Virus record (IMG/VR): IMGVR_UViG_3300040801_002079 | Span: 186,001 to 250,000 of that record | DNA length: 64,000 nt | Strand: one strand, 5' to 3' | Part shown: positions 1 to 64,000 of the stretch, in pieces | Numbering within the stretch: the first letter of the stretch is position 1 | How the letters are laid out: each line of letters begins with the position of its first letter | Notes under the pieces: model-generated | The model's database searches: none | Told to the model about the DNA's origin: nothing | Seen by the model: only the letters and a program-made list of their open reading frames with translations | Position numbers and translations under genes: made by a program

Positions 1-92
1 ATAGCAGCATATTCACCGGGACCTAGCCCGATGACAACTGCGTCTACTTCATTTAATAATTTTATCTTTGCTTCTTTTTTTATTGTCTGCAT
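1..92 (-). CDS. 5' part of probable UvsW-like helicase (runs off window)
   Basis: ATG at 92, open frame MQTIKKEAKIKLLNEVDAVVIGL...; follows UvsY-like gene. Confidence 0.4.
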   Translation of the reverse strand, partial: MQTIKKEAKIKLLNEVDAVVIGLGPGEYAA

Positions 93-93
93 A

Positions 94-573
94 TTATATG
101 CTCATGATAATATCTTGAGCTTCGAGTTCTATCATTTTCAAATAATTGTTTAATGTGTAGGAACGCTGACGGAATTGCTTACCAACAACATCAGCCCTCT
201 CTCTCAATTCCGATATCTCTAATCGTAAGCGCCTTAACTCTATGTATTTCTTATTGCCCGATATTAGACGCTTTATCGCTGTTTCCGAATGATTGTAACC
301 AGACTGCTGCTTAATAGACGTATAGATTTCTTCTTCTCGTTCATCCAGTTTAATATCGAAATATGTTAACAGTGTGTCCAGATCAACGCGGATTTGATCA
401 TAGTATGCGGCCCATGAGTCCTGCTCAATTAATGCATTTGCAATGTTCTTTCCATCTATCTTTAAAGTATCTTCCCATCCCTTTAGCTTATTTTCGTATT
501 TAATCAAAAAGTCACCCAAGGCTTTGTAATCAATGTCGCCATTATCATGGGTTATCATGTTAACAGTACTCAT
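94..573 (-). CDS. uvsY: UvsY-like recombination mediator
   Basis: 159-aa helical protein, C-terminal QFRQRSYTLNN resembles UvsY; in uvsX/gp32 cluster. Confidence 0.6.
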   Translation of the reverse strand: MSTVNMITHDNGDIDYKALGDFLIKYENKLKGWEDTLKIDGKNIANALIEQDSWAAYYDQIRVDLDTLLTYFDIKLDEREEEIYTSIKQQSGYNHSETAIKRLISGNKKYIELRRLRLEISELRERADVVGKQFRQRSYTLNNYLKMIELEAQDIIMSI

Positions 574-1214
574 GATTTCCCCTCTGGTCTTAATAACATG
601 AGTTGCTTTATCTGATCTTCATCTAAATCCATGTCAGTTAAATCAAAACCCTCATATTCAATTTTCTTAGGCTGATTCTCCTTTGGCGTAGATTTAGGGG
701 TTGGGATTTTAACCCCATCTTTAAAGCATTCAAAATATTTCTTTAGAAATGCATCATCTGCAACCATTAGGTCCATCTCTTCTTGACTAGAAGAAAGAAC
801 AAGATCACTATATTCTTTAACAAATTTTACCAAGCCATCAAAATCAGCGTCATCAACCAGCATTAACGGTAGAATTACCCTCATGTGTGTGACATAATTG
901 TTTACATTGCTTGCGTCAATGTAAACAACGTCTTCGTTTTCTCCACGCATGATGGTGCCTTCCCTATACTTTGCTGCACCAATTAAGTCTATAAGTGCGT
1001 TATTGTTCCTATGGAAGTCAACGTTAATCCACTCTGCCGTCATCTCATCATGACACATATCCTTGAAAACTTCATCGAACACAACCGAATAGTCCGATAA
1101 TATATTAACGGTTTCATCGATTGCGTGTTGATTGCGTTTAGCAATTTTGGCAGCTAATGACATATTAATCGGATTTATCCAAGTCTTCGGTTGGGATTTC
1201 ATATTCCAGAACAT
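570..1214 (-). CDS. hypothetical protein
   Basis: 214-aa ORF in operon; true start may be an internal Met (MSLAAK). Confidence 0.6.
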   Translation of the reverse strand: MFWNMKSQPKTWINPINMSLAAKIAKRNQHAIDETVNILSDYSVVFDEVFKDMCHDEMTAEWINVDFHRNNNALIDLIGAAKYREGTIMRGENEDVVYIDASNVNNYVTHMRVILPLMLVDDADFDGLVKFVKEYSDLVLSSSQEEMDLMVADDAFLKKYFECFKDGVKIPTPKSTPKENQPKKIEYEGFDLTDMDLDEDQIKQLMLLRPEGKS

Positions 1215-2202
1215 CGTCTATTGCCTTAACTTCTTTAAAGATAGCATCCTTATACTCATCAAGATTTTTTCTCTGAAATTTATTTTCACCGAATGTATAC
1301 CACGCTCCACTTCTCGTAACAACGCCTAGTGCTTCCGCAGCTTCAAGTATACCAGAATACCAATCCATTCCCGTTTCATACGGAACTTCAATGATACACT
1401 TTTGAAACGGCTTAGTAAGCCTAGTTTTTGCCCCAAACGCTTCCAGAATAATACCTTCGAATTTGTTTGTCATATTATCCTTTAGCAGACGGTTCGTTAG
1501 CATTACAATCTGCGTATATGCGAATTTCAACGAGTGGGTTATTTTTTCAGGCTCACGCTTATTCGTATAAGAATCCTGATTCTGATATGTTTGCTTGGTT
1601 GCCACAACCCCCATGCGATGCTTTCTAATGCGATGCATGATTATTGACTGGAAACTCTTAAGCTGCTTAGCCTGTTGTCCCATATCAGCGGGGTTTTCTC
1701 CCTTTTTCCCTTTCTCAGCTTGTGTATCGGTTTTTAATTCATCAAGAGAATCGATGCATATGAGGTATGGAATCTGTTCACTCTTTGGTGCCTTTTCATA
1801 TTCATTAAAGAATGTAGCCAAAACTTTAGTTGCTGTGGCAATAGAATCAACGCCGTTATACGAGTAGTATGGATTGTCAACATCCACGCCAATCTTGCGC
1901 ATATATTCATTATCCAGTGCATGTTCGGAATCAATAATGAAAACGCCATAACCTTTTTTCAAAACTTCCCTAGCGGCATTTCCAATTAGGAAACTTTTTC
2001 CAGTACCGGACCCACCGCCAATCATGGTCATTCGCTGTTCAGGATATCCCCCATCATACTTGCCAGATATAATTCTGTTAAGAATGCAACTTCCAGTATC
2101 AAAGAAATATTCGGGTGGATTAAGTGCATCTGAAACGTCATCCATTTTATCTGTTTGCTTTTTAACCTTCTGCAAAAAAGAAGGTATCTTTTTATCAGTC
2201 AT
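1165..2202 (-). CDS. uvsX: UvsX/RecA-like recombinase
   Basis: Walker A GGSGTGKS, IDSEHALD, CIDSL, GAWY motifs. Confidence 0.93.
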   Translation of the reverse strand: MTDKKIPSFLQKVKKQTDKMDDVSDALNPPEYFFDTGSCILNRIISGKYDGGYPEQRMTMIGGGSGTGKSFLIGNAAREVLKKGYGVFIIDSEHALDNEYMRKIGVDVDNPYYSYNGVDSIATATKVLATFFNEYEKAPKSEQIPYLICIDSLDELKTDTQAEKGKKGENPADMGQQAKQLKSFQSIIMHRIRKHRMGVVATKQTYQNQDSYTNKREPEKITHSLKFAYTQIVMLTNRLLKDNMTNKFEGIILEAFGAKTRLTKPFQKCIIEVPYETGMDWYSGILEAAEALGVVTRSGAWYTFGENKFQRKNLDEYKDAIFKEVKAIDDVLEYEIPTEDLDKSD

Positions 2203-2290
2203 CTATATTACACTCCATGTTAAAAATGAAAGGGCGGGAAGGAGAGCAACATGAACCATAAAACCTCCCCGCCCCTTCTTAGAGGCGGAT

Positions 2291-3292
2291 TTAGCCTCTA
2301 TTTCTATTCAAAATTCCAGCAATTAAATCTTCATCTGGAACCGAATCAGAGCTTTCTGGCTCTGCTTTAGGCGCAGGAGCTTCAGCCTGAGGTGCCGCAG
2401 CTTCCTCTACAGGAGCAGGGGCTGGGGCTTCAGTGGTTGAAGCTGCCTTTGCTGCCTGTATCGCATCTGCTGCCGATGTAGCTGTGGTTTCTGCATCAGT
2501 GGTTGAAGCAGCGTTTGACCCCTGCTGAGGGCCATACTTGAATTCAGCAACACCAAGATGTGCATCAAGATAGTTTTGAACCTTTTCAAGTGGTGGACGC
2601 TCTGGGAGCAATTCACTCAAATCCATTAATTCCAAATTCTCTGCGTATTCAGCAGGGATATCAGATGGACCCGAAGTAATTCGACTAAAAGCATAGCTAC
2701 TATAGGTCTTATCACCATCTCCTGCCATTTTGCGCTTCTTGATTGTAAATTCAAATGCGCAAATGGGCTTCAATGAATCTTCAGCAGGAAGTTCAGCAAG
2801 ACTTTCATCAAGTGCATCCTGAAGTTGCTTGCCAAACGTGGTAGTGCAAACCCGTCCAGTAAAGTCAACATCGTTGCCGTCTTCATCCTTAACGTTAAGA
2901 GGATCACTAATAACCAAAACCTTTACAAACGAGGTCTTGTTTCTCCAGTAATACCGGCCCTTATCCTTATCGTTATCACGATAATAGCGCTGAGATAAAT
3001 CACAAATGGGACAATCTTCTGCATTCCCAAAAGTCTTGGGACAGGTAACTCTGCGTTCCTCACCATCAATCATGAGGCGATGGTACATGCTGTTAACCAT
3101 GTAAGTCAGGGGATTATCATAATTTGCATCAGGTAAAATGCGAACAACTGCCTGTGCGCCATCATCCATTTCCCAGAAAGGGAAGAAATTCTTATCGACT
3201 GTTCTTTTATAACTTTCTTGAGCCTGTTTCTGCTCAGCCATTCGACGCTTGATATCAGCAACCGAAGGGACTTTATCCATATTAAATGTCAT
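2291..3292 (-). CDS. gp32-like single-stranded DNA-binding protein
   Basis: AVVRILPD, CPKTFG..CPIC zinc motif, acidic low-complexity tail. Confidence 0.88.
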   Translation of the reverse strand: MTFNMDKVPSVADIKRRMAEQKQAQESYKRTVDKNFFPFWEMDDGAQAVVRILPDANYDNPLTYMVNSMYHRLMIDGEERRVTCPKTFGNAEDCPICDLSQRYYRDNDKDKGRYYWRNKTSFVKVLVISDPLNVKDEDGNDVDFTGRVCTTTFGKQLQDALDESLAELPAEDSLKPICAFEFTIKKRKMAGDGDKTYSSYAFSRITSGPSDIPAEYAENLELMDLSELLPERPPLEKVQNYLDAHLGVAEFKYGPQQGSNAASTTDAETTATSAADAIQAAKAASTTEAPAPAPVEEAAAPQAEAPAPKAEPESSDSVPDEDLIAGILNRNRG

Positions 3293-3372
3293 AATCTTGT
3301 CTCCTTGTAACTATTATAACTATTTCTAGCTAAAACTAACTATATGTAAGTATCATTAATACTATGAAATGA

Positions 3373-3399
3373 GTATACCCATCCATAGAACATTGTCAA
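3373..3399 (-). promoter_or_regulatory. sigma70-type promoter for gp32/uvsX operon
   Basis: TTGACA-N16-TATACT on minus strand. Confidence 0.65.
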
Positions 3400-3405
3400 G
3401 CACTT

Positions 3406-3957
3406 TTATCGGAAAATTTTACGTTTTATTTTCTGGAACCAACCAGCGGAAAAAACATTATCTTTTTCCAATTCATCCACCATACGAATCAAGTGCTTAC
3501 AGACTCCTGATATTTCAGATGGATTAACGGGTGCTCTATCCGTTTTCTTCACATATGGCTTCGGTGGATCAGATGCTAGAGCATTATCACGTTGATTAAA
3601 TGCAGCAAATCTATAATAGAAATCCAAGCATGTGCAACTCACTTTTACATCAGATCGATTTTTATTTATCGGCTTAAAGTAATATTCTGTTCCGTCCGGA
3701 GAAATAATCTTAGACATGCCATTATCCCCCTCGTCTTTGAATACCACATTTTCAAAAACTATTCTGGTAATGTACTTACCATTTTTAGTTCTTGCTTCCG
3801 ATTCAACCTCAAGATAATTATCATTAACGTAAGGTATAAAAACCGTATTAGTAAGAGTAACGTCAGATGCCCTGTCACTTCGTCCCGGCATTTTACTGTC
3901 GGTAGATCGTAACAGTTTATTGTACGAAATCTCTAATAATACATCATCCTTTGCCAT
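3406..3957 (-). CDS. SWIM zinc-finger protein
   Basis: VSCTCLDF...CKH; TATAAATA late promoter at 3965-3972. Confidence 0.7.
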   Translation of the reverse strand: MAKDDVLLEISYNKLLRSTDSKMPGRSDRASDVTLTNTVFIPYVNDNYLEVESEARTKNGKYITRIVFENVVFKDEGDNGMSKIISPDGTEYYFKPINKNRSDVKVSCTCLDFYYRFAAFNQRDNALASDPPKPYVKKTDRAPVNPSEISGVCKHLIRMVDELEKDNVFSAGWFQKIKRKIFR

Positions 3958-3966
3958 ATAATCTAT

Positions 3967-5553
3967 TTATACAATAAAGGGTAAACTGTCATCCGCATCT
4001 TCGACCATTTCAATGTCATCAACCGACCAGTCATCAGTGTCATCAACAGCTAAGGCATATAGCTTTTCATATGCCTGCTCATCATATTCCGCTAAATCAT
4101 CAAGCACTCTTAGTATAATAAGGTATGCGGATATACAGTCATCCGTTGAACCACTCTTTGCATTGTATGTTTTACCAGAACGGGCGAAGTTTTTCAACTC
4201 TTTTAGTAGCGTCATTGAATGTATTTTTAACTGTTTAGCCTCTATCAACATTTTCAGTTTATTGGCATACTTCAGCTTAACCGTATCAGTAGTGGTAAAA
4301 CCAAATCGTGTTTTACCCTCTTCGTGAATCATCTCTGCTCGTTCCGGGAATTCTTCGTCAACACTATAGAGTGATATTATACCTTCACCAACGCCATTAT
4401 TTTCAACGGAGAATAATATTTCACAATCGTTAGTGATGAAGAATTGAATAATTTTTTTCATCAATGTGTATATTTCAGGTGAGCTAGTGTTGTTACTTCT
4501 AAATTCCATAACTTGCTCAAGAGATGGAAACTCTACAATTTCAATAGTAGTGAAGTCCTTTCCTGTACCAGTTGAGGGGTCAACACCCATAAGGTATGTG
4601 CCACCAGCTTTTATCTGTGTAAAGAATGGGATTTCATGAAGCTTAAATAGAACATTTGATGTACCCGCGTCAAGTATTTCCTTTTCACGCTCAATGACTA
4701 TACGGTTGTCAAGTAGTGTTCCCTCGCCACCCAAGAATTCACACTCATATTCTTGCAGCCATTTACGCTCACCAAGCAACGACATTTGACCCTGCTTAAA
4801 CGCTTCATCTCTTCCGGGAGGCATATCCCATTTAATCCACTTGGGAACAAACTTAAGCATTGTTTCTTGTGACCCCTGCATTGAATCTCCAAGCTCAGCC
4901 GTTCTCCATAGCTCTGCGAACTTATCAGAATCTCCATTCGGCGTAGATGATATAATGCAGTCACCACCAGTTGACAGAGTGGGCAAGATAGCTGACCAGA
5001 ACTCTTCCTGTACGTGCTGGGGAACGAAGGCAAACTCATCACAGTACAAGAGGGAGATTGATTTACCTCGTCCTGAGCTTTCTGAGGTCGTTTCAGCGGT
5101 TATAACACTCTTGTTTTCAAACCCACAAGTATGCTTATTCCAATTCTTATCATCTATTCCGGGCTTGAGCCACTGGGGAAGCTCCTCATATGCGTTTTGA
5201 ATCTTAGCAATAATTTCTTTAGCGTTAGCAGATTTGTTTGATGCAATTAGAATATTCTTATTAGGATAAAAAATTGCTTGATGCAAAATGAATGCGCCCG
5301 TAGTTTCTGTCTTTCCAGTCTGACGGGCACTTAATAAAATATTAAATCGGTTGTTTACATAGTTATCAAGAATTTCTTCTTGGTAATCATAGAGCTTAAA
5401 AAGTATTTGTCCATCAACGGGGTGCTTGATATAAACATAGTTTCTACAGAAATATTTTACATCCCTTTTACACTTGGCAATTTCAATTAGCATTTCAGGC
5501 GTATACTCGGTTTGAGTAAACGCCTTCTTCAATTTTGTATTTGACCTAGCCAT
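3967..5553 (-). CDS. terminase large subunit (gp17-like)
   Basis: LYDYQ, ARQTGKT, LLYCDEFAF, SSTPNG, GVDPSTG nuclease motif. Confidence 0.95.
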   Translation of the reverse strand: MARSNTKLKKAFTQTEYTPEMLIEIAKCKRDVKYFCRNYVYIKHPVDGQILFKLYDYQEEILDNYVNNRFNILLSARQTGKTETTGAFILHQAIFYPNKNILIASNKSANAKEIIAKIQNAYEELPQWLKPGIDDKNWNKHTCGFENKSVITAETTSESSGRGKSISLLYCDEFAFVPQHVQEEFWSAILPTLSTGGDCIISSTPNGDSDKFAELWRTAELGDSMQGSQETMLKFVPKWIKWDMPPGRDEAFKQGQMSLLGERKWLQEYECEFLGGEGTLLDNRIVIEREKEILDAGTSNVLFKLHEIPFFTQIKAGGTYLMGVDPSTGTGKDFTTIEIVEFPSLEQVMEFRSNNTSSPEIYTLMKKIIQFFITNDCEILFSVENNGVGEGIISLYSVDEEFPERAEMIHEEGKTRFGFTTTDTVKLKYANKLKMLIEAKQLKIHSMTLLKELKNFARSGKTYNAKSGSTDDCISAYLIILRVLDDLAEYDEQAYEKLYALAVDDTDDWSVDDIEMVEDADDSLPFIV

Positions 5554-5612
5554 CCTTGGCTCCCTTTTTAACCATAATTATATTTATGGCTGTAAAATTA
5601 GGGTGTTACGGT

Positions 5613-7316
5613 CTAAAAATCTCCCCTGAATTCCCCATCAACAATATGAATGAGGGTTCTTGAACCATCTTCATAAATGATACAATGGGTGTGCATCCAA
5701 CTACTTGGACCCTTAGCGTACTCAAGGTCACGCTTAGCACTAAGTCCAAGCTGATATGCACCTTCCTTAATTCCCGGAGTATGGGAGTGTCCAATTACAA
5801 CTTTAGGTCCAATCTTAGAGAAAGATGTAATGGTGCCTTTGCCACCGGCAGTTCCATGATCACCATGATATCCAACTTCAATATCTTTAATCATGAAACT
5901 CTCATCTCTCTTTAAGAACCTAACGTTGTCTCGGTTGCTAAGACCCCGTTCACTTTCTGGATTGAAGCACCACCAAGCAAATGCATCAAATGTTTCAAAC
6001 CCTGTTTCAGTCATTCTAACATTATCAAGTTGATGATACTTCATATAGTAATAGAACTTTGAATTCTCTGGGTCGATCTTGGGATCACATTCCTTCAGCC
6101 ATCGATCAAATGCTTCATCATGGTTAGAGCGAACAATGATGGTCTGAGTCTCGGGAGAAACATGTCGATCAATATAATCTGCCGTTACTTGTAGCCCCCT
6201 CTCAACATTGTTTCTACCAAAGTGATGCTTACCATAGGCCAAGACATCATCACCCCTATGGTGGTGATTGCGTCGATAGAAATCATCAACATCATGCTTA
6301 ACCTGATATTTTGGTCGCAAGAGTCCCATCATTGAATTTTCACCAACATATGTTGCTCTTTCAACGTCCTCACAAATAAACTCGGCGTGTGAGTCACCCG
6401 TAATTAACGCTTCGACTCTCACCCCTGTTCGGTGAGAAGCTATGCCATAAAACGAATCTAAATCATAAAATCCACGCAACTTATGATTCCAATGTATATG
6501 GCGCATATGATGATGCCCATTACCATCAACTTCAACTATAAGGGCAGCAAAACTATGATGAAACGCACCCTTATGACCAGCTTTAGAATCTGTGAAATTG
6601 GGGTGGGTTATGCTTCCCGTTGTTGACAGCAGTTTTGGTAACTTCTGACTGGGTGTTGCAATGCTTCGAAGTTCAATTTTGGGATGCCCAAACACACCCG
6701 ATGATAGCCCAGTATAACTCTCAAATCCAACCAGTGGATTAATGGCAGTGGGCTGAATTTTAATGTGTCCCATATATTCAAAGGACTTAGCTAACTTCCT
6801 TGAATAATTGTGCAGGTATGGTTGCACACTGGGGTGCCACCATTCATCCTCTTGATTCTTGCTTGTCCATATGGATGTTGGGTTCCTATATCTCGTAGGG
6901 ATAACCAGAAGTTCTGCGTCCATTATATTGCAATAATTTAATATAGCTTTAAGGAAGTTTTCCTCAACAGGGGTCGCATTTTGCGCTGAAGTTATAATGT
7001 ATCGCTTGTTAACTTCATATTCAGTAATTCTCTCGGGTATTCGCTTCTCCTGAAGAAGTTCAATTGTTTCCTCAAACTCATCCATTACATCGGCTGGAAT
7101 ATCAGACTCTCCTGATAATTCAAGAGCGTCTAGTAGAAGCCCCGTCCTATCAGAAATCTTGAGTCGCTTTCGCATAAGCGAATCGGGCTGCATTCCCAAA
7201 TAACTTGCCAACTGTTCCCTACTAAGGCCAGCTTTAATAGCTGCCTTATAGGTCGTTATAAATTTTAAGTTTGGGTCTAAATCGAACTTTTCCAATTCTA
7301 GTTGTAAATAATCCAT
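5613..7316 (-). CDS. T5 A1-like metallophosphoesterase/nuclease with N-terminal HTH
   Basis: ITSAQNATP, GDSH, SNHD, HGD, GHSH motifs; start moved to ATG 7316 (AAGGAG RBS; TTGACA-N16-TATTAT promoter upstream). Confidence 0.7.
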   Translation of the reverse strand: MDYLQLELEKFDLDPNLKFITTYKAAIKAGLSREQLASYLGMQPDSLMRKRLKISDRTGLLLDALELSGESDIPADVMDEFEETIELLQEKRIPERITEYEVNKRYIITSAQNATPVEENFLKAILNYCNIMDAELLVIPTRYRNPTSIWTSKNQEDEWWHPSVQPYLHNYSRKLAKSFEYMGHIKIQPTAINPLVGFESYTGLSSGVFGHPKIELRSIATPSQKLPKLLSTTGSITHPNFTDSKAGHKGAFHHSFAALIVEVDGNGHHHMRHIHWNHKLRGFYDLDSFYGIASHRTGVRVEALITGDSHAEFICEDVERATYVGENSMMGLLRPKYQVKHDVDDFYRRNHHHRGDDVLAYGKHHFGRNNVERGLQVTADYIDRHVSPETQTIIVRSNHDEAFDRWLKECDPKIDPENSKFYYYMKYHQLDNVRMTETGFETFDAFAWWCFNPESERGLSNRDNVRFLKRDESFMIKDIEVGYHGDHGTAGGKGTITSFSKIGPKVVIGHSHTPGIKEGAYQLGLSAKRDLEYAKGPSSWMHTHCIIYEDGSRTLIHIVDGEFRGDF

Positions 7317-7373
7317 TGAGTTATACTCCTTGCATTTTGTGCATAATAACACGCATTTATATTATGTCAAGGA

Positions 7374-9281
7374 TTATAATTCACAACCCTGACCAGAAGA
7401 ACATGCCAATTCCTGACTACCAATTGTGTGATCCTCTGCTTCAGTATAATCAGAAAAATCAACACCTTTAGGCATATTCTTCAGCAATTCACTATACTCC
7501 TCATAAGTAATTTCCTGATAAGGAGCTTGTCTGTATGTACCACCATCATATGGCAAGAATGAGATGCCTGAAATCCACTTGAAGTTGTCATACACCCATG
7601 CCCCAACTTTCATCCATTCATCTTCTCGGACATATACTGTAATACTTGGCTTGTGCTCACACCAGTGTTTGGCTACAAACTTCCAGTGTTCAAGCTGATC
7701 CATTGCACTCATGTCGTTTCTGAATACAGAATCCTTTGGACCCTTAACAGGGAAAGAAAATACATAATTTGTTGGCGGATTTCCATCAAACCTTAATTCA
7801 TCTTCATAGGGGAACCCATTTTCAATCATCCACTTACCAAGGGGGTCCTTTTTGTCCTGACGAACCGTTCTAATATAATATTGTGAAAAGCGAGGATGTA
7901 AACCAGATGCTGAATTAACAAGCTGAGATACTGTGCCACTAGGCTTAACACATGTAATAGCTGCTGAAACGGGGATTCCAAGTAACTCTGAAAACTCTTC
8001 GTTTGTCTCAATAGAAACCTGCTTCATTTGCTTCAACCATGACTCCGCATGTCCGGTAGTCTTGGATAATGTTGCATGATCCATCATACCAGTCAAACTC
8101 ACGCCCAATAACCGCTCCTCTTTGGTATTACGTTCCCATGTCTTACTGAGGAATCTAAAATCAGTGAGGGTGGACTGAAGAGTTCCAAGAATAGTAGCTA
8201 GGCGAACCTTTTGCTTAAGACTATCAAGGGTGTCCCCATTACGAACAACAACTTCGGATAGGTTGCAAAACTGCTTTGACCTTAGAATAATCTCTGAACA
8301 TGGATTTGTTCCAAACTCATGTTCGGGATCGCGGCGTTCAGGAATAAGTTCCTTACATGCCTTCCGACTAAAGATTCCTCTTTCTCCCGATTTAGATTCG
8401 TACAGTGCCTGCCATTCTCTCATAAAGATTCCCATATCAGGCATCTCGGTGTAGCAAACAGAATTATTAGCTAGCGCCCTCTGTGGATTGGTCATCCACC
8501 AATCTCCATGCTTAGCCTTCTGCATACGCTCATCCGTAAGATTAGAAAGGCTGATAAGTGCTGATCGTCTTACACCACCACATACCACGATATCAGCGGT
8601 TTTACATACGATATCATGACATTCAACGGAATTTAATTTGCGTCCTAACCCCTTGATTGGATTACCATTTTTTCTTCCGGGGTTAAATCTATCAGCAATA
8701 AAATTAAAAAGGTCTTCAAGTGGTTCAGGTCCACTCGCTCTACCGCCAAAGGTTTTTAATCTTGCACCAGCGGGGCGAACTTTTGACATGTCCCACTGGG
8801 GCAGCATACCAGAATATAGCATGGCAATTAATTGCTTTAGTGCTATGGCCCAACCCATTTTAGAATCACGAACAACAATTGTTGTATCGGTTGGATGAAT
8901 TTCATCTGGAACTTCAGGTAACTCATTAATAAACTGACGCTCAACAGAAAAGCCAACGCCCGTTCCACACATCAAGATATACATAATCTCAGCAAACACA
9001 ACGGGATGGTCCACGGCAACATACGAACAATTGTACCCCGCGACATTATCACGGTCCAGAGCTTTGCCTGCCGTCATCATAGCTCTCATGGAAGGCATAA
9101 CCTCCATGTTGTAAATACCTTCTCGCAACTCATCCCATGGAATCCCATCTCTATCCTTGTTGCGCTCTTTGAAAAAATTAATATATCTATCGACAGTTTC
9201 ATCCCATGTTTCACGGCGTTGTTCTTCCGGGATAAATCTTGCGTAGCGTGATGCGTGTATATAGCGTCTATAACTATCCAT
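7374..9281 (-). CDS. nrdJ: class II (B12-dependent) ribonucleotide reductase
   Basis: YNC, GTGVGFS, RRSA, TNPCSEI, CVKPSGT, C-terminal CSSGQGC. Confidence 0.92.
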   Translation of the reverse strand: MDSYRRYIHASRYARFIPEEQRRETWDETVDRYINFFKERNKDRDGIPWDELREGIYNMEVMPSMRAMMTAGKALDRDNVAGYNCSYVAVDHPVVFAEIMYILMCGTGVGFSVERQFINELPEVPDEIHPTDTTIVVRDSKMGWAIALKQLIAMLYSGMLPQWDMSKVRPAGARLKTFGGRASGPEPLEDLFNFIADRFNPGRKNGNPIKGLGRKLNSVECHDIVCKTADIVVCGGVRRSALISLSNLTDERMQKAKHGDWWMTNPQRALANNSVCYTEMPDMGIFMREWQALYESKSGERGIFSRKACKELIPERRDPEHEFGTNPCSEIILRSKQFCNLSEVVVRNGDTLDSLKQKVRLATILGTLQSTLTDFRFLSKTWERNTKEERLLGVSLTGMMDHATLSKTTGHAESWLKQMKQVSIETNEEFSELLGIPVSAAITCVKPSGTVSQLVNSASGLHPRFSQYYIRTVRQDKKDPLGKWMIENGFPYEDELRFDGNPPTNYVFSFPVKGPKDSVFRNDMSAMDQLEHWKFVAKHWCEHKPSITVYVREDEWMKVGAWVYDNFKWISGISFLPYDGGTYRQAPYQEITYEEYSELLKNMPKGVDFSDYTEAEDHTIGSQELACSSGQGCEL

Positions 9282-9311
9282 TCCAGTCTCCTAATTCTAA
9301 AAATAGTTTAT

Positions 9312-9812
9312 TTAATCGGTTTCTTTATGTTCTAGAACCCTATCATCAGTGGGTTCTTCATCTTGATCAAAGGCAAGACCTTTCTCTATCAGCTTTAACA
9401 CATCATCGTGTGTGCCAATAATAAGGTTGTTTGTTTGCTTTCCACCCTTGCCCAAAGCTTTCTCTTTTTGCTTAAGGGTGTCGATGTGCTGTTTTAGTAC
9501 ACGGCGCTTTTCAGATGCGGATAGCGCGGTATTTAATATTTGACCAGCAACCTCTGCGAGGCGTGATCGTTTGCTTGGATCAGCGTCATCAATTTCATCG
9601 ACCAGATACTCGTATAGTTCCATTGCCTTATCATGAACATTAAGGAAATCATCTTCAATTTCGATATCCTTTTCATCATAATCATCATGGTCTTTCGGTT
9701 CACTTACTACACGAGTTTTTTCAATTTCAGTGGTCCCGGACGGGACACCAAGAATATTTTCAAACGAATGCTCAATAGTCTCGGTAACCTTTTCAACTTT
9801 TCGCTCAGTCAT
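9312..9812 (-). CDS. terminase small subunit (gp16-like)
   Basis: RLAEVAGQIL and TNNLIIGTHDDVLK resemble T4-like gp16; late promoter upstream. Confidence 0.7.
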   Translation of the reverse strand: MTERKVEKVTETIEHSFENILGVPSGTTEIEKTRVVSEPKDHDDYDEKDIEIEDDFLNVHDKAMELYEYLVDEIDDADPSKRSRLAEVAGQILNTALSASEKRRVLKQHIDTLKQKEKALGKGGKQTNNLIIGTHDDVLKLIEKGLAFDQDEEPTDDRVLEHKETD

Positions 9813-9995
9813 GGAATCTATTTATGCTCTGGTTTAGAAACTAAATTAAATTTTATTTCCGGACTAACTGAAATATTTTGAGGACTTTCACCAAATTGAT
9901 GCTGGCACCAAGTATCAAAATCAAAGCTATTATTTAACACATTGTTTTGAATATATTTTTTATATTCTTCGATTATTTCTATATAATTATTCATG

Positions 9996-10280
9996 TCATT
10001 CACCGCCATCATTTGATGCATCCGGTGTTTCACTGTCCACCTCTGTGGATTGAACATTTTCTGCTGGACCAACAACTTTCATAACGTCAGCCATGATTGA
10101 AGCTCGTGCCGCCTGTGCTGCAACAGCTAATGTATCTCGCTTAAATGTTGCCTCTGTTAATTCATAATTAACACGATCAAAAAATCGGATGGCTTGACGC
10201 AACTCATATGGTAGTGCATCCACTGGCACAGTTCTACCATCCTCTAAATCAATTTTTTCAGTCTTTGCCATTTCACTCAT
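9996..10280 (-). CDS. hypothetical protein
   Basis: overlaps helicase stop, coupled. Confidence 0.6.
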   Translation of the reverse strand: MSEMAKTEKIDLEDGRTVPVDALPYELRQAIRFFDRVNYELTEATFKRDTLAVAAQAARASIMADVMKVVGPAENVQSTEVDSETPDASNDGGE

Positions 10281-11670
10281 TGTTTAATTCCTCCATAAAA
10301 TTTAATAAACTACTTTTAGTTTCTTTGGGCTGATGAGTCTCTTCAATTTCACCTTCGGGACTATTGAATTCTATCCCCGGCAATTTCTTGGACAATTCAT
10401 CCATATAATTTCTTTGCTTACTTTCAATATCGAATATTCGTGGACCTGAAGTTCTACCCTGAGGATCACAAATCCTAAGGTTTGAAGTGTCAAAATAAAG
10501 CTCAGTCTGTTTACCAACACCATCCGAACTTCTGGTTTTCAAAAAGGTTGCAATCATTTCTCCACGCAACCTCATTTCCTCACTCATATATAATGATATA
10601 ACGTTATCAACCGTGTTAATTTTTGTCAAGCCCCCAGCGATAACATCTTGCTTTGGTGACATATTGCCAATAGCTTCCCTATTTTGCTGAGATGCCGTGG
10701 CACAAAAGACATCATAATCAAAGACTAATTCCGCCAATTCTTCTGATTTCTGCTTATCCTGTTCTGATATACCCAAACGAGATACTCCACCATTCGGAGT
10801 CATCTTATCTAGGTAATCAACGAATATAGCATCAGGCTTTCTACCCAGTTCCAACTCATAATGTTTTAAATAGGAGCGTATATCATTGGTGCAGGCATCA
10901 CCCCTAATTCTCTCCATTATGAGTGATCCGGTGGTAGCATGTCTTAATTTTTCTATTGTTGCAGCAGCGTCTTCTTTATGTTCTTTAAGGGTTTGAATAT
11001 GTAAACCTGATGTTATAGCTGTTGTTCTGGTAAATATCATTTCTCTAGGAAGCTCAAGAGAAAGTAGTACAACATGAAATCCGGTCATAGCGTAATTGTG
11101 CGCCAAATTGTTAAGCATGATTGATTTACCGGCACCAGAGTTCGCAGTAAAGATTGTAACCTGCTTTCGAGACAAGCCCCCTGCTAGGTGCTTATCCAAG
11201 CCATCAATGCCCGTAGACGTTGTTTGCTGCCCAGCTAATGCTTCTTCCAACTTTTGTGCAAACCCATCTCCGAAGAAATCCCACCCAAGTTCTTTTTTAA
11301 GTGAAACAGTGACGGCTTCCTGCATTCTTTGTAGAATGATTCCGGTGTTACCTTTTGCCAAGTCTTCAGTAGATTCCATCATGGCAACGGCTACCGCAGT
11401 TTCACGACAATACTTTTCTATTTCATCACAGGCATAACCTATCATATCTGTCGTAATGTTTTGTTGGGCAACCGCAACCCCCGTCTCAGATTCAACGGTT
11501 TCAAGTTTAGGAACGGCATTATATTTCTCAAAATATTCTAATGTAAAGCGAACCGTCCTTCGTAGGTCGCCATCAAAATATTCAGGTTTTAATATCGAAA
11601 CACATCTTGAAAACACATCGTCAGAAGACAGCAAAATGCCAAGAAGATGCTCTTGCTTTTTTATATCCAA
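10273..11670 (-). CDS. replicative DnaB-like helicase (gp41-like)
   Basis: ANSGAGKS, SLEL, FVDYLD, TASQQNR. Confidence 0.92.
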   Translation of the reverse strand: MDIKKQEHLLGILLSSDDVFSRCVSILKPEYFDGDLRRTVRFTLEYFEKYNAVPKLETVESETGVAVAQQNITTDMIGYACDEIEKYCRETAVAVAMMESTEDLAKGNTGIILQRMQEAVTVSLKKELGWDFFGDGFAQKLEEALAGQQTTSTGIDGLDKHLAGGLSRKQVTIFTANSGAGKSIMLNNLAHNYAMTGFHVVLLSLELPREMIFTRTTAITSGLHIQTLKEHKEDAAATIEKLRHATTGSLIMERIRGDACTNDIRSYLKHYELELGRKPDAIFVDYLDKMTPNGGVSRLGISEQDKQKSEELAELVFDYDVFCATASQQNREAIGNMSPKQDVIAGGLTKINTVDNVISLYMSEEMRLRGEMIATFLKTRSSDGVGKQTELYFDTSNLRICDPQGRTSGPRIFDIESKQRNYMDELSKKLPGIEFNSPEGEIEETHQPKETKSSLLNFMEELNNE

Positions 11671-11733
11671 TATAAAATCTCCAATTGCAGAAGCAATAGT
11701 AAATCACAATTAAAAGAAAATCAAGACCAGATT

Positions 11734-13437
11734 TTAATCTTTTTTAAATTCTTCGTCTATCTCATCTGGACGAGTCACCGTTGATGATTCTGTATCAGAA
11801 AATTCTTGCAACCTTCTGCGTATAACAGATTCATATGCTCGTCGGTCAGTTTCCATGAATATCCACGTACCCTTACTTTCCGAATATCGATATAAGCGGG
11901 GTGGTATCCCTTGTCGTATCTTGGTATACGTTAATCGGTGATAATCTCTATCCTTTGGATTATCCGGGAATTCATCTCCTGTAGTAAAAGGCTCACCGTT
12001 TGGTGGCATACCATCTTGTGCCCAAAAGTTTCTAGCCCGATCATACTTTTGCATTTTAGCATCATTGTTTTCTTCTGACCACTCATAGACCTCATCCGAA
12101 AACTTCGTCACGTTAGCAGTATCTTCGCCCCTTTCAGGAACTGCGGTGTCTGCTTCCGCCTGTATGGTATGATCTACATCAAATATATCCTGATACTTCT
12201 TATTATTAACACCATCTCCCGTATCAGCTACGCCCATTTCATCGTAGTCTTGTGTCATCTTACCAAATATATCTTGAGTTTCAGGAGATGCGTATGCTGG
12301 AGTTGCTATAATTCTAACCATTAGTGGTATCCATTGAGCAGAGTAACCATTCGGACTCCAATCAATATCTGCAACTTCAAGATATTTCAGTACTGGCGTT
12401 AAAGATGCAGTATACTGTTTTTCGCTCGGCAATTCAATAATATCACCGATAACAATGGGACGGCCTAACGCTTTTATAACCGCAGACCAGCTAAGCTCTA
12501 TAAAATACTGTTCACCGCCAATACCAGAAGATGACCCCCACTTGGCAAAAAACGATTGGCTATCAAAAGGACTATAACTGCCCTTTAACTTTTCTGGAAA
12601 TTCAGAGTAATCTCTATCACGATTCTCCATAAAGATTTTATCTTGTATATTATCAAGAGCAGTTGCTTCATATTCGATTAGTTGCAGTGCCTGAACTGAC
12701 CAGTAATCAGTATCGGAGCCATTAAATGTTACGGGCCTAATTCTCCAAAATCTTGAAGGGACAGATGCTGGAAAATCTAATGTAACTATTCCATCACAGT
12801 CTGCTACATCTCGTATCCCAACACCAAACCATCGCTCTCCATCATGTGATCGCTCCAATCTTACTTTTGTAGCCCGATTAATGGAATCGCAACCCTGTGC
12901 AATTCTTATTCTGGAAATGTTATGTTTTTTAAATGTCTCAACACCGTATCTATTACGACCATTATCTAGTTTTATTTCACCAAAATCATAACCAATATAC
13001 GCAGACTTAACTACGTCCTGACCAATTTGCACAGAACGCCATTCAGTTTTAAATAAATCAAATGAGTTTATCGCTGGAAAGTTTGGATGTGCACCGCCCG
13101 ATATAGGGGTTCCATCTCCGGTTAAGTCTACTAGTTTGCCCTGTTCATGAATTCCAAGTAGCTTGTATACATTAACATCCGCTCCACCAATGTTAAGCTG
13201 CTCTGTTATGTATGAGTCGGTGAGACATGCCTCTGATGTATTTTCTGTTAACTCCCATGGGCTTCTGAAGTTATCTACAGGACATAACACACCATCTCTT
13301 ACTTCAACGCATGTTCCGTCAAAGCAAGTGTTATCTCCACTGCCATTCCCATTTTGGGAATCATTCCCATTTTGGGAACCATCATTCCCACACTCCTCAA
13401 ATGGCTCATTATAAATTATGCATGTAGACTTAGCCAT
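11734..13437 (-). CDS. neck/head-completion protein (gp14-like) with inserted discoidin-like domain
   Basis: GADVNVYKLLG, FMENRDRDY, LGRPIVIGDIIELP; SRFWRI discoidin-like segment. Confidence 0.6.
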   Translation of the reverse strand: MAKSTCIIYNEPFEECGNDGSQNGNDSQNGNGSGDNTCFDGTCVEVRDGVLCPVDNFRSPWELTENTSEACLTDSYITEQLNIGGADVNVYKLLGIHEQGKLVDLTGDGTPISGGAHPNFPAINSFDLFKTEWRSVQIGQDVVKSAYIGYDFGEIKLDNGRNRYGVETFKKHNISRIRIAQGCDSINRATKVRLERSHDGERWFGVGIRDVADCDGIVTLDFPASVPSRFWRIRPVTFNGSDTDYWSVQALQLIEYEATALDNIQDKIFMENRDRDYSEFPEKLKGSYSPFDSQSFFAKWGSSSGIGGEQYFIELSWSAVIKALGRPIVIGDIIELPSEKQYTASLTPVLKYLEVADIDWSPNGYSAQWIPLMVRIIATPAYASPETQDIFGKMTQDYDEMGVADTGDGVNNKKYQDIFDVDHTIQAEADTAVPERGEDTANVTKFSDEVYEWSEENNDAKMQKYDRARNFWAQDGMPPNGEPFTTGDEFPDNPKDRDYHRLTYTKIRQGIPPRLYRYSESKGTWIFMETDRRAYESVIRRRLQEFSDTESSTVTRPDEIDEEFKKD

Positions 13438-13438
13438 A

Positions 13439-16369
13439 TTATCCCATTATAAACGTAGCACCTTGTCCAGCCTCTTCTAGATTTTGCATAGATTTATCTT
13501 CTATTTCAACCAAGAGTTCAGCCTTTTCGGTTTCAGCTTGTGTGATAAGCTCTTGTGAGTTTAGGGTTGTGCTTCCGTTGGGTCCGGGTAGGGTCTGGAA
13601 TTTACCTCGAATCTGGGATAGCATCATTTTAGATTCAGCAACAGCCCAGCGTTTAATCCATTCTCTGGTTTCCCTGCTTGTTAATAAATCCTGCTCAGTC
13701 CTTTCAATGTAGGCATCTAATAAAACTCTTTCATGATCATACACTGTATGGAATATACTCAACTCTCTTGTATTTTCATGCCAATTAAAGGTTATATGAT
13801 CTGCGAACAATATCTGCATGTCTTCAATATATGATGATACCAAATGATAGCTTAGCATATCAAACGTACCGGTCCTATAAAGATGTAGCAGTGCTGCATA
13901 ACCATAAACATCGTATGAACCTCGTGACAGCCCCGTGAGGAACCCAGAGCGCATACGATATAAGTAATTAATCCCCACTATTTTATTAAAGCCTACACAT
14001 CTATTGGTTAGAATGTATTTTTGCTGATTGGGCTTCAGGTCTAGGAAAAAGAAATTTCTATGGTATCCAAATCCTGAGAACTTTCTAATCATACCTAGAG
14101 CCGCATTTATAGCCTCATCAATTTGATCGTCAGTTAATTCAACCTTCTGACTTGGATGTCCAAGTCTTCTACGAATGATGGTGTGCATTTCACGCCGTTC
14201 ATCCGGGCTTCCATCATCCCCAATGTGTAAAGCGTTCCATGTTGGTCCATGCTCTAGTCTAGAATTTCCATCAATTGGATCATAATAAATGACACTGGTG
14301 CTCAACGCAGTAAATAAGTTACCGGCTTCAATTACAATGTTAAGACTCTGAGTACATCCAACCTCATAAGTAAAGAAGCATAAGCGATTTTTCTCAGTTG
14401 GTTTATTAGGGTTTATCAATATTACGCCAGCAATTGGATTAGCGGGAACCCATGTAGTTCCATCCCATTTATAAAGCAATTCATCTACATCATTTAAGAC
14501 AAGCTCTCCTATTTCAGGATAGACCATACTATCAATAAATGAAATTTCAACCCATTGTGCTCCATCCCATTTATACAGCTTATCGTTTATAGAATCAAAC
14601 CAGTGTGTTCCAATTTCTATCACGTAAGGATCGTTTGCAGAATTTAATGGATCAATTACAGTCCATCCACCTAAACCATCCGATAATCTAAACACTCCAT
14701 CGGAATCCAACCAACCATATCCATACCCAAGTTGCGTAGGATCAGTGGCTGTATCAATATATTCAACATCTTTGAATTCACATGCTGGAGTAATTAGCAT
14801 CTGCATCTTCCCTGTTTCAGGATTTAACCAAATGCTATTTTCTTCTAACTCTGGTGGCAATGACGGATCAACCGCACTCTGCACGAATGTCCCAGCTAAG
14901 CTCCAAACACTATTCTGCTCATCCCAAAGATACAAATCATCAACAGATGGACTTGAATTCCACCATATATCACAACTCTTCCTATCGGTAGGATCAGAAA
15001 TAGCCAACGTATATTCAAGATCAATCCATGCTGTATTAGATGTGTTTCTCTTATAAAATAGCTGTTCAGAAGGCACAAACCAGTATGCTCCAGCAGCGGG
15101 ATTATCTAGCTCACCCGCTTCATTTCTTTCTTCATACCGTATATTAACCAAGTTGCCCCACGTATCTCCAGCCTCTCTGATCATCATAACGTCATCAGTG
15201 GAGTTATACCAATAGTCTCCGGGGGCTATGGTGTTGGGGTCATCAGATGCATAGATTGCATCAACGGTGTCCCAACCATTTATATCGGGCTTCCATTGTT
15301 TTAATTCATACTCAGATTCATCATACCAATAATCGTTACATGACATGACAGGAGGTAGAAGTGGGTTACGGGTTTGGATATATGTATAAAGCTTGCACCA
15401 TTTGCTTTCTTGCCAAATCCAAGCATCAATACCGTCAAACCATACAGTGCCACATTCTGGTTGTGTTGGATCAAATGATAGTTTGAATAGTGGTATCTCA
15501 ACCCATCCGGAACTTTCATATACAAAAAGACTTTCCCCGTCATACCAATAAGTTCCAAGTATTGGGGTACGAGGATCGTTATCATTTACTAAAACGGGAT
15601 ATTCGACATATTTGTCGTATTCCCATTTATATAATTTTTCATTCTCGGCATCAAAATAAAATTGACCGCAAGTTTCAAGATTACGCCTTTCAGCATCAGT
15701 TAATAAAATAAACTGTTTATTAATAGCGTCTACAAGGTCTGGGTATGTTGGAGCATCATGTCCCTCAATATTTACTTCGTATTCCTCACCATTAATGTTA
15801 ATCTTAAACGCATAATCAACACCGGACTCTAGACCGGTTAGAGTTCCGTTACTGATAACATCAATGTCCAAACCTATATCCTGCTGTGCAGGAGTGTCGC
15901 CGTTTTCATTGTATTCCAAATAACCAGTGGGTAATGAATACGCATGAACGCCTTCACGATGATATCTGCCAACGGAATCTACGGCATATGCGGATACATA
16001 ATACGGAGTTTTTTCTTTAACATCCTGTACAATCAGGGTCTTGGTTGTTTTGTCATGATAGAATGCGCCCAGTACTCGGGCATCATCAATCTTATCTCCA
16101 GCGTGTAGATCAGGATCAACAGTTGGATCACCCTCATAATATGTCCCATCTTTGGGTGATGATTCTATGTAGTTCGCAGGTTTATCAGATACAATAATGA
16201 CAATTCCGTCATATGCCTGATCTTCAACTGAACACCCTGCAACAGGCGGAGGTATGTTCCATTTAACCGTGCCTGTACCATCACCGTTGCGTATGAACGT
16301 TACATCTATGTTTTGACCTTCTGATCTTATTTGATTCGGTGTGTCACTGAACCCGTCATAAACTCCCAT
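13439..16369 (-). CDS. neck protein (gp13-like) with long N-terminal Trp-rich repeat region
   Basis: C-terminal RLG..VELTDDQID, RGKFQTLPGPNGSTTLN typical of gp13; TATAAATA upstream. Confidence 0.75.
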   Translation of the reverse strand: MGVYDGFSDTPNQIRSEGQNIDVTFIRNGDGTGTVKWNIPPPVAGCSVEDQAYDGIVIIVSDKPANYIESSPKDGTYYEGDPTVDPDLHAGDKIDDARVLGAFYHDKTTKTLIVQDVKEKTPYYVSAYAVDSVGRYHREGVHAYSLPTGYLEYNENGDTPAQQDIGLDIDVISNGTLTGLESGVDYAFKININGEEYEVNIEGHDAPTYPDLVDAINKQFILLTDAERRNLETCGQFYFDAENEKLYKWEYDKYVEYPVLVNDNDPRTPILGTYWYDGESLFVYESSGWVEIPLFKLSFDPTQPECGTVWFDGIDAWIWQESKWCKLYTYIQTRNPLLPPVMSCNDYWYDESEYELKQWKPDINGWDTVDAIYASDDPNTIAPGDYWYNSTDDVMMIREAGDTWGNLVNIRYEERNEAGELDNPAAGAYWFVPSEQLFYKRNTSNTAWIDLEYTLAISDPTDRKSCDIWWNSSPSVDDLYLWDEQNSVWSLAGTFVQSAVDPSLPPELEENSIWLNPETGKMQMLITPACEFKDVEYIDTATDPTQLGYGYGWLDSDGVFRLSDGLGGWTVIDPLNSANDPYVIEIGTHWFDSINDKLYKWDGAQWVEISFIDSMVYPEIGELVLNDVDELLYKWDGTTWVPANPIAGVILINPNKPTEKNRLCFFTYEVGCTQSLNIVIEAGNLFTALSTSVIYYDPIDGNSRLEHGPTWNALHIGDDGSPDERREMHTIIRRRLGHPSQKVELTDDQIDEAINAALGMIRKFSGFGYHRNFFFLDLKPNQQKYILTNRCVGFNKIVGINYLYRMRSGFLTGLSRGSYDVYGYAALLHLYRTGTFDMLSYHLVSSYIEDMQILFADHITFNWHENTRELSIFHTVYDHERVLLDAYIERTEQDLLTSRETREWIKRWAVAESKMMLSQIRGKFQTLPGPNGSTTLNSQELITQAETEKAELLVEIEDKSMQNLEEAGQGATFIMG

Positions 16370-16417
16370 ACTAAATCTCCATATTACTAAGGTATTTATA
16401 AAGAATTTATGTATTTA

Positions 16418-17116
16418 CTAATTATATAAATGGGTTCCCCTATAATCAATGCCCTCAAATTCATCAGTTTCCTCATTAGCTAGTTTATCAAGGTCACCGA
16501 TCATAACAACAATCATTAGATTCATGATTAGAAGGAATACATGCATACGCAGATAACTGGCATCGCCGTACATCGTGGCACTGGCTAATTGTTCAATATG
16601 CGTATTTAATAATGTTGTATATGGTTTCAACCATTTTGAATATTTGCTTACCGCAACATGGGGTACACCAAAATCTTCCGCCTTATTTCGGAAGCTGTTA
16701 ATCATACTCTGTAATTCACATTTAACGATATTTTCCCATTCGGCTCCACTCATTGTAGAGGTATCATGTGTCTCTATAAGTCGCTTGCATCCATAGTAAT
16801 ATGATTCAACATTTAGATATATTAGGTCCCGATACACTTGTGTAAGGGCTTCGTTGTTTGGATTTAATTCAAGGGATGGGATATCAAATCTCATTTTAAA
16901 TTTGGCGTTTGTAAAAAACCAATTATCATGCAGTGATGAGTCTAATGCATTTGAGGCTCCACTAATTCTCTTCTGTCGCCGTTTCCATATGCTCATAAAG
17001 GATAGTTTTGATACAATATTGACAAACCCTGCCAACGCAATAAGGGCTATAATGAGAAGTATCAATCCCCATATCCCATATGTTTCCAGCGTTGCAGTTA
17101 TGATATCACCCGACAT
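16418..17116 (-). CDS. membrane protein (possible holin-like)
   Basis: N-terminal TM helix; near DUF5675 gene; late promoter. Confidence 0.45.
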   Translation of the reverse strand: MSGDIITATLETYGIWGLILLIIALIALAGFVNIVSKLSFMSIWKRRQKRISGASNALDSSLHDNWFFTNAKFKMRFDIPSLELNPNNEALTQVYRDLIYLNVESYYYGCKRLIETHDTSTMSGAEWENIVKCELQSMINSFRNKAEDFGVPHVAVSKYSKWLKPYTTLLNTHIEQLASATMYGDASYLRMHVFLLIMNLMIVVMIGDLDKLANEETDEFEGIDYRGTHLYN

Positions 17117-17173
17117 CGTGTTGTCCTCTTTACTATATTTATCTGTTAGCCAACTTAGGCTAAAGTTTATAAA

Positions 17174-17491
17174 CTAAATTTCTTCAGTGTTGCTTACAAC
17201 CCAATTAAACATCTTTCCACTACTCCACACTGGGAAAAATGTCTCTCCGCTTTCAACAACCCTGATGTATCTAACAGTCGGGTTTTCGGGAGTATCGTAC
17301 TCCCAAAGAATTTCTACTTGGTCATCCGGTTTCAAAGAAAAGTAAATCTTTTCAGAAGAGTCTACCCTCTCGTGCACCGGAACTTTACAATATTTCATTA
17401 ATTTATATTGTAAAACAACTCGTGGACAAGCTTCCGCAGCTTCCAGCAATTTCATCTTTGATTCATAATACTGTTTAAAGCCTAGCTTCAT
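17174..17491 (-). CDS. hypothetical protein
   Basis: 105-aa ORF, coupled. Confidence 0.6.
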   Translation of the reverse strand: MKLGFKQYYESKMKLLEAAEACPRVVLQYKLMKYCKVPVHERVDSSEKIYFSLKPDDQVEILWEYDTPENPTVRYIRVVESGETFFPVWSSGKMFNWVVSNTEEI

Positions 17492-17925
17492 TAGAAGTTC
17501 TCACTGTAAGTAATTCTAAGGTCGTAAACCTCATCAATATTTATGAGTTTTAGAAACTCTGCAACAGTTTTTCTACTATTAGTAACTGCGGCTCTATTGT
17601 TCAATACTGTCATAGTTTCTCCAAGTCCTATACACCCAGTAACATCCGATGACCAATTGGCTGGATGTATCAGGATACCATATCGTTCAAAGTTTCCATC
17701 TGGAAATTTTGATACCGTTCCACCATGTATTATGCAGCTAGGTCCAAACTTGGGAGAATCATAGTATTCTAAAAAATAATCCCCCGGTGGTATACAACTC
17801 ATATACCGAACATTATTTACCCACGGCTTTTCAACAGTGTAGCAAAAGAAATTATTAAAGGTCAAGGTCCCAAATGTTCCCTCATCTGGTTTCCCATAAT
17901 CAACAAATCTGTTGATGTGAATCAT
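17491..17925 (-). CDS. DUF5675-family protein (putative lysis peptidase)
   Basis: TFGTL, CYTVE, SCIPPG.Y, ILIHPAN, GCIGLG motifs. Confidence 0.75.
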   Translation of the reverse strand: MIHINRFVDYGKPDEGTFGTLTFNNFFCYTVEKPWVNNVRYMSCIPPGDYFLEYYDSPKFGPSCIIHGGTVSKFPDGNFERYGILIHPANWSSDVTGCIGLGETMTVLNNRAAVTNSRKTVAEFLKLINIDEVYDLRITYSENF

Positions 17926-17926
17926 G

Positions 17927-18388
17927 TTACCGCCTCATTGATCGACGGGTCATAATGCGACTTTTATCTGTCTGATCTGCCCAAAAATCCGTTTCTTCGG
18001 GGTGTGCTCCTTCCGGGGCTATTACTCTACTTCGTTTAAGAGCTTGCAGTTGTTGATTGGTAAAACTTATTTGCAATTTGATTTGGTCACTTGTTGGGTT
18101 CTTTTGCAGCTCTTTCCAATTAGCATTTATTATTTCACCTATTTTAGAATCATCCTTTTTATGATAAACCATGTCACCGAAACGCTGACTAAAAAAGTTT
18201 TCAACCTTCTTGGCAAACTTCTGTGCTTTTGGGTTATTTGAAAACGGAGCCTCATATCTTAAAAAATGAAGTATACCGTCCAGCCACACGAGATTAACTG
18301 GAATAAATGTATCATGGTACCCACTACTTCTCTTTGCATCAGCTAGCGATTCACCTAAAAGTTCTTTTAATAATTCCATAATATACAC
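17927..18388 (-). CDS. hypothetical, probable head protein
   Basis: MELLKELLGE leader; late promoter. Confidence 0.55.
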   Translation of the reverse strand: MYIMELLKELLGESLADAKRSSGYHDTFIPVNLVWLDGILHFLRYEAPFSNNPKAQKFAKKVENFFSQRFGDMVYHKKDDSKIGEIINANWKELQKNPTSDQIKLQISFTNQQLQALKRSRVIAPEGAHPEETDFWADQTDKSRIMTRRSMRR

Positions 18389-18415
18389 CTCTTTTATATT
18401 TATCCACCAGACAAA

Positions 18416-18443
18416 AAGAAACCCCGCAAATGCGGGGCTTCTC
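18416..18443 (-). terminator. intrinsic terminator after major capsid gene
   Basis: AGAAGCCCCGC-ATTT-GCGGGGTTTCTTTTT on minus strand. Confidence 0.8.
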
Positions 18444-18465
18444 TTGAACTGCTTAAGAATTTATC

Positions 18466-19893
18466 TTAAACAAATTCTAGGTTGACAACGTTGATCTTAC
18501 CGTAGTAATCAGCGGAGTTGCCTAGAGAGATCGTTGGATCAGTTAGTGCAACCTTGCCGTAACGTGTCATTAGGGAGATCATTGGCTGTGTGGTAACAGG
18601 GTTCATGATCACACCAGTGCTCATTAGAGGAACATATGGTGCATAGAAGTAACCTGCGTCACTTTCGCCGTTTCCGCCTTTGTAACCAACTAGGATGGTT
18701 GAATCACCAGCAGGAGAGGTTGTTCCGGGTGTTTCAGCATTCCATAGGTAGCTGTAGACTTTGATCTTACCGTTTAGCGTACCAACTAGCTTGGTGTCAT
18801 TTGGACCTTCGAAGGAACCTTCGATTGCTGGTGCAAAGACTGCCTTAGCTGCTGTCTGTAGAACAGAAACCATCATTGGGCTAACAACGATCCAGTTACC
18901 GGTTCCGCGACGAGTCTTACGACCAATCTCATTTGCAACTTCGTTGATTGTACCCTGAAGGTTAGCGAAACGATCACCAACAAATGCAGGCGCATAAGTT
19001 GGGCCAGCAGTTGCGCTGTGATCATACGCACGAACCGTACCAGCAAGTGCTAATAGGTCAGAGATGATTTCAGCGTCAATTTCCTGAACGATGTGAGCAG
19101 ACATAGCTTTCGTCATTTCACTTTCAAGATCAAGACCGTGCTGGTTATCTAGGTCCTGCATAGCCTCAAGTGTCCATCCAGCCTGTAGCTTACGTGCTCC
19201 AGCCTGAACTGCCTGACTCAAGACTTCTAGACCCATCTTACGTCCACCGGAACCTTCGATGAAGGAGTTAGAACCACCCAATAGTGTACCCGCAATGTTT
19301 ACACTGTTGTTTAGGTCCATGGTACCGTCTGTACCACCAGTTGCGTAATCAGAACCTGCGCTTGAACCCCAAGCATCGCCATCAGCGGTTGCTGCGTCGA
19401 TATCTGCTGGTGCAGAAGTACCGTCAGCGCCTGCTGCATCCATACCAGAAGCACCGGGGTCCTGAGCCGCACCAGTGTTACCAGAATAGAAAGCGCGTAG
19501 AAGCTTGGTGTTACCGAATGCCTCATCACCAGCAGCTAGATCATATCCACCGAATGGCGATTTAGCTGGATCGTGAGTCATAGCTTCTTCGTAGGTGTAA
19601 CGTAGCGAATAAACAAGACCAACAGGTCCGGTCATTGGCTGTACACCAACTAGCTCTGTACCGATTGTTCCGGGAATTACACGGCGTACAATTGGTAATA
19701 GAGACTGTCTGAAGTTAGCGATATCGTGCGCCTGAACTGAGCCAGCAGCAGCGGTTTCCGCTAGTAGTTGTTTCCTTTGGTTTTCTAACAGTGGAGCGAC
19801 GATCTTACGCTTTGCGCTATCAAGACCTTCTAGAAGCACATCCTTAGCTTCTCCCCAATTCTCTGTTAAAACTTTTGTATCCATTTTACTCAT
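18466..19893 (-). CDS. major capsid protein (gp23-like)
   Basis: VRRVIP, VGVQPMTGPVG, ARKL.A.WTLEAMQDL, TRRG.GN, YAPYVPL, MTRYG. Confidence 0.96.
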   Translation of the reverse strand: MSKMDTKVLTENWGEAKDVLLEGLDSAKRKIVAPLLENQRKQLLAETAAAGSVQAHDIANFRQSLLPIVRRVIPGTIGTELVGVQPMTGPVGLVYSLRYTYEEAMTHDPAKSPFGGYDLAAGDEAFGNTKLLRAFYSGNTGAAQDPGASGMDAAGADGTSAPADIDAATADGDAWGSSAGSDYATGGTDGTMDLNNSVNIAGTLLGGSNSFIEGSGGRKMGLEVLSQAVQAGARKLQAGWTLEAMQDLDNQHGLDLESEMTKAMSAHIVQEIDAEIISDLLALAGTVRAYDHSATAGPTYAPAFVGDRFANLQGTINEVANEIGRKTRRGTGNWIVVSPMMVSVLQTAAKAVFAPAIEGSFEGPNDTKLVGTLNGKIKVYSYLWNAETPGTTSPAGDSTILVGYKGGNGESDAGYFYAPYVPLMSTGVIMNPVTTQPMISLMTRYGKVALTDPTISLGNSADYYGKINVVNLEFV

Positions 19894-19938
19894 GTCAATT
19901 TGCTCCTTAAAGTAGTTTAGATAAATGGTTTAACTTGA

Positions 19939-20883
19939 TTAGTCAAGCTGACCAGTTAATTCACGTAGACGTTCAACTTCTTCCTTGGTCAAACGGTGTT
20001 CACCGCCTGCTTCTTCAACGCCTTCAACGACAACTTCCGGTTCGTCGCCTGTAACTTTAACTGTCTCAGTTAACTGCTCTTCTTGGGTGTTCGAATCTTC
20101 GGCTAGTACTTCAGTTTCCTTCTCCTCGTCTTCTTCTACCACATTCTCGTTTAATACACGACCAATGAACTGCTCATAGACCTTCTGGATTTTATCCGTT
20201 GGGGTCTTATCTAAAATCGCAGCCATTACTTCGCGTGGTCTGCCTTCCAATACACTCAATGTTTCAGATAGAACCTGCTCACGCTTAGTAGCGCTAAGCT
20301 CTTCTTTCATCTCATTAAGCTCTTTTCGGGCTGCTTCCAATTCAGCTTCAACTGTTTTCGCTTTAGCATCCATTTCGTCTTTGTTAAAGTATGTCTTAGC
20401 AAAGGTGTCTTTGAATGATTCGAAAATTGCCTCACCGAATCGTAGTTGCTTAACCTGATCAATATCTTCTTTCAATTCTGAGAACTCTGCTTCCACACGT
20501 TCTTCTAGGAATTCATTTAGTATATTAACAAGTTGAGCAAAATCCTTTTTAGCAGTTTCAGATAATTTCTTCTTCATGTTTACGACTTTTTCAGCGTATT
20601 CTGCTTCCAAATCTCTGAATGCTTCTACATCTTCCTTGAGTTCCGTTAGTTCGGATTCTAAGAACTGTTGAGCCTTAGTATCCAGTGCTTCCACCAAAGC
20701 TTCTTTATCAGTAACAAACTGCTCTGCCAATTCAGCACGAACGTTAGTTTCTGTTTCGGCTTTAGCTTCCTGTACTGCTGCTTCCACGGCCTCTGAAATC
20801 TGGGACTGAATAGCTTCTTCAAGCTCAGTTTTAGTCTCTTCATTCAAAATTTCGTTTTCCAGCAAATTTTGAAGTATTTCCAT
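19939..20883 (-). CDS. prohead core/scaffold protein (gp22-like)
   Basis: acidic coiled coil directly upstream of MCP. Confidence 0.85.
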   Translation of the reverse strand: MEILQNLLENEILNEETKTELEEAIQSQISEAVEAAVQEAKAETETNVRAELAEQFVTDKEALVEALDTKAQQFLESELTELKEDVEAFRDLEAEYAEKVVNMKKKLSETAKKDFAQLVNILNEFLEERVEAEFSELKEDIDQVKQLRFGEAIFESFKDTFAKTYFNKDEMDAKAKTVEAELEAARKELNEMKEELSATKREQVLSETLSVLEGRPREVMAAILDKTPTDKIQKVYEQFIGRVLNENVVEEDEEKETEVLAEDSNTQEEQLTETVKVTGDEPEVVVEGVEEAGGEHRLTKEEVERLRELTGQLD

Positions 20884-21130
20884 TTTAAGCTCCTTAAATT
20901 AATTTAAAGTAAATCATAAACTTAACAATATTTATTATATGGGCACTAATCTTATAAAAATAAGTTTTTTTTAAACGTAAGTTATTGATTTTATTAGAAA
21001 GGAGTTTTTAGAAAAATTTGAAAAATATTTTAAGGTGTGAATATTAGGTGAAGATTATGTGCATAGAAAACAAGAACTGTTCTCAAAACTGGGAAGGATT
21101 TTGTATATGAAATAATAAGTGTATAATAAT

Positions 21131-21156
21131 AAAAGGGATTGTGAAAAATCCCTTTT
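21131..21156. terminator. bidirectional terminator closing the tRNA island
   Basis: AAAAGGGATT-GTGAAA-AATCCCTTTT. Confidence 0.75.
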
Positions 21157-21175
21157 ATTCTTACTGTTCACTAAA

Positions 21176-21251
21176 TGGTGGTGGAGGGCAGAATCGAACT
21201 GCCGTCTTCGGCCTTATGAGGACCGCGCTTTACCAATTAAGCTACTCCACC
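21176..21251 (-). tRNA. tRNA-Met(CAT), elongator or Ile2
   Basis: cloverleaf, loop CTCATAA, CCA. Confidence 0.9.
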
Positions 21252-21419
21252 TTTTAAGAAACTTCTTTCAGAAGATCAATTCGGTGACTATGCTCTTGAC
21301 AGAATTCACACAATGATTGCTCTTCAATTTCTGGACTTGGTTCTGGTTGTTTTTTCTGTGGCGACAGGAGACGGATGCCCCTGAACTGGAGACGGATACG
21401 CTTTTTTAATTTTGACCTT

Positions 21420-21707
21420 CTAGGTAACATTGGTGTTCAGCACCAACTTTTTAACTACGTTATGATTTTTCATGTATTCCTCGTTTAAATACTCTTCACA
21501 CTGTTCTAAATCTTTTCTTATAACAAGAGGAGTTCCCCTGCGATCTGTTATGCAAAATCCATCAGATACTTCATATATGATGTTGTTTAATGTTTTGTAG
21601 GTCAGCTTAGCCGTTTCATTTGTTGAATCGACAACCTTCAAAAATATTAAAAACTTCTGGGATTTGCTACTTTCATTTTCTATTATATCATAGTCAACAA
21701 TGTCCAT
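21420..21707 (-). CDS. hypothetical protein
   Basis: ORF with late promoter. Confidence 0.5.
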   Translation of the reverse strand: MDIVDYDIIENESSKSQKFLIFLKVVDSTNETAKLTYKTLNNIIYEVSDGFCITDRRGTPLVIRKDLEQCEEYLNEEYMKNHNVVKKLVLNTNVT

Positions 21708-21746
21708 GCAACTATTTATTAGTTATGTAAAAGTAGTAAAAATGAC

Positions 21747-21844
21747 TGGCGGTGGGTGTGGGATTTGAACCCACGAGCCACCCTTTTAAAGGTGACTACT
21801 TCCTTAGCAGGGAAGCGCGATCAACCAGACTCTGCCAACCCACC
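21747..21844 (-). tRNA. tRNA-Ser(GCT)
   Basis: loop CTGCTAA, long V-arm, CCA. Confidence 0.95.
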
Positions 21845-22071
21845 TTAATTAAATACATTCTTGCATTTACATTTTACACTGTGACAAACCTGACATGTAT
21901 AAATCCACGCGGGTCCAGCATAAAATTTAACTGTATCGATAACCATAGCTAAAGCGGCTACCTCTGTTGGACAAATATGAATCATTTACGAAGTCTCCAT
22001 TTAATACCATAGGAGCACCCGAGCGAATCGCCCAAGCGCATAATCATTCTTTTCAAGAACTCTAACATTTA

Positions 22072-22392
22072 TCATTCTCTATATAAATTATTCTTGGTGG
22101 CGTAATCATCATACTTCTGTAAAAACTGAAGTAAATCTCTTACATCATGTGGTGATATCATCGTATCACTGAACACATTACTATATGGATGCAGCCTGAA
22201 AATATACTTTATGCCATTCCATAAACGATTAAAAAAAGGACGGTCAGCGTTTAGCATCTGATGAATATAGAATTCGGGACAAGCAATATCACTCTCGTCT
22301 TCCCAATATTCAAACCTTATGACATGTTCTATATCATAACAATCGCAATCGATTGTCAAGCGTCTTACGTCCTTTTCATATGCGTTTTTCAT
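22072..22392 (-). CDS. hypothetical protein
   Basis: GAGGT RBS, CDC..EH motif. Confidence 0.6.
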   Translation of the reverse strand: MKNAYEKDVRRLTIDCDCYDIEHVIRFEYWEDESDIACPEFYIHQMLNADRPFFNRLWNGIKYIFRLHPYSNVFSDTMISPHDVRDLLQFLQKYDDYATKNNLYRE

Positions 22393-22439
22393 ATACTACC
22401 TCAATTCAAAATCCAAAGAATGTAAAACTGTTTCAAAAG

Positions 22440-22516
22440 TGGTCGGACCAGCAAGATTCGAACTTGCGACCTCTCGGACCCAAACCGAGTGCTCTACCAG
22501 ACTGAGCTATGATCCG
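22440..22516 (-). tRNA. tRNA-Pro(TGG)
   Basis: loop TTTGGGT, CCA. Confidence 0.95.
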
Positions 22517-22576
22517 TCATTTTCAAAATATTATAACACACTAAATATGTATAAACAACCATAAGGAACAATATTT

Positions 22577-22996
22577 ATGAATAAAGATAATGTAATTGAT
22601 TTTGATTTGCAGTGCATTTATCATCCTGCCCACGAAAACAGATTTATGTTAAGGTTTGTTGCAGAAAGTAACGCCTTAAAAAATTTATCAAAGCAAGCCA
22701 TTAGCTATTCATATGACCTAGTTGAAAAAAATATTAAGGTTATATTTGAAATAGCTGGCAGCGCAAATGTGGTGGAAGAAGAATTATTAGATTTCTGTTC
22801 CGGTTCAAAAAAGTTAGCGGGACATGGAAATTTTATTGTCATTGAATTTTTATCCTCAACGGGCCTTACTCCGGAAAAGAGTATACACTGCATTGTAGAC
22901 AACGTAATATCATGTAAAATGAAAGGAGATTATGCTGGAAGTGGTACATGTAAAGCAGAACTAATCTGCAATATTAGCAACTTTAAATTTTCTTAA
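22577..22996 (+). CDS. hypothetical protein (weak tail-tube-like)
   Basis: AAGGA RBS, late-promoter-like ACTAAATA. Confidence 0.5.
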   Translation: MNKDNVIDFDLQCIYHPAHENRFMLRFVAESNALKNLSKQAISYSYDLVEKNIKVIFEIAGSANVVEEELLDFCSGSKKLAGHGNFIVIEFLSSTGLTPEKSIHCIVDNVISCKMKGDYAGSGTCKAELICNISNFKFS

Positions 22997-23657
22997 AGAT
23001 AAAAAGTAAAAATTGACCTCTCGTATACCGATGTTTCATTTTCATCATGTTATCAGGTAAGTAGCCAGCCACAAAACCGTTACTCATTATATATGTGTCC
23101 TGTCCATAAAATGTTTTCAACTGCATATCATTATTGGTGCACATCTTAACAAAATCCATATAAGAAAAATGGCGATAATGAAATTTGTTTGGATTTTTTT
23201 CCAGCGAAAGAATATCAGCATTTGGAACTGACGCAACTAAATACCCTCCGGGCTTTAACGATTTCTCTAATTCAGCCACTAACGATGAGGCATCCTCTAC
23301 ATGTTCAATAGATTCAATGCTCGTTATAAAATCATAACGTTTGTGTGGTAAACTAAATGGAAAATAATTTTCTTCAAATGAAGTGTTATTAGTTTTATAA
23401 TGAACTCCTGCTTGCTGTATGGCAGGCCCGGATGCGTCAATTCCATGTACACTACAATTTAATTTATCAGCCATTAAATATGTACCGTACCCATTGCCAC
23501 AAAAACAATCAAGCCCATTCAATTCATCTGTGCTTGGTCCTAATAAGTTCTTAATATGATGTGAAGCTAAATGATATCGGGCCAAGTGGTCGGCTCTAAT
23601 TGCTGCCAACCGTGTCCCGGTTTGTCGTTCACCGCTATGAAGTTGAAAATCGCTCAC
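22983..23657 (-). CDS. class I SAM-dependent methyltransferase
   Basis: HLARY, LDCFCGNGYG, ESIEHV, LKPGG. Confidence 0.88.
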   Translation of the reverse strand: MSDFQLHSGERQTGTRLAAIRADHLARYHLASHHIKNLLGPSTDELNGLDCFCGNGYGTYLMADKLNCSVHGIDASGPAIQQAGVHYKTNNTSFEENYFPFSLPHKRYDFITSIESIEHVEDASSLVAELEKSLKPGGYLVASVPNADILSLEKNPNKFHYRHFSYMDFVKMCTNNDMQLKTFYGQDTYIMSNGFVAGYLPDNMMKMKHRYTRGQFLLFIFKKI

Positions 23658-23694
23658 ACATTATCCCCTATTAGTATTCATATTTATATGGTAA

Positions 23695-23721
23695 TAAAAA
23701 GGGGGTTCAGAAGAACCCCCT
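23695..23721 (-). terminator. intrinsic terminator
   Basis: GGGGGTTC-TTCT-GAACCCCC followed by T run on minus strand. Confidence 0.75.
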
Positions 23722-23746
23722 CTATTTTTAACAGTTTGTAACTGTC

Positions 23747-25045
23747 TTACCAGCGGCTATACTGTTTTGGTGTGCCGTCCCTCTCCAACTCAGAGCCAGC
23801 CACAAACATTGGTCTAGTTTTGGAATAAGCTGCTGTGTTTTCACCGTTAGCCTCATCCCAAATTTTAGAATCACGACCAAGATCATTTCTAGCACCCATT
23901 AACTGGTTAACACTCTTATCAACTGGTGCAATTTCCTCGCGTGGCACATAGCCCGGAACAGGTGCTGCATGACCATAATCAATTCGATTGGCCTTATAGC
24001 ACATTGTTCTCCATAAGTTATACTTAAATTGAGAAGTATTATATGTTAATATAGCACGAGGCATTATCCACCATGGATGATTAATAACCCACCACATACG
24101 ATGATAGTTTGGTGAAGCTACTTGAATTCCTTTAACGGATTTTTTACCATTAACATATGGTGCTTCAACAACTTCTCGCGGGTTAACATTTACAGCAATT
24201 TGGTGACTCTTTGCTCCAGCAATTGCCGCACCAAATCCGCCATTTTGTGCCCATAAACCATGATACTTCCAGAACTCCATTTCTTCTTCAGTAAATGGAA
24301 CTTCTGGATCAAGAGCGAAGTGACCAACACCTTCTTTTCCACGAACACGCTTTTCGTTTGCTCCATAAAAATCATACATGGGTAACATATAGCTCCATTG
24401 GTCCAGAGCATGGCCCATCATAGCTATAATTCTAGTAGTAGTACCAGTCTTACGTGCAGCCTCCTCTGTATGACTTAAGAAATAGTTTGCAGTCTCACGT
24501 TGATTACGAATAACAAAACATCCATTGGATCGTGATCTTGACAATCCAAGAGTTTCTTTCTTAAATGCTATTTCGTTTCGAAAGCCTGCGTTTTTAATTT
24601 CTTTAACCATTGAACGGGGTAAGTTACCAACTTCACCCATTGGTGCTTCCCACCAACCATCAAGCTCTACTGCTTCTGGTGGAGATATCTGGTGAAGAAC
24701 AACTTCCCTTTCCGGTAGCTTATTATCAATTCTATTGCCGTTGGCATCAAAATTATCACCATCTGCAAATTTCTTTAATTTTTCAATTCTATCTAGAAGC
24801 CATAGATTAAAGCCATTTTTAGCTTGCTCCTCAAGAGTTGTAATCAACTGCTCAAGTTCCTCTAAATCGCTCAATTCATCTTCTGTATTATCTTCGATAG
24901 GGCCAACAATAAAGTTATCATCGGTATTCTCCTCAGTGGTTTCACCAAGGTTTTCCAAGATCGTCTGTACAACCTCGGACTCTTCGGGGCCAACGCCTCG
25001 TTCACATACTGGACATTCTTTCAAGTCGCGTTTATTACTCATCAT
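23747..25045 (-). CDS. hypothetical late protein
   Basis: 432-aa ORF, AGGAGG RBS, TATAAATA promoter. Confidence 0.7.
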   Translation of the reverse strand: MMSNKRDLKECPVCERGVGPEESEVVQTILENLGETTEENTDDNFIVGPIEDNTEDELSDLEELEQLITTLEEQAKNGFNLWLLDRIEKLKKFADGDNFDANGNRIDNKLPEREVVLHQISPPEAVELDGWWEAPMGEVGNLPRSMVKEIKNAGFRNEIAFKKETLGLSRSRSNGCFVIRNQRETANYFLSHTEEAARKTGTTTRIIAMMGHALDQWSYMLPMYDFYGANEKRVRGKEGVGHFALDPEVPFTEEEMEFWKYHGLWAQNGGFGAAIAGAKSHQIAVNVNPREVVEAPYVNGKKSVKGIQVASPNYHRMWWVINHPWWIMPRAILTYNTSQFKYNLWRTMCYKANRIDYGHAAPVPGYVPREEIAPVDKSVNQLMGARNDLGRDSKIWDEANGENTAAYSKTRPMFVAGSELERDGTPKQYSRW

Positions 25046-25086
25046 TACCTCCTAATTTGGCCTGACTACCAGTATTTATACGGAGA

Positions 25087-26274
25087 TTAATTTAGATCAG
25101 CTAATAAATCATCTTTTCCTAATGTAAAGCCAGATTCAGTCCATTTAGATTTAAGAGAATTTAATATTCGCCCAAGTTCTGGTCCCGGCGATATGCCTAA
25201 TCTCTTTAAATCTTCACCATTGACTGGAAAAGTAGGGGCATCCCAATTTTGAAACTTATTCGCAGCCCCATTTTTATTCTTATACACAAGCAGAGCGTGA
25301 ACAAGATTTTTCTTTATTCTCAGCATGATATGCATTTTCTTAGCTAGAGTTAAATTGATGTCCTTATCACGATGCTGTAATATGGTTTTCATCATTTCAT
25401 ATTCTGGGTTACTGAATTTCCACCGTGACCTTACATCATTCAACTCATCGACTGAACTTAATAACGATGCCATTAATAGGTTTGGGTCCTTTGTATTATT
25501 GTAAACTCGACTGAACTCCTTGAGGTTTGGATTGGGTAATCCAATATTATTCATAACCCCAGACTCTTTCATCTTGGACAATATTAAAGGGGCATGATTG
25601 CCTGAAAGGATTTTTGCCATTTCCATCCATATCCTTTCACCGCTTATTCTTTTCAAGCCTTCTGCATTTTTTGCAATCTTGGATAGGGTGTCCTTATCAA
25701 AGTTAGGAGACTCGGTTCGACCCTGAAATCTAAAATATCTAAGAATTCTTAAAAAATCTTCCTGCATTCTGGAATCAGCATCCCCAACAAATCTCGCTGT
25801 ACCAGATTTCAAATCCTCATGACCCCCATGATAATCATATAGATTACCATCAAAGTCCATGCTCATAGCGTTAAAAGTGAGGTCCCTTCTTTCCGCATCC
25901 TGTTCCCAATCTTTGGTATACTCAACTTCAGCATGTCTGCCATCAGTTTCAACATCTATGCGAAGCGTTGTTATTTCGTAATCCTCGCCATCAATGTGAG
26001 CAACCACTGTGCCGTGCTGTAGCCCCGTTTCAATCACTCTTATATCATTGGCCTTAAGTAACTCCATACTCTCGTTAGGAGTCGCATCTGTGGCTAAATC
26101 AATGTCCTTAGGCTCCTTATCCATAAGTATGTCACGCACAGCGCCACCAACAATTCGAAGTTCGTGTCCGTTTTGCTTATAAAGCTGATTAAGGCGTAAC
26201 AAATTCTTATCCAACAATCTGTTAAGAGTTTGCTTCTTATTTGTTACTTGCTCTAAGAGAATACTAAGTTTCAT
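25087..26274 (-). CDS. cca: CCA-adding tRNA nucleotidyltransferase
   Basis: VGGAVRD, DIDLAT, EITTLR, RRDLTFNA, EDFLRILR, ISGERI. Confidence 0.93.
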   Translation of the reverse strand: MKLSILLEQVTNKKQTLNRLLDKNLLRLNQLYKQNGHELRIVGGAVRDILMDKEPKDIDLATDATPNESMELLKANDIRVIETGLQHGTVVAHIDGEDYEITTLRIDVETDGRHAEVEYTKDWEQDAERRDLTFNAMSMDFDGNLYDYHGGHEDLKSGTARFVGDADSRMQEDFLRILRYFRFQGRTESPNFDKDTLSKIAKNAEGLKRISGERIWMEMAKILSGNHAPLILSKMKESGVMNNIGLPNPNLKEFSRVYNNTKDPNLLMASLLSSVDELNDVRSRWKFSNPEYEMMKTILQHRDKDINLTLAKKMHIMLRIKKNLVHALLVYKNKNGAANKFQNWDAPTFPVNGEDLKRLGISPGPELGRILNSLKSKWTESGFTLGKDDLLADLN

Positions 26275-26290
26275 AGTGATATTTATAAAC

Positions 26291-26366
26291 TGGTGCCCGC
26301 AGACGGAATTGAACCATCGCCTTCGTTCTTACCAAGAACGTGCTCTACCTGCTAAGCTATACGGGC
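26291..26366 (-). tRNA. tRNA-Thr(GGT)
   Basis: loop TTGGTAA, CCA. Confidence 0.93.
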
Positions 26367-27284
26367 TAAAATGTTATTCAAATGGGACCGCTTCACGGCT
26401 TCAACATTTTTAAGATCATCCCACTTCATTTGCCGACGATACATTTCACCAATGAACGCTCTTCGCTCATCATCGTTTGAGAAATGTCTAGATGCTATGC
26501 CACACCCATACGTTGTTATTCGTGAATGATAAATTAATGTCTCAACCATAACCGTACTATTCAGACCAAACACCATATCAGCGTATGGCAAATAGTGATG
26601 GACATCATCGGTAACTTCAACCAAACGGGGGTCTTTTAATGTTATTGGGGCTGGAGCCAGAGGATGTCTCTTATATAGAATCTTTCTATCGTCAAACCTG
26701 AAAATGTTAAACACCTGTTCTAAAAATTCATTCATTGTTTTGAACGGAGAATATTGTGTAATCTGCGTGTCAGTCTCATCTTGCATTGGAACAAAAATAA
26801 ATGGCTCATTGACTAGACGGGGCTTCTTATATTCCTGCTCTAGAGCCTCGCATATCAATTTGTCCTCATACGAGAAATCTTTTGTATGCTTAACACCTAT
26901 GATGCTATGCTGAGTGTTAACACCGCATCTATCGAAATAGCATGTTTTATCATAATGCCCAAAGAATCCAAGTTCACCAAAAATCATCTTATCTCTTCCA
27001 ACATGGCTAATGAACTCTCGGTCACCATCGCTGTTCCCATTCCATGTAATACATACATCAGGGTTTATTTCTTTAATGAAGCCGCTATCAACAACTGGAG
27101 TTACCCGAACATTAAGCGGGTCTCCATTTTCGCGTGGCACCTGTGCTTGCGTGTGAACCATCATTGATACATCATGACCCATCTCAGTTAATGATTTACC
27201 CAAGTCTGTAAATAATCTATTAATAGTGGTCCAACGGTTTGGTCTATCAGTATTACCCGCGCCACAGTGAAACATTATCTTCAT
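26352..27284 (-). CDS. KpsS/KpsC-like capsule glycosyltransferase
   Basis: FVPMQDETDTQI, KRHP, NSTVMVETL motifs. Confidence 0.7.
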   Translation of the reverse strand: MKIMFHCGAGNTDRPNRWTTINRLFTDLGKSLTEMGHDVSMMVHTQAQVPRENGDPLNVRVTPVVDSGFIKEINPDVCITWNGNSDGDREFISHVGRDKMIFGELGFFGHYDKTCYFDRCGVNTQHSIIGVKHTKDFSYEDKLICEALEQEYKKPRLVNEPFIFVPMQDETDTQITQYSPFKTMNEFLEQVFNIFRFDDRKILYKRHPLAPAPITLKDPRLVEVTDDVHHYLPYADMVFGLNSTVMVETLIYHSRITTYGCGIASRHFSNDDERRAFIGEMYRRQMKWDDLKNVEAVKRSHLNNILARIA

Positions 27285-27745
27285 GGCTTTTCCTTTATAA
27301 TTTTAGCAGGACTCCCCGCAACAATCATGTTGGGCGGCACATCCTTATTAACAAAACTGTTTGCCCCAATTACTGAATTTTCCCATACTGTAATACCACA
27401 ATTGAATGTAACATTAGCACCGGACCAAACATTATCTTTTATGTATAAGTGACTTCGTATTAGCTTCTTTTGAATATTGGGATTGGATGACATCTCATGA
27501 TATGATGCCAGTAGTGTGCAGTGGGGTCCAATCATGGTTTCCTTACCTATAACAACTTCTCCCGTTGCCTGTACCATGGTAAAGAAACCCAGCACCGAAT
27601 TGGCACCAATCTTTAACATTCCGTCAGCCATTTCTATAATGCTGTTATGTCGTATCTGCGCCCCATTATCAATTATTACCGTTCCCGATCCCAGAAATTT
27701 AACGGTCTCATGCACTCGTCCATTGTTGATTACTTTAACTGCCAT
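27281..27745 (-). CDS. left-handed beta-helix O-acyltransferase
   Basis: hexapeptide repeats, IGANSFVNKDVP..VAGSPAK. Confidence 0.88.
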   Translation of the reverse strand: MAVKVINNGRVHETVKFLGSGTVIIDNGAQIRHNSIIEMADGMLKIGANSVLGFFTMVQATGEVVIGKETMIGPHCTLLASYHEMSSNPNIQKKLIRSHLYIKDNVWSGANVTFNCGITVWENSVIGANSFVNKDVPPNMIVAGSPAKIIKEKP

Positions 27746-27747
27746 TT

Positions 27748-28500
27748 TTATTCCTCAATAAAATCCACCGGACTCTGGGTGAAATCAACTATGGTATAGT
27801 CCTCCGGTGGAACCATATGATGTACATAACCTAAACTTCTGTAATTTGCAATATCTTTCTTTGGGTTCCTTTCCGGAAGCTCAAGATTATATTTGGACTT
27901 ACGGGTCTGTCCCAAATAGTGCACAATGGGTGAACTTATAGCCACAGCATAATCATATCCCTTCTTGTACATATTTTCAAATACAAAATCATCTCCACAA
28001 TATATTGTCAAAAATTGTGGTATCGGAGTCCATGCTTCCTTTCTAATACAGATATCCCATCCTTGCCGATATTTACCCCTCTCAAGAATCTCATACTTCA
28101 ACTCTGGTAACATCTTCTTATAGCTGGGATGATTAGTGGGATGCATTATGGCCCCAACCGTTGGCTCCTTTTCAAAAATGTCAACGACATCTTGTAGAAA
28201 ATTAGGAGGGATTCTGATGTCATTGTTCAATAAACAAACATATGGTTTTACTGATAATGAAACATATGAATTCCAAACTGTATTAAGTGGAATGTTTTTA
28301 TTATGCTTGCGTACAATTATGTCCAACTCGGATGTGTCACGGAGATGCTCAAGATATTCAAGTGTACCCTCTTCTATTGAATCTTGGTCCAATACGGTTA
28401 ACGTAAAATTTCTATACGTTTGACGGTGCAAATCGTGTACTAAATTTTTTGTATGCTCCAAGCAATTTAAATTAATAACAACAACATCTATCATATTCAT
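27748..28500 (-). CDS. glycosyltransferase family 2
   Basis: DQDS.EGT, LLNNDI, YCGDD. Confidence 0.85.
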   Translation of the reverse strand: MNMIDVVVINLNCLEHTKNLVHDLHRQTYRNFTLTVLDQDSIEEGTLEYLEHLRDTSELDIIVRKHNKNIPLNTVWNSYVSLSVKPYVCLLNNDIRIPPNFLQDVVDIFEKEPTVGAIMHPTNHPSYKKMLPELKYEILERGKYRQGWDICIRKEAWTPIPQFLTIYCGDDFVFENMYKKGYDYAVAISSPIVHYLGQTRKSKYNLELPERNPKKDIANYRSLGYVHHMVPPEDYTIVDFTQSPVDFIEE

Positions 28501-30518
28501 CTCCAGTGCTGTTGTATTATTGGATCATATTCCAAGTCTGCCATTTTGGGCTTACTGTGAAAGCAAACCACAGAAGACTTATCAGGCAGGGTAACGGAAT
28601 GGGTTTCTGAATTATAGCAATCATATTTAAAAGCAGCCATTTTATTTGGAAACACATCCTGAACCCACTGAACATCAAGCTCTAAGAAATGTTCGATGGC
28701 TTGCTGGTCTCCCCCAATAAACTGCTGTAAGCTTATATCTCCTGCAATCAACTCTCTCATAAATTTATAAAATATATGATGGCCCTTAAGTGACTGCCAG
28801 CTTAGTACACCGCTACCCATATTAAGGAGGGTGTTAAAATCTCTAAGGGCTAAAAAGTCTCCTCCATAATTTGCAAAATCATCAATGGGGTTAACAATTA
28901 ATGTGTCCAGATCAAAATATAAAACCTGAGCATCCCCTAAAATTTCTGGGCGAAATAGCTCTAATTTGCTCCACCATCCGGGCAACCCATATTCAAGTGG
29001 TATAACCTCATCCACTAAATTTAAGTCTATATTTCCCTCGGTTGAATCTGTCAGACAAACAAATCTATAGTCCATATTTAAATGTCTGCTGACAGCGGAT
29101 GCCAGCCTATTGACATAACTTTCATCATATATGCCGCCAGTCTTCAGAACAGAGGCGACAACCAGTGGTTTAGTGCGTTTATTATAATCAACACCAGTGG
29201 TAAACTTTTTAACAACCAAGTATGTATCCCTAACGCCCTTTATGGTCTGCATACGTGAATGAAGGATGTCATCCTGTTTATTCTTGAAAAACTCATTTAT
29301 GATTTCTTCACATTCTGTACATGTATCATAATGGTAATAAGGGAAAAACAACGAGCCACCAATTGATAAGTTATCCCATAGTTTGGGTAATATAGCTCTA
29401 AGCTTCACAGGATTAAATATACCAATAAACGCGAAGCTTATGTCTTCTTCCATTTCATTAATGCTAGATAAGAAACCATCACTTCTAATTTCAAAGTGTT
29501 CAGTCTTGGTCTGGGCTAAACTGTTATTTTTAATTCTCTGAGAAGGTCTATTCTTAGACACATTGGAAACAATATCCGTATTAAGATTTTCCACTGAGTC
29601 TATGCCTATCAGTTTTTTATTCTGTTCCATTGCCCCATCCAATAGCAGATCAAACGTCATTATATCGGATACTCCAACATCCAAAATAACGCCATTAATA
29701 TTTGATATGTCTGCTAAGTGCGGAACAAGTCTGCTTTTATATTCATTAACCTTGCAGAGATTTTGCTCGGTGCTAACTTCAGTTATTTGCTTCAGTTCTT
29801 GTTCAATTCTTGAATGCTTGGTGAGATTATTCCACTTATGGGGGAACCCAAGCTTCTTGTAATTCTCTATGTCAAGTAACGCCTGCTTTTTTATCTTTGT
29901 TGTAAAATCTTCACCCATAGCTTCACGGGTCTTACTTAATTTGTGAATAACAGGGGATGATGTTATAACCCCAACTTTCTTGCCCGATGCATACTGCTTA
30001 TGGAAAATATAATCATCACCGCAATAAAATTTTAAAATTGCAGGGATATCATTCCACTCTGATGTCCGAAGCATGAACTCCCATCCCTGTTTAACTTCTG
30101 TATTTTCCATAACATGACGGGTGGGAGAAGTTGCTGTACTATAATCTCTATTATTGGTTGCGTGAATAGCTATACCAATACGCTCACTCTTAGAAAGAAC
30201 ATTATAACTGTCCTGAAGGTAATTAGATGTAATCCGAATATCGTTATTCAAAAAACAAATATAATCTGCTCCATGCGGGGCTTTAGCGAATTCATTCCAG
30301 ATGTGATTGAGTGGTTTATTCTCTCCATTTTGAATAACAGTGTAATTTGATCTTTTATTTAAATGATTGAAAAAAGTCTCGGTGCCATACTCTGTTGAAT
30401 TTTGATCGTAAACATAAACAACGTAGTCTGCAAATGTTTGCCTATCCAGATCGGAAATAAGATTTTTTGTATGTTCAAGACAATTTAAGTTTACAATTGA
30501 TACTGCTATTTTTGCCAC
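28497..30518 (-). CDS. multidomain glycosyltransferase (GT2 + methyltransferase-like + GT-A)
   Basis: N-terminal paralog of neighbouring GT2; C-terminal FVCLTD, GWWSKLELF, YFDLD, GDQ, VCFH.KPK. Confidence 0.8.
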   Translation of the reverse strand: MAKIAVSIVNLNCLEHTKNLISDLDRQTFADYVVYVYDQNSTEYGTETFFNHLNKRSNYTVIQNGENKPLNHIWNEFAKAPHGADYICFLNNDIRITSNYLQDSYNVLSKSERIGIAIHATNNRDYSTATSPTRHVMENTEVKQGWEFMLRTSEWNDIPAILKFYCGDDYIFHKQYASGKKVGVITSSPVIHKLSKTREAMGEDFTTKIKKQALLDIENYKKLGFPHKWNNLTKHSRIEQELKQITEVSTEQNLCKVNEYKSRLVPHLADISNINGVILDVGVSDIMTFDLLLDGAMEQNKKLIGIDSVENLNTDIVSNVSKNRPSQRIKNNSLAQTKTEHFEIRSDGFLSSINEMEEDISFAFIGIFNPVKLRAILPKLWDNLSIGGSLFFPYYHYDTCTECEEIINEFFKNKQDDILHSRMQTIKGVRDTYLVVKKFTTGVDYNKRTKPLVVASVLKTGGIYDESYVNRLASAVSRHLNMDYRFVCLTDSTEGNIDLNLVDEVIPLEYGLPGWWSKLELFRPEILGDAQVLYFDLDTLIVNPIDDFANYGGDFLALRDFNTLLNMGSGVLSWQSLKGHHIFYKFMRELIAGDISLQQFIGGDQQAIEHFLELDVQWVQDVFPNKMAAFKYDCYNSETHSVTLPDKSSVVCFHSKPKMADLEYDPIIQQHWR

Positions 30519-30578
30519 GCTTATTATTCTCCATATAAGTGGTACATTTATTTATATGGAAAATAAAAGAGGGCGAAT

Positions 30579-30653
30579 TGGTGGGAGATGGTGGAATCGA
30601 ACCACCGACATCTAGTGTGTAAAACTAGTGCTCTACCCCTGAGCTAATCTCCC
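30579..30653 (-). tRNA. tRNA-Val(TAC)
   Basis: loop TTTACAC, CCA. Confidence 0.95.
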
Positions 30654-30735
30654 CTATAATACTTGACTTTTAATTATTTAGTATATACACTGAAAATTAT
30701 AACATATAAATATCATACAAGTCAAGGAGTTAGCT

Positions 30736-31845
30736 ATGAAATTATATTTTTACAATACACTACTGAACATTATGAAAATGTTTATCCAATGTGATAGACC
30801 ACTAAGCCATAAGAACTATAAAAAGATATACAAAAAGAAACTATACTTTGAATTAAAGCAAAAACATGATTTTAAAGAATTTGATTTATGGTTTAATCGT
30901 ACATGGAAGTATGCGATTTTAGACAATACCAATAGTGACACATTTGTTGGCTCAGTTATAGAATCTACTATCCTATTAATGAAGCAGTTTAGCCTCAGAC
31001 ATGTGTGTGGAATTCAACCACTTAACGGTCCAGTTGGGTCGGCATATACACTATCAATTACCCGCAATGACACCAATCCATCCAAAATGTGTTTAGAAGT
31101 CATAGCAAACAGTGTACAAGCGGAAGCCAAGCGGCTGAATACCCAATATACCCTTGAGGCTGCACAGGATTTAAAGACGCATCATAATATTGATTTACAT
31201 CAAGACTTGAATGAGATGATATCTCAATCCATTGACGCAGAATTTATGGAAGAATTTATATCCGAAGTAAAAGAAAAGTCCCCCATTAAAGAAACTTTCA
31301 CTATGGACACCATAAATGCAAATACCATGGAACTGCTGCACGGTCAAATTAATATCATAGCTAGTAAAATTGCAATGATAACACGCCGGGGTGCGGGCAA
31401 TGTCATCTTCACATCCCCCTATATTGCTGCCCTACTTGAAGAATATGGACACATCAAACCGAATAGTTATAATTCAGACCTAGATAGTTTAAACCTTCGA
31501 CACGTTGGGCTTCTCAACCAGAAAAGAGACATTCAGGTATATTCATATAATGGTGCAGAACCTGAATTTCTAATGATGGGATATAAGGGGTTGAACGAAA
31601 CCGATGCGGGTCTAATTTTCTGCCCGTATATACCAATACTGTCCACTGGAGTTGTTATGGATAAGGAAACGTTTAACCCCACTGTTACATTTATGACTCG
31701 CTATGGAAGGCAGGCAGTTAATGATACCACCGAATCATGGGAAATGGAAAACAACAATCGCTTCATCTATTATGGTATATTGGATTTGAAATTACCGGAA
31801 GCATATGAGGGTGACGCTCAGTTACTGATGGAAAACGCTGCATAA
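30736..31845 (+). CDS. second, divergent gp23-family capsid protein
   Basis: CGIQPLNGPVG, YTLEAAQDL, TRRGAGN, FCPYIP, FMTRYG; own sigma70 promoter TTGACT-N17-TACACT. Confidence 0.85.
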   Translation: MKLYFYNTLLNIMKMFIQCDRPLSHKNYKKIYKKKLYFELKQKHDFKEFDLWFNRTWKYAILDNTNSDTFVGSVIESTILLMKQFSLRHVCGIQPLNGPVGSAYTLSITRNDTNPSKMCLEVIANSVQAEAKRLNTQYTLEAAQDLKTHHNIDLHQDLNEMISQSIDAEFMEEFISEVKEKSPIKETFTMDTINANTMELLHGQINIIASKIAMITRRGAGNVIFTSPYIAALLEEYGHIKPNSYNSDLDSLNLRHVGLLNQKRDIQVYSYNGAEPEFLMMGYKGLNETDAGLIFCPYIPILSTGVVMDKETFNPTVTFMTRYGRQAVNDTTESWEMENNNRFIYYGILDLKLPEAYEGDAQLLMENAA

Positions 31846-31848
31846 AAC

Positions 31849-31874
31849 GAAGGCCCGGAGTTCCGGGCCTTTTT
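31849..31874 (+). terminator. intrinsic terminator
   Basis: AAGGCCCGGA-GT-TCCGGGCCTTTTT. Confidence 0.8.
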
Positions 31875-31877
31875 CGT

Positions 31878-31954
31878 TGGTCAGCCTAGCAGGACTTGAA
31901 CCTGCGACCTTTTCTCCCCCAGAGAAACGCTCTCCCAGACTGAGCTATAGGCTG
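31878..31954 (-). tRNA. tRNA-Pro(GGG)
   Basis: loop CTGGGGG, CCA. Confidence 0.92.
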
Positions 31955-31963
31955 TTTTTTTAT

Positions 31964-32398
31964 TTATACCTCTGACAAGTATGCATATGAACGATGATAC
32001 TTTTCAAGGCGGTCAAAATCTTTCTTGCGAAGTCCCTTCATTCGCATGATATCAGAATTATGACGAAGGTCAGCAAGTTTAACCCTACGAGCATCCTTGT
32101 TGGTTGCAATGCCCTGAATGTATCGATCATATTCAACATCAGGATCATGTGTTAACAACATCAGTGCTCGAATGACTCGCTCGGAATATCCCCTCTCATA
32201 AAGGTCATCAAACGTTACATCGGTATCCTCAATAAGATCATGCATTACTGCGATCATTCGCAATTCAGGATCATTTGCTGGCATCTGGAGCATAACATGC
32301 ATACAATGTAATGCATATGGCTGTCCTGCTTTGTCAATTTTATCCTTGAATTCAGTAGATACCCACGCAATGGTGTGTGCAAGTAACTTATACGACAT
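31964..32398 (-). CDS. HD-domain small alarmone ((p)ppGpp) hydrolase-like protein
   Basis: GQPY..H, MHDLIEDT, VKLADLRHN. Confidence 0.82.
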   Translation of the reverse strand: MSYKLLAHTIAWVSTEFKDKIDKAGQPYALHCMHVMLQMPANDPELRMIAVMHDLIEDTDVTFDDLYERGYSERVIRALMLLTHDPDVEYDRYIQGIATNKDARRVKLADLRHNSDIMRMKGLRKKDFDRLEKYHRSYAYLSEV

Positions 32399-32559
32399 AA
32401 TTCAAACCCTCACTATAATTGATTTACTAACATCATAACATAAAAATTCAAATAAATCAAAATTAAAAAATCCAATTATATCAATATCCTAAGCTGGGTG
32501 TTATACTGATGTATAACACTATATGACCCTGCTGCTAAATACTTATAAGGAGAACGGTT

Positions 32560-32775
32560 ATGAAATTTTTAGAAATCTTAGGTTTAATATTCTTGATATT
32601 AATTGGCCTTATGCTTGTTCCACTTGCATTGGGAATCACCATAAAGATTTTAGAGGTTGTATTTGGCTTAATTATAGCTGGAATAGTCTTACTAACAGTG
32701 CTGGGAACATTATTGTTACCATTGGCGCTGCTGGCTATTTTCTTTAAATGGGCGTATAGAAAGCTTAAAGAATAA
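32560..32775 (+). CDS. small membrane protein
   Basis: AAGGAG RBS, fully hydrophobic. Confidence 0.6.
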   Translation: MKFLEILGLIFLILIGLMLVPLALGITIKILEVVFGLIIAGIVLLTVLGTLLLPLALLAIFFKWAYRKLKE

Positions 32776-32777
32776 AG

Positions 32778-32853
32778 TGGTGGACCGAGAGAGGATCGAA
32801 CTCTCGACCTCTGCCGTGCAAAGGCAGCGCTCTCCCATCTGAGCTACCGGCCC
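32778..32853 (-). tRNA. tRNA-Ala(TGC)
   Basis: G3:U70, loop TTTGCAC, CCA. Confidence 0.95.
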
Positions 32854-32855
32854 AC

Positions 32856-33215
32856 TTATATCCAGTTTAGAAAATCTGGACTTGCTTCAACCATTTTAAT
32901 AATTTCAGGGGCATCCTCTTTATTCACAACAACGTTATCATATATATAAACAATATCCCTTTCTAAATCATATCTACGCTGAGCAATCTTTTTTGCGTAT
33001 TCAGATGCAGCAGAAATAAAATCTTCAGTCGATTTATGTCCCCTCATATAATAGGGAAGCATCATGGGATCACGATCCCACAATGTTAGCCAATGATCAA
33101 TTGTGTCATCATAATATTCTTCAACTGTTTCATATTTTGGAGCATCGGGTTTCCGTAAATAATAGAGATATCCGTACTTGTGTCCAAATTTTTCTAATTG
33201 TGATTCTACTGACAT
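32856..33215 (-). CDS. hypothetical, paralog of neighbour
   Basis: MSVESQLE..PKYETVEEYY. Confidence 0.6.
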   Translation of the reverse strand: MSVESQLEKFGHKYGYLYYLRKPDAPKYETVEEYYDDTIDHWLTLWDRDPMMLPYYMRGHKSTEDFISAASEYAKKIAQRRYDLERDIVYIYDNVVVNKEDAPEIIKMVEASPDFLNWI

Positions 33216-33216
33216 A

Positions 33217-33549
33217 TCAATCCCACGCTATGAAATCATCTTTATCTTCAATTCTTTTACAGCGAAGATATACAGATTCCATGTCATCAACATAAACCCG
33301 TAATGTCATAGGAACGGGGGTTTCATCACGATCAGCATCATAATTTTCTTGGGCGCGAGTCATGGCTAGGTCTTCCAAGTCTGCACCCCCATAAAAATCA
33401 GGATCAAAGTATGCCGTGGTAGAAACAATGACATATTCGTTTTCATAATACTCATCAAGTGTTTCAAACTCGGGAGTTATATAGACAGTGTATGTCAGGA
33501 TTAGGGGTTCTCCGGGAACCCCAGCTTCAAGTTGACTCTGTAAAGACAT
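33217..33549 (-). CDS. hypothetical, paralog of neighbour
   Basis: MSLQSQLE..PEFETLDEYY. Confidence 0.6.
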   Translation of the reverse strand: MSLQSQLEAGVPGEPLILTYTVYITPEFETLDEYYENEYVIVSTTAYFDPDFYGGADLEDLAMTRAQENYDADRDETPVPMTLRVYVDDMESVYLRCKRIEDKDDFIAWD

Positions 33550-33884
33550 TATGCTTGTTCGATTAATGCACCCAACGCATTCTTCTTAACAGAGCGGATA
33601 CCAAACCAGCGGCTCACCTTCCAGTTATATGCTTCACTGGTTCCGATGACCTTGTTGTTTCCCGCACGAAGATTGAAATAATATTTTCCATCCGCGCCAA
33701 CAAACTTCTGGTATGCGTCTGGATTCGTTGAGTTCTTTCGAACTGATGCAATTCCATTCATCATACCCTGTCTGGATTCATAATCCTCGGACACAAGAAT
33801 TACTTCCCCATTACCTGCTAATAATACAAAGTAATCTTTGCCTGACACTGTTTTACGTAATTCGTATCTTGCTTCACCCATCAT
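33549..33884 (-). CDS. YegP/DUF1508 family protein
   Basis: two repeats YF.L.AGN..VI..SE.Y..GI.SV.KN. Confidence 0.85.
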   Translation of the reverse strand: MMGEARYELRKTVSGKDYFVLLAGNGEVILVSEDYESRQGMMNGIASVRKNSTNPDAYQKFVGADGKYYFNLRAGNNKVIGTSEAYNWKVSRWFGIRSVKKNALGALIEQA

Positions 33885-33905
33885 TTTCTCCTAATAAAAT
33901 CTATT

Positions 33906-34685
33906 TTAACTATTACGCCGCCGCAATATCTTAATATTACGATCTTTCAACTTCTTTGACAAATACGCTGATCCCACTCTATCCTGTCCCTTGGATATAT
34001 TAAAATGTCTTAAGGTTTTACTAACAGACCCATTAGTATTAAAAACCTCAATAATTTGGTCCATATTGTCATCAATCCATTTATAATGTGGTGCCCTATA
34101 ATACATCCTGCATTTTTTACTACAAAACCTATGCTTGCCATAAGTAGTAAAAGATTCACCACAAAACTGACAATCTTTAGTTACAGCACACTTTTCCTTT
34201 TTATAGGTTATCTCCCTTATAGCATTATTAAAACTAGCGGAACAACTTGCATTACAAAATTGATTCAATCTTTTCTCATATGGTAACTCACTATTGCACT
34301 GGGTGCACCGCTTCGGGTTATTTTCATATTCCTCTCGTATGAGTTTAGCCTTTGCATAAGCCCCGTTGCGTCCTCGTTGAGCGTAGTCATCACTGGACGT
34401 TAAATCATTTACATGATCCCATCCACCACTTCCTCCGTTCTTAATATTATATGAATCTGGATCACCGGGATCAACCAATTCAAATTCCATTAAAAACATG
34501 TCTTCCGGGTTATCAAACACAGCTAAAATTTCTTTCTCAAAATTCTCAATTCCGTATTTTTTAATGGCTCTTTTTAAAACCTTACCTGAACCCATATACC
34601 CATCATCTAAATTAACGGTCTTATGGCAACCTATATAAAACCTGCCGTTAACTTTATTCATTATCTTGTAAACTATAAAATGCAT
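33906..34685 (-). mobile_element. GIY-YIG (Seg-like) homing endonuclease
   Basis: [28 protein letters not shown]; start at MHFIVY after CATAAATA. Confidence 0.85.
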
Positions 34686-34749
34686 AATAGTATTTATGCA
34701 TTTTGTAAACGCAAGATAACGTTTCGACTGACATGACATCAGTCCAATG

Positions 34750-34823
34750 TGCCGGTAGACGGACTCGAACCGCCAACATCCTGATTACAAAACAGGCGCT
34801 CTACCAATTGGAGCTACACCGGC
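34750..34823 (-). tRNA. tRNA-Thr(TGT), no encoded CCA
   Basis: loop TTTGTAA; 3' end reads A-CAT. Confidence 0.9.
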
Positions 34824-34830
34824 TTATTCC

Positions 34831-35280
34831 CTATAATTTTCTCACTAAACTTGCCACATCAATATCGATATTAAACTCTTCAGATAATTGCGTCAAGTCA
34901 TCATATAAAAGAGAAGTTAATTCTCTAGTCTTGAACGGAACAATTGCATCTTTAATCTCATGAAATTGTTTCAGTCCTTCATATTCCTTATTTAGCTGTT
35001 CTAGAAGAGTGCGTAACATCACATATTCGCCCACCAATGGATTAACAACTCGCTCATTACAGCCAAGAATATGTGACACCTCAATGTCCCGAACAATGGA
35101 CAATGCCATCAACTGCAAATCAAACAGGTCTAATGACGAATCCCATTTGGTAGGTTTATCACATGCTTCTCGAATTGCATTTTCACGCTTGGGTTTCATT
35201 GTATCCGGAAGAATGCTTGGGGGATACACTAATAGACGGGCCTTTAGGCTCTCAAAATACTCTGCGCTTTTATATTTCAT
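34831..35280 (-). CDS. hypothetical protein
   Basis: coupled ORF. Confidence 0.55.
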   Translation of the reverse strand: MKYKSAEYFESLKARLLVYPPSILPDTMKPKRENAIREACDKPTKWDSSLDLFDLQLMALSIVRDIEVSHILGCNERVVNPLVGEYVMLRTLLEQLNKEYEGLKQFHEIKDAIVPFKTRELTSLLYDDLTQLSEEFNIDIDVASLVRKL

Positions 35281-35543
35281 AACACACGCTTTAAGTCATA
35301 CACCCATTTAATTTCATCGCCAGATAAACTTCGATCCCATATAGCAACCTCATCGATATGAAGGTTGTATTTCTTAGCAATATATTTTGCATCTTCATAA
35401 TTGTCAACGGGGCACATAGGAGTTCCATGAGGATACTCCAATTCTTTAACAGTATTACGAGCTAAAAGACTTGGCGCTGCTGCAACACCAACTGCACCCA
35501 CTACTGCACCCGGAACTAATTTCAAAAAGTTTCTACGTTTCAT
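35277..35543 (-). CDS. Tat-signal protein with LamG-like C-terminal fragment
   Basis: MKRRNFLK; HIDEVAIWDRSLSGDEI. Confidence 0.6.
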   Translation of the reverse strand: MKRRNFLKLVPGAVVGAVGVAAAPSLLARNTVKELEYPHGTPMCPVDNYEDAKYIAKKYNLHIDEVAIWDRSLSGDEIKWVYDLKRVL

Positions 35544-35923
35544 AACTTAAATTCCTGAATAAAATCCATTTCACCAACAAAATCGCCTATCGTGGTAAAC
35601 GTCTGCCATGTCTCCTTTCTACCATGTATATCGTTTTGTACGATAGCCCCGTCCTTTAATTTCTCAGCCGCATCACCAGTAATTCTCCAGCCATGCCCGA
35701 ACTCAATCAATTCATCGGAATGTGCTGATACTTCGGCTTCATTCTTCATAAAGTCATAAAGTTCTTTAACCGTATAATGTTCACCTTCACCAATATAATG
35801 AATGTTACCGTTACTATCTACCCAGAACGGGTTGTTCTGTGTAGCCATAGCTACTAGTGGTGACGCACCAATTGCTCCTGCCGTTAGTGTTATTACAAAT
35901 TCTCTGCGTTTCATACGGAACAT
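35540..35923 (-). CDS. Tat-signal protein
   Basis: MKRREFV + hydrophobic stretch. Confidence 0.6.
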   Translation of the reverse strand: MFRMKRREFVITLTAGAIGASPLVAMATQNNPFWVDSNGNIHYIGEGEHYTVKELYDFMKNEAEVSAHSDELIEFGHGWRITGDAAEKLKDGAIVQNDIHGRKETWQTFTTIGDFVGEMDFIQEFKL

Positions 35924-35947
35924 TATACCACGCTATAACGTGTAAGT

Positions 35948-36631
35948 CTAGCCAGTTTCATAAATGGGTGCGTAGAATACGCCGGGAGAATGGACATTCA
36001 TATGATATCTTTGCTCAACCCATACGTTACGTTTAGGATTCAAATCATCCGGATCAACATATAAACTTCTGTAACCATAATATTTTAAAGTTAAATCATA
36101 CACCCCAGTGCGATTTACCACATTAATCACGCCCTTATATTCATAAAATTTATCACCGACATCATTTACTACATGTAGTTTATGCACCAATTTGGGGTCC
36201 ATAGCCCCCAATAATTGAACGGATGATAGGTAGATATCATCTTCGTCCACAATCAACCCACCGTATAAATGCTCCATGGTGGATGATGTTACCGTCCATC
36301 CATTTCTTAGTGATATAATTGTATCCGTGTGTCGATCTGAGGGGTTATCAAAAAACTCCCCAGTATAGATTGCGTCATCAGCCCAGTCTTGAAGATAGCG
36401 GTGTAACGCCACAACAGCCAAATAAGGTTTATCAGAATTAAGCGGGTATAAATCAATCACCCTGTTGGTCACATTCATTCCAAACTCTGAAATATCTGAA
36501 GAAACTGGGTCATATGTTCCCAATACATCCTGTCCAATTATAAGTTCATCATCTTGTGAGAATACTTCCCCAACCTTAATAGTTAAGGGTGATGAATATA
36601 GTAAACCCTTTAATAGCGTTCTGCGTTTCAC
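35948..36631 (-). CDS. Tat-signal-like protein
   Basis: MKRRTLLKG. Confidence 0.6.
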   Translation of the reverse strand: MKRRTLLKGLLYSSPLTIKVGEVFSQDDELIIGQDVLGTYDPVSSDISEFGMNVTNRVIDLYPLNSDKPYLAVVALHRYLQDWADDAIYTGEFFDNPSDRHTDTIISLRNGWTVTSSTMEHLYGGLIVDEDDIYLSSVQLLGAMDPKLVHKLHVVNDVGDKFYEYKGVINVVNRTGVYDLTLKYYGYRSLYVDPDDLNPKRNVWVEQRYHMNVHSPGVFYAPIYETG

Positions 36632-37134
36632 TTCTTCTTACTAACCTTCTTCTTAGTGGTTTTCTTCTTGGCTTTCTTTTTAGTGGCCTTCTTTTTTGCG
36701 ACTTTCTTTTTAGATGTCTCAGTGGTCGGTTCTTCATCTACTAACTCACCTTCTGATAACACCTCAGCGGTTTTCTCCAGAGCCGACTCCATTGCTCGTT
36801 TGACTTCTTCAGGCAACTCGGCCTGTTCCGTCTCTGTGTTCTCAGGCTTAACTGGGGGGCGAATACGGCAAGGGTTCTGCTGAGTATGAATGTTAACGGC
36901 TGCAACAATATTAAGATCATCCATTGTTGCATCACGCTGTGCCATTCTGCACAAATCAATATAATACATAATATGATCAATTGTCACTTCGTCAGTCCAT
37001 GCCTCAAAATCTTCGGGATATCCCCTGCGGGCACGTTTGGTATATTCGACTGCGTGGACTAACCACTTATAGTCGCGGCGAGGCACTAAGTCATAAATTC
37101 GTTTCTGTAATTCATCTGAAAAGTATAGTTCCAT
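36628..37134 (-). CDS. hypothetical with Lys-rich histone-H1-like tail
   Basis: KKKVAKKKATKKKAKKKTTKKKVSKKK. Confidence 0.7.
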   Translation of the reverse strand: MELYFSDELQKRIYDLVPRRDYKWLVHAVEYTKRARRGYPEDFEAWTDEVTIDHIMYYIDLCRMAQRDATMDDLNIVAAVNIHTQQNPCRIRPPVKPENTETEQAELPEEVKRAMESALEKTAEVLSEGELVDEEPTTETSKKKVAKKKATKKKAKKKTTKKKVSKKK

Positions 37135-37145
37135 AATTTTTCCTC

Positions 37146-37640
37146 TTATACGTATGGGCTTCTGTATGATGGTAAATGTCTTGATCTAGAGTCAAAATCC
37201 AATGTTACAACGGCGGGGGTTCGATATGCCGGAACCACCATATCTACGCCATGCATATGCAATGTATGTCTGCACCTAACTCTAAAATTAACATGACTTG
37301 GACATGAATGATAAAATTTAACATATCCATCAGTGTCTGTTACATCATTAACGAAAAGATCACGTTCTTCCACAGTTTTAATCCCCTCTTGAGACTTTGA
37401 ATTATCCCAAACCGCTACACGGGCATTGGGGACAGGCACTCCGTCTATATCCAGCACTAGAACCCGAAACCATTGTCCAATCTCACTATCGTGTGGTGGA
37501 GCAATATCCTCGTAGTTAATGGTTTTAACATTGGAGGTTGGCTCCATTGCTTGATCTTGATTTTGTTTAAGCGGAGCAATCCTCGTCTTTGACGGTTTTG
37601 CAACACGAGTTGAAGTTATTAATGATTTTCTATTATTCAT
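37146..37640 (-). CDS. hypothetical with prealbumin-like beta-sandwich
   Basis: VLD.DG.PVPNARV..TDTDGYV. Confidence 0.55.
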   Translation of the reverse strand: MNNRKSLITSTRVAKPSKTRIAPLKQNQDQAMEPTSNVKTINYEDIAPPHDSEIGQWFRVLVLDIDGVPVPNARVAVWDNSKSQEGIKTVEERDLFVNDVTDTDGYVKFYHSCPSHVNFRVRCRHTLHMHGVDMVVPAYRTPAVVTLDFDSRSRHLPSYRSPYV

Positions 37641-37706
37641 GACTTTACCATATTATTATAGTATGAAATCATAAAACTAAAGGCATGTCAACACCCTTTT
37701 AAAAAT

Positions 37707-37782
37707 TGGTGGGCCGTGCAGGACTCGAACCTGCAACCAATAGATTAAAAGTCTACTGCTCTACCAATTGAGCTAACGGCCC
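37707..37782 (-). tRNA. tRNA-Lys(TTT), canonical
   Basis: loop CTTTTAA, CCA. Confidence 0.95.
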
Positions 37783-38079
37783 AAATAAGTTGCAACATAT
37801 TACGAGTTGTCCCCTCGTAGGGGGTGTAATTCGCAACATATTACTACTTATGGTTTAGATTATACCTGCGATTGAGGTATAGTAGGCATAAGCAATCAGA
37901 CCTGTAACAATTGACGCTACGCCCTGCACAAACATTCTAGCTCTCATTTCATTTCTCCTTTAATCAAGTTAGGTTGGTGAGAAAGAACGGTCTAAATGTT
38001 CACTTCTATTTATCAAAGTTATCACTCTTTGAAAATATTATAACTCTTTGATATTACAGAATTATTACAGTTTTTAAAT

Positions 38080-38156
38080 TGGCCCCCACTGAGGGACTTG
38101 AACCCCCAACCCTCGGTTTCGAAGACCGATGCTCTATCCAATTGAGCTAAGTGGAG
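38080..38156 (-). tRNA. tRNA-Arg(TCG)
   Basis: loop CTTCGAA, CCA. Confidence 0.92.
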
Positions 38157-38163
38157 ATATGTT

Positions 38164-38251
38164 TGGTGGGACCGGCAGGATTCGAACCTGCAATGGGATT
38201 TCTCCGCCTGATTAAGAGTCAGGTACCTTCAGCCAATTCGGTCACGATCCC
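38164..38251 (-). tRNA. tRNA-Lys(CTT) with long variable arm
   Basis: loop CTCTTAA, 15-nt variable region, CCA. Confidence 0.85.
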
Positions 38252-38396
38252 CGTGCTTGGTAGGCTTCTAATCCAATTTTGCCCATCATAAACAACCCAA
38301 AAAACGGGAATGCTAAAACATACAATGGAGTAGTAATAAAAGCCAATAAAAATAATCCTATGCGTTTTAAAGTTTTCATAAACTCATTATAGCATA

Positions 38397-39869
38397 CTAT
38401 TTAAAATCATGAAAGAGCCACCAGTTAATCTTTTTGCCTGTTCTTATGGTGAACACCTTGGCAACATGTCTAGCCCCGAACGCCATAGCAAACAATAACG
38501 CCAATAGAATACCAAACCATGTATGTTGCACAAAGGCAAAATATAAAAAGTTTTCAAAAGTCGATGGGACGAGTGTCATAAACCCATTATATAAGCGAGA
38601 ATTAACACTTGGATCAAATTCAGAAGAACTGAAATACCAAACCAATATTGCAGTAAATAGAGTCAATTCCGTTATGACATGATATAGCACAGTTCGAATC
38701 ATATGCAACATGTTAATTCTGGATTTCAGTTTTTTAACATCATCAACGCCCACTTCGTACACGATAGGTGGTTGATCTTGTTTTGTTCCAACAATTTCAA
38801 ATTTATTGGGAAACACTGGTGCATATCTTCTTAATGAAATTCGTTCAAACACAGAGTCATGTATTTTTATATTACCCTCAACCATCGTCTCAGATATATC
38901 CCGTATATGACGAGGAGAATATCTATAATATCCCATTATCCCACGCCGTGAATCTGGTAGTGAGCCACCGGGGTTCATTCCATCTTTAACATCTGACCAT
39001 AAATTAGGGTTAAATATCACCCCATGAGATGCTGCCCTTTCCATCATCCAGTCTAGTGTAATCATTGATAAGCCTGTACGCTCTAATCCGCCTCCCACAT
39101 TACTGTGTCCTCCTGCAAACCAGACTTGTTCAATGTGTTGAGGACGTTCTGTATCATTTTCATTCCATAGGTTAGGATGAAAAGACTTTCTTTCATCATC
39201 TATAGCTAATGCATGATATGCGTGTTTTACATTTTTATCCAATTGAAATTCATAGTATCGATGAGGGAAAAATACATTTGTTATTTTATCTATGAGCATT
39301 GATAAGCCGATCACAAGCCAAGAAGAGTCTTTAGGGAATCCCAGTGCTTCAACTGTGTCCCATGCACCAATCATTTCAATGTCCACACTTCCGTGGGTTT
39401 TCCTAGCTTTAAAATCTTCTAGTTCGTCTTTGTACTTTTCAGAACGTTTATATAGACGCAAAGCTTTTAAACACTCAATTGTAAATTTAATTCTATCCAA
39501 TCTACCGCTCGTGGTTACAACTTTAGAATCTTTCTTTAAAAGACCAACCCTCTGTATCATACCGACTGCTGCCCTAACTGTAGCGGCTCCGCGACTGAAC
39601 CCGAAGAAAAATATTTTATCTCCCGGTTCATAATGCCTAGCTAGATATCCATAAAGATTTAATACATTTTTTTGAAAACCGAAGCCAAATGCTCCAGACA
39701 GTAAACGCATAAAACCTAAGCCCTTTGAGCCTATACCATCATCATAGTATGCAATCTGGGTTGTATTCTGTGTATCTACAGCCTTATAAAGCTGAAACAC
39801 ATTGGTGTTGAGTATTGCTCCGCCAGCCTTACCTGTACCATCTGAGCATAAAATAATATTCTTGGACAT
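38397..39869 (-). CDS. DUF2235/Tle1-like alpha/beta hydrolase with C-terminal TM helices
   Basis: LCSDGT, GFSRGAA, WDTV, HALAIDDER, QVWFAGGHSNVGGG. Confidence 0.9.
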   Translation of the reverse strand: MSKNIILCSDGTGKAGGAILNTNVFQLYKAVDTQNTTQIAYYDDGIGSKGLGFMRLLSGAFGFGFQKNVLNLYGYLARHYEPGDKIFFFGFSRGAATVRAAVGMIQRVGLLKKDSKVVTTSGRLDRIKFTIECLKALRLYKRSEKYKDELEDFKARKTHGSVDIEMIGAWDTVEALGFPKDSSWLVIGLSMLIDKITNVFFPHRYYEFQLDKNVKHAYHALAIDDERKSFHPNLWNENDTERPQHIEQVWFAGGHSNVGGGLERTGLSMITLDWMMERAASHGVIFNPNLWSDVKDGMNPGGSLPDSRRGIMGYYRYSPRHIRDISETMVEGNIKIHDSVFERISLRRYAPVFPNKFEIVGTKQDQPPIVYEVGVDDVKKLKSRINMLHMIRTVLYHVITELTLFTAILVWYFSSSEFDPSVNSRLYNGFMTLVPSTFENFLYFAFVQHTWFGILLALLFAMAFGARHVAKVFTIRTGKKINWWLFHDFK

Positions 39870-39887
39870 GAATATATTTATTTAAAT

Positions 39888-39975
39888 TGGTGGGACCGGC
39901 AGGATTCGAACCTGCAACGGGATTTCTCCTCCGGATTAAAAGTCCGGTACCTTCAGCCAATTCGGTCACGATCCC
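39888..39975 (-). tRNA. tRNA-Lys(TTT) with long variable arm
   Basis: near-identical to 38164-38251, loop CTTTTAA. Confidence 0.85.
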
Positions 39976-39981
39976 TTAATT

Positions 39982-40058
39982 TGGCACCCATGGTAGGAGT
40001 CGAACCTACACCTTCGGCCTTCGTAGGACCGCGCTCTATCCAGTTAAGCTACATGGGC
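39982..40058 (-). tRNA. tRNA-Arg(ACG)
   Basis: loop CTACGAA, CCA. Confidence 0.93.
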
Positions 40059-40229
40059 ATAGTTACATACTGACTTCCGATTTGAATCAATCTCCTGTTC
40101 CACACCATCCGATTTGCAACTCTTCCAGTGCTTCCACCTCAGATTCCAATTGCCATGTTCCATATCATATCATGTGCACATCAATGATATGGGGAAGTTT
40201 AACATTCGATAACTTTCAGTATGTAAAAA

Positions 40230-40307
40230 TGGTAGCGGGGGCAGGATTCGAACCTGCGTTCTCAGGGTTATGAACCCCGTATGTTGACCGGACTACACCA
40301 CCCCGCA
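40230..40307 (-). tRNA. initiator tRNA-fMet(CAT)
   Basis: GGG:CCC anticodon stem, 1:72 mismatch, CCA. Confidence 0.9.
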
Positions 40308-40308
40308 A

Positions 40309-40701
40309 TTATAACAATTCGAGATTACCTGTATACTTATCCAGTATCTCAGGGTCTGCTGGGCCAACCGCTAGACATGTATAGGTTGGCTCTTTGAATT
40401 CGGTTCTACCTTCGTCCTGAATTAAAGCGTGATGTTCAAGACCCCTGACATCCCTAATTTCTTCATAAAGATCAAGTAACTCTCTTTCAGAATCAACACT
40501 AACGCAAATCTTAGTGAACTTACCGTTTAACCATGCATTCATCTGAGGAGTTAAAGGAATAACCCTATGTCCTCTTTCACCATAATTGGAAAGGTTAATG
40601 GAGTCTTTTAAAATAGCACCCATTGATGCGTGTGCACCTTGCGCAACCATTTTACCCTTACGCATGTTTAAATCTTTGCGCATTACAATTACTTGTTTCA
40701 T
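40309..40701 (-). CDS. peptidyl-tRNA hydrolase, Pth2 family
   Basis: KQVIVMRKDLNMRKGKMVAQGAHA, IQDEGRTEF, TCLAVGP. Confidence 0.92.
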   Translation of the reverse strand: MKQVIVMRKDLNMRKGKMVAQGAHASMGAILKDSINLSNYGERGHRVIPLTPQMNAWLNGKFTKICVSVDSERELLDLYEEIRDVRGLEHHALIQDEGRTEFKEPTYTCLAVGPADPEILDKYTGNLELL

Positions 40702-40910
40702 TACCTCATTCCCCAGCTACCATGTTGTGTTATAAAAATAGTAGTTCTATCAGCCGAGACATAAAACATTCCATCATAGAACTCTGCGAAATCATCTAGT
40801 GAACCTGAAAATTCCCAATCCCCCGTATCCAAATTTACATCGCAAATTCTCTTCAACTGTTCATGAGTTGATTTGCTACTACCATGATATTCATAAACTC
40901 TATATTTCAT
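40701..40910 (-). CDS. hypothetical protein
   Basis: coupled small ORF. Confidence 0.55.
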   Translation of the reverse strand: MKYRVYEYHGSSKSTHEQLKRICDVNLDTGDWEFSGSLDDFAEFYDGMFYVSADRTTIFITQHGSWGMR

Positions 40911-40919
40911 ATCTCTTTC

Positions 40920-41174
40920 CTATATTGAGAATATATGATAACCCTTCTTTTCCATAGAATCAAGAAAGTCCTCGGCTGATACTATGCCCAAATATTGCGA
41001 ATCGGGCGATACGTCAACGTCCTTCTTTAATAGATAAAGCTCTTTAAGATGTTTAAAGTCTTGAGATACATCACTTTCTACTGGAAAGGCGGCATACCAT
41101 TTCCTATCCAAGAGCTTACAAACCTTTGATTTATATATGTTTACTCTCATATTTTCTCTCATTTGATCTGACAC
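40920..41174 (-). CDS. hypothetical protein
   Basis: small ORF in operon. Confidence 0.5.
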   Translation of the reverse strand: MSDQMRENMRVNIYKSKVCKLLDRKWYAAFPVESDVSQDFKHLKELYLLKKDVDVSPDSQYLGIVSAEDFLDSMEKKGYHIFSI

Positions 41175-41184
41175 TCTCTCATAA

Positions 41185-41502
41185 TTAATATTGACAACAC
41201 GTTAATTCGCCAGATGGGTATACACACAAAGCAACGGTGTAATCATGATCATCTTCTCTCCATGTGTATTTGGTTGAGAGCCTAACCCCTCCATCACTTT
41301 CAGTGCATAATATATTAAACGAATGTATTAAATCATTCCACTCTAATTTTTCCATCAAATTCCATGCATCATCTTCAATTTTTTCAAAGGTAGAAGACGT
41401 TGCCGGTTCAAAAAAATATTTTTCCAAAATGTCGCTCATTCTAATTTTTATAACATCATTTAATTCAGTTGGGGTCATTATTTTATCTCCATTTTCTCTC
41501 AT
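41185..41502 (-). CDS. hypothetical protein
   Basis: small ORF in operon. Confidence 0.5.
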   Translation of the reverse strand: MRENGDKIMTPTELNDVIKIRMSDILEKYFFEPATSSTFEKIEDDAWNLMEKLEWNDLIHSFNILCTESDGGVRLSTKYTWREDDHDYTVALCVYPSGELTCCQY

Positions 41503-41508
41503 TTAATC

Positions 41509-41585
41509 TGGCACCCTCGGCAGGACTCGAACCTGCAACCTTCTGGTTAGAAGCCAGATGCTCTATCCAATTGAGCTACAAGGGC
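41509..41585 (-). tRNA. tRNA-Arg(TCT)
   Basis: loop CTTCTAA, CCA. Confidence 0.95.
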
Positions 41586-41586
41586 T

Positions 41587-41913
41587 TTAATACTTTCTAA
41601 GTAACGGCTGTATACTACCATCAGTTTTAAATCTAATAATAAGGGATGATCCTTCAAAGTGCCACTGTGCACTGAACTCTCCTGACGGATTTACTGTCAA
41701 TGACGGGCGATATTCGAAAAACTTTAATAATGCAAACAATGAAACATCATTGACCGGCTCTCCCTCATCTTCAGCTTCATCTATTAACCAACGAATCCTT
41801 TCAGCAATAGCATGGTTAGCATTTGCCTGATTTGGCAACCATTGACATAACATTTCGTCAGTTTTATCCATCATCTTCACTCGTCGGTGCCGGAAATAAA
41901 GTTCCAAACTCAA
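41587..41913 (-). CDS. hypothetical protein
   Basis: ORF; start probably internal Met. Confidence 0.5.
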   Translation of the reverse strand: MSLELYFRHRRVKMMDKTDEMLCQWLPNQANANHAIAERIRWLIDEAEDEGEPVNDVSLFALLKFFEYRPSLTVNPSGEFSAQWHFEGSSLIIRFKTDGSIQPLLRKY

Positions 41914-42229
41914 AGTGGGTTACTTCATTCCCATCAAGACTACCAACTCCAGCGATAGTAAGAGTTTCGGATACAAGTTCAAAATCTTTCACTATCTTAC
42001 CATTGAATGTAACTTTATTATCCTTGATATCATATGATGTTATAAACCCTATAATATCGGAAGGTTCCTGTACAATTCCTTTCTTTGTTACTGGCAACCC
42101 TCTATCGGAATCAAGTGCCTTAATGATTGCCTTCTCAAACATATCAGGATCATACACATGACCACCGGAATTTTCTTCGCCTAACATGAAGTTTAGTTCC
42201 CCTGAGAATTCTGTAGTTTGTTCACCCAT
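41864..42229 (-). CDS. hypothetical, weak prohead-protease-like fold
   Basis: NSGGHVY..F.KAI resembles gp21 N-terminus. Confidence 0.45.
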   Translation of the reverse strand: MGEQTTEFSGELNFMLGEENSGGHVYDPDMFEKAIIKALDSDRGLPVTKKGIVQEPSDIIGFITSYDIKDNKVTFNGKIVKDFELVSETLTIAGVGSLDGNEVTHFEFGTLFPAPTSEDDG

Positions 42230-42697
42230 TTAATACTCCAATATATCTGTATTCTTCAATTTAAAACGTATATCCATAAGTCTACTACAAAACTCTTGCT
42301 TTGTCAAAACAGTCTCGCTTTTCTTATTTCTTCCGATACTGTGAGTTAGGTTTGCATCGCCTGTAGCTAAGAGAGCTTTGCGGGCCTTTTCGTTCTGAGA
42401 AAATAATGCCCAGTATGCACCATCAAGCAATTCCTGATACTCTGCTGAATCTCGTTTAATAGCTTTATCTTTCCAGTACAATGTTTGATCACGTTGCCAA
42501 TTCTTGCCAGAACCTGCTTTCTTGGCTGCAAACCCAACCAATGTGCAGATATGTTTCTGCATGTCTGGATTTTTAAATTTAAGTGCCTGTAAAAACCCTT
42601 CCATGGAATTACATTCAACCCCATCAAACACAAAGGGATGTGGGGCAAAGTTTGACAATGCATTTGATGGGTATGTTTTTCCCGATCTAATGTCCAC
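42230..42697 (-). CDS. NADAR-like protein (T4 gp30.3 family)
   Basis: ALSNFAPHPFVFDG, SMEGFLQ, LLATG..LTHSIG. Confidence 0.8.
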   Translation of the reverse strand: MDIRSGKTYPSNALSNFAPHPFVFDGVECNSMEGFLQALKFKNPDMQKHICTLVGFAAKKAGSGKNWQRDQTLYWKDKAIKRDSAEYQELLDGAYWALFSQNEKARKALLATGDANLTHSIGRNKKSETVLTKQEFCSRLMDIRFKLKNTDILEY

Positions 42698-42817
42698 TTC
42701 ACTCTCCTATTCTTGACTACCCTAACAGTTAGCATCTACTCAACCTTCCGGCGTGACCTGTGGCTCTAAAGGATTCTGGTCTGGTAGTCGGTACTACAAT
42801 CCTTTTTTCCCATAATC

Positions 42818-42903
42818 TGGAGCGGGTACGCGGAATCGAACCGCAAGTCCTAACGGAATCGGGGTGGAAGCCCGACAGCGACACCAGATAGCTCAGTACC
42901 CGC
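42818..42903 (-). tRNA. tRNA-Gly(TCC) with long variable arm
   Basis: GCGGGTA acceptor, U73, loop CTTCCAC, V-arm TTCCGTTAGGACT. Confidence 0.8.
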
Positions 42904-42909
42904 ATTGTT

Positions 42910-42987
42910 TGGGGTGGCTGGAGGGACTCGAACCCTCGACCTCTGGAATCACAATCCAGCGCTCTAACCAACTGAGCTACAGTCACC
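42910..42987 (-). tRNA. tRNA-His(GTG)
   Basis: G-1:C73, loop TTGTGAT. Confidence 0.95.
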
Positions 42988-42994
42988 ATTGTTA

Positions 42995-43489
42995 TCATTT
43001 AATTTCACGAAACATTACATAATCTAAATGGCAAAAATAAAAGTCTCCATATCGTCTTGATTTTCTATCATATATGTTTCGAACCTTCCATTGTTTTCTT
43101 GTATTTTCAGGAATAATCATACAGTGTGTCAATGTTTTATTCGCTATAACATAAGAATATAATGGCAATTCATGATCGCCATCGGCCTTATATTTTTCAT
43201 CAACGATAATATCAGGGTAAGCAAATTCTTCCTTTGATTTAAAGTTCATATCGGGGCGATGCTTTACCTCAATTCGTCCTTCATTTCCTTCATGTATAAT
43301 CTTTAAATCACCTTCGTCCGTATGACTCCATCGACTTCGGTAATCCGGAGTTAAAGATTGATCCAATTTTACAACATTTAACCCCATACTCACTAACCAT
43401 TGACATACAACATCTGCTGCTACCATGCCTTTACAGTAATCTACTCTAAAATCGTCATCTGGTTTCATATAACTTGCCTTTCCAACCAC
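42995..43489 (-). CDS. hypothetical PD-(D/E)xK-like protein
   Basis: DEGDL...IEVKHR. Confidence 0.55.
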   Translation of the reverse strand: MVGKASYMKPDDDFRVDYCKGMVAADVVCQWLVSMGLNVVKLDQSLTPDYRSRWSHTDEGDLKIIHEGNEGRIEVKHRPDMNFKSKEEFAYPDIIVDEKYKADGDHELPLYSYVIANKTLTHCMIIPENTRKQWKVRNIYDRKSRRYGDFYFCHLDYVMFREIK

Positions 43490-43493
43490 TGTT

Positions 43494-43742
43494 CTATATT
43501 ATATAACTTCCCCAGTTATCTAATTCTCCATTCCATTCATACCGAAGTGTGAATATTTCACCAACGGGGCCAGTCATTGGCTGAACACCTACCAACTGTT
43601 CAACAATCATCATAGGATAAAAATTACGCACATATGAAACCATCCATGATGATTCATCAATTATTCCAACCCTCTCTAAAAAACTTATGCTTGGAGTAAG
43701 GGCTGCAATAACAAAGCCTTTTAATAATGATCGTCTTTTCAT
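43494..43742 (-). CDS. Tat-signal protein carrying a gp23 (Gol-region) fragment
   Basis: MKRRSLLKG; VRNFYPMMIVEQLVGVQPMTGPVGEIFTLRY. Confidence 0.75.
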   Translation of the reverse strand: MKRRSLLKGFVIAALTPSISFLERVGIIDESSWMVSYVRNFYPMMIVEQLVGVQPMTGPVGEIFTLRYEWNGELDNWGSYII

Positions 43743-43759
43743 AATTTTATCCTTTAATT

Positions 43760-43836
43760 TGGCGGGGAAGGAGGGACTCGAACCCCCGACCCGCAGATTA
43801 ACAATCTGCCGCTCTGACCAACTGAGCTACTTCCCC
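43760..43836 (-). tRNA. tRNA-Asn(GTT)
   Basis: loop TTGTTAA, CCA. Confidence 0.95.
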
Positions 43837-44040
43837 TTTACTTTTCTAACAATCCAGTCAATACTTTCCGATCCGGCTAACATCAGGGCTACCCATAAAA
43901 TCAAATAAAGCATGGAATATGCCCCGAATGTATCACCATACGTATCGGCTAAATATTTAAATAATTCATAGCCACCCCATAGATTAAGAATGACCCATAT
44001 TAATTTGAGTATTGATATTCTCATAGCAATAAATAATAAC

Positions 44041-44751
44041 ATGAAACTTAAAGACTTACAAGAAGCCTTCGATACTCAAATTTCTAACATCGATTATGAT
44101 GGACACTTTCCATTTGGTTATATCCAAACCAAAGATGACGATGCTCTTGGTCATGGGGAATTCTCCAGAGTGACGCAAGATAAAGATGATCCCCATATGG
44201 TTGATAAGCAACAGCTTAACAGGACCGACAGGTCTGGAAGCATCTTTGTTGATATGTTTGACCAGTATGCTGAAATCATTGCCGAAGAACGTCTATGGGA
44301 AATGATTCACTTTCCACGAGTTTATGCTATTAAAAAATATACAGACGAAGCTGGTGAGGTTCGCAATAAATGGAAAATGGAAAAACTCATAGAACTGGAT
44401 TCTCTTGACCAAGAAGAAATCAAACGTATGACTCATCGTTATTTTATCCCCGAAGTTGCCGAAGAAGTTGCGGAACTAGATGCGGAAAAAGAAGATCAAT
44501 ATCATTATTCAAACTTTGCTGATGCAATCTCAGTCGCAATACATGAAGGTGAGTGGGATCACTTCAGAGATAAGACCCTAGAGAAAGCCGCTGAAAAATT
44601 AGAAGACATCTATACCGATCTTCGGCAAAATTATGGGTATGATGCAGTTGCTTTGGATTTACATTCTGGGAACATAATGGTTAGAAGAACCCAGAATGGC
44701 CTTCAAGTTGTTTTCTCTGACCCGTTCGCGGGAAGAAAACAATATATGTAA
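44041..44751 (+). CDS. protein-kinase-like protein with head-targeting leader
   Basis: LGHGEFSRV, MEKL, DLHSGNIM, FSDP; starts MKLKDLQE after AATAAATA. Confidence 0.75.
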   Translation: MKLKDLQEAFDTQISNIDYDGHFPFGYIQTKDDDALGHGEFSRVTQDKDDPHMVDKQQLNRTDRSGSIFVDMFDQYAEIIAEERLWEMIHFPRVYAIKKYTDEAGEVRNKWKMEKLIELDSLDQEEIKRMTHRYFIPEVAEEVAELDAEKEDQYHYSNFADAISVAIHEGEWDHFRDKTLEKAAEKLEDIYTDLRQNYGYDAVALDLHSGNIMVRRTQNGLQVVFSDPFAGRKQYM

Positions 44752-44752
44752 T

Positions 44753-44841
44753 TGGTACCGTAGGCGGGATTCGAACCCGCAGCCCGAAAAGACGGGCACA
44801 GGCTCTCAACCTGCTGTGTATACCGATTCCACCACTACGGC
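44753..44841 (-). tRNA. tRNA-Leu(GAG)
   Basis: loop TTGAGAG, long V-arm, CCA. Confidence 0.93.
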
Positions 44842-44849
44842 AAAGAATC

Positions 44850-45006
44850 ATACAATGTGATCACGGGCGTGTTATTTAACCGCTAACGGACCCACTCAAC
44901 CTATTCCATTGTATACGTGCCACCATTGAGCTTGTGGCGTTAAAGTTCTTCCGCATTCTGACCATCCCGGAATCGCGTGATACTTCATTGTCAGCATCCG
45001 TATCAC
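44850..45006 (-). ncRNA. structured ncRNA candidate with two loop-loop pseudoknots
   Basis: four stems, complementary loops CTGAC/GTCAG and CTCAA/TTGAG. Confidence 0.5.
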
Positions 45007-45176
45007 TCTGATAACGACTTTCCCTTTAACAACTTAGATAACAATCTGCGCAAAAGAGTTTGTTTCTCAACTTCACGCTTTCTTAGTGCATAATAGTGTA
45101 ACATAGCTTTCTTGCCTTGTCTACTACGTAATATCATGTCTAACTGCTTCTTGTTCATGCCTGTGTCTCCCGTGTT

Positions 45177-45238
45177 TGGTGGAACTGACCGGACTCGAAC
45201 CGGCAACTTCGCGCACTCTACCGTTGAGCTACAGTCCC
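45177..45238 (-). ncRNA. anticodon-arm-less tRNA-Ala-like RNA
   Basis: acceptor with G3:U70 and A73-CCA, D arm, T arm; only 10 nt between D and T arms. Confidence 0.8.
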
Positions 45239-45540
45239 TATCGTGGTGGTCGTGTTTTTACCACTTCCGAAAATTCATCTTTGTCCAAGTACCAAAATGG
45301 ACTAGATGGTTTAAATCCATGCTGTTCCAATATTGCAAGATCAGCTTTAGTTAAGTAATACATCTTTAGATAATCTTCGGGATGTAAGACTGTATGTGAT
45401 ATCAGCCTGAGTGCGTTGGTCATATTACTATCATCCCATCCACTAGACCCCAACATTCTCACAACCATGTAGATTATCAGGCTGATGCTGCCTGCTAAAA
45501 AAAGTATAACACCTAAACATATCAACATTGCAATTGTCAT
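45238..45540 (-). CDS. membrane protein
   Basis: N-terminal TM, GGAG RBS. Confidence 0.6.
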   Translation of the reverse strand: MTIAMLICLGVILFLAGSISLIIYMVVRMLGSSGWDDSNMTNALRLISHTVLHPEDYLKMYYLTKADLAILEQHGFKPSSPFWYLDKDEFSEVVKTRPPR

Positions 45541-45570
45541 AATTATTCTCCCTTGTTATACTTATTTATT

Positions 45571-45663
45571 TGGTAGTAGGGGAGGGATTCGAACCCATCA
45601 CCAACCTCTAATCTGGAGTTCGAGATTATAAATCTCGTCGTGCTACCGTTACACCACCCTACC
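45571..45663 (-). tRNA. tRNA-Ile(TAT) with long variable arm
   Basis: loop TTTATAA, V-arm AACTCCAGATTAGAGGTT, CCA. Confidence 0.8.
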
Positions 45664-45763
45664 ATTAATACTTCAGGGGAACTCGCTCTCTCCAAGCACC
45701 TTACGGTGGCGAGTCTCATCTGCGGCCTATCCCGTCCATTTTTTACACTGAAGCGATTTTTTT

Positions 45764-45840
45764 TGGTGGACCTAGACGGACTCGAACCGACATCAGCTAC
45801 ATTGCAAATGTAGAGCTTTCCCAAATTAAGCTACAGGCCC
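45764..45840 (-). tRNA. tRNA-Ala(TGC) second copy
   Basis: G3:U70, loop TTTGCAA. Confidence 0.92.
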
Positions 45841-46100
45841 TTTAATACTTTATCTAACCACCAATGCGGATACTTTTCATCTTCATACAATTCATACTTA
45901 AAAAGTAATCCTTGTTCAATGTCTTCGCGCCACATCTTAACGGTGACATCCATATACTTCTTACCAATGTAAAAACCGTTATTATCTTTACATCTTCCCA
46001 GCCCATGTGATTCCTGTAAGTTTAACTCTCTCATGGAATCATCACTGTAATCACAAATGTGTTCCCAGTCTTTAGAAAAAAGTCTGTAGACCTCGCACAT
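45831..46100 (-). CDS. hypothetical protein
   Basis: 89-aa ORF, stop inside tRNA-Ala. Confidence 0.6.
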   Translation of the reverse strand: MCEVYRLFSKDWEHICDYSDDSMRELNLQESHGLGRCKDNNGFYIGKKYMDVTVKMWREDIEQGLLFKYELYEDEKYPHWWLDKVLKGL

Positions 46101-46188
46101 TCTTATAAATTTACCGGTTAATTTCGGTCCTCTGCGTTTAGCTGTGTCATGGCATCCTCCTATGCATTGGTGACATATATTGATAATT

Positions 46189-46266
46189 TGGAGCCGTCAC
46201 TGTGGAATCAAACCCAGTTGGTCGGACTTACGAGGCCCGTGCATCAATCGGCAATGCTTTGACGGC
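46189..46266 (-). tRNA. tRNA-Thr(CGT), divergent
   Basis: loop CTCGTAA; T loop TTTGATT with bulged T stem. Confidence 0.7.
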
Positions 46267-46268
46267 AT

Positions 46269-46513
46269 AAAAAAATGGCTGCTCCCGTAAGAACAGCCAT
46301 TCGATAATAAAGAAAGGTAAACCTCCCACCACAACATAGGGAGCCTTTTGTGGAAATTCTCAGCGCCTCCACCTGTGAGCAAAGCTCTTAGGGTTCGTCC
46401 TTGAGACTCAGGCCGTTCGCTAAAACGTTTTAACCTATGTGCCCATAGGTTCCATCATCTTGCGACATTTACCTTTCAAACACAATACTACACTACATAG
46501 TATTGAATGTCAA
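46269..46513 (-). ncRNA. promoter + structured RNA + terminator unit
   Basis: TTGACA-N17-TAGTAT; closing stem AAAGGTAAA/TTTACCTTT; terminator GGCTGTTC..GAGCAGCC-A-T7. Confidence 0.6.
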
Positions 46514-46514
46514 G

Positions 46515-46591
46515 TGGTACCCACGGTAGGATTCGAACCTACAACATCTGCCTTTTGAAGGCAGCGCCTCTGCCAATTGCGCTACGTGGGC
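46515..46591 (-). tRNA. tRNA-Leu(CAA) with short variable loop
   Basis: loop TTCAAAA, 5-nt variable loop, A73-CCA. Confidence 0.85.
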
Positions 46592-46599
46592 ATAATGAT

Positions 46600-46675
46600 T
46601 GGCAGGCGAGGAGGGCCTCGAACCCCCAACCTGCGGTTTTGGAGACCGCTGCTCTTCCAATTAAGCTACTCGCCT
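46600..46675 (-). tRNA. tRNA-Trp(CCA)
   Basis: loop CTCCAAA, CCA. Confidence 0.95.
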
Positions 46676-47283
46676 ATTTTCTTACAATTCTCAAAATGCC
46701 ACCTAGTCATTCCATTTTGTACACCACGCAATCCACAATGGGGGCAAGTTACATATATCTTTTCTTTCAACTTTAATGATTCGCTAATTTTATTTATATG
46801 TTCTAGTGTTTTTGGTTTCGAAGCAGCTTTTGATGCATGGGACTTTTGTGCTAAAGGGTCGCGCCTAGACCAGTGATTCTTCGACATTAGGTGGCGAGTT
46901 TTATCTGATACTGGTGGTCGCTTTAACGCTGCTTGCCGAATCTTATTCTTTGTTTCAAAATTATGGGATTTACCACTAAATGCACCAATAATTCCGGGAT
47001 TACCTCCACTTCCGCCAACTTTTAAATTATAACATAACGGGCTATTAACTACCGATTCATTAACCAAGCTTCGCTCAATATAAAACATCTCTTCCTTAGT
47101 ATCAACCACGGCTAAAATTTCTTTCTCAAAATTCTCAATTCCATATTTTTTAATGGCTCGTTTCAAAACCTTGCCCGAACCCATATACCCATCATTTAAA
47201 TCAACGGTCTTATGGCAACCTATATAAAACCTACCGTTGATTTTATTTGTTATCTTATAAACAATGTATTTAATGTCTATCAT
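46666..47283 (-). mobile_element. GIY-YIG (Seg-like) homing endonuclease with NUMOD3-like repeats
   Basis: [17 protein letters not shown]; N-terminus near-identical to 33906-34685; TATAAATA upstream. Confidence 0.85.
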
Positions 47284-47304
47284 GTATGTATTTATACTAA
47301 TATT

Positions 47305-47356
47305 TGGTGGGGAAGCCAGAACGAGCCGTTGGCCCGCGTGTGTACACACCCTCCCC
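47305..47356 (-). ncRNA. 52-nt mini RNA with acceptor-like stem and ACCA
   Basis: GGGGAGG...CTTCCCC-ACCA. Confidence 0.6.
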
Positions 47357-47362
47357 ATTGTT

Positions 47363-47452
47363 TGGTACTCTGGGTCGGACTCGAACCGACACGGGCACAC
47401 ACGGCCCACTGGATTTTAAATCCAGCGCGACTACCAATTTCGCCACCAGAGC
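47363..47452 (-). tRNA. tRNA-Leu(TAA)
   Basis: loop TTTAAAA, long V-arm. Confidence 0.93.
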
Positions 47453-47461
47453 ATTCTTGTT

Positions 47462-47515
47462 TGGTGGAGAGTGAGTTGAGTCCATGAAACCCAACGCTGA
47501 TCAGACTTCCTCTCC
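47462..47515 (-). ncRNA. 54-nt mini RNA with acceptor-like stem and ACCA
   Basis: GGAGAG...CTCTCC-ACCA. Confidence 0.6.
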
Positions 47516-47521
47516 ATTGTT

Positions 47522-47596
47522 TGGTGTTACCGACGAGATTCGAACTCGCACCGTCCAGAGTGAAAGTCTGGTGACCTACCATTAGTCTACGGTAAC
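47522..47596 (-). tRNA. tRNA-Glu(TTC)
   Basis: loop CTTTCAC, CCA. Confidence 0.92.
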
Positions 47597-47774
47597 ATGT
47601 TAATTTTAGGGTTAACCGGCATTCAGTGCAGTCTTAGACAAACCACCTGAGGTCGGGATGGTAAAAACCCTCTCAAAAATTTAACCCATCTTTATTACGT
47701 TTCACCCCTCGCGCACACAATAGAAGCTACCTATTGCGGTCTACTGCGCTACTCGGTCAGTCGTAATTCTAATT

Positions 47775-47864
47775 TGGTACGATGGGTCGGACTCGAACCG
47801 ACACGGGCACACACGGCCCACTGGCTTCTAAAGCCAGCGCGACTACCAATTTCGCCACCATCGC
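47775..47864 (-). tRNA. tRNA-Leu(TAG)
   Basis: loop TTTAGAA; paralog of Leu(TAA). Confidence 0.93.
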
Positions 47865-47870
47865 ATAATT

Positions 47871-47946
47871 ATCAAAGCGTTTTTGCCACTTAAACTACTG
47901 TCCCGGTGCCGGGATCAGGTGGGTTTCGAACCCACATCTCCTTGAT
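47871..47946 (-). ncRNA. circularly permuted tRNA-like RNA
   Basis: order T arm, loop-closed acceptor stem, D arm; ends pair. Confidence 0.7.
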
Positions 47947-47957
47947 CATATATTGTT

Positions 47958-48033
47958 TGGAAACCCCGGTGAGATTCGAACTCACACAAACCAGAATCAA
48001 AATCTGGTGCTCTACCAGTTAAGCTACGAGGCT
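47958..48033 (-). tRNA. tRNA-Gln(TTG)
   Basis: loop TTTTGAT, CCA. Confidence 0.9.
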
Positions 48034-48149
48034 ATAAATTTGGTGTGGGATACTTAACGCCCAGCATCGCTCCCACGACAACCCCTGCAATAGAATATCT
48101 CCGCTTGCGGCACCATCTATTACATCTAAGGCGGGTTACTTAAGTAAGG

Positions 48150-48389
48150 TTATCTACATTGCCACTGGTACTGTCCATAGATCATAAACCACATACTTGA
48201 TGTCCATGGTGCCAGTGTAAACGTATAATAATTATATTGATCCCTATAATAGCAATTCATATAATAGGGTGTTTGATTTAGAATCCTAATCACAGGCTGT
48301 CCTGAGTTATTTCGGGTAACCTGCTCAACAACTGCTGCGGATGCTGTTGAAGAAAATAATAGCAGTAATGTTAAAAGTATAGCTCTCAT
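48150..48389 (-). CDS. small secreted protein
   Basis: Sec signal MRAILLTLLLLFSSTASA. Confidence 0.65.
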   Translation of the reverse strand: MRAILLTLLLLFSSTASAAVVEQVTRNNSGQPVIRILNQTPYYMNCYYRDQYNYYTFTLAPWTSSMWFMIYGQYQWQCR

Positions 48390-48727
48390 GGCATATCTCC
48401 TACATCCATTATTTCCTGACGAACTTTCATTATCTCTTTAAGCTGTTCCTTGTACATATCATACTTAATCTGCTCATTAACCGATAATGTTCCACCCGCT
48501 TCTTCAATCTTTCCATACATTTCGATTCTCATTTCAAGTAATAGCATCTGAGTATCTATATGGCGAAGATCGGATATTTCTTTGTGCATGTAACGAGTGT
48601 CGAGCCATAGTGCACCCGTAATCATCATACCAAGTAAGGTTCCCAGAACGGGTCCAAAAAGAATTAATCTTTTATACCATTTCTTAATGGCTCTAGCGGT
48701 TTGATCAGTTTTAACTTCGTCATTCAT
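48386..48727 (-). CDS. membrane-anchored coiled-coil protein
   Basis: single TM; late promoter. Confidence 0.6.
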   Translation of the reverse strand: MNDEVKTDQTARAIKKWYKRLILFGPVLGTLLGMMITGALWLDTRYMHKEISDLRHIDTQMLLLEMRIEMYGKIEEAGGTLSVNEQIKYDMYKEQLKEIMKVRQEIMDVGDMP

Positions 48728-48786
48728 ATACCTATTTATGCTCAGAGCTTAGACATTTTTCATGTCTAAGTGTCTAAGTACAGGAA

Positions 48787-48862
48787 TGGCGGTCCCGGTA
48801 AGAGTCGAACTTACACCATCCAGAATCAGAATCTGGCGCTCTACCAGTTAAGCTACGGGACT
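48787..48862 (-). tRNA. tRNA-Gln(CTG)
   Basis: loop TTCTGAT, CCA. Confidence 0.92.
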
Positions 48863-48867
48863 ATATG

Positions 48868-49167
48868 TTACTGTAGAACATCTTGAATAAGTGATATGTA
48901 GTCACGGTCTCCACGGGTTGTAATTTCATTACCATCCGCTTGGTCCTGTGTTACTATCCATGTTTCCTCATGTACCATTTCACCACTTGAAACACAAACA
49001 AAGTCAGCGACCATTTCAGGGCTATACTCATTGATTTCTTCTAGATATTCCGCGACATACTTATCACGGGCTGCTCTAGCCCTATCAATATCTCCAAATA
49101 TGCCCAAGGATTCTACATTAAATCCACCCGAACATTCAGCATGTTCTAAACGATAAATTTTTTGCAT
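48868..49167 (-). CDS. hypothetical protein
   Basis: ORF in operon. Confidence 0.55.
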   Translation of the reverse strand: MQKIYRLEHAECSGGFNVESLGIFGDIDRARAARDKYVAEYLEEINEYSPEMVADFVCVSSGEMVHEETWIVTQDQADGNEITTRGDRDYISLIQDVLQ

Positions 49168-49171
49168 TTAC

Positions 49172-49438
49172 TTAAGCCTCAAAAAACTCAGGAAGTGCTT
49201 CTTTCAATTCCTTTGTAGTTAAGACGGTATGAGTTAATTCCTCAACAACATCACCAACCTCTTCTCTCAGGTCTTCTATGTTGGAATTAACGTCTTCAAC
49301 CGTTGGCAATTCTTCATAACCGATAAGGTGATTTATGTGTAACTCGCCCTCTTCCTTATCCATTTGAAAAAATACAACCCAGTGCGAACATTCATTAACA
49401 TTAAATTCTTCCATAACTTTTCCTCTTAGTTCCACCAA
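49172..49438 (-). CDS. hypothetical acidic protein
   Basis: ORF in operon. Confidence 0.55.
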   Translation of the reverse strand: MVELRGKVMEEFNVNECSHWVVFFQMDKEEGELHINHLIGYEELPTVEDVNSNIEDLREEVGDVVEELTHTVLTTKELKEALPEFFEA

Positions 49439-49902
49439 TAAGGGACTTCACGATTAGTCCACTTGGCAATATGATTTTTATGCATTTTATAATAATTTCT
49501 ATACGCTTGTACAGGGTTTCCCTCAACTTTACATTCATCGGGCATACACTGTGGAAATTCTGTTAGACCCCTATCTGGCATATTTTCAGGAAGATACATC
49601 AATGCATCAGATTTTTCAACCCATGTTTTGTGCACCTTTCCATACCTGAACGTGTACTCATTACATAATTCTTCGAACAAGTAATATGCCCAGACATAGT
49701 TAGACGCAGATTCTCTCACCCAAACTGCGGAAGGGTGATTAACATGCGTCTTACGATATAAAGATTCTGCTAAGGGTGATTCATAAACATGATGTGCCGT
49801 AGACAAAAGCTGGGCCGTTTCAAGTATCATCTTTACCACATGTTTATCATTGTGGTAACGGGCTGCTTGCTGTACATCTTCATCTAACAAAAATATATTC
49901 AT
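49426..49902 (-). CDS. pyrimidine-dimer DNA glycosylase family protein
   Basis: MNIF.LD, DKHVVKMILETAQLLSTAH, HVNHPS..W, QCMP, AYRNYY. Confidence 0.85.
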   Translation of the reverse strand: MNIFLLDEDVQQAARYHNDKHVVKMILETAQLLSTAHHVYESPLAESLYRKTHVNHPSAVWVRESASNYVWAYYLFEELCNEYTFRYGKVHKTWVEKSDALMYLPENMPDRGLTEFPQCMPDECKVEGNPVQAYRNYYKMHKNHIAKWTNREVPYWWN

Positions 49903-50107
49903 GAAGCTATTATAGCAATTTTACTCCGCAACTTCAACTATACGATCAATGCTGCCAATAAAAACGTGACCATCATAGTCCCCACCAACAACTTCTCCGG
50001 TAAAGACCCCATCTTCACGAGGAGTGTCGCTTACACGAACAACCTTCACCTTGAAAAGTCTTCCTTGAACATTTTCGTATATTACTTCATCATCTATTCT
50101 AATCATT

Positions 50108-50308
50108 TTAACAACCTGTTGTAAATAGTTCCTTGATTGCTGGACCAAAGGTTGCAAGAATTCCTGCAATACTCGCTACTGTAATCAAGCCCAGTACAAT
50201 CCATTTTGTTTTAAAATCATCTGCTGCAATTCTAAAACCAATAAATTCATTTCCTAAAACGCGAATGCTCATTTCAAATGAGCCGTCCTCATTCTTCATA
50301 TCAACCAT
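50108..50308 (-). CDS. small membrane protein
   Basis: GGGGA RBS, C-terminal TM. Confidence 0.55.
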   Translation of the reverse strand: MVDMKNEDGSFEMSIRVLGNEFIGFRIAADDFKTKWIVLGLITVASIAGILATFGPAIKELFTTGC

Positions 50309-50327
50309 TAAATTCCCCTATTAAATT

Positions 50328-50421
50328 TGGCGGTGGGGGTGGGATTTGAACCCACGGACCTGCTTTCACAGGTCGCTGGTTTTCAAGACCAGTGCAATAA
50401 ACCAGACTCTGCCACCCCACC
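50328..50421 (-). tRNA. tRNA-Ser(TGA)
   Basis: loop CTTGAAA, long V-arm. Confidence 0.95.
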
Positions 50422-50436
50422 ATTGTATATAGTGTT

Positions 50437-50531
50437 TGGCAGAAGGGATGGGATTCGAACCCATGGATGGGTGTTACCCCCATCTCCACCTTTCCAAGGT
50501 GGTGCATTAGTCCAGACTCTGCCACCCTTCT
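50437..50531 (-). tRNA. tRNA-Ser(GGA)
   Basis: loop TTGGAAA, long V-arm. Confidence 0.95.
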
Positions 50532-50534
50532 ATA

Positions 50535-51107
50535 TTAAACCATGCATCCTATCAGTAAATTAAGAGTCTTATCGTAATCATCTTGTTTCTTCTGATATTC
50601 TTCGTTTCTACCCAATATATCTATCGCTCGTTTCATTGAGTAATAATTTAGCCCATTATGAAAGTCAGTTTGAACAAAATGCTCGTGATGTTCCTCATTG
50701 AACAAATGCTGTTCCATGTCATCAATAATGACATAAGCCTCTATATCATCACGCTTTTCCAGCCATTCCGATATGCGGTGAGTGCGTCCATATAATTCGC
50801 GATCACCAGAAAGACTGAAGCCTGAGCTTTCAGTTCTTCCAACAAACACCGTTCGAGGGAAAGTAAACCCCCGTTCTACAAACATATCATAAAGCTCTTT
50901 AATGGAAAAAAGCTCTCTCCATGTACTGGAAACCACAATCTTGGCATCAGTTTGTTTAAGTATCTCCTCAAGAAGGGCTAACTTTCCCGGAGAAATGACC
51001 TCTGCTCCATGGTTATAAGGATGATCTTCAACATAATCCTTTTCCATAAAATCGGTGGTTGAGTTTAAAACTCCATCAATATCTAAAAAAATAACTTTCA
51101 TAGTCAT
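50535..51107 (-). CDS. HAD phosphatase (Swiss-army-knife RNA-repair type)
   Basis: FLDIDGVLN, VVSSTWR, YVIIDD. Confidence 0.85.
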   Translation of the reverse strand: MTMKVIFLDIDGVLNSTTDFMEKDYVEDHPYNHGAEVISPGKLALLEEILKQTDAKIVVSSTWRELFSIKELYDMFVERGFTFPRTVFVGRTESSGFSLSGDRELYGRTHRISEWLEKRDDIEAYVIIDDMEQHLFNEEHHEHFVQTDFHNGLNYYSMKRAIDILGRNEEYQKKQDDYDKTLNLLIGCMV

Positions 51108-51219
51108 CTATTTATGATATTACAAATAAGTATGGAAGTCAAGTTGACAATGGCAGTTGCCGCATTGCCTTCCGTCCCCGACACCTGTTCACACACTGCC
51201 ATGCATTATGCGGTGCCTC

Positions 51220-51292
51220 ACACCCCGACAGGAGTCGAACCTGCAACCGAGAGCTACTATGCCCCCAACTCTGCCGTTGAGTTTACGGAGTA
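51220..51292 (-). pseudogene. tRNA-like element with aberrant anticodon loop, no CCA
   Basis: acceptor TACTCCG/CGGGGTG, D and T arms, 6- or 8-nt loop around ATAGTA. Confidence 0.6.
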
Positions 51293-51301
51293 TTTCTAAT
51301 T

Positions 51302-51425
51302 TGGTATGGTCAGCGGGAGCCAAACCTTGAACGTGGTTCCGGACCTTCTGTTCATTTTTCGCAGCCTCTGCCTTCGCAATTCCGGAATGCTACTAACAGC
51401 CGTTTTATCATTAAACTATGACCAT
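51302..51425 (-). ncRNA. 124-nt tRNA-derived RNA ending ACCA
   Basis: ATGGTCA/TGACCAT acceptor, D arm, expanded interior. Confidence 0.6.
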
Positions 51426-51433
51426 ATTGTTTT

Positions 51434-51509
51434 TGGTGCAAGGTCTAGGAATCGAACCCAGTTAGTCGGCTCTTCAGACCGCTGCAATGACCACACTTGC
51501 TCACCTTGC
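51434..51509 (-). tRNA. tRNA-Phe(GAA)
   Basis: loop CTGAAGA, CCA. Confidence 0.88.
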
Positions 51510-51539
51510 AAAATCTTTTTATCATTTATAAATATAAAC

Positions 51540-51920
51540 ATGAAACTCAATAATATATTACAAGAAAACGGATATACCTATCCAACTTCAAACAAAACCA
51601 TAACACTTTACCGAGGATTATCACGAGAATTTGATCCAACATATGATAATTCAACACTGGACTCTCCAACAGGATATAGTTGCTGGTCAGATACTCCTGA
51701 ACTGGCAAGAGCTTATGCTGGAGATGATGGTTATGTTTATAAAATAGAGTTACCTTTAAAGGAATTAGGGGACACTTTTATTACTGATGATGGCGATAGG
51801 CCCCTATTTTATAAATCGGATCATGGCGCTAATATAAATGGAGCGCGTGGACAAGAATACATGATATACCATGATCATGAAAATTTCTCGCCCGATTCGA
51901 TTAAATTAACCGATTACTGA
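51540..51920 (+). CDS. ADP-ribosyltransferase-like protein with head-targeting leader
   Basis: LYRG, SCWS..A..YA, QEY (R-S-E-like); MKLNNILQE after TATAAATA. Confidence 0.6.
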   Translation: MKLNNILQENGYTYPTSNKTITLYRGLSREFDPTYDNSTLDSPTGYSCWSDTPELARAYAGDDGYVYKIELPLKELGDTFITDDGDRPLFYKSDHGANINGARGQEYMIYHDHENFSPDSIKLTDY

Positions 51921-51936
51921 ACTATAAGCATATAAT

Positions 51937-52013
51937 TGGTCTCCGTGGTGGGATTTGAACTCACAACCTCTTGGCCCCAAACCAAGTGCTCTCCCAAATT
52001 GAGCTACACGGAG
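51937..52013 (-). tRNA. tRNA-Pro(TGG) second copy
   Basis: loop TTTGGGG, CCA. Confidence 0.92.
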
Positions 52014-52021
52014 TTTGAATT

Positions 52022-52097
52022 TGGTGCATCTGGTTGGGCTTGAACCAACGGCCTCCTGCATGTCACGCAAGCGCTCTCCCAACTGAGCTACAGATGC
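52022..52097 (-). tRNA. tRNA-Val(GAC)
   Basis: loop GTGACAT, CCA. Confidence 0.92.
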
Positions 52098-52100
52098 ATA

Positions 52101-52195
52101 TGTCCATATTTTGATCCAACACTTTTTCAGAAGGACCGCGCTACCAGTTTAGCTACCAGCTTTCGCTGAACAGGACTCGAACCTGCATATGGACA
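52101..52195 (-). ncRNA. circularly permuted tRNA-like (YrlA-like) RNA
   Basis: terminal stem TGTCCATAT/ATATGGACA enclosing T arm, GAAA-closed acceptor, D arm. Confidence 0.7.
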
Positions 52196-52251
52196 CAGTG
52201 TTTCTCATTCTATACAATTCACGTTTTTTGTATATTATGAGAAACAGAAAA

Positions 52252-52866
52252 TTATTCTTTGATGTAATTAAATTTATCGAAGTCTTCACCAGCCCATTCA
52301 TTTACCAATTTTGTAGCTTCTGGTGATTTTATCTCTTCCCAAGTTCTATAGAAGGGTTTTGATTTCATAGAAAAAACAACGGGGACTTCAATATAACTCT
52401 TTACGAATGGAAGATTATTGAATTGTTCAGTTGCATGTTCTATCTGAATAAATGCATCCATACGCATATTGTTCAGCCTCTGCTCAAAATATAAATGCAG
52501 TGGAACCAAGGATGCTGCAACTTTAATACCATCTAACCCATGCTGCATCATGTTTTCCCTTTCAGCAACAACCCATTCCAACGTTGAAATCAATGTTGGC
52601 TCTTCTCCTATCATTTCCTTTATTTGGGAACCATGCATTGCATCAGGATTCATAATCAATGACCAAGCTGAGGCGAATCGATTATATGGACTCCTAACAG
52701 TGCAAAATCTAAAATAGTCTTCAGCGTATTCGGGAACCTCGTGGTTGTGGTAATGACCCCCCGAATGCTCACCTTGAAAATGTTCGGTTAAAAATTCAAA
52801 CATAGCATGAGTTCCCGTTTTAGGAACAGATACAAAAACATAGTTTAATTCTTTTGAAATTATCAT
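52252..52866 (-). CDS. sulfotransferase family 2 protein
   Basis: FVSVPKTGT, VRSPYNRFASAW, DFDKFNY. Confidence 0.8.
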   Translation of the reverse strand: MIISKELNYVFVSVPKTGTHAMFEFLTEHFQGEHSGGHYHNHEVPEYAEDYFRFCTVRSPYNRFASAWSLIMNPDAMHGSQIKEMIGEEPTLISTLEWVVAERENMMQHGLDGIKVAASLVPLHLYFEQRLNNMRMDAFIQIEHATEQFNNLPFVKSYIEVPVVFSMKSKPFYRTWEEIKSPEATKLVNEWAGEDFDKFNYIKE

Positions 52867-52971
52867 TTATTGTATTTATGAATAAAAGAGTAAGCACGAG
52901 GTTGCGAACCTTCTCCAGCATTGGCGATATGTTGCGATCATTCTCTCCGCCGCATTACTTACTCATAAATC

Positions 52972-53047
52972 TGGTGGTCCGTGCTGGACTCGAACCAGCA
53001 ACCTTTCGATTATCGGTCGAATGCTCTACCAATTGAGCTACCGGACC
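52972..53047 (-). tRNA. tRNA-Ile(GAT)
   Basis: loop CCGATAA (C33), CCA. Confidence 0.92.
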
Positions 53048-53212
53048 TTACAATTAGCCGATTGTAAATACTACAATTAGCCGATTAAAATGTCGCAATT
53101 TATCCCGCAAAATTGCGGGATAAAAATGGAGGGGGTGCCTATATACCGCAGACAAATGATACTGATAGGCTCCTCATCATTCCGTTGGTCTCCCCTCCTG
53201 ATAAATATACTT

Positions 53213-53857
53213 ATGAAACTCAAAGACCTATTAACCGAAACACCGCTGCCACCAGATTGGGATAAAGATAAATTCAAATCATCTACCCCGTTTGCGCAAC
53301 GTGTTCGCTATGCTAAAGAACGTGCAAAACAAATCGGTGTCGGTTCAGCCCGTATTGCATTTGAGGTTGAATACGAAGGCCGTCCTACTATTTTAAAAAT
53401 AGCCAAGAACAAAAAAGGGATTGCACAAAATGAATATGAATCACAAATGTTCAATGATTACTACCTGCGTAGTCTTGAAATAACCATTCCAATAATTGAC
53501 CATGATGAAGAAAATGATCCTCCGACATGGATTCATATGGAAAAGGCTGAAAAAATGAAGCCTACTCAATTTAAAAAATTCTTTAACGGTATGGACCCCC
53601 ACGAAGTCCTAGATGCCGTAACATACTTAACAGGTAAAACCCGACAATTTAATCGTCCTAGTCAAGAAACCATTGACAAATACAATGAATTATTCGAAAC
53701 AAACGAGTATATTAATAGTCTCGTAGACTTAACTGGCAATTATGATATCGAAGCCGGGGATTTTGCCCGTTTAGCAAACTGGGGAATCTATAAAGGAAAC
53801 CCCGTTATTATCGACATCGGTGGTAGTAGTGAAGTTATTAAACTTTACTATATGTAA
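53213..53857 (+). CDS. protein-kinase-like protein with head-targeting leader
   Basis: IGVGSARIAF, ILKIA, QNEYE, MEKA, D...NWG, IIDIG; MKLKDLLTE after GATAAATA. Confidence 0.75.
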   Translation: MKLKDLLTETPLPPDWDKDKFKSSTPFAQRVRYAKERAKQIGVGSARIAFEVEYEGRPTILKIAKNKKGIAQNEYESQMFNDYYLRSLEITIPIIDHDEENDPPTWIHMEKAEKMKPTQFKKFFNGMDPHEVLDAVTYLTGKTRQFNRPSQETIDKYNELFETNEYINSLVDLTGNYDIEAGDFARLANWGIYKGNPVIIDIGGSSEVIKLYYM

Positions 53858-54092
53858 ATGGTAGCTGGTGCCTACCCTATGATATTTTCTCTTATCGATT
53901 GGCCTCACAGTTCGGCGCTATCCCAGACCCGTGCGGCCTTGGCTCGACTATAGTCTAACCGCACTTCATATTTTGTAACCTTGGGGCATAATCAAGGTTA
54001 ATTCGTGCCAGCGGCTCTGTACTTTGGCCTACATGTGTGCTTTTCATCGCCCACATGACGGGGTATTCTCCCGCAACGCACTGGCTTCTATC

Positions 54093-54181
54093 TGGTGGAG
54101 GTGGAAGGATTCGAACCTACTCAGCCGCTAAGGGCAACGGGTTTACAGCCCGTCCCAGATCACCGTCTCTGGAGCACCTCC
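54093..54181 (-). tRNA. tRNA-Tyr(GTA)
   Basis: loop CTGTAAA, V-arm, CCA. Confidence 0.92.
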
Positions 54182-54189
54182 TTTAATTT

Positions 54190-54266
54190 TGGCGGAACAG
54201 AAGGGCCTCGAACCCTCACCCCCTTCCGTGACAGGGAAGTACTCTACCTACTTAAGCTACTGCTCC
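54190..54266 (-). tRNA. tRNA-Asp(GTC)
   Basis: loop CTGTCAC, CCA. Confidence 0.95.
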
Positions 54267-54620
54267 ATAATTTCTCATATGTAATAACATATAAATTCCG
54301 AAAAATATATATCATTACATATAAAAAATAAAGGGGGCGGGGCTACACATCATTTCACCATCATCACCTACAACCCATGTCCGAAGACACAACGGCACCC
54401 TACCGTACACCCCCTCATAATTAAAGGGATTTTTCACGGGGGACACGTTCACAGACGCATTCAATCCCCATACCACAGCACTAGTGATACCACTCTCCTA
54501 GTGAGTTGCGCATTGGAAGCCGGGGCATTTCAGCGCTTGCGGTGATTCCAACACCTAATTGGATTTAACGTCATCATTGCTTTGGTATACAACTCTTTTA
54601 AATCCTGCCCTTTCAGGCAT

Positions 54621-54647
54621 AAAAAAAGCGGTCTTTTGGACCGCTTC
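54621..54647 (-). terminator. attenuator terminator at head of tRNA island
   Basis: AAGCGGTC-CAAAA-GACCGCTTTTTTT. Confidence 0.85.
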
Positions 54648-54679
54648 TTTGTTTAATCTTATTTCTTTTAGGATTTACA

Positions 54680-54820
54680 TTAGTTTTTTAATCCTACGCT
54701 AAACAAAGAAGCGTTCTTGGGTAACGGTTCCGCATTATCGGTAATATACAGACGCACGAGTCCGACTACGGAATGTGACCGCGTAAATTGTATCGAACTA
54801 TGTTTCCAAAATGTCTGCAT
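54680..54820 (-). CDS. 46-aa leader peptide sampling nearly all codons (not in ORF track)
   Basis: AGGA RBS 7 nt upstream; MQTFWKHSSIQFTRSHSVVGLVRLYITDNAEPLPKNASLFSVGLKN; overlaps antiterminator strand 54700-54713. Confidence 0.8.
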   Translation of the reverse strand: MQTFWKHSSIQFTRSHSVVGLVRLYITDNAEPLPKNASLFSVGLKN

Positions 54821-54907
54821 TTCTATTTCCTATTTCGTTTCCAAAAATTATGGGTCCGTCATTTCCGCTCCAATTGCGTGGTGAGGAACCCAGCTTCATT
54901 TTTAGCT

Positions 54908-54936
54908 AGTATATAACCTTATTTAGCATTTGTCAA
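54908..54936 (-). promoter_or_regulatory. near-consensus sigma70 promoter of tRNA island with embedded late-promoter motif
   Basis: TTGACA-N17-TATACT; GCTAAATA in spacer. Confidence 0.85.
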
Positions 54937-55114
54937 CACTTTTGTAAAAAAGTTTTTTTAGTTCCTTCCGTACCATCCAGTACCCATTAGTTTAAAGTTT
55001 GTTCCAGTGGGAAATTTCTTATGCATTGGCTTTCCACACTTTTCGCATTTTACTTCAGTATCCGCAGTTTTAACAATCTTTTCTTTTTCTTCTTTGCATT
55101 CATCACAAACAAAT

Positions 55115-55459
55115 TCATAAATCGGCATACATGCTGCTCCTTAATTCTTCGAATATATCAAAATCTCTCATTTCAACATTGGCTACTACTAAAACCATAC
55201 TGTGTATTCGATGAGGAGGTATAAACGTTTGAAGTCCTAAATCATCCCTATCCACATTTGTTAATGTTATACCGTGTTCATTTACTGCCTTTCTAAATTC
55301 ACAGCTTAACACTGCTTTATTTATACTCGGAAATGGAAGCTTAAACTCTCCATATATTTTCTCAAGGTCAGACTGTGATATCTTTATAGACATACCACCT
55401 GTAAGATTAACCATTAAATATCTTTTTGTAGTCATAACATTGTCCCTGTTGGGTTCCAT
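55115..55459 (-). CDS. hypothetical protein
   Basis: coupled ORF. Confidence 0.5.
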   Translation of the reverse strand: MEPNRDNVMTTKRYLMVNLTGGMSIKISQSDLEKIYGEFKLPFPSINKAVLSCEFRKAVNEHGITLTNVDRDDLGLQTFIPPHRIHSMVLVVANVEMRDFDIFEELRSSMYADL

Positions 55460-55932
55460 GAGTGTATCATTCCCAGCAATGTCATTTTAGCTCTCTCAAA
55501 GTTATCAAAGCATGGGATATTATGCCTCTCACATACAATATCAACATTGCCTTTACGCCAAAACTCATTAGGGCAACATACAACCATCTTTTGCCGTTTA
55601 TAAGCAAATAACCCTAGTTCTAAAAGTGAAATGGGAGACTTGGTTCCCGGAGCGAAATACATGAAAATAAAAGTCGCCATTTCCTGTGCATCAAGTTCCC
55701 ACTCAACCTGCTCCCTAAATTTAGGATTATCTTTACTTTGTTCCCATGATGAGTCCCAATCGCTTCTGCGGGGATTAAGAAAAGTAACGGGATCATTCTG
55801 ATAAAACTCTATAATATCCGCTTGCCAATCTACTGCTGTACCCATTTCAATACTACCAGCCAAAAAGACTGTAGGGGTTTTATATCTATTCGCCACATTG
55901 GGAAGTGGATTAGGTGCTTCAATAACCTGCAT
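55432..55932 (-). CDS. nucleoside 2-deoxyribosyltransferase-like protein
   Basis: VFLAGSIE, NPRR.DW, QVEWEL, SPISLLELG; AAGGAG RBS before MQVIE. Confidence 0.85.
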   Translation of the reverse strand: MQVIEAPNPLPNVANRYKTPTVFLAGSIEMGTAVDWQADIIEFYQNDPVTFLNPRRSDWDSSWEQSKDNPKFREQVEWELDAQEMATFIFMYFAPGTKSPISLLELGLFAYKRQKMVVCCPNEFWRKGNVDIVCERHNIPCFDNFERAKMTLLGMIHSWNPTGTML

Positions 55933-56034
55933 GTCAGTCTCCTTAAAATTAAAACATAACATAGAGGCAAGTTTGTGTCAACAATTTTCTTCAAATGTAT
56001 AAATATAATAAGAAAATAACTTTAGGAGTTTCTC

Positions 56035-56790
56035 ATGGGAATTTTATCAGCAATCATTATGGAAAATGAAGGTTTATCCTTAAACGATTTAACACTAATA
56101 CAGCGAATGGCGCTAAAGAAAGTCTATACAGGAAGACTTGATACACTTGAGGTATCAGAAAAAGAAGAAAGAGTGTTAGACTCGCTTGTTGATCTTGGGC
56201 TATTGGATATGGGATATGATATTACTCCCGAAGGTGAACGTGCTGCAAGACTTATTGATCAATACTCTAAGAGAGAAAGAGAAGACCTAAAAGCTGCGAA
56301 ACAGCTTGCGGCTGAAATGAAACCCGATGTTGAAGACATGCCTGATGATGATGATTACATGTTCACTGAGAATGAAAAAGCGGTTATGAAAGCTGCTGGT
56401 CTCAATGAGGATGATATGAGAGAAGTGTTTAATACTCAACGCCTCATGGTTAAACTTGAAGAAAATTATCAAATACTACCAGACACTGCATACACCGCTA
56501 TAAAAAACACACCGCTAGGTCAGCTTAAAGAAATTGAACAACTGTTTGCTGACTACCATAAAAAGAACGGCAATGTTAAGTGGTTAAAGGATATGTACGA
56601 CGAAATTAAGGCTGAGGTGGAACGTAGAGAGAATGGTGAGCCGGAAGAAATGGAAGTTGAGGATGAATACTACGATGAGCCAGAAGATCAGTTCCGTGAT
56701 GACGTTGAAGCAGACGCTGATGCGTTAGCGAGTGCTGGATGGGGCGAAGACGAGGCATACGGCTATTACGGAGACGATGAGGGATGGTAA
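56035..56790 (+). CDS. acidic late/head protein
   Basis: TATAAATA promoter, AGGAG RBS. Confidence 0.65.
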   Translation: MGILSAIIMENEGLSLNDLTLIQRMALKKVYTGRLDTLEVSEKEERVLDSLVDLGLLDMGYDITPEGERAARLIDQYSKREREDLKAAKQLAAEMKPDVEDMPDDDDYMFTENEKAVMKAAGLNEDDMREVFNTQRLMVKLEENYQILPDTAYTAIKNTPLGQLKEIEQLFADYHKKNGNVKWLKDMYDEIKAEVERRENGEPEEMEVEDEYYDEPEDQFRDDVEADADALASAGWGEDEAYGYYGDDEGW

Positions 56791-56817
56791 GGCAATTCAC
56801 CCTACCCATCTATTTAA

Positions 56818-58125
56818 TTAAACTTCCTCGAATTTAACCCTAAGAAGAACTGTGGTTTTCCTACCACGGTACTCATCATGCTTTTTAATGGTTCCCATGA
56901 TATCATACGTGGTATCATCTTCCATGCGTTTGCGGCTACCGTTCCACCATGTGAATGAATTGCCAGCATCATCTTCCATTTTAACAAGCTGCTGGTCTTT
57001 CTCATTGTATCCAAAGTAAACGGTCTTTATCATGGTTTTCACTACCTTAACACGAGTTTTCGGCAGTTTGTCTCCGGGATTACCAATCCACTCATTTGAT
57101 TTCTTTTCTTTCTTCTGCTTATCCTGCTCACCTTTAGCTCTTTCGTATGCAGGGAAAATTGCAACAAGATAACCCACATCTCTCCATGTGATATGATCAC
57201 TGTTATAGATTACATCAATATTATGATAAAAATTATTGTTTTGCTTTTCATCATCACTAACTTCATTTTCAAACCAGTTAGTGACCTTTTCAAGATATGC
57301 TTCTTGTTTGGGTCCAAAATCTTTTGCAACCTTCATCCATTGATCATACTTTTCAACATCATAGCGATTTAATGGACGCTGATTGAAAATCAATTGTTTA
57401 ACAATGGAACTAGTGGTGTCTTCACCATAACCCGCAGCATTATATGAAAGGTATCCATATTCATCGATAATAGATGCTGCTACTTTGAGAACGCGGTCAC
57501 GAGACGCTGCATACTCTGAACGTCCACGAAGCTTACCTTCGTAGTTCTCAGCATTGCTCATGATGTTATCAACGCGATCTTTAAGAGAGAACCACCAAAG
57601 CATTTGTTTGGGGTCTTTACCACCCAAGAAATCAGCTAGGCAATTTCTACCGATTTGTCGAAGATCACCCGTCTGCTCATCACGAATGATATAAGTATCA
57701 ATTCGCGCACGTTTCTTTTTACAATGATCACAATATTCAGGCTTAGCGTCATAGAAGTTTTTAACATTAGACTCATCAACTCCGGGCATGGTACGAATAA
57801 CATTACCAGTACCCTTGTGTTGAATTGTTGCTAAAAACTGATACCCCGGAACATGAGGAGCTTCACCATCAACCTCAACAGTTACATACTTCTCTTCAAT
57901 CTCATCACCATCACGTTTGATAGTTTTAAAGAATGGTTCAGAAACATCCATGTGAATCTCAGGGCTACCAATTTTAGCGGCTTTGCGATTCAGCTTTTCA
58001 ATTTCATTCTTTAGGTGGGGAAGAACTGCGTAAGAAATATCTTGAGTCGAACTAAACCCAGCATCATTGGGTCCGTCTTCTTCTTGTTCATTCAATTGTT
58101 GCGGGGTGATCTGCGACAATTTCAT
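56818..58125 (-). CDS. hypothetical with zinc-ribbon and C-terminal OB-like domain; head-targeting leader
   Basis: CDHC..R.R..GRNCL; GTIKKHDEYRG; MKLSQITPQQLNE. Confidence 0.7.
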   Translation of the reverse strand: MKLSQITPQQLNEQEEDGPNDAGFSSTQDISYAVLPHLKNEIEKLNRKAAKIGSPEIHMDVSEPFFKTIKRDGDEIEEKYVTVEVDGEAPHVPGYQFLATIQHKGTGNVIRTMPGVDESNVKNFYDAKPEYCDHCKKKRARIDTYIIRDEQTGDLRQIGRNCLADFLGGKDPKQMLWWFSLKDRVDNIMSNAENYEGKLRGRSEYAASRDRVLKVAASIIDEYGYLSYNAAGYGEDTTSSIVKQLIFNQRPLNRYDVEKYDQWMKVAKDFGPKQEAYLEKVTNWFENEVSDDEKQNNNFYHNIDVIYNSDHITWRDVGYLVAIFPAYERAKGEQDKQKKEKKSNEWIGNPGDKLPKTRVKVVKTMIKTVYFGYNEKDQQLVKMEDDAGNSFTWWNGSRKRMEDDTTYDIMGTIKKHDEYRGRKTTVLLRVKFEEV

Positions 58126-58167
58126 TGTAAGTTCCTGTGGTGTTTAACTGCGTTAAATTATATCACA

Positions 58168-58593
58168 CTACAATTTCTTTTTCAAGTAAGAAACTGCGCT
58201 TCCTGAGGGTTCAAATGAAATTGCATTAAACTTTAACTCAACGCTATCCCTCTTTCCTTCTTCAGTTACATACTCAACCGTTACACTGTATGGTGATTTG
58301 TTACTTCCTAATTTAAAATCAGATGGTGGATTTGTAAGCTGAATATTTAGTATCTCTTTGGCTTCCATATTTGTAGCCTTAGCTAACGTTTTAGCCAACT
58401 TTACTGGGCCAATGTCTAAACTAACAACACCTCCATCTGGAATCCTGACTGCACCTTCCTTAGTTTCAAACACAACATCATTAATGTTGTATGAAAGTGA
58501 ATCTGGAATATTTTCTAAATCTGCACCAGATACTCTAACTTTGACATCAAATTCGTCATCTTTAGCTTCTGTTAGAATATCTGATAATTTCAT
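58168..58593 (-). CDS. probable internal head protein
   Basis: MKLSDILTE leader. Confidence 0.65.
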   Translation of the reverse strand: MKLSDILTEAKDDEFDVKVRVSGADLENIPDSLSYNINDVVFETKEGAVRIPDGGVVSLDIGPVKLAKTLAKATNMEAKEILNIQLTNPPSDFKLGSNKSPYSVTVEYVTEEGKRDSVELKFNAISFEPSGSAVSYLKKKL

Positions 58594-58595
58594 GA

Positions 58596-59219
58596 TTAAA
58601 CCTTTTTAATCACATTCTCAACGAACTTGCGAATTTCAGCATTAAAATATTTCTGAGCCGCTGGATCATGCTTCAAGCTTTCAGCAAGACTGATAATTCC
58701 AGCATCCTCAATTGCTTCAGTAATAGTATTAGGCATTGCTCCGGGAGCGGATGGAGTAACAACCAAGTCAACTGTAACAAGATTAAATCCTGAAACCATT
58801 CCACCCTCACTAACAACGCCTGCTCCACGACTGGATACACCATAGCGTACACCAGACTTGGAAAGTTCCTGTGCAATCATACCCATCGGGGTATCTAATA
58901 GCTGTGCTTTACCAACAACATTATTTCCGTCCATGTAGATATCTTTAATGGCATGGGAAATACGGTCCATGTTAATAGTAATCGTATCGGGATGATCTAA
59001 TTCACCAAATACTCCACCAAAGTCATTGATCTGCTGGCGCATACTATTAACTGCTGCTGTCATTTCATCCAGCTTATAAATGCGTCCATTTCTATTCTCA
59101 ATCTCGGCTTGCATAAACGTTCCGACCAAATAAGTCTTTCCGTCACTCTTAGCCTCTGTAATGATGTTTCCCTGAGATGCCGTGGTGGTCTCAATTAATA
59201 ACTGCTGCTTCATGTTCAT
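58596..59219 (-). CDS. prohead protease (gp21-like)
   Basis: NRNGRIY, GELDHP, GVSSRG.G, DLVVTPSAPGA. Confidence 0.93.
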   Translation of the reverse strand: MNMKQQLLIETTTASQGNIITEAKSDGKTYLVGTFMQAEIENRNGRIYKLDEMTAAVNSMRQQINDFGGVFGELDHPDTITINMDRISHAIKDIYMDGNNVVGKAQLLDTPMGMIAQELSKSGVRYGVSSRGAGVVSEGGMVSGFNLVTVDLVVTPSAPGAMPNTITEAIEDAGIISLAESLKHDPAAQKYFNAEIRKFVENVIKKV

Positions 59220-60334
59220 TATCTCCTAAGTTCGGGGTCTCTGTCCATTTCTTCCCATTCTTCAAATGAGATGTACCAGTCCGAATCTGGATCATAGTAC
59301 TTGCCTTCCTTCGGGTCGTAATATACAACCTTTCCGTTTCGCGCTCGGAATGGACCCTCAAGCCCCTCGCGCTCCTGATAACGATCCCGATCTATTGGTG
59401 GGAGGATTCGATATCCTTCCATCATAGGCTCAGGAACTTCAATTCCATAATATGCCAACAATTGTTTCCACTGTCCAACAGTTAAACCAATAGAATGTTT
59501 GGTTACGTTACCATAATCAACATCGCTAAAATTCATAGGAACGGTTCTGAAAACTTTTGTTACAATCTGTTCCCTAAGCTTGTTAGGAATTTCACCTTCA
59601 TTGGATGACATCTCAACAAACCCCGCTTTTCCATTTAAACTTCTAAACCGGGGAGAAGGGATTTTTAACTTTCTCGCCAACTGGCGTAATGCCTTAACAA
59701 CGCCTTTTTGTTGTTGGGTTGCTTCGACAATGTACTCATCGACTGATTCCTTGATTCTAAACACATCGAATATGTGTTTGATAAGGTCTTCGACTTTTTC
59801 AAAATCCGCTTCTTCACCGGTTTCATCTACTCTAAAAACTATACCTCTATCGAAATCATCTAAATCATTCTCAATAGTGCCTACCTTTTTGCCATTAACA
59901 AAAACGTCATCACCTACAAACTTAACAGCACCAAGCTTTAACTCATTAAGCTGGTTAGCTCTGCGTGACACCTTATCAGCTATAAGCCCCTGCATTAACT
60001 CTTTTGCAGTATCAAGCTCTTCATGTAAAACACAAAATATAACTTCCTCTAGAATATCCTCATCGGTTTGATCAAAATCTTCATTAACACCAAATCTGTC
60101 AATAACGTGAGCTTGTACATTTCGTGGAAGTTCATCAAACGCAATTTCAACATCCTTGCGTGAAACAACATCTGGATCAAACTCACCCCACTGTGAAAAC
60201 CCATGTTGCGCATGTGCTGGATCATCACTTAGCCCTAGACCGCCAAGCTCAGGATCATCAGCCAAGAAAACCGTGTATCTATCAACGGTTTCACCGCCAT
60301 TATCAAATACTCTAAACATTTCGTTATAATTCAT
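59219..60334 (-). CDS. probable head/core protein
   Basis: between portal and protease; multiple L/I-x-E sites; YYDPKEGKYYD. Confidence 0.65.
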   Translation of the reverse strand: MNYNEMFRVFDNGGETVDRYTVFLADDPELGGLGLSDDPAHAQHGFSQWGEFDPDVVSRKDVEIAFDELPRNVQAHVIDRFGVNEDFDQTDEDILEEVIFCVLHEELDTAKELMQGLIADKVSRRANQLNELKLGAVKFVGDDVFVNGKKVGTIENDLDDFDRGIVFRVDETGEEADFEKVEDLIKHIFDVFRIKESVDEYIVEATQQQKGVVKALRQLARKLKIPSPRFRSLNGKAGFVEMSSNEGEIPNKLREQIVTKVFRTVPMNFSDVDYGNVTKHSIGLTVGQWKQLLAYYGIEVPEPMMEGYRILPPIDRDRYQEREGLEGPFRARNGKVVYYDPKEGKYYDPDSDWYISFEEWEEMDRDPELRR

Positions 60335-60337
60335 AGC

Positions 60338-60706
60338 TCAATACTCATTTTTGTACATGTGATAGCGTTCTTCCCACGCTGCCATACGATCCTCTTCATC
60401 GTAATCTCTATAATCGTCCCAGTTTTCTTCATCATCTGGACTACGTTCGGTTAACTCATCTTCAATTGCCATCATAATGTTATCAACATAATCCGCATTA
60501 TAGAAATCGGTTGGGATAAACCCAAGTTGATGTAAATATTTTTTAAAGGGTTCATCGTCCTTTACACGTAAGCCCCCTAGTGCTCCTCGCTCCAATGATG
60601 CATATAAGTCCTCTAATACATCCGTATTGAGGCTTCCAATAACAGAAGCATCACTACGATTAATCGCACTCATGTCCACTTCTAATAAAATGTCGTTAAG
60701 TTTCAT
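60338..60706 (-). CDS. probable internal head protein
   Basis: MKLNDILLE leader. Confidence 0.65.
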   Translation of the reverse strand: MKLNDILLEVDMSAINRSDASVIGSLNTDVLEDLYASLERGALGGLRVKDDEPFKKYLHQLGFIPTDFYNADYVDNIMMAIEDELTERSPDDEENWDDYRDYDEEDRMAAWEERYHMYKNEY

Positions 60707-60990
60707 AAGTCAAACTGATCCATATCTGAGTCTGCAAGACTAATCATTTCTTCCGTATCATCAATGAACTCATCTCCCAATGCTGAAACTACTTCATACC
60801 AATCAACATTTTTGGGATTAATTCCGTAATACCTGAAATCAAAATTCTTGAGCAAAAAGTCTCGAACCTCTTTCCAATGTCCCATTAGATATAGCTCTTC
60901 CAGTTGCTCAGGGTGATCACCCAATGCTTCAATCATTGCCGAAGTATCTTCAAACCCCAAACCTTCTACTAAAATATCATTAAGCTTCAT
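60703..60990 (-). CDS. probable internal head protein
   Basis: MKLNDILVE leader. Confidence 0.65.
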   Translation of the reverse strand: MKLNDILVEGLGFEDTSAMIEALGDHPEQLEELYLMGHWKEVRDFLLKNFDFRYYGINPKNVDWYEVVSALGDEFIDDTEEMISLADSDMDQFDL

Positions 60991-61167
60991 ATTAATTCGC
61001 CTGATGTGCCTTGTATAAGTACTTAACTAGTTTCTTACCTGCACAATATTCCATTTCCTCTTCCGATAGCTCTTCGGATTCACAATCAACATCCTTGAAC
61101 CTTTCATCCACATCCTTATCCATTCGTTTTTTCTTTTCGGTTAAGAATTCGATAAAAGTTCTTTTCA

Positions 61168-61635
61168 TTATCTTCTTTCCAATTTATCAGCTATGTTACT
61201 TAATAGATCATACGTTCTTCGTAGCTGCTGGACAGTTTCTGGGTCCATCTTTCTATAACCATGTCTTACTGCTTGCCAAACTTCCCATACATTTTGAGCG
61301 GCAACATTGAGTCTGCGCACATAACTCATATCAGGGGAATCTAATTCCTGTTCACTTATATGAAAAGCTAATGAATTCTCATCCAGTTTTTCACTTAAAT
61401 TTTCCAAATGATGAATGACCTTATCGCAACGGTCATCATCTTTGCAAAGCATTTCGGAACACTTTGCTAGATCAACCTCATCAACATCACATTCTTTCTT
61501 GAGATATTCATTAAATTCATCTTGTACCTTTTTGCTACATTTCTTATACAAAAGCTCAAGATATGACTTCATCTCATCGGATGACATTCTCTTTTCGTGA
61601 TCTTCATTAAGACTTTTTAAAAATTTTAAATTCAT
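61168..61635 (-). CDS. probable head protein
   Basis: MNLKFLKSLNE; late promoter. Confidence 0.6.
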   Translation of the reverse strand: MNLKFLKSLNEDHEKRMSSDEMKSYLELLYKKCSKKVQDEFNEYLKKECDVDEVDLAKCSEMLCKDDDRCDKVIHHLENLSEKLDENSLAFHISEQELDSPDMSYVRRLNVAAQNVWEVWQAVRHGYRKMDPETVQQLRRTYDLLSNIADKLERR

Positions 61636-61728
61636 AATGGCTCTCCATGAAACCTGATTACTATTTGTATTTATTAATTGAGGGGGTAAAGAGAGAAAAT
61701 TATGATGTCGAAGACATAATTAAAAAGA

Positions 61729-63414
61729 TTAAGGAGTTTCTTCCCCGATATCTTCTTCCATATCAGTACCGGCTTCTTCTCCCTCTCCTTCTTCGCCTTC
61801 TAGGTCTTCAACTTCCGTTTCTTCATCAAAGTCACCTAGATCGCCTTCGCCGCCTCCAGCGCCACCGAATCCGCCAATGCCGCCTTCAAATCCCTGATCT
61901 TCAGCAATATCCGGATTATAAATCTTAACCAAATCTTCCTTACCACCATCAACAGGCAGACCCATTTCTTCACGCTTGAGACGCTCATTAAGTGCCTGCT
62001 CTTCTGGTGTAAGCTGTAAGTATTTGGTCTGTGCGAATCTAACAGAAAGTGAATCAATTCCTTCAGCATTGCCATAGTTGTTGAGTCTGTCAGAATCAAT
62101 AGCAATCTCTCTATGATCAGAGAAGTTAGATGGGCTTGGCAATGCTATTCTGAATGAAGATGGGTCAACTACTATCTTCATATCCGCCAAGAATCGTTTA
62201 AATTCACCATCAAGGGTTTCTTCTAGATGGGCTTGTAGCCTCTCGACATATTGGGAGAACTTGATTTCCTGCATATATGCAATGCCTACCCTGCCATCAT
62301 TGCTTGGACTGCCGCCACCGTCTACCATATTGTTCATATAGGAATCTGGTATTCTCATTCCTCTCCATAGCTTGGAGAAGAAATATTGTAAATCATCAAG
62401 TTGTCCAAGGCCCTGACCACCGGGAAGGGTTTCTACACGACCACCATTGCCATCTGCTGGAACAGAGAAGAAAAAGTCTTCTTGCATTGACTGTGGATCG
62501 TAAATTGATTCAATCTGATCTTTACCACCACGCTGAGTTGGAATTTTCTTCTGGCGCATTTCATTTTTAACTTTACGCAAATGCGCTTCAATCTGGGTTC
62601 CCCTCATCTTACCGGTGGGGATATAGAATACACGGCGTTCAGGAGCACGGGAAATTCTATAGATTAGAAGTGAATCTTCAAGTAGTTCCTTCTGTTTAAA
62701 GGTTCGATATGCTGCCCTTAAAATAGACTCCCCAAATGGAGCCTCATTATTCATTTCATCAGACAGCGTGAATCTAACAACATCTTTATTATCAACAAAC
62801 CCATAATCTCTGTTGTTTTTACTATTGTCACTATGGGGAGTTATATTAACAGGAAGTAAAAGTTGGTTACCATAGTTTGCAGTGGCATCATTGAAATTAA
62901 GATTTATTTCCCATTTCTTAATATCATATATATCTTCAACACTTACTTCTGCTGCATTAACATGCTTGGGATGAACGTATATTAACTTTTTAAAAGCTCC
63001 GGAATTATTTCTAAGAAAGAAGCAATCGCCGTACTTAATAGTAGACCTTGCCACGCCAAACAATCGGCTGTTCCACTGCTGAACTCTACACCATGTTTTT
63101 AATGCGGATTTCAGTGTAACGATTTGCGAAGTTGACATCTTATAATGTTCATTATCAACATGTACATCTAATGGTAAATCTCTTTTACTCTTATTGCCTA
63201 CCATTTCCTCAGCAATAAGGTCTAATGCACGAGCAATATCTATATCAGCATCCATAGTGTCATATTCACTATATCGCTTAAGTCTGGTGTACGAACCTCT
63301 AACCAAACGGGTGTACCAGTTAATGCTGCCAAATCCAAGCATATCAGCATTGGATGTCATGTTGGCAGAGGCATATCCCGGAGTTATAATTTTATAGAAT
63401 TTTTTAACGCTCAT
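61729..63414 (-). CDS. portal protein (gp20-like)
   Basis: YRISRAPERRVFY, EDFFF, VETLPGG. Confidence 0.95.
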   Translation of the reverse strand: MSVKKFYKIITPGYASANMTSNADMLGFGSINWYTRLVRGSYTRLKRYSEYDTMDADIDIARALDLIAEEMVGNKSKRDLPLDVHVDNEHYKMSTSQIVTLKSALKTWCRVQQWNSRLFGVARSTIKYGDCFFLRNNSGAFKKLIYVHPKHVNAAEVSVEDIYDIKKWEINLNFNDATANYGNQLLLPVNITPHSDNSKNNRDYGFVDNKDVVRFTLSDEMNNEAPFGESILRAAYRTFKQKELLEDSLLIYRISRAPERRVFYIPTGKMRGTQIEAHLRKVKNEMRQKKIPTQRGGKDQIESIYDPQSMQEDFFFSVPADGNGGRVETLPGGQGLGQLDDLQYFFSKLWRGMRIPDSYMNNMVDGGGSPSNDGRVGIAYMQEIKFSQYVERLQAHLEETLDGEFKRFLADMKIVVDPSSFRIALPSPSNFSDHREIAIDSDRLNNYGNAEGIDSLSVRFAQTKYLQLTPEEQALNERLKREEMGLPVDGGKEDLVKIYNPDIAEDQGFEGGIGGFGGAGGGEGDLGDFDEETEVEDLEGEEGEGEEAGTDMEEDIGEETP

Positions 63415-63471
63415 TTAAATTTTCCATTAATATTCTTATTTATTGATAGTGGGGCATACTGTAACCATATA

Positions 63472-64000
63472 TTACCATCTTCCTGACATTATAGCGGTAG
63501 ATCGTAGAGAGTCAACCTCTGTGTACGCTGCTTCGTGTGACCGTTTTGCTGCGTCTCGGGCCTGCGCCAATATATCGCTTGCGGAATTTCGTTTTTCATT
63601 TTCAACACGGTCTTCGGCAATTTTATCCTTATTCATCTTCTGGTTTTCACGCTGGATGTCATTATTTTCTTCGAGTAGCTCTTCCACTGATTTACCAGAT
63701 TTGCCTTTGGTTTCATTAATTCTATTAGCTTCTTCCATTGCTTCGGCTTGCGCCTTTAACGCCTTTCCTGCACCATCCAATCCAAGTCTCTTATTAATCT
63801 CCTCGGTACTCATACCTTTAACTAGATGTCCCTGACCAACCTTATCAAGCTGTGCTTGTAAGCGATTTCGTCTAGCCTCATTGACCATTCGGATATTTTC
63901 AGCATCAAGTTCGTCTTGTGATGCCCTATCATCTCCCCATGGCTTAATAAAATCTATTGTTTTTCCTAATATATCTCCCGCACCAATAAACCAATCTTCA
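63472..64000 (-). CDS. C-terminus of a larger protein entering from outside the window
   Basis: frame is open from the window edge to stop at 63472. Confidence 0.65.
   Translation of the reverse strand, partial: EDWFIGAGDILGKTIDFIKPWGDDRASQDELDAENIRMVNEARRNRLQAQLDKVGQGHLVKGMSTEEINKRLGLDGAGKALKAQAEAMEEANRINETKGKSGKSVEELLEENNDIQRENQKMNKDKIAEDRVENEKRNSASDILAQARDAAKRSHEAAYTEVDSLRSTAIMSGRW

What the first reader, a model, noticed from the sequence alone, without database searches (positions are those of the whole stretch)
45177..45238. Anticodon-less tRNA with intact alanine identity
Seen: GGGACTG-TA-GCTCAACGGTAGAGT-GCGCGAAGTT-GCCGGTTCGAGTCCGGT-CAGTTCC-ACCA. The acceptor, D and T arms are intact with G3:U70 and A73, but the whole anticodon arm is missing. 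Established: AlaRS needs only G3:U70, as in the tmRNA tRNA-like domain. Inference: a chargeable mini-tRNA immune to anticodon nucleases. It could be a decoy, a ribosome-rescue or Ala-tailing adaptor, or a non-ribosomal Ala donor.
Basis: partly seen in the sequence, partly recalled or inferred. Interest (0 to 1): 0.72.

Follow-up and report, generated by a model that had tools for sequence, protein, structure and literature searches.

The report
Phage tRNA-Ala gene without anticodon arm
A 317-kb phage carries, inside its tRNA gene array, a 62-base tRNA-shaped gene that keeps the alanine-acceptor end but has no anticodon arm; it belongs to a recurrent family seen only in phage sequences, whose role is unknown.

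Summary
Window 45177-45238 (- strand) encodes a 62-nt RNA with a 7-bp acceptor stem (G1:C72, G2:C71, G3:U70), A73, an encoded CCA, and intact D and T arms. A 10-nt linker replaces tRNA positions 26-48; positions 29-41 are absent. Rfam tRNA scores it 47.6 bits; ARAGORN skips it.

It is not a private deletion.
- L351, a distant relative of this phage (proteins 36-55% identical), has the same arm-less design at 89% nucleotide identity, inside a tRNA array.
- L349/L352 carry a copy with an identical acceptor stem.
- At least 10 other phage lineages carry such genes, with compensatory changes in the stems and G1-G3:U70 unchanged.
- This type gave no hit in 596 Gb of cellular genomes.
- No full-length tRNA-Ala parent was found.
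- One clade pairs the gene with a small basic, Cys-rich ORF.

Against strict necessity: the nearest relative lacks it at the same site, and another has only a remnant there. No RNA data exist.

Best reading: a selected, non-decoding "mini-tRNA-Ala", predicted to be matured like a tRNA and probably charged by AlaRS. It most likely mimics or titrates a tRNA-Ala or tmRNA partner. The mechanism is inferred, not shown.

The nearest described analogues are the tmRNA tRNA-like domain (TLD), the TLD-only gene of phage DS6A, and tRNAs amputated by the P2 nuclease OLD.

The parts
45177..45238 (-). Whole mini-tRNA-Ala gene, 62 nt, from G1 (45238) to the A of CCA (45177).
   Evidence: Rfam tRNA 47.6 bits; family model R1, 73.8 bits.
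45232..45238 (-). Acceptor stem 5' strand, GGGACUG. G1 is also the last base of the TAG stop codon of the upstream ORF.
   Evidence: Pairs 4-7 covary across homologues while pairs 1-3 are invariant.
45215..45229 (-). D arm, GCUC-AACGGUA-GAGU, with a 7-nt D loop carrying G18 and G19.
   Evidence: The 7-nt D loop is typical of Ala-type minis (9/13) and rare in normal phage tRNAs (4/46).
45205..45214 (-). 10-nt linker G26-CGCG-AAGUU. CGCG corresponds to tRNA positions 27, 28, 42, 43; AAGUU is the variable loop 44-48. Positions 29-41 are absent.
   Evidence: the model's anticodon arm is aligned to 0 bases. The 4-mer is a Watson-Crick palindrome in 8/8 G26-type lineages.
45188..45204 (-). T arm, GCCGG-UUCGAGU-CCGGU.
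   Evidence: The stem covaries across homologues.
45181..45187 (-). Acceptor stem 3' strand, CAGUUCC, with U70 at window 45183.
   Evidence: G3:U70 is present in all 8 sequences of alignment A4; these rows were chosen as G3:U70 minis.
45177..45180 (-). Discriminator A73 plus the genomically encoded CCA.
   Evidence: Many of the phage's other tRNA genes visibly encode CCA as well (sequences shown).
45238..45540 (-). Upstream 100-aa ORF with a hydrophobic N-terminal stretch (read from the sequence as a membrane segment; not tested), phrog_28633, function unknown. Its stop codon overlaps G1 of the mini.
45003..45158 (-). Downstream 51-aa basic ORF. Its ATG lies 19 nt after the CCA, and a GGGAGA ribosome-binding site sits between them.
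45764..45840 (-). Nearest normal tRNA-Ala(UGC), 526 nt upstream on the same strand. It shares 48 of 62 bases with the mini, so it is not a recent parent.

Best explanation
The element is a real, selected gene of a phage-specific family of tRNA-Ala derivatives that have lost the anticodon arm (here called "mini-tRNA-Ala", G26 type).

Shown:
- It lies on the coding strand in the middle of a 37-tRNA array, with no promoter or terminator of its own.
- It keeps every helix and every tertiary contact of the tRNA top half and core.
- It keeps the complete AlaRS identity set and an encoded CCA.
- The same design persists in a distant relative of this phage and in many unrelated phages, with compensatory stem changes.

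Inferred:
- It is co-transcribed with the array and cut out by RNase P and 3' processing as a stable 62-nt L-shaped RNA.
- Host AlaRS charges it, because AlaRS reads G3:U70 and A73 and ignores the anticodon.
- It can bind EF-Tu.
- It cannot decode, because it has no anticodon.

Proposed role: a non-decoding mimic of tRNA-Ala or of the tmRNA tRNA-like domain. It would occupy or titrate a factor that recognises the acceptor arm and elbow. Candidates are SmpB and trans-translation, a defence nuclease that reads the tRNA body, or a toxin that modifies the acceptor end. Having no anticodon stem, it could not itself be cut there. Which partner it acts on is not known.
For: Anatomy and model scores.

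Not a recent copy of any tRNA of the phage: at most 50 of 62 bases identical.

Homologues with the same 10-nt linker:
- L351: 89% nucleotide identity, in a tRNA array of a phage whose proteins are 36-55% identical to ours.
- L349/L352: identical acceptor stem, 10 nt after a tRNA-Ala.
- L195, L017, L088, L014 and L208.

Covariation:
- A4: 99.3% of cells paired and 25 double-change cells against 7.9 in shuffles; G2:C71 invariant, G1:C72 in 7 of 8 and A73 in 7 of 8; G3:U70 was a selection criterion.
- A2: 53 double-change cells against 16.3.

Derived features not seen in normal tRNA-Ala: a 7-nt D loop.

No full-length parent:
- None of 76 full-length tRNAs with this D arm is Ala.
- None among 1825 tRNAs of all the loci fetched.

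Phage specificity:
- The G26-type pattern gives 0 hits in 185,579 cellular species genomes.
- None of 44 cellular 10-nt-linker hits has G3:U70, against 11 of 33 in viral contigs.

The Ala type is enriched among array-embedded minis: 8/21 against 10/79 solitary, p = 0.02.

A sister clade (C26 type) keeps the mini within 3-60 nt of a conserved ~60-aa basic Cys-rich ORF in 13 of 15 loci found from the protein side. That is the mark of a working gene pair.

Precedents:
- The DS6A TLD-only tmRNA, proposed to titrate SmpB (PMC4131195).
- OLD removes nt 29-40 and ligases give an arm-less tRNA (PMC12445682).

The phage invests in this machinery: it has its own two-piece tmRNA and a PolyA_pol head-domain protein, probably a CCA-adding enzyme.
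Against: - No expression, processing or charging data exist. The three metatranscriptomes of the sample do not hold the phage.
- At the orthologous site the nearest relative, L148 (81% aa), has no element. L156 (74-78% aa) has only a 46-nt remnant without D arm or T loop. The copy at this site is therefore dispensable in close kin.
- Across all arm-less tRNA-likes the G3:U70 share equals the background.
- In the C26 clade 4 of 13 minis have lost G3:U70. Alanylation cannot be essential for every member.
- The self-complementary 4-mer looks like a fresh deletion scar.
- No partner protein is conserved next to G26-type minis.
- The phage encodes no SmpB, Fem-type transferase or AlaRS.
- The mini has a normal D stem and lacks the tmRNA-type D loop. 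The mt-tmRNA model does not hit the mini, and no tmRNA-family match was listed over it in a local Rfam scan.
Confidence: 0.5

Rival explanations
1. A neutral relic. It would be a redundant third tRNA-Ala gene caught midway through decay, after a symmetric deletion of the anticodon hairpin, with no function of its own.
For: - The phage has two normal tRNA-Ala(UGC) genes.
- The element is absent at the same site in L148 and degenerate in L156.
- The 4-mer CGCG is exactly what a symmetric hairpin deletion leaves behind.
- tRNA-likes with partly shortened anticodon arms are also common.
- One family is annotated as a pseudo tRNA-OTHER.
- No RNA data exist.
Against: - The same architecture stands at 83-89% identity in L351 and L349, while the proteins of L351 are only 36-55% identical.
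- All 16 pairs and all tertiary partners are intact.
- Stems change by compensation across lineages.
- No full-length parent is seen.
- The D loop is distinct from that of normal tRNA-Ala.
- The type is absent from cellular genomes.
- Mini families are 91-97% conserved while their flanks are about 40%.
- One clade has a conserved gene partner.
Confidence: 0.22
2. RNA punctuation. The tRNA-shaped element would serve only as an RNase P / 3'-processing site. It would cut the polycistronic transcript between the 100-aa and 51-aa ORFs or fix their mRNA ends; the released RNA would be a by-product.
For: - It sits exactly between two ORFs. G1 overlaps the upstream stop codon and the next ATG lies 19 nt after the CCA.
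- It has no promoter or terminator of its own.
- RNase P needs only the acceptor/T helix and the elbow (established knowledge).
- Arm-less tRNA-likes of every acceptor type occur singly in small phages, often just upstream of terS/terL.
Against: - Punctuation needs neither G3:U70, A73 nor an encoded CCA. Yet G3:U70 and A73 recur across the Ala-type family (A73 in 7 of 8 G26-type and all 13 Cys-ORF-linked minis), and G3:U70 was found in 9 of 13 minis reached from the protein side.
- The element moves between contexts: between tRNAs in L351, after a tRNA-Ala in L349.
- L148 has the same two ORFs without it.
- Cleavage at G1 would leave the upstream mRNA without its stop codon.
Confidence: 0.13
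3. A trans-translation player. Charged with Ala and bound by host SmpB, it would either enter stalled ribosomes like a tag-less tmRNA (as in jakobid mitochondria), or compete with host tmRNA for SmpB in favour of the phage's own tmRNA.
For: - It is Ala-type and lacks an anticodon, like the tmRNA TLD.
- Its acceptor stem differs from that of the phage's own two-piece tmRNA at a single base pair.
- The DS6A TLD-only gene and the tmRNA inhibition by such a molecule are cited in PMC4131195.
Against: - It has a normal D stem and no tmRNA-type D loop or P2 helix.
- The mt-tmRNA model does not hit it, and a local Rfam scan listed no tmRNA-family match over it.
- The R1 model scores the DS6A element at only 30 bits.
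- The phage encodes no SmpB.
- SmpB binding cannot be tested here.
Confidence: 0.1
4. A non-ribosomal alanine donor, for example for cell-wall, lipid or peptide aminoacyl transfer, kept out of translation by its missing anticodon.
For: - Acceptor-stem helices are reported to suffice for Ala-tRNA-dependent transferases. This rests on my recollection of published FemX and alanyl-phosphatidylglycerol synthase work and was not checked here.
- Precedent: the non-proteinogenic tRNA-Gly of Staphylococcus.
Against: - No FemAB-family gene is in the phage.
- No conserved enzyme lies next to G26-type minis.
- Some family members have lost G3:U70.
Confidence: 0.04

Closest known systems
tRNA-like domain (TLD) of tmRNA, including the TLD-only gene of mycobacteriophage DS6A and the tag-less mitochondrial tmRNA of jakobids
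   Same: - Alanine acceptor with G3:U70 and A73, a T arm, and no anticodon arm.
- DS6A shows that a phage can carry such a stand-alone molecule (PMC4131195; L511 28478-28560).
- Our phage also carries a complete two-piece tmRNA whose acceptor stem differs from the mini's at one pair.
   Different: - The mini is tRNA-derived. It has a regular 4-bp D stem and 7-nt D loop, a tRNA variable loop, and no P2 helix or UCGAC-type D loop.
- The Rfam mt-tmRNA model does not match it, and a local scan listed no tmRNA-family match over it.
- DS6A matches Rfam tmRNA at 43 bits but R1 at only 30 bits.
- SmpB dependence is unknown.
tRNA amputated by the P2 nuclease OLD and resealed by T4 RNA ligase (PMC12445682)
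   Same: An RNA with intact acceptor, D and T arms in which the anticodon stem-loop is cut out at the second or third stem pair. OLD removes nt 29-40 and the ligases join nt 28 to nt 41. The mini lacks nt 29-41.
   Different: - That RNA is a damage product made in the cell. The mini is encoded as such in DNA and is inherited.
- The junction differs by one base.
- The OLD targets reported are Thr, Gly, fMet, Val and Pro tRNAs, not Ala.
Synthetic minihelix-Ala and anticodon-deleted tRNA-Ala substrates of AlaRS (work from the Schimmel laboratory; cited from my own knowledge)
   Same: G3:U70 with A73 on an acceptor/T helix is enough for alanylation. The mini contains that and more, including the elbow that the C-Ala domain of AlaRS contacts.
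   Different: Those are laboratory constructs. This is a natural, conserved gene, and its charging is untested.
Pseudo-tRNA / 'tRNA-OTHER' annotations in phage genomes (for example Lactobacillus phage 3-SAC12) and tRNA-like small RNAs such as mascRNA
   Same: - They are tRNA-shaped, are not called as tRNAs by the standard tools, and have a reduced or absent anticodon arm.
- One arm-less family found here is annotated in exactly this way.
   Different: - Those annotations imply broken genes.
- The family described here shows covariation, phage specificity and, in one clade, a linked protein gene.
- mascRNA is eukaryotic and is not aminoacylated.

Membership tests
Canonical tRNA (Rfam RF00005) | 7-bp acceptor stem, D arm, and T arm with a UUCRA loop. 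| tested here: met
   16 of 16 pairs form; end-to-end match at 47.6 bits against a gathering score of 29.
Canonical tRNA (Rfam RF00005) | Anticodon stem-loop with a 7-nt loop and a readable anticodon. | tested here: not met
   13 model positions are aligned to 0 bases. ARAGORN makes no call here. It therefore cannot be filed as a decoding tRNA.
tRNA-Ala identity set (AlaRS substrate) | G3:U70 wobble pair, A73, and G1:C72/G2:C71. | tested here: met
   G2:C71 is invariant and G1:C72 and A73 are each in 7 of 8 G26-type homologues; G3:U70 was a selection criterion.
tRNA-Ala identity set (AlaRS substrate) | Actual aminoacylation with alanine. | not testable with these tools
   Needs an in vitro AlaRS assay or an acid-gel northern blot.
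tmRNA / TLD-only tmRNA | Match to the tmRNA covariance models, a D loop without a stem, and a P2 helix. | tested here: not met
   One search listed only tRNA and an unrelated weak hit at E <= 1 (one lower-scoring same-clan match was hidden); the mt-tmRNA model does not hit it. The D stem is regular.
tmRNA / TLD-only tmRNA | Works with SmpB. | not testable with these tools
   The phage encodes no SmpB. Binding to host SmpB is unknown.
Arm-less 'mini-tRNA-Ala' family defined here (model R1, alignments A2 and A4) | Acceptor GGG....UCC-A, a 7-nt D loop, a 10-nt linker in place of positions 26-48, and location in a phage tRNA array on the array's strand. | tested here: met
   (73.8 bits). The model was built with this sequence included, so the score is partly circular; the homologues were found independently of it.
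C26-type mini plus Cys-rich small-ORF module | An adjacent ~60-aa ORF with the motif CxxCGG..WCxxC..CC..YGTCxCS. | tested here: not met
   tblastn of 13 such ORFs against the whole phage genome found nothing below E = 0.2. The ORF next to our mini is basic but has no Cys.
OLD-type amputated tRNA | Loss of nt 29-40 with nt 28 joined to nt 41; an RNA-level product. | tested here: not met
   The gene lacks nt 29-41 and is encoded in DNA. It resembles that product only in shape.

The most novel reading that the evidence does not exclude
Phages carry a dedicated class of alanine-accepting, anticodon-less tRNAs. Their arm-less design has been kept for long evolutionary times, and in one clade it is paired with a small basic zinc-finger-like protein. 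These RNAs would act as tRNA-body or tmRNA mimics. They could disarm host systems that attack or sense tRNAs (amputating Toprim nucleases, acceptor-end toxins). Alternatively they could redirect ribosome rescue, with the partner protein standing in for the missing anticodon arm as SmpB does for tmRNA.
Probability: 0.3. Interest if true: 0.9.

Novelty: new variant of a known kind. Interest (0 to 1): 0.74.

Why it matters
Phage tRNA genes are currently explained as codon-usage helpers or as replacements for tRNAs that host defences cut. A conserved tRNA gene that cannot read any codon fits neither idea. It points to a use of the tRNA body itself.

If the RNA is charged and stable, it would be the first natural stand-alone "top-half" tRNA-Ala outside tmRNA. 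It would offer a handle on three questions:
- how phages deal with nucleases that amputate anticodon arms;
- how they deal with toxins that modify the CCA end;
- how they interact with trans-translation.

The family is also a practical annotation issue. Standard tools skip these genes or label them as pseudo-tRNAs.

The linked Cys-rich protein gives an immediate, testable RNA-protein pair.

Tried and rejected
- **Close relatives through GenBank phages.** Only tRNA-Trp hits for the 3-kb region, and no match for the mini itself.
- **Exact 31-mer in IMG/VR.** None found.
- **Relatives through the upstream 100-aa ORF.** The 12 IMG/VR loci are only 37-57% identical and have no mini after that ORF.
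- **A narrow metagenome pattern.** Zero hits.
- **Expression.** Two run searches and one read-laying run found DNA runs and three metatranscriptomes of the same mat sample. The RNA runs hold nothing of the phage, so expression stays open.
- **Phage-encoded partners.** SmpB, FemAB and AlaRS are all absent.
- **mt-tmRNA model.** No hit on the mini.
- **A shared protein neighbour for G26-type minis.** None.
- **Dimerisation through the palindromic 4-mer.** The self-duplex energy is -3.7 to -8.5 kcal/mol for the GC-rich versions but nil for UUAA. It does not explain all members.
- **GNRA capping in the class with shortened anticodon hairpins.** Only 5 of 30 tetraloops, too few to argue from.
- **Literature.** Eight full-text searches found no description of phage-encoded anticodon-less tRNAs.
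- **Not attempted.** Structure or complex prediction of the Cys-rich protein with the RNA, because the tool gives no verdict for RNA partners. No full Pfam annotation of the phage genome was made.

Full report
**1. What is there**

The window is bases 186,001-250,000 of a complete 316,801-bp phage genome with direct terminal repeats. It was assembled from a microbial-mat metagenome. ARAGORN tRNA genes between 21 and 54 kb of the window, all on the - strand. Rfam finds 43 tRNA matches in the whole genome.

- acceptor GGGACUG/CAGUUCC, with G1:C72, G2:C71 and G3:U70;
- U8 and A9;
- D arm GCUC-AACGGUA-GAGU;
- a 10-nt linker, GCGCGAAGUU;
- T arm GCCGG-UUCGAGU-CCGGU;
- A73 and CCA.

Rfam's tRNA model matches it end to end at 47.6 bits (cut-off 29). 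The inner 13 positions of the anticodon arm are aligned to nothing. ARAGORN does not call it.

Read against tRNA numbering, the linker is G26, then C27 G28 C42 G43, then the variable loop A44-U48. All the usual tertiary partners are present (U8-A14, A15-U48, G18-U55, G19-C56, U54-A58, G26-A44, C13-G22-G46), so the L-shaped core should form.

A Logan contig assembled independently from a DNA run of the same sample spans the junction without a difference.

The element has no promoter-like or terminator-like site of its own. It lies between a 100-aa ORF with a hydrophobic N-terminus, whose TAG stop shares its G with G1, and a 51-aa basic ORF that starts 19 nt after the CCA.

**2. Is it a private deletion of a normal tRNA?**

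It is not a recent copy of any tRNA in the genome. The best matches are 50/62 bases (tRNA-Ile GAU) and 48/62 (the tRNA-Ala 526 nt upstream).

At the same site in the closest relatives I could find the picture is mixed.
- L148 (upstream ORF 81% identical) has the two ORFs 24 nt apart with nothing between them.
- L156 (74% and 78% identical) has a 46-nt remnant. It still aligns with the 3' T-stem strand, the 3' acceptor strand and A73, but it lacks the D arm and T loop and does not fold notably.

This copy is therefore dispensable in near kin.

A metagenome scan for the design itself found two further homologues.
- L351: GGGGCUG...CAGUUCC-A-CCA, 89% identical to ours. It sits inside a tRNA array of a phage whose proteins match ours at only 36-55%.
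- L349/L352: acceptor stem identical to ours, 10 nt after a tRNA-Ala(UGC).

The differences among these three are compensatory: 27:43, 28:42, 50:64 and 51:63.

**3. A family**

Pattern scans of IMG/VR showed that tRNA-likes without an anticodon arm are common. I found 91 unique ones with at least 6 of 7 acceptor pairs. Their linkers peak at 8-9 nt and none is shorter than 7 nt. Most are solitary, and 24 loci place them shortly upstream of the terminase genes. Three sequence families are 91-97% conserved while their 150-nt flanks are 39-93% identical, near 40% in the most diverged family. One family sits in Lactobacillus brevis phages and is annotated as pseudo tRNA-OTHER.

Across all of them G3:U70 is no more frequent (12/91) than tRNA-Ala is among comparable normal phage tRNAs (5/39). 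It is enriched in two subsets:
- minis with a 10-nt linker, 11/33;
- minis embedded in tRNA arrays, 8/21 against 10/79 solitary, p = 0.02.

These Ala-type minis share a 7-nt D loop (9/13) that is rare in normal phage tRNAs (4/46; 0/5 tRNA-Ala).

Fourteen of them align with 96.8% of cells paired. There are 53 double-change cells against 16 in shuffles. G2:C71 is invariant and A73 is present in 13 of 14. One caveat applies: the rows were selected for pairing and for G3:U70.

The narrower G26 type to which our element belongs (window, L351, L349, L195, L017, L088, L014, L208) gives 99.3% paired.

Among 76 full-length tRNAs with the same D arm and the same bases at positions 5-7, none is tRNA-Ala. 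None of 1825 tRNAs in all the loci fetched looks like a full-length parent.

The G26 pattern has no hit in one genome each of 185,579 bacterial and archaeal species. The looser 10-nt-linker pattern gives 44 cellular loci. Most of them have no acceptor stem and none has G3:U70.

The family model R1 scores our element at 73.8 bits, against at most 46.7 bits for the phage's normal tRNAs. It is the only copy in the genome.

**4. A linked protein in a sister clade**

In five large-phage contigs (L028, L172, L190, L191, L215) the Ala-type mini, here with C26, lies 5-10 nt from a ~60-aa ORF. That ORF has an Arg/Lys-rich N-terminal half and the motif CxxCGG..WCxxC..CC..YGTCxCS. It matches no Pfam or PHROG family.

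Searching from the protein side gave 15 loci. In 13 of them a mini sits directly before or after the ORF on the same strand. Nine of the 13 keep G3:U70 and all keep A73; four have lost the wobble pair.

This shows two things. The arm-less form is old and under selection in that clade. Alanylation is probably ancestral but not indispensable everywhere. Our phage has no homologue of this ORF, and G26-type minis share no conserved neighbour.

**5. How it most likely works**

*Shown:* the gene's position and strand, its anatomy, its conservation and its restriction to phage sequences.

*Established from the literature:*
- RNase P and CCA-related enzymes read the acceptor/T helix and the elbow.
- AlaRS reads G3:U70 and A73 and ignores the anticodon.
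- EF-Tu binds the acceptor/T helix.
- Decoding and GTPase activation on the ribosome need an anticodon arm.

*Inferred:* the RNA is cut from the array transcript as a 62-nt species with CCA and is alanylated. It cannot enter normal decoding.

Its use is open. I favour a mimic or titrator of a factor that binds tRNA-Ala-like top halves, on two precedents.
- Phage DS6A carries a TLD-only tmRNA. A similar molecule is reported to inhibit tmRNA, perhaps by titrating SmpB (PMC4131195; I confirmed the element at L511 28478-28560).
- The P2 nuclease OLD cuts tRNAs after nt 28 and nt 40, and T4 ligases reseal an arm-less tRNA (PMC12445682). That RNA differs from our gene product by one base at the junction.

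Our phage also encodes its own two-piece tmRNA, whose acceptor stem differs from the mini's at one pair, and a PolyA_pol head-domain protein that is probably a CCA-adding enzyme.

The rivals are a neutral relic, pure RNase P punctuation, a role in ribosome rescue, and a non-ribosomal alanine donor. They are weighed in the structured fields.

**6. What remains unexplained**

In all 8 G26-type lineages the four bases after G26 are a Watson-Crick palindrome: CGCG, CCGG, UCGA, GCGC, CUAG or UUAA. There are seven double changes among them. Nothing lies between positions 28 and 42, so these bases cannot pair within one molecule.

There are three possible readings.
- **Deletion scar.** A symmetric deletion of nt 29-41 would leave such a palindrome. 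That would imply recurrent independent deletions, yet no parents are seen.
- **Dimerisation.** Energetically this is plausible only for the GC-rich versions.
- **A DNA-level site.**

In the older C26 clade the palindrome is mostly gone.

**7. Verdict**

The element is a member of a previously undescribed, phage-restricted family of arm-less tRNA-Ala genes. This is a new variant of known tRNA-like RNAs, not a new kind of molecule. Function and expression remain untested.

Noticed in passing
G000:C1:~164,000-164,365 (+), outside the window; locus L030 997-1332: The phage encodes a circularly permuted (two-piece) tmRNA. Rfam tmRNA_permuted scores 123 bits and beta_tmRNA 98.6 bits. The tag reading frame ends ...ANDSIYDQALAA. 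Its acceptor stem, GGGAAUG/CAUUUCC-A-CCA, differs from the mini's at one base pair.
   Followed up: partly
G000:C1:140922-140999 (+), outside the window; locus L031 923-997: An amber-suppressor-type tRNA with anticodon CUA (Rfam 61 bits). I did not check whether TAG is recoded anywhere in the phage.
   Followed up: no
window 25087-26274 (-): A 395-aa protein with PolyA_pol head and RNA-binding domains, probably a CCA-adding enzyme or poly(A) polymerase, beside the tRNA array.
   Followed up: no
window 51219-51293 (-), 42818-42903, 38164-38251, 39888-39975 and 45571-45663: Odd tRNAs in the array. One has a 2-nt 'anticodon' (Rfam 25 bits, below the cut-off). Several are over-long: Gly(UCC) 86 nt, Lys(CUU) and Lys(UUU) 88 nt, Ile(UAU) 93 nt. 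Whether this reflects introns or long variable arms was not resolved.
   Followed up: no
window 30736-31845 (+), 38397-39869 (-), 33906-34739 (-) and 46666-47409 (-): Inside the tRNA region there is a gp23-like capsid-domain ORF on the opposite strand, an intact ORF with a Tle1-like phospholipase catalytic domain, and two SegE-like GIY-YIG homing endonucleases.
   Followed up: no
window 45238-45250 and 45177-45182: The hexamer CCACCA occurs just upstream of the mini (in ...GACCACCACGATAG|GGG) and at its 3' end (..TTCCACCA|AACACGG). Compared with L148, the extra DNA ends exactly at the CCA. This could be a trace of how the element was inserted.
   Followed up: partly
L334-L346 (for example L334 1434-1495 plus 1501-1698): A conserved gene pair in large phages: an Ala-type arm-less tRNA next to a ~60-aa basic ORF with 8 conserved Cys (CxxCGG..WCxxC..CC..YGTCxCS). 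The ORF matches no Pfam or PHROG family. The pair is present in 13 of 15 loci.
   Followed up: partly
L013-L147, for example L114 2983-3040 upstream of terS/terL (3306-5196): Solitary arm-less tRNA-likes of many acceptor types sit shortly upstream of the small and large terminase genes in 24 loci of ~35-60-kb phage contigs. They are strongly conserved relative to their flanks.
   Followed up: partly
L019 182-790; L160 1801-1989 (Lactobacillus phage 3-SAC12): One arm-less family lies beside a GOLLD RNA and tRNA-Tyr/Met in Lactobacillus brevis phages. In GenBank it is annotated as pseudo 'tRNA-OTHER'.
   Followed up: partly
L015 350-410, 2052-2113, 3556-3610 and 10701-10761; HEARO RNA at 7959-8172: A 180-kb viral contig carries four paralogous arm-less tRNA-likes with A1:U72 acceptors and compensatory changes, plus a HEARO (IS200/605-type) RNA.
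   Followed up: no
L221-L333, for example L244, L242, L267: A further class of phage tRNA-likes keeps a 3-5-bp anticodon stem but caps it with a 3-5-nt loop, so they also have no anticodon. There are 72 unique ones with good acceptor stems; of 96 unique pattern hits, ARAGORN called only 8.
   Followed up: partly
L469, L475, L476, L478, L485 and L488 (Bacteroidota genomes): A conserved chromosomal element in Cytophagales and Chitinophagales has a tRNA-type D arm, a 10-nt linker and a T arm, but no acceptor stem. It may be the tRNA-like domain of another RNA.
   Followed up: no
L219 3381-3474 and 4121-4193 (58-kb high-GC phage carrying the L195 mini): Next to that mini ARAGORN calls a tRNA with a 4-nt anticodon (CGGC) and one with a 2-nt anticodon.
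   Followed up: no

What the first reader, a model, noticed from the sequence alone, without database searches (positions are those of the whole stretch)
47305..47515. Two ~53-nt CCA-ended mini RNAs with a common architecture
Seen: 47356-47305 GGGGAGG-GTGTGTACACAC-GCGGGCCAACGGCTCGT-TCTGG-CTTCCCC-ACCA and 47515-47462 GGAGAG-GAAGT-CTGATCAG-C-GTTGGGTTTCATGGACTCAAC-TCA-CTCTCC-ACCA. Each has an acceptor-like stem, a self-complementary palindrome, a hairpin and ACCA. Each lies 6 nt (AACAAT) downstream of a tRNA's CCA, like an ordinary member of the array. Inference: processed like tRNAs, possibly dimerising through the palindrome or acting as decoys.
Basis: partly seen in the sequence, partly recalled or inferred. 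Interest (0 to 1): 0.65.

Follow-up and report, generated by a model that had tools for sequence, protein, structure and literature searches.

The report
Conserved CCA-ended mini-RNAs beside phage tRNAs
Two genes of about 53 bases, wedged between tRNA genes of a giant phage, have tRNA-style ends but a different body. One of them is kept in two related phages with mutations that compensate each other across a stem, so it is a real small RNA of an undescribed family whose job is still unknown.

Summary
Both elements start 6 nt (AACAAT) after a tRNA's CCA, close with a 6-7 bp acceptor-like stem and end in ACCA. At a fixed start this happens by chance about 2-6 times in 10,000.

No tRNA finder, Rfam model or sequence search recognises them. 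Their folding energies are not unusual.

The decisive result is comparative. Two related phage contigs (L159, L158) carry mini2 at other positions of their tRNA arrays. In all three copies these parts are invariant:
- the acceptor stem;
- a 14-nt unpaired stretch holding the CUGAUCAG palindrome;
- the CAUGG core of the loop;
- the CCA.

The 7-bp hairpin stem keeps pairing through changes on both sides at 4 of 7 pairs. Length differences rule out coding. Mini2 is therefore a selected, structured RNA.

Mini1 has the same layout but no homologue anywhere. It may be a diverged second member or a relic.

The most likely mechanism is excision from the tRNA precursor by RNase P and 3' trimming, giving a stable CCA-ended RNA that acts through its invariant self-complementary motifs. 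The partner could be itself, a protein or another RNA. No expression data exist. Dimerisation and decoy roles remain possible but untested.

The parts
47462..47515 (-). mini2: 54-nt CCA-ended RNA gene, the conserved member of the family
   Evidence: Sequence. Homologues at L159:1620-1673 and L158:1205-1259. Covariation. The covariance model scores the three copies at 94, 93 and 75 bits.
47516..47521 (-). AACAAU leader of mini2, giving U(-1) and C(-4) before G(+1)
   Evidence: The leader is AACAAT in L159 and ATCAAT in L158. RNase P preferences are from PMC10731613.
47510..47515 (-). mini2 acceptor-like stem, 5' strand (GGAGAG)
   Evidence: Pairs with 47466-47471. All six pairs are invariant in the three copies.
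47495..47508 (-). mini2 invariant unpaired 14 nt (AAGUCUGAUCAGCG), with the palindrome CUGAUCAG at 47497-47504
   Evidence: 100% identical in the window, L159 and L158. Unpaired in the minimum-energy fold and in the RNAalifold consensus. Self-duplex energy -12.2 kcal/mol.
47475..47495 (-). mini2 7-bp hairpin with a 7-nt loop (loop at 47482-47488: UUCAUGG, or UCCAUGG in L158)
   Evidence: 4 of 7 stem pairs changed on both sides with pairing kept. Loop core CAUGG is invariant.
47462..47471 (-). mini2 acceptor 3' strand (CUCUCC) plus discriminator and CCA
   Evidence: The discriminator is A in the window and L159, and G in L158.
47305..47356 (-). mini1: 52-nt CCA-ended element of the same layout, with no homologue found
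   Evidence: The mini2 model matches it only through its ends (24 bits, E about 1e-3). No match in any collection.
47357..47362 (-). AACAAU leader of mini1
47338..47349 (-). mini1 12-nt perfect palindrome (GUGUGUACACAC), which can be a 4-bp hairpin or a 12-bp self-duplex
   Evidence: self-duplex -22 kcal/mol.
47321..47337 (-). mini1 7-bp hairpin with a 3-nt loop
47522..47596 (-). tRNA-Glu(UUC), immediately upstream of mini2
47363..47452 (-). tRNA-Leu(UAA), between mini2 and mini1
46666..47283 (-). GIY-YIG homing endonuclease gene, starting 21 nt after mini1
   Evidence: Pfam. Its homologues in other phages carry no mini-RNA upstream.

Best explanation
Mini2 is a gene for a small structured RNA of an undescribed family. 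The family is confined, as far as can be seen, to a narrow clade of jumbo T4-superfamily phages.

It is built from two modules.

(1) tRNA-type ends: an AACAAU leader, G1, a 6-7 bp acceptor-like stem, a discriminator and an encoded CCA. These place it in the processing register of the polycistronic tRNA array. I infer that RNase P cuts its 5' end and that 3' exonucleases trim back to the CCA. This would release a stable RNA of about 54 nt and would also finish the neighbouring tRNAs.

(2) A non-tRNA body: an invariant 14-nt unpaired stretch carrying the palindrome CUGAUCAG, and a 7-bp hairpin. The hairpin stem is free to change as long as it pairs. Its loop core (CAUGG) is invariant and self-complementary. 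I infer that these invariant unpaired motifs are the working surface. They would bind a partner sequence-specifically: a second copy (homodimer), a protein or another RNA.

Mini1 is a second element with the same layout, specific to this phage, with a different palindrome and body. It is either a fast-diverged paralogue or a recent derivative.

Shown: the anatomy, the register, and the conservation and covariation of mini2.
Inferred: transcription, processing and stability.
Unknown: the partner and the biological role.
For: Anatomy and register.

Ends beyond chance.

RNase P determinants that are present (U(-1), C(-4), G(+1), RCCA) and precedents for non-tRNA substrates in which a helix replaces the T loop (C4 RNA of P1/P7, 4.5S/SRP RNA): PMC10731613 and PMC2190699.

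Conservation: mini2 homologues sit in L159 (anchor protein 75% identical) and L158 (86%) at different array positions. They follow tRNA-Leu(UAG) and a 77-nt tRNA-Leu(UAA), instead of tRNA-Glu as in the window.

Alignment A4: the acceptor stem, the 14-nt stretch, the CAUGG core of the loop and the CCA are invariant (loop position 2 is U, U or C). In the hairpin, 4 of 7 pairs changed on both sides and 97% of cells are paired, against 36-58% when the partners are slid. RNAalifold finds the same structure independently.

Lengths of 54, 54 and 55 nt, with indels, exclude a coding reading.

The same array encodes a CCA-adding enzyme, a PTH2 peptidyl-tRNA hydrolase and an RNA-repair HAD domain, so the phage invests in tRNA ends.
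Against: There is no RNA evidence at all. No RNA run holds the sequence.

Only three homologues exist, all from closely related phages (effective sequence number 1.86). The shuffle control was reached in 12 of 500 trials.

Mini1 has no homologue.

Folding energies are unremarkable.

The elements lack a T loop, so the RNase P specificity-domain contact is missing and cleavage could be slow. U(-1) can pair with A73, and leader-RCCA pairing is a known anti-determinant.

No antisense target above chance was found in the window.

The array also holds obvious tRNA debris, so not everything CCA-ended here needs a function.
Confidence: 0.6

Rival explanations
1. They are tRNA-gene relics: class II tRNA genes whose interior was deleted or replaced. 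They persist only because intact ends keep the array processable, and the released RNAs do nothing.
For: The same array holds clear relics: a tRNA-Ala without an anticodon arm at 45177-45238 and a 3' fragment of a tRNA-Gln at 47900-47951. Mini1 is an orphan. The ends of mini2 resemble class II tRNA ends. The tRNA-Tyr that follows tRNA-Glu in Vibrio phage V07 ranks first of 270 tRNAs. The last 12 nt of the L158 copy equal those of a tRNA-Ser in L094.
Against: Neutral relics would not keep a 14-nt unpaired stretch and the CAUGG core of a loop invariant while the stem between them changes at 4 of 7 pairs with compensation. Neither element shows any D-, anticodon- or T-arm remnant. Mini2 keeps its identity while its neighbours differ in three phages.
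Confidence: 0.15
2. They are processing punctuation only: minimal RNase P substrates that release the upstream tRNA's 3' trailer and separate the array from the downstream homing-endonuclease mRNA.
For: Mini1 lies between the last tRNA of a run and the endonuclease start codon 21 nt further on. RNase P is known to separate polycistronic tRNA transcripts without RNase E (PMC2190699).
Against: Mini2 sits between two tRNAs, where the next tRNA already supplies an RNase P site. Punctuation needs only the ends, not an invariant 14-nt stretch and loop. Endonuclease homologues in other arrays have no such element.
Confidence: 0.1
3. They are decoys for a host factor that acts on tRNA acceptor ends. 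An example is the abortive-infection nucleotidyltransferase toxins of the MenT/AbiEii type, which extend CCA ends and prefer class II tRNA-Ser through its long variable arm. The mini-RNA offers a CCA end next to a long side hairpin at low cost.
For: Mini2 combines a tRNA-Ser/Tyr-like acceptor stem, a CCA and a 7-bp side hairpin whose length is kept but whose sequence is not. MenT3 needs the CCA end and the long variable arm (PMC11162799). The phage carries its own CCA-adding enzyme.
Against: This is purely an analogy: no host, no toxin and no assay. MenT3 also needs the acceptor-T stem length and the D/T core, which are absent here. The invariant unpaired motifs are not explained by this model.
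Confidence: 0.12
4. They are aminoacylated, non-decoding mini-acceptors, charged by a host synthetase that reads only the acceptor stem and a side arm (for example SerRS).
For: The acceptor stem GGAGAG/CUCUCC, with G73 in L158, matches a phage tRNA-Ser. The hairpin length is conserved.
Against: The discriminator differs among copies (A, A, G), which is odd for one identity set. There is no T arm for EF-Tu. Nothing was tested.
Confidence: 0.05
5. It is a DNA-level feature: the palindromes are protein-binding or endonuclease sites and the RNA reading is incidental.
For: The palindromes contain TGATCA/GATC and TGTACA/GTAC cores. A homing endonuclease gene is adjacent.
Against: It does not explain the exact tRNA register, the terminal stem plus CCA, or the compensatory changes in a stem away from the palindrome. 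Palindromes are at chance density in the window.
Confidence: 0.04

Closest known systems
Phage T4 small stable RNAs C and D (species 1 and 2; rnaC, rnaD)
   Same: They are non-tRNA genes inside a phage tRNA cluster, next to a GIY-YIG homing endonuclease (segB), separated from their neighbours by a 6-nt A/T-rich spacer or a single base, and carrying tRNA-like 3' features. The annotated rnaD ends in CACC with the next base A, so CACCA is encoded, followed by AATTAT. rnaC ends with a T arm. Their roles have stayed unknown for decades (PMC3014915).
   Different: They are 139 and 119 nt against 52-54 nt. I saw no resemblance to the mini-RNAs by eye; no alignment was run. rnaC has a true T arm and no encoded CCA. 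rnaD shows no clean acceptor stem in its fold. The mini-RNAs have a perfect acceptor stem and no T arm.
C4 antisense RNA of phages P1/P7
   Same: It is a phage small RNA whose 5' end is made by RNase P. Its cleavage site matches the tRNA consensus (except C(-4)) and a helix replaces the T loop (PMC10731613; PMC2190699). It offers a working model: tRNA-like ends for maturation, unpaired loops for function.
   Different: No Rfam family matches either mini-RNA even at E <= 10. C4 is not in a tRNA array. No complementary target above chance was found in the window.
Canonical tRNA (Rfam RF00005)
   Same: A 7-bp acceptor stem, a discriminator, an encoded CCA, the same leader and spacer as neighbouring tRNAs, and membership of the array.
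   Different: No D, anticodon or T arm. Not detected by ARAGORN or by the Rfam model at E <= 10. No local similarity to 347 tRNAs above shuffled controls.
Armless or arm-lacking mitochondrial tRNAs of nematodes (e.g. Romanomermis culicivorax)
   Same: Similar size and plan: an acceptor stem, connectors and one central hairpin (PMC12221289, listed). The mini2 loop has 7 nt.
   Different: ARAGORN's metazoan-mitochondrial mode, which allows D- or TV-replacement loops, calls neither element. U33 is not conserved: it is C in L158. The mini1 loop has 3-5 nt. Bacterial EF-Tu and ribosomes are not adapted to such tRNAs (established knowledge).
Self-complementary dimerisation loops of RNAs (e.g. retroviral DIS); recalled from memory, offered as a lead only
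   Same: An invariant perfect palindrome exposed in an unpaired region, plus a second self-complementary loop.
   Different: No evidence of dimers. Predicted dimer gain is not outside the shuffle range.

Membership tests
tRNA (RF00005) | Cloverleaf with D arm, anticodon arm with a 7-nt loop, and T arm with the T-psi-C loop | tested here: not met
   No Rfam hit on 47290-47530 at E <= 10 except the true tRNA-Leu. ARAGORN calls neither element.
tRNA (RF00005) | 7-bp acceptor stem, discriminator, 3' CCA | tested here: met
   Mini1 has 7 bp (one G-U). Mini2 has 6 bp plus a G.A mismatch. Both end in A-CCA. These features are conserved in L158 and L159.
Arm-lacking mitochondrial-type tRNA | Acceptor stem plus an anticodon arm with U33 and purine 37, with replacement loops for the D and/or T arms | tested here: not met
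   ARAGORN -mt and -mtx give no call. Loop position 2 is U, U and C in the three mini2 copies.
tmRNA tRNA-like domain / alanine minihelix | G3:U70 pair, T arm, ACCA | tested here: not met
   Pair 3:70 is G:C in mini1 and A:U in mini2. No T arm. ARAGORN calls no tmRNA.
C4 antisense RNA and every other Rfam family | Match to the family covariance model | tested here: not met
Bacterial RNase P substrate (functional class) | U(-1)/G(+1) at the cut site, acceptor-type helix, 3' RCCA able to pair with loop L15 | tested here: met
   Sequence, judged against the criteria in PMC10731613.
Bacterial RNase P substrate (functional class) | Actual cleavage by RNase P | not testable with these tools
   Needs an in vitro assay or end-mapping in rnpA-deficient cells.
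T4 RNA C / RNA D type (tRNA-cluster stable RNAs) | Non-tRNA gene in register inside a phage tRNA cluster | tested here: met
   for the window; for T4.
T4 RNA C / RNA D type (tRNA-cluster stable RNAs) | Sequence or structure homology to rnaC or rnaD | not tested
   No alignment or search against rnaC or rnaD was run, and the GenBank phage search can miss weak similarity at this length. What is seen: sizes of 139 and 119 nt and different folds, and no resemblance by eye. This is an analogy of place, not a shown homology.
New mini2 family (defined here) | tRNA-type ends, invariant AAGUCUGAUCAGCG, covarying 7-bp hairpin with a CAUGG loop | tested here: met
   Three members score 75-94 bits. Mini1 matches only through its ends (24 bits), so its membership is inconclusive.

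The most novel reading that the evidence does not exclude
Mini1 and mini2 are armless, tRNA-derived RNAs that pair into homodimers through their exposed palindromes. Because the two palindromes differ, the two dimers would not cross-react. Each dimer would present two CCA ends. It would work as a sponge or decoy for a host factor that attacks or uses tRNA acceptor ends, such as abortive-infection nucleotidyltransferase toxins of the AbiEii/MenT kind. This would be a new class of RNA-based counter-defence carried inside phage tRNA arrays.
Probability: 0.12. Interest if true: 0.85.

Novelty: new variant of a known kind. Interest (0 to 1): 0.62.

Why it matters
Phage tRNA arrays are usually read as codon-usage or anti-defence supplies of ordinary tRNAs. 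The non-tRNA RNAs inside them (T4 RNA C and D) have been unexplained for fifty years.

This case is small and sharply defined: 54 nt, tRNA-type ends, and an invariant unpaired motif next to a covarying stem. That makes it easy to synthesise, mutate and assay.

It shows that selection keeps a non-decoding RNA in the processing register of a tRNA array. It also gives a tractable model for what such passengers do.

If the palindromes mediate dimerisation, or the CCA end serves as bait, this would add an RNA-only mechanism to the interplay of phages with host tRNA-directed defences.

Tried and rejected
- Nucleotide searches of GenBank phages with the region and with each mini-RNA found only tRNA matches or noise.
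- Exact and gapped pattern scans of IMG/VR for either element, for the shared ends and for the invariant mini2 motif found only the source contig plus chance hits in coding DNA. The same motif scan of GTDB genomes gave chance hits only.
- Anchoring on the neighbouring 113-aa and 158-aa proteins in IMG/VR and JGI metagenomes gave relatives too distant to carry the elements.
- Anchoring on the homing endonuclease showed that it moves independently and carries no mini-RNA elsewhere.
- XacN1, the closest named phage (capsid 64% identical), has no tRNA array at the syntenic place.
- A relative about 80% identical in an ENA assembly stops 24 nt after the 79-aa gene.
- Reads: there were only DNA contigs of the source sample. 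The 'variant' with two insertions is probably the L158-type copy, because the two insertions sit where L158 has its extra G and C in alignment A4; the contig itself was not compared with L158. The 412-nt skip joins the two near-identical Leu tRNAs and may be an assembly collapse.
- Antisense target search in the window found nothing above shuffled controls.
- Derivation of mini2 from the tRNA-Tyr that follows tRNA-Glu in Vibrio phages is suggested by the ends. It is weakened because mini2 follows Leu tRNAs in its relatives.
- Reading mini1 as an N-terminal extension of the endonuclease (an in-frame ATG lies inside AACAATG) was rejected. There is no ribosome-binding site, and the GIY-YIG domain already starts at residue 5 of the 205-aa protein that begins at the start codon used here.
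- It was replaced by simple duplex energies.

Full report
**Source and setting.** The window is part of IMGVR_UViG_3300040801_002079, a 316.8-kb viral contig from a microbial-mat metagenome. It encodes T4-type portal, capsid, terminase, gp32 and UvsX-like proteins. Its major capsid protein is 64% identical to that of the jumbo Xanthomonas phage XacN1. Between capsid and portal lies a 33-kb array with 37 ARAGORN tRNAs, all on the - strand and nearly all with an encoded CCA. The array is interspersed with small ORFs, GIY-YIG homing endonucleases, a CCA-adding enzyme, a PTH2 peptidyl-tRNA hydrolase and an RNA-repair-type HAD domain.

**The observation.**
- Mini1 (window:47305-47356:-, 52 nt) follows tRNA-Leu(UAA). 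Mini2 (window:47462-47515:-, 54 nt) follows tRNA-Glu. Each comes after the spacer AACAAT.
- Both begin with G, close with a 6-7 bp stem and end in A-CCA.
- RNAfold gives mini1 a three-way junction: the terminal stem, a 4-bp hairpin made from the 12-nt palindrome, and a 7-bp hairpin.
- RNAfold gives mini2 a terminal stem stacked on a 7-9 bp hairpin, with 12-14 unpaired bases on the 5' side that contain the 8-nt palindrome.

**Is it more than chance?**
- Energies are not exceptional (z about -1.4), and palindromes are at chance density in the window.
- The ends are not chance. At a fixed start, a 6-7 bp stem closed by NCCA within 40-70 nt occurs at 1.6e-4 to 6.6e-4 of positions.
- CCAAACAAT occurs four times on this strand. 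It is followed once by a tRNA, twice by the mini-RNAs and once by a tRNA-Gln 3' fragment.
- About 310 tRNA junctions in some 30 related arrays gave no further case.
- The region is identical in five separately assembled samples.

**What they are not.**
- ARAGORN does not call them, even in its mitochondrial mode that allows missing arms.
- No Rfam family matches at E <= 10.
- They have no local similarity to 347 tRNAs beyond shuffled controls.
- Nothing similar turned up in GenBank phages, IMG/VR or GTDB genomes.

**Comparative evidence.** Anchors close to the elements failed because the relatives they found were too distant, or the anchor was mobile. An 89-aa protein 1.2 kb downstream (window:45831-46100:-) did find closer relatives. 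Two short contigs proved informative.
- L159 comes from another JGI sample and its anchor protein is 75% identical. The region is syntenic there: the 113-aa and 79-aa genes, tRNA-Gln, the Leu tRNAs, then the 89-aa gene. A mini2 homologue lies at L159:1620-1673, directly after tRNA-Leu(UAG) plus AACAAT.
- L158 is a second, related phage in the source sample; its anchor protein is 86% identical. Its homologue lies at L158:1205-1259, after a 77-nt tRNA-Leu(UAA) plus ATCAAT.

In alignment A4 the following are identical in all three copies: the six acceptor pairs, the 14 unpaired bases AAGUCUGAUCAGCG, the loop core CAUGG and the CCA. The hairpin stem differs at most positions yet stays paired. Four of its seven pairs changed on both sides, one changed between G-U and G-C, and 97% of all cells are paired, against 36-58% when the 3' partners are slid by 1-3 columns. 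RNAalifold predicts the same structure without guidance.

The copies are 54, 54 and 55 nt long and differ by indels, which excludes a coding reading. A covariance model built from them (R1) finds only these three in 1.47 Mb of related loci. It also matches mini1, but only through its leader, stem and CCA (24 bits).

The 'variant with two insertions' seen in contigs of the source sample is probably the L158-type copy: its two insertions sit where L158 has an extra G and C in alignment A4.

Caveat: three sequences from one narrow clade make a small sample, and the shuffle control was reached in 12 of 500 trials.

**What the conservation pattern says.** Selection acts on the RNA fold, as the compensated stem shows. 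It also acts on the sequence of the unpaired parts, which is the signature of a surface that contacts something specific.
- Both unpaired parts are self-complementary. CUGAUCAG has a self-duplex energy of -12.2 kcal/mol.
- The loop with its closing bases forms an 8-bp self-duplex with two G.U pairs in the window. In L158 the U-to-C change turns those into G-C pairs (energy -7.2 against -13.0 kcal/mol).
It is not evidence for it. Whole-molecule cofolding puts the homodimer gain only at the 6th-7th percentile of shuffles, and the palindrome never varies, so covariation cannot test it.
- No antisense target above chance exists in the window.

**Likely mechanism.** The leader supplies U(-1) and C(-4), followed by G(+1), an acceptor-type helix and A/G73-CCA. 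Those are the determinants bacterial RNase P prefers. Known non-tRNA substrates such as phage C4 RNA and 4.5S RNA also lack a T loop. RNase P is also known to separate polycistronic tRNA transcripts by itself.

I therefore infer that the mini-RNAs are cut out of the array transcript like their neighbours and end at the encoded CCA next to a stable helix. No promoter or terminator of their own is evident. All of this is inference from sequence.

**Origin.** The ends of mini2 look like those of class II tRNAs.
- The tRNA-Tyr that follows tRNA-Glu in Vibrio phage V07 is the best of 270 tRNAs.
- The last 12 nt of the L158 copy equal those of a phage tRNA-Ser.
- tRNA-Ser genes with the same leader are the next-best hits of model R1.

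The array also contains undoubted tRNA derivatives. A tRNA-derived origin with loss of the D, anticodon and T arms and retention of a side hairpin is plausible but not shown.

Mini1 lies inside a window-specific insertion: tRNA-Leu(UAA), mini1, the endonuclease gene and tRNA-Trp. Its 5' strand differs from that of mini2 at one position, with the partner changed accordingly (G3:C70 against A3:U70). Its interior is unrelated.

**Comparison with known systems.** The nearest analogues by place are T4 RNA C and RNA D. They lie in the T4 tRNA cluster beside segB. The annotated rnaD ends in CACC with the next base A, followed by AATTAT, and rnaC ends with a T arm. Their roles are unknown. The nearest analogue by logic is C4 RNA of P1/P7. 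The mini-RNAs are members of neither. They fail the tRNA, armless-tRNA and tmRNA tests (see the membership table).

A concrete lead for the decoy idea is the MenT/AbiEii toxin family. These toxins extend CCA ends, and MenT3 selects tRNA-Ser through its long variable arm. This is analogy only.

**Verdict.** Mini2 is a real, selected small RNA of a new family with tRNA-type ends. Mini1 is a possible second member without comparative support. Processing is likely; function is open.

Noticed in passing
window 45177-45238 (-): A 62-nt tRNA-Ala-like gene with acceptor stem, D arm and T arm, a G3:U70 pair and ACCA, but with the anticodon arm deleted. It scores 47.6 bits against the Rfam tRNA model, with 13 central model positions missing. 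ARAGORN does not call it. By the known rules for AlaRS it could be charged with alanine yet could not decode.
   Followed up: partly
window 47900-47951 (-): After tRNA-Gln(UUG) plus AACAAT lies the 3' part of a second tRNA-Gln (anticodon-loop remnant, T arm, acceptor 3' strand), without a CCA. It is followed by an interrupted palindrome. This is a dead tRNA fragment.
   Followed up: partly
window 48041-48088 (-); L158:1316-1366; L159 about 1265-1314: A hairpin just upstream of tRNA-Gln(UUG) ends in ACCA in the window and in L158, and in AUCA in L159. It is conserved in all three phages with one compensatory pair (U-A against C-G). It may be another non-tRNA array RNA.
   Followed up: partly
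window 51302-51425 (-): A 124-nt element follows tRNA-Phe plus AAAACAAT. It has a perfect 7-bp terminal stem and ACCA. It has no Rfam match and its fold is not unusually stable.
   Followed up: partly
window 51220-51293 (-): A tRNA-like gene with D and T arms but an aberrant middle and no CCA. ARAGORN calls it 'tRNA-???'. Rfam aligns it to tRNA-Sec at only 17 bits, with the anticodon arm missing.
   Followed up: partly
window 46188-46268 (-): This stretch folds as a cloverleaf with a CGU (Thr) anticodon loop and a degenerate T arm, ending in UCCA. Both ARAGORN and Rfam miss it.
   Followed up: no
window 46270-46513 (-): A TTGACA-17-TAGTAT promoter-like site right after tRNA-Leu(CAA) and a strong intrinsic terminator at 46273-46302 bracket about 200 nt without a convincing ORF. 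This is a candidate small RNA.
   Followed up: no
window 52098-52251 (-); L158 about 1000-1110; L159 about 1680-1760: These elements have a T-arm-like hairpin ahead of a D-arm-like segment, enclosed by a long-range stem. They look like circularly permuted or scrambled tRNA pieces, and similar-looking pieces recur in the relatives (by eye only; no alignment was run).
   Followed up: no
window 47597-47774 (-); L158:780-950: A 178-nt non-coding stretch between tRNA-Leu(UAG) and tRNA-Glu folds well (z = -1.97). It is 90.6% identical in L158, where it sits at a different array position.
   Followed up: partly
window 38397-39869 (-), 40309-40701 (-), 50535-51107 (-), 25087-26274 (-), 30736-31845 (+): Genes embedded in the tRNA array: an intact protein with a Tle1-like phospholipase domain, a PTH2 peptidyl-tRNA hydrolase, a HAD domain of the 'Swiss Army Knife' RNA-repair type, a CCA-adding enzyme, and a second, shorter gp23-like capsid gene on the opposite strand.
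   Followed up: partly
L003:6303-6390; several places in L051: tRNA-like genes in which GGCAGUA replaces the usual T loop. They have plausible anticodon arms (GAU, UUU, CUU) and a CCA. ARAGORN calls none of them.
   Followed up: no
window 47370-47783: One contig of the source sample joins the two near-identical Leu tRNAs and skips 412 nt (most of tRNA-Leu(UAA), mini2, tRNA-Glu and the 178-nt element). It is either a real deletion variant or an assembly collapse across the repeat.
   Followed up: no
window 47283-47359 (-): The ATG inside AACAATG opens a frame that runs through mini1 without a stop and is in frame with the homing endonuclease. I judge this coincidental: there is no ribosome-binding site, and the GIY-YIG domain already starts at residue 5 of the protein that begins at the start codon used here.
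   Followed up: partly

What the first reader, a model, noticed from the sequence alone, without database searches (positions are those of the whole stretch)
54621..54936. Candidate 'pan-codon' attenuator: a leader peptide that samples the tRNA pool and gates the phage tRNA array
Seen (minus strand): a near-consensus promoter (54936-54908), an AGGA RBS, then a 46-codon ORF at 54820-54680: ATG CAG ACA TTT TGG AAA CAT AGT TCG ATA CAA TTT ACG CGG TCA CAT TCC GTA GTC GGA CTC GTG CGT CTG TAT ATT ACC GAT AAT GCG GAA CCG TTA CCC AAG AAC GCT TCT TTG TTT AGC GTA GGA TTA AAA AAC TAA. The first 39 codons contain 37 different codons and 19 amino acids. Codons 36-41 contain CGCTTCTTTGTTTA (54713-54700), perfectly complementary over 14 bp to TAAACAAAGAAGCG (54655-54642). 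That partner includes the outer part of the 5' arm of an intrinsic terminator (AAGCGGTC-CAAAA-GACCGC-T7), and the tRNA island begins downstream. Established: trp/his/thr-type attenuators use this geometry but with runs of one or a few amino acids. Inference: a ribosome that reads through occludes the antiterminator and transcription stops. Stalling at any upstream codon (tRNA starvation, or cleavage by host anticodon nucleases such as PrrC, RloC, VapC or PARIS AriB) frees it and switches on phage tRNA supply. That would make it a general tRNA-shortage sensor.
Basis: partly seen in the sequence, partly recalled or inferred. Interest (0 to 1): 0.97.

Follow-up and report, generated by a model that had tools for sequence, protein, structure and literature searches.

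The report
Translation-gated terminator before phage tRNAs
In this giant phage and five uncultured relatives, a small translated reading frame runs into a hairpin that competes with a transcription stop signal just upstream of a structured RNA and two or three tRNA genes, which looks like a switch tying their synthesis to ribosome activity; the 'every codon once' pattern that drew attention is not shared by the relatives.

Summary
The phage itself (316.8 kb IMG/VR contig) is invariant here in six assemblies. I found five diverged homologues of the whole unit (L059, L104-L107).

Shared by all six:
- a TTGACA-17-TAnnnT promoter;
- an orthologous ATG and an open frame of 46-91 codons;
- a 14-17 bp helix between the end of the ORF (R2) and the 5' arm of an invariant intrinsic terminator (R3);
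- the stop codon in the apical loop of an inner hairpin that has four unrelated sequences;
- two conformers within 0.7-2.9 kcal/mol.

Downstream lie a conserved ~225-nt structured RNA of no known family, then tRNA-Asp(-His)-Tyr. All indels keep the frame, and dN/dS is about 0.3 between the long forms, so the ORF is translated.

A ribosome-dependent conditional terminator is therefore the best reading (confidence 0.5). The 'pan-codon' idea fails its own test. Homologues have 23-28 distinct codons in their first 39, against 37 here, and a tRNA-Val region in the window also reaches 37 of 39. The switch gates one RNA and two tRNAs, not the island. This is a new variant of leader-ORF attenuation, shown only in silico.

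The parts
54908..54936 (-). Sigma-70-type promoter TTGACA-17-TATACT
   Evidence: 11/12. TTGACA, the 17-nt spacing and a TAnnnT -10 are kept in all six family members (TATACT, TACAAT, TATAAT, TATGAT; alignment A3).
54852..54891 (-). 5'-UTR hairpin GGGTTCC...GGACCC, an insertion specific to this phage
   Evidence: Fold. Absent from the homologues in alignment A3.
54826..54831 (-). Shine-Dalgarno-like AGGAAA before the start codon
   Evidence: Read. The homologues have (T/A)GGA(A/G)A at the same distance from the orthologous ATG.
54680..54820 (-). 46-codon ORF. The last 26 codons are homologous to the C-terminus of a 63-91 aa ORF family; the first 20 codons are unrelated
   Evidence: tblastn of the family proteins matches only VRL...KN (E = 8e-7 in a database of this region only). 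Alignments A4. JGI did not call it as a gene in any of five contigs.
54700..54713 (-). R2: 5' strand of the antiterminator, inside codons 36-41
   Evidence: The core CGCTTCTTTG is invariant in all six members, including third codon positions (GCT TCT TTG).
54670..54695 (-). Inner hairpin AGGATT / AATCCT with the stop codon TAA (54682-54680) in its apical loop
   Evidence: Folds. The homologues have hairpins of unrelated sequence at the same place, each with the stop codon in the loop.
54642..54655 (-). R3: 3' strand of the antiterminator, overlapping the terminator's 5' arm by AAGCG
54621..54646 (-). Intrinsic terminator: 8-bp stem, CAAAA loop, T7
   Evidence: -11.5 kcal/mol; -15.8 with the A/U extension. 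Sequence invariant in all members apart from one extra G-C pair in the relatives.
54323..54554 (-). Conserved structured RNA of about 225 nt, with no known family. It ends in a closing stem followed by a U-tract
   Evidence: z = -3.6. Consensus fold of 3 sequences: 57 pairs, 9 with compensatory changes. No Rfam match. Present in all members that reach this far.
54265..54334 (-). AT-rich hairpin with 29-nt arms abutting tRNA-Asp, specific to this phage
   Evidence: (I1). Absent from the relatives.
54093..54266 (-). tRNA-Asp(GTC) and tRNA-Tyr(GTA), the only tRNAs in this transcription unit
   Evidence: The relatives have Asp-His-Tyr. The next feature is a + strand gene at 53213-53857.

Best explanation
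The unit is a ribosome-dependent conditional terminator (a leader-ORF transcription attenuator) at the head of a small phage operon. That operon encodes a structured RNA of unknown function plus tRNA-Asp(-His)-Tyr.

Proposed sequence of events:
- A strong host-type promoter starts the transcript.
- A short ORF is translated into the 5' strand (R2) of a long hairpin and stops in that hairpin's apical loop.
- The 3' strand (R3) of the hairpin shares bases with the 5' arm of an intrinsic terminator.
- With no ribosome on the last ~15 codons, R2:R3 forms as soon as R3 is transcribed. The terminator then cannot form and RNA polymerase reads on into the structured RNA and the tRNAs.
- A ribosome translating or terminating there keeps R2 unavailable, so the terminator forms and the transcript ends at about 54621.

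Output of the downstream RNAs would thus rise when translation of the leader is slow, stalled or not started.

Shown: the anatomy, its conservation, the open frame and the energetic bistability.
Inferred: that ribosome position decides the outcome, the polarity of the switch, and any physiological signal.

The unusual codon diversity of this phage's ORF is a by-product. Its first 20 codons are a diverged, non-conserved stretch.
For: Homologues:
- Found by local blastn/nhmmer, a protein search, a profile search and contig look-ups.

Six-way conservation:
- promoter, orthologous ATG, R2, R3, terminator and downstream genes.

Translation:
- ORF lengths are 46, 63, 85, 86, 86 and 91 codons. Pairwise gap runs are multiples of 3 in 8 of 10 pairs.
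- dN/dS is 0.27-0.35 between L059 and L104/L105, with differences of 10, 8 and 23 at codon positions 1, 2 and 3.
- The ORF is called as a gene in the relatives.

RNA constraint:
- R2 is frozen at synonymous sites.
- There is one compensatory pair at the top of the outer helix, U-A to C-G.
- The inner hairpin exists in four unrelated sequences. Each is more stable than shuffles (5, 9, 3 and 0 of 200 shuffles fold as well).
- The stop codon is in the loop in all members.

Bistability, antiterminator versus terminator conformer in kcal/mol:
- window -25.3 / -24.6
- L059 -34.4 / -35.4
- L104 -39.9 / -37.5
- L106 -32.2 / -35.1

Kinetics and geometry:
- The nascent RNA folds into the antiterminator before the terminator's 3' arm exists, in all members tested.
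- The stop codon lies 33 nt before the terminator stem. That exceeds the 27-30 nt beyond which a terminating ribosome no longer masks a terminator (PMC4824070).
- No sigma-70-like promoter lies between the terminator and tRNA-Asp.
Against: - There are no expression data and the hosts are unknown.
- The core of the outer helix never varies, so covariation support for it is weak: 1 compensatory pair, and 146 of 500 shuffles do as well.
- A ribosome parked at the stop codon does not directly cover R2 (17-29 nt upstream) or R3 (22-27 nt downstream). The outcome therefore rests on kinetics or steric hindrance that I cannot compute.
- There is no run of regulatory codons and no conserved pause or anti-antiterminator hairpin. 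A local 5-bp R2 hairpin appears in only 3 of 5 distinct sequences.
- Purifying selection on the long forms suggests a working small protein rather than a mere leader.
- In this phage the ORF's codon usage is non-genic, and JGI did not call it as a gene.
- A second stem plus U-tract follows the structured RNA, so tRNA output may be limited there as well.
Confidence: 0.5

Rival explanations
1. It is an ordinary small phage gene with its own promoter and terminator. The R2:R3 hairpin would be a 3'-end stabiliser or a processing site (for example for RNase III) that separates the mRNA from the downstream RNA and tRNA precursor. The downstream genes would be expressed by constitutive leak-through. 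In this phage the gene would be a decayed remnant.
For: - The long forms are under purifying selection and carry internal repeats of an E-[KR]-x-x-G-[IY] type, so they look like a protein.
- The window's ORF keeps only the last 26 codons of the family.
- Its codon usage is non-genic.
- It is not called as a gene.
Against: - A stabiliser has no need to share bases with the terminator arm, nor to be isoenergetic with it in four different sequences.
- The short forms (46 and 63 codons, dN/dS 0.5-0.9) still keep an open frame from the orthologous ATG to a stop in the loop.
- If the ORF is translated, ribosomes must melt R2 whatever else the hairpin does.
Confidence: 0.22
2. It is a conditional terminator set by a trans-acting factor, with translation of the ORF incidental. 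Candidates are a phage or host RNA-binding protein, the small protein itself, a small RNA or a tRNA.
For: - Bistable terminator and antiterminator conformers are conserved.
- Blocks frozen at the nucleotide level lie inside the ORF (GTG CGY CTG, GAT, CCG). They could be binding sites.
Against: - No match to T-box, PyrR or any other Rfam leader.
- The antiterminator is a perfect helix with no tRNA-acceptor-binding bulge.
- Frame conservation through nine or more indels is not explained by this reading.
Confidence: 0.13
3. One reading: the leader was selected to contain nearly every codon once, so that shortage or cleavage of any tRNA stalls the ribosome and switches on phage tRNA supply.
For: - 37 of 39 distinct codons is the maximum among stop-free windows here and is frame-specific.
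- The attenuator geometry is conserved.
Against: - Homologues have 23-28 distinct codons in their first 39 and repeat codons freely.
- Their peptides are conserved rather than divergent.
- A non-coding tRNA-Val region reaches the same 37 of 39.
- A single regulatory codon gives only weak, hyperbolic control in attenuation models (PMC1183508).
- Only two tRNAs are downstream.
Confidence: 0.04
4. It is a stand-alone non-coding small RNA gene (promoter, about 280 nt, terminator) in which the ORF is fortuitous. It would resemble the ORF-less promoter / structured RNA / terminator module at 46513-46273.
For: - The transcript folds better than shuffles (z = -4.0).
- A second such module without an ORF sits in the same tRNA island.
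- The ORF has no protein homologue by direct search.
Against: - The ORF is conserved and in frame, with third-position excess, in the relatives.
- A small RNA would not mask its own terminator.
- The two modules share no sequence.
Confidence: 0.06

Closest known systems
Leader-peptide transcription attenuators of enterobacterial amino-acid and pheST operons (trp, his, leu, thr, ilv, pheA, pheST)
   Same: Promoter-proximal short ORF; an intrinsic terminator more than 20 nt past the stop codon; a mutually exclusive antiterminator whose 5' strand is reached by the translating ribosome; read-through when the ribosome lags behind.
   Different: No run of regulatory codons. No conserved 1:2 pause hairpin. 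The ORF is long (up to 91 codons) and partly conserved as a protein. The stop codon sits inside the antiterminator loop rather than before region 2. The regulated genes are a non-coding RNA and tRNAs, in a phage.
Translation-stress-sensing attenuators before resistance genes (B. subtilis bmrB-bmrCD and vmlR; streptococcal msrD leader; PMC9226507 and 10.1101/2021.11.29.470318 among the hits)
   Same: An upstream ORF without special codon runs plus terminator/antiterminator alternatives. Any slowing of the ribosome on the ORF raises read-through. This is the closest match to a general translation sensor.
   Different: Those respond to ribosome-targeting antibiotics and control ABC-F or efflux genes. 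Several need specific arrest peptides. Nothing here indicates an arrest motif.
pyrBI and rph-pyrE attenuation (coupling of ribosome and RNA polymerase; pyrBI is discussed in PMC4824070, rph-pyrE is from my own knowledge)
   Same: The 3' end of a translated ORF (a full-length gene in rph-pyrE) decides the fate of a terminator just downstream.
   Different: The polarity is opposite. There a closely following ribosome physically blocks the terminator hairpin and causes read-through, and there is no antiterminator helix.
T-box riboswitches
   Same: A leader with terminator and antiterminator alternatives that reports on tRNA status.
   Different: The Rfam T-box model does not match. There is no specifier loop and no acceptor-binding bulge. 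T-boxes need no ORF.
Phage T4 tRNA cluster with co-transcribed stable RNAs (species 1 and 2 / RNA C and D; from my own knowledge)
   Same: Structured RNAs of unknown function are transcribed together with phage tRNAs and presumably released by tRNA processing.
   Different: No sequence relation was tested or found, and no attenuator is known upstream of the T4 cluster.

Membership tests
Leader-peptide (ribosome-mediated) transcription attenuator | Short ORF with a ribosome-binding site close to the promoter, and evidence that it is translated | tested here: met
   ATG preceded by GGA(A/G)A in all six members. The frame is kept through many indels, and dN/dS is about 0.3 in the long forms. Translation is inferred from evolution, not observed.
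Leader-peptide (ribosome-mediated) transcription attenuator | Intrinsic terminator between the ORF and the regulated genes | tested here: met
   8-9 bp GC-rich stem plus T7, invariant in six members and 33 nt past the stop codon.
Leader-peptide (ribosome-mediated) transcription attenuator | Antiterminator pairing mutually exclusive with the terminator, with one strand within reach of the translating ribosome | tested here: met
   A 14-17 bp R2:R3 helix. R2 lies inside the ORF and R3 shares 5-7 nt with the terminator arm. The conformers are within 0.7-2.9 kcal/mol.
Leader-peptide (ribosome-mediated) transcription attenuator | Run of regulatory codons cognate to the regulated pathway | tested here: not met
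   No codon run. Asp/Asn/His/Tyr (NAY) codons make up 14-21%, against a 19.2% background.
Leader-peptide (ribosome-mediated) transcription attenuator | Pause or anti-antiterminator (1:2) hairpin that synchronises ribosome and polymerase | tested here: inconclusive
   A local 5-6 bp R2 hairpin appears in the window, L059 and L106, but not clearly in L104 or L107.
Leader-peptide (ribosome-mediated) transcription attenuator | Read-through depends on translation of the leader | not testable with these tools
   Needs reporter assays or in-vitro coupled assays.
   Distinct codons in the first 39 are 23, 23, 26, 27 and 28 in the homologues, against 37 here. The peptides are 55-70% identical.
T-box riboswitch | Match to the covariance model; specifier loop and T-box bulge in the antiterminator | tested here: not met
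   No Rfam hit at E <= 10 in 54200-55000. The antiterminator is an uninterrupted helix.
Stand-alone small RNA gene | No conserved ORF, and an efficient terminator of its own | tested here: not met
   The ORF is conserved in frame. The terminator is masked in the minimum-free-energy fold and in the nascent fold.
Any Rfam 15 family (for the leader and for the downstream structured RNA) | Score at or above the gathering threshold | tested here: not met
   Only tRNAs pass the threshold.

The most novel reading that the evidence does not exclude
A lineage of uncultured giant phages couples synthesis of a dedicated structured RNA and of the queuosine-family tRNAs (Asp, His, Tyr) to the performance of host ribosomes, through a leader-ORF attenuator. 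When translation falters (host shut-off, tRNA depletion or cleavage by a defence nuclease, ribosome shortage), the phage automatically makes more of these RNAs. This would be the first attenuator known to control tRNA genes, and a phage-borne sensor of translation capacity.
Probability: 0.22. Interest if true: 0.85.

Novelty: new variant of a known kind. Interest (0 to 1): 0.6.

Why it matters
Leader-ORF attenuation is textbook for amino-acid operons and has more recently been found before antibiotic-resistance genes. I found no report of it in front of tRNA genes or in a phage tRNA island; three literature searches gave none.

If the switch works as inferred, phage tRNA and non-coding RNA output is under feedback from translation itself. 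That bears on why phages carry tRNAs and how they cope with host shut-off or tRNA-targeting defences.

The unit is compact, about 320 nt. It uses a consensus sigma-70 promoter and a canonical terminator, so it can be tested directly in a laboratory strain.

The work also brings out a conserved 225-nt structured RNA with no known family, always placed between the switch and tRNA-Asp.

Tried and rejected
Searches that found nothing:
- DNA search of the 50,697 phage records with the region gave no match.
- Neighbouring proteins have only distant relatives, below 60% identity, without synteny.
- The 114-aa neighbour has no relatives at all.
- The 46-aa peptide has no homologue by direct search and no Pfam or PHROG family.
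- Six contigs of the same phage are 100% identical over the unit, so they give no variation.
- Pattern scans with the tRNA-Asp, the structured RNA core and the terminator found only the two IMG/VR contigs. They found nothing in metagenome contigs and one chance hit in genome contigs (L108).

Ideas rejected:
- tmRNA, T-box, riboswitch or a known small RNA: no ARAGORN or Rfam support.
- Paralogy with the promoter / RNA / terminator module at 46513-46273: no similarity.
- Regulatory codons matching the downstream tRNAs (Asp/His/Tyr/Asn): no enrichment.
- A type I toxin or membrane peptide: the peptide is not hydrophobic.
- A terminator that acts on one strand only, masked on the minus strand. I considered this but cannot separate it from the attenuator reading. 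The T7 tract on the minus strand argues that minus-strand termination is selected.

Full report
OBSERVATION. On the minus strand every listed element is present.
- The promoter TTGACA-17-TATACT (54936-54908) scores 11/12 and is the best match in 20 kb.
- AGGAAA lies at 54831-54826 and an ATG at 54820.
- The ORF has 46 codons and ends at TAA 54682-54680. It has 37 distinct codons in the first 39 and 38 of 46 overall.
- A perfect 14-nt complement joins 54713-54700 and 54655-54642, extending to 16 of 17.
- The terminator is AAGCGGTC-CAAAA-GACCGCTT-T7 (54646-54621).
- tRNA-Asp begins 354 nt further on, at 54266.

CHANCE. The 14-nt complement is far beyond chance: at most 1 of 3446 sampled positions in the window reaches 14.
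The codon diversity is extreme but less compelling.
- It is the maximum of 27,449 stop-free 39-triplet windows, and it is frame-specific (37 against 28 and 28).
- When stop codons are allowed, a second locus, 52024-52152 over tRNA-Val, reaches the same 37 of 39.
- Under uniform models the per-window probability is about 4e-5 (61 sense codons) to 9e-5 (random bases). One or two such windows in 64 kb of partly balanced, structured sequence is therefore not remarkable.
- The ORF's codon usage is that of non-coding frames: log-likelihood ratio -0.05 per codon, against 0.40 +/- 0.17 for pieces of real genes.

CONTEXT. The window is positions 186001-250000 of IMGVR_UViG_3300040801_002079, a 316.8 kb phage contig.
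- It carries 37 tRNA genes and a T4-type prohead protease domain.
- It has no close relative among deposited phages.
- Six assemblies of the same phage are identical over the whole unit.
- JGI called no gene at the 46-codon ORF in any of them.

HOMOLOGUES.
- A local blastn/nhmmer of 54936-54267 against all loci fetched for other reasons hit L059, a 22 kb contig from the same sample. It is about 70% identical over the second half of the ORF, the terminator and the region upstream of tRNA-Asp.
- In L059 the ORF has 85 codons and is an annotated gene.
- A protein search with it gave three more members and a profile search a fifth.
- Their contigs (L104, L105, L106, L107) carry the same unit.

CONSERVED ANATOMY. 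All six members share the following.
(i) TTGACA, a 17-nt spacer and a -10 that varies but keeps TAnnnT (TATACT, TACAAT, TATAAT, TATGAT).
(ii) An orthologous ATG preceded by GGA(A/G)A.
(iii) An open frame of 46, 63, 85, 86, 86 or 91 codons.
(iv) R2, with the invariant core CGCTTCTTTG, read as Ala-Ser-Leu. All three third positions are frozen.
(v) An inner hairpin between R2 and R3 that has four unrelated sequences: AGGAUU/AAUCCU, GGGUGA/UCACCC, GGUUAAG/CUUAACC and GUACUAAU/AUUAGUAC. Each is more stable than its shuffles (5, 9, 3 and 0 of 200 shuffles fold as well).
(vi) The stop codon in the apical loop of that hairpin, 17-29 nt after R2 and 22-27 nt before R3.
(vii) R3 overlapping the 5' arm of a terminator that is invariant apart from one extra G-C pair in the relatives.
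(viii) A conserved structured RNA, then tRNA-Asp, (His) Tyr.
In L059 and L107 a strong terminator precedes the promoter, so this is a transcription unit of its own.

IS THE ORF TRANSLATED? The evolutionary evidence says yes.
- Among the five relatives, pairwise gap runs are multiples of three in 8 of 10 pairs. The two exceptions are adjacent runs in a hypervariable linker.
- Between L059 and L104/L105, dN/dS is 0.27-0.35, with 10, 8 and 23 differences at codon positions 1, 2 and 3.
- The long forms contain short internal repeats, and one recent 18-nt duplication.
- The short form L106 evolves almost neutrally at the protein level (dN/dS 0.5-0.8) but keeps the frame.
- The window's ORF shares only its last 26 residues with the family. 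Its first 20 codons match no family protein in any frame. An in-frame TAG (54832-54830) lies just upstream of its ATG.
So the open frame from the conserved ATG to a stop in the loop is common to all members. The peptide is not.

CODON DIVERSITY IN THE RELATIVES. Distinct codons in the first 39 are 23, 23, 26, 27 and 28. The window-wide mean for stop-free stretches is 25.7. The high diversity here is best explained by the first 20 codons being a diverged stretch without codon bias.

THE RNA SWITCH.
- For the segment from R2 to the U-tract, the antiterminator and terminator conformers have these energies in kcal/mol: window -25.3 and -24.6; L059 -34.4 and -35.4; L104 -39.9 and -37.5; L106 -32.2 and -35.1.
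- L107 folds the same way.
- In every member tested, the transcript truncated before the terminator's 3' arm folds into the antiterminator. An untranslated transcript should therefore read through.
- Covariation in the outer helix is thin: 10 of 15 pairs never vary, and one pair changes U-A to C-G.
- The argument for the helix rests on three points. Both strands are invariant in a region that is otherwise about 70% identical. Synonymous sites in R2 are frozen. The inner hairpin has been re-invented four times.

WHAT IS GATED. The cargo is not 'the tRNA array'.
- Downstream come a structured RNA of about 225 nt (54554-54323) and then tRNA-Asp and tRNA-Tyr.
- The structured RNA has 9 of 57 predicted pairs with compensatory changes in three sequences. 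Its closing stem covaries (GAGGGGG/CCCCCUU against GAGGAAG/CUUCCUC) and is followed by a U-tract. It has no Rfam family.
- Next is a gene on the opposite strand, 53213-53857.
- No sigma-70-like promoter lies between the terminator and tRNA-Asp, so these RNAs seem to depend on read-through.
- Other tRNAs in the island have their own consensus promoters, for example 30725-30696, which ends 43 nt before tRNA-Val.

MECHANISM. My best reading, at confidence 0.5, is a ribosome-dependent conditional terminator.
- A ribosome on the last ~15 codons, or terminating in the loop, keeps R2 from pairing. R3 then forms the terminator.
- With no ribosome, or a ribosome held up earlier, R2:R3 forms first and polymerase continues.
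- The stop codon is 33 nt from the terminator stem. That is beyond the 27-30 nt within which a terminating ribosome masks a terminator (PMC4824070).
- Against this reading: a ribosome at the stop codon covers neither R2 nor R3 directly. There is no conserved pause hairpin. There is no regulatory codon run, so sensitivity to any single tRNA would be low (PMC1183508).
- The polarity of the switch and the physiological signal are inferences.

RIVALS.
- An ordinary small gene whose 3' hairpin stabilises or processes the RNA (0.22).
- A factor-controlled riboregulator in which translation is incidental (0.13).
- A stand-alone small RNA (0.06).

COMPARISON WITH KNOWN SYSTEMS.
- It works most like the leader-ORF attenuators. 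Among them it is closest to those that sense general translation stress without special codons (bmrB-bmrCD and vmlR; PMC9226507).
- It meets four structural criteria of the class. It fails the regulatory-codon criterion. The pause hairpin is uncertain.
- It differs in cargo (a non-coding RNA and tRNAs), in setting (a phage), in ORF length, and in having the stop codon inside the antiterminator loop.
- It is not a T-box.
- I rate it a new variant of a known kind.

Noticed in passing
window 54323-54554 (-); L059 about 9432-9651; L104 780-1001; L107 about 1097-1320: A conserved, GC-rich structured RNA of about 225 nt with no Rfam family. It always lies between the switch and tRNA-Asp. It has a 30-nt nearly invariant block (ATCACCGCAAGYGCTGAAATGCCCCGGCT) and a covarying closing stem followed by a U-tract.
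   Followed up: partly
window 46273-46513 (-): A second module inside the tRNA island: promoter TTGACA-17-TAGTAT, a GC-rich RNA of about 200 nt with no ORF whose ends pair, and a 13-bp terminator. The terminator has the same TTTTTTTATGCC tail as the focal one. No sequence similarity to the focal unit and no Rfam family.
   Followed up: partly
window 46185-46265 (-): A tRNA-like cloverleaf (7-bp acceptor stem, anticodon loop CUCGUAA, irregular T arm, ending TCCA) directly after that terminator. Neither ARAGORN nor the Rfam tRNA model called it.
   Followed up: partly
window 38164-38251, 39888-39975, 42818-42903, 45571-45663, 51219-51293 (-): Unusual tRNA calls: two 88-nt tRNA-Lys (CTT and TTT, 94% identical to each other), an 86-nt tRNA-Gly, a 93-nt tRNA-Ile(TAT), and a tRNA with a two-base 'anticodon'. 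In addition, 45180-45238 gives a 59-nt Rfam tRNA hit that ARAGORN missed.
   Followed up: no
window 34486-34676 and 47075-47265: A 191-nt direct repeat, 87% identical, 12.6 kb apart. Both copies lie inside long minus-strand ORFs.
   Followed up: no
window 54265-54334: A long AT-rich hairpin (29-nt arms, 79% complementary) abutting the 5' end of tRNA-Asp and absent from the relatives. It may be a processing site.
   Followed up: no
L059 9291-9355; L104, L105, L106 at the same place: The relatives carry about 57 nt, including a direct repeat (TATACCCT-N4-GGAATAAA, twice), between the terminator and the structured RNA. The window's phage lacks it and instead has a 40-nt hairpin inserted in the 5' UTR (54852-54891).
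   Followed up: no
L107 1617-1810: After tRNA-Tyr there are two more tRNA-like stretches that ARAGORN did not call. One is long enough to hold an insertion.
   Followed up: no
window 31850-31871 (-): A strong terminator (9-bp stem, 7 G-C pairs) directly after tRNA-Pro(GGG). Its tail, TTTTATGC, resembles those of the two terminators at 54621 and 46273.
   Followed up: no
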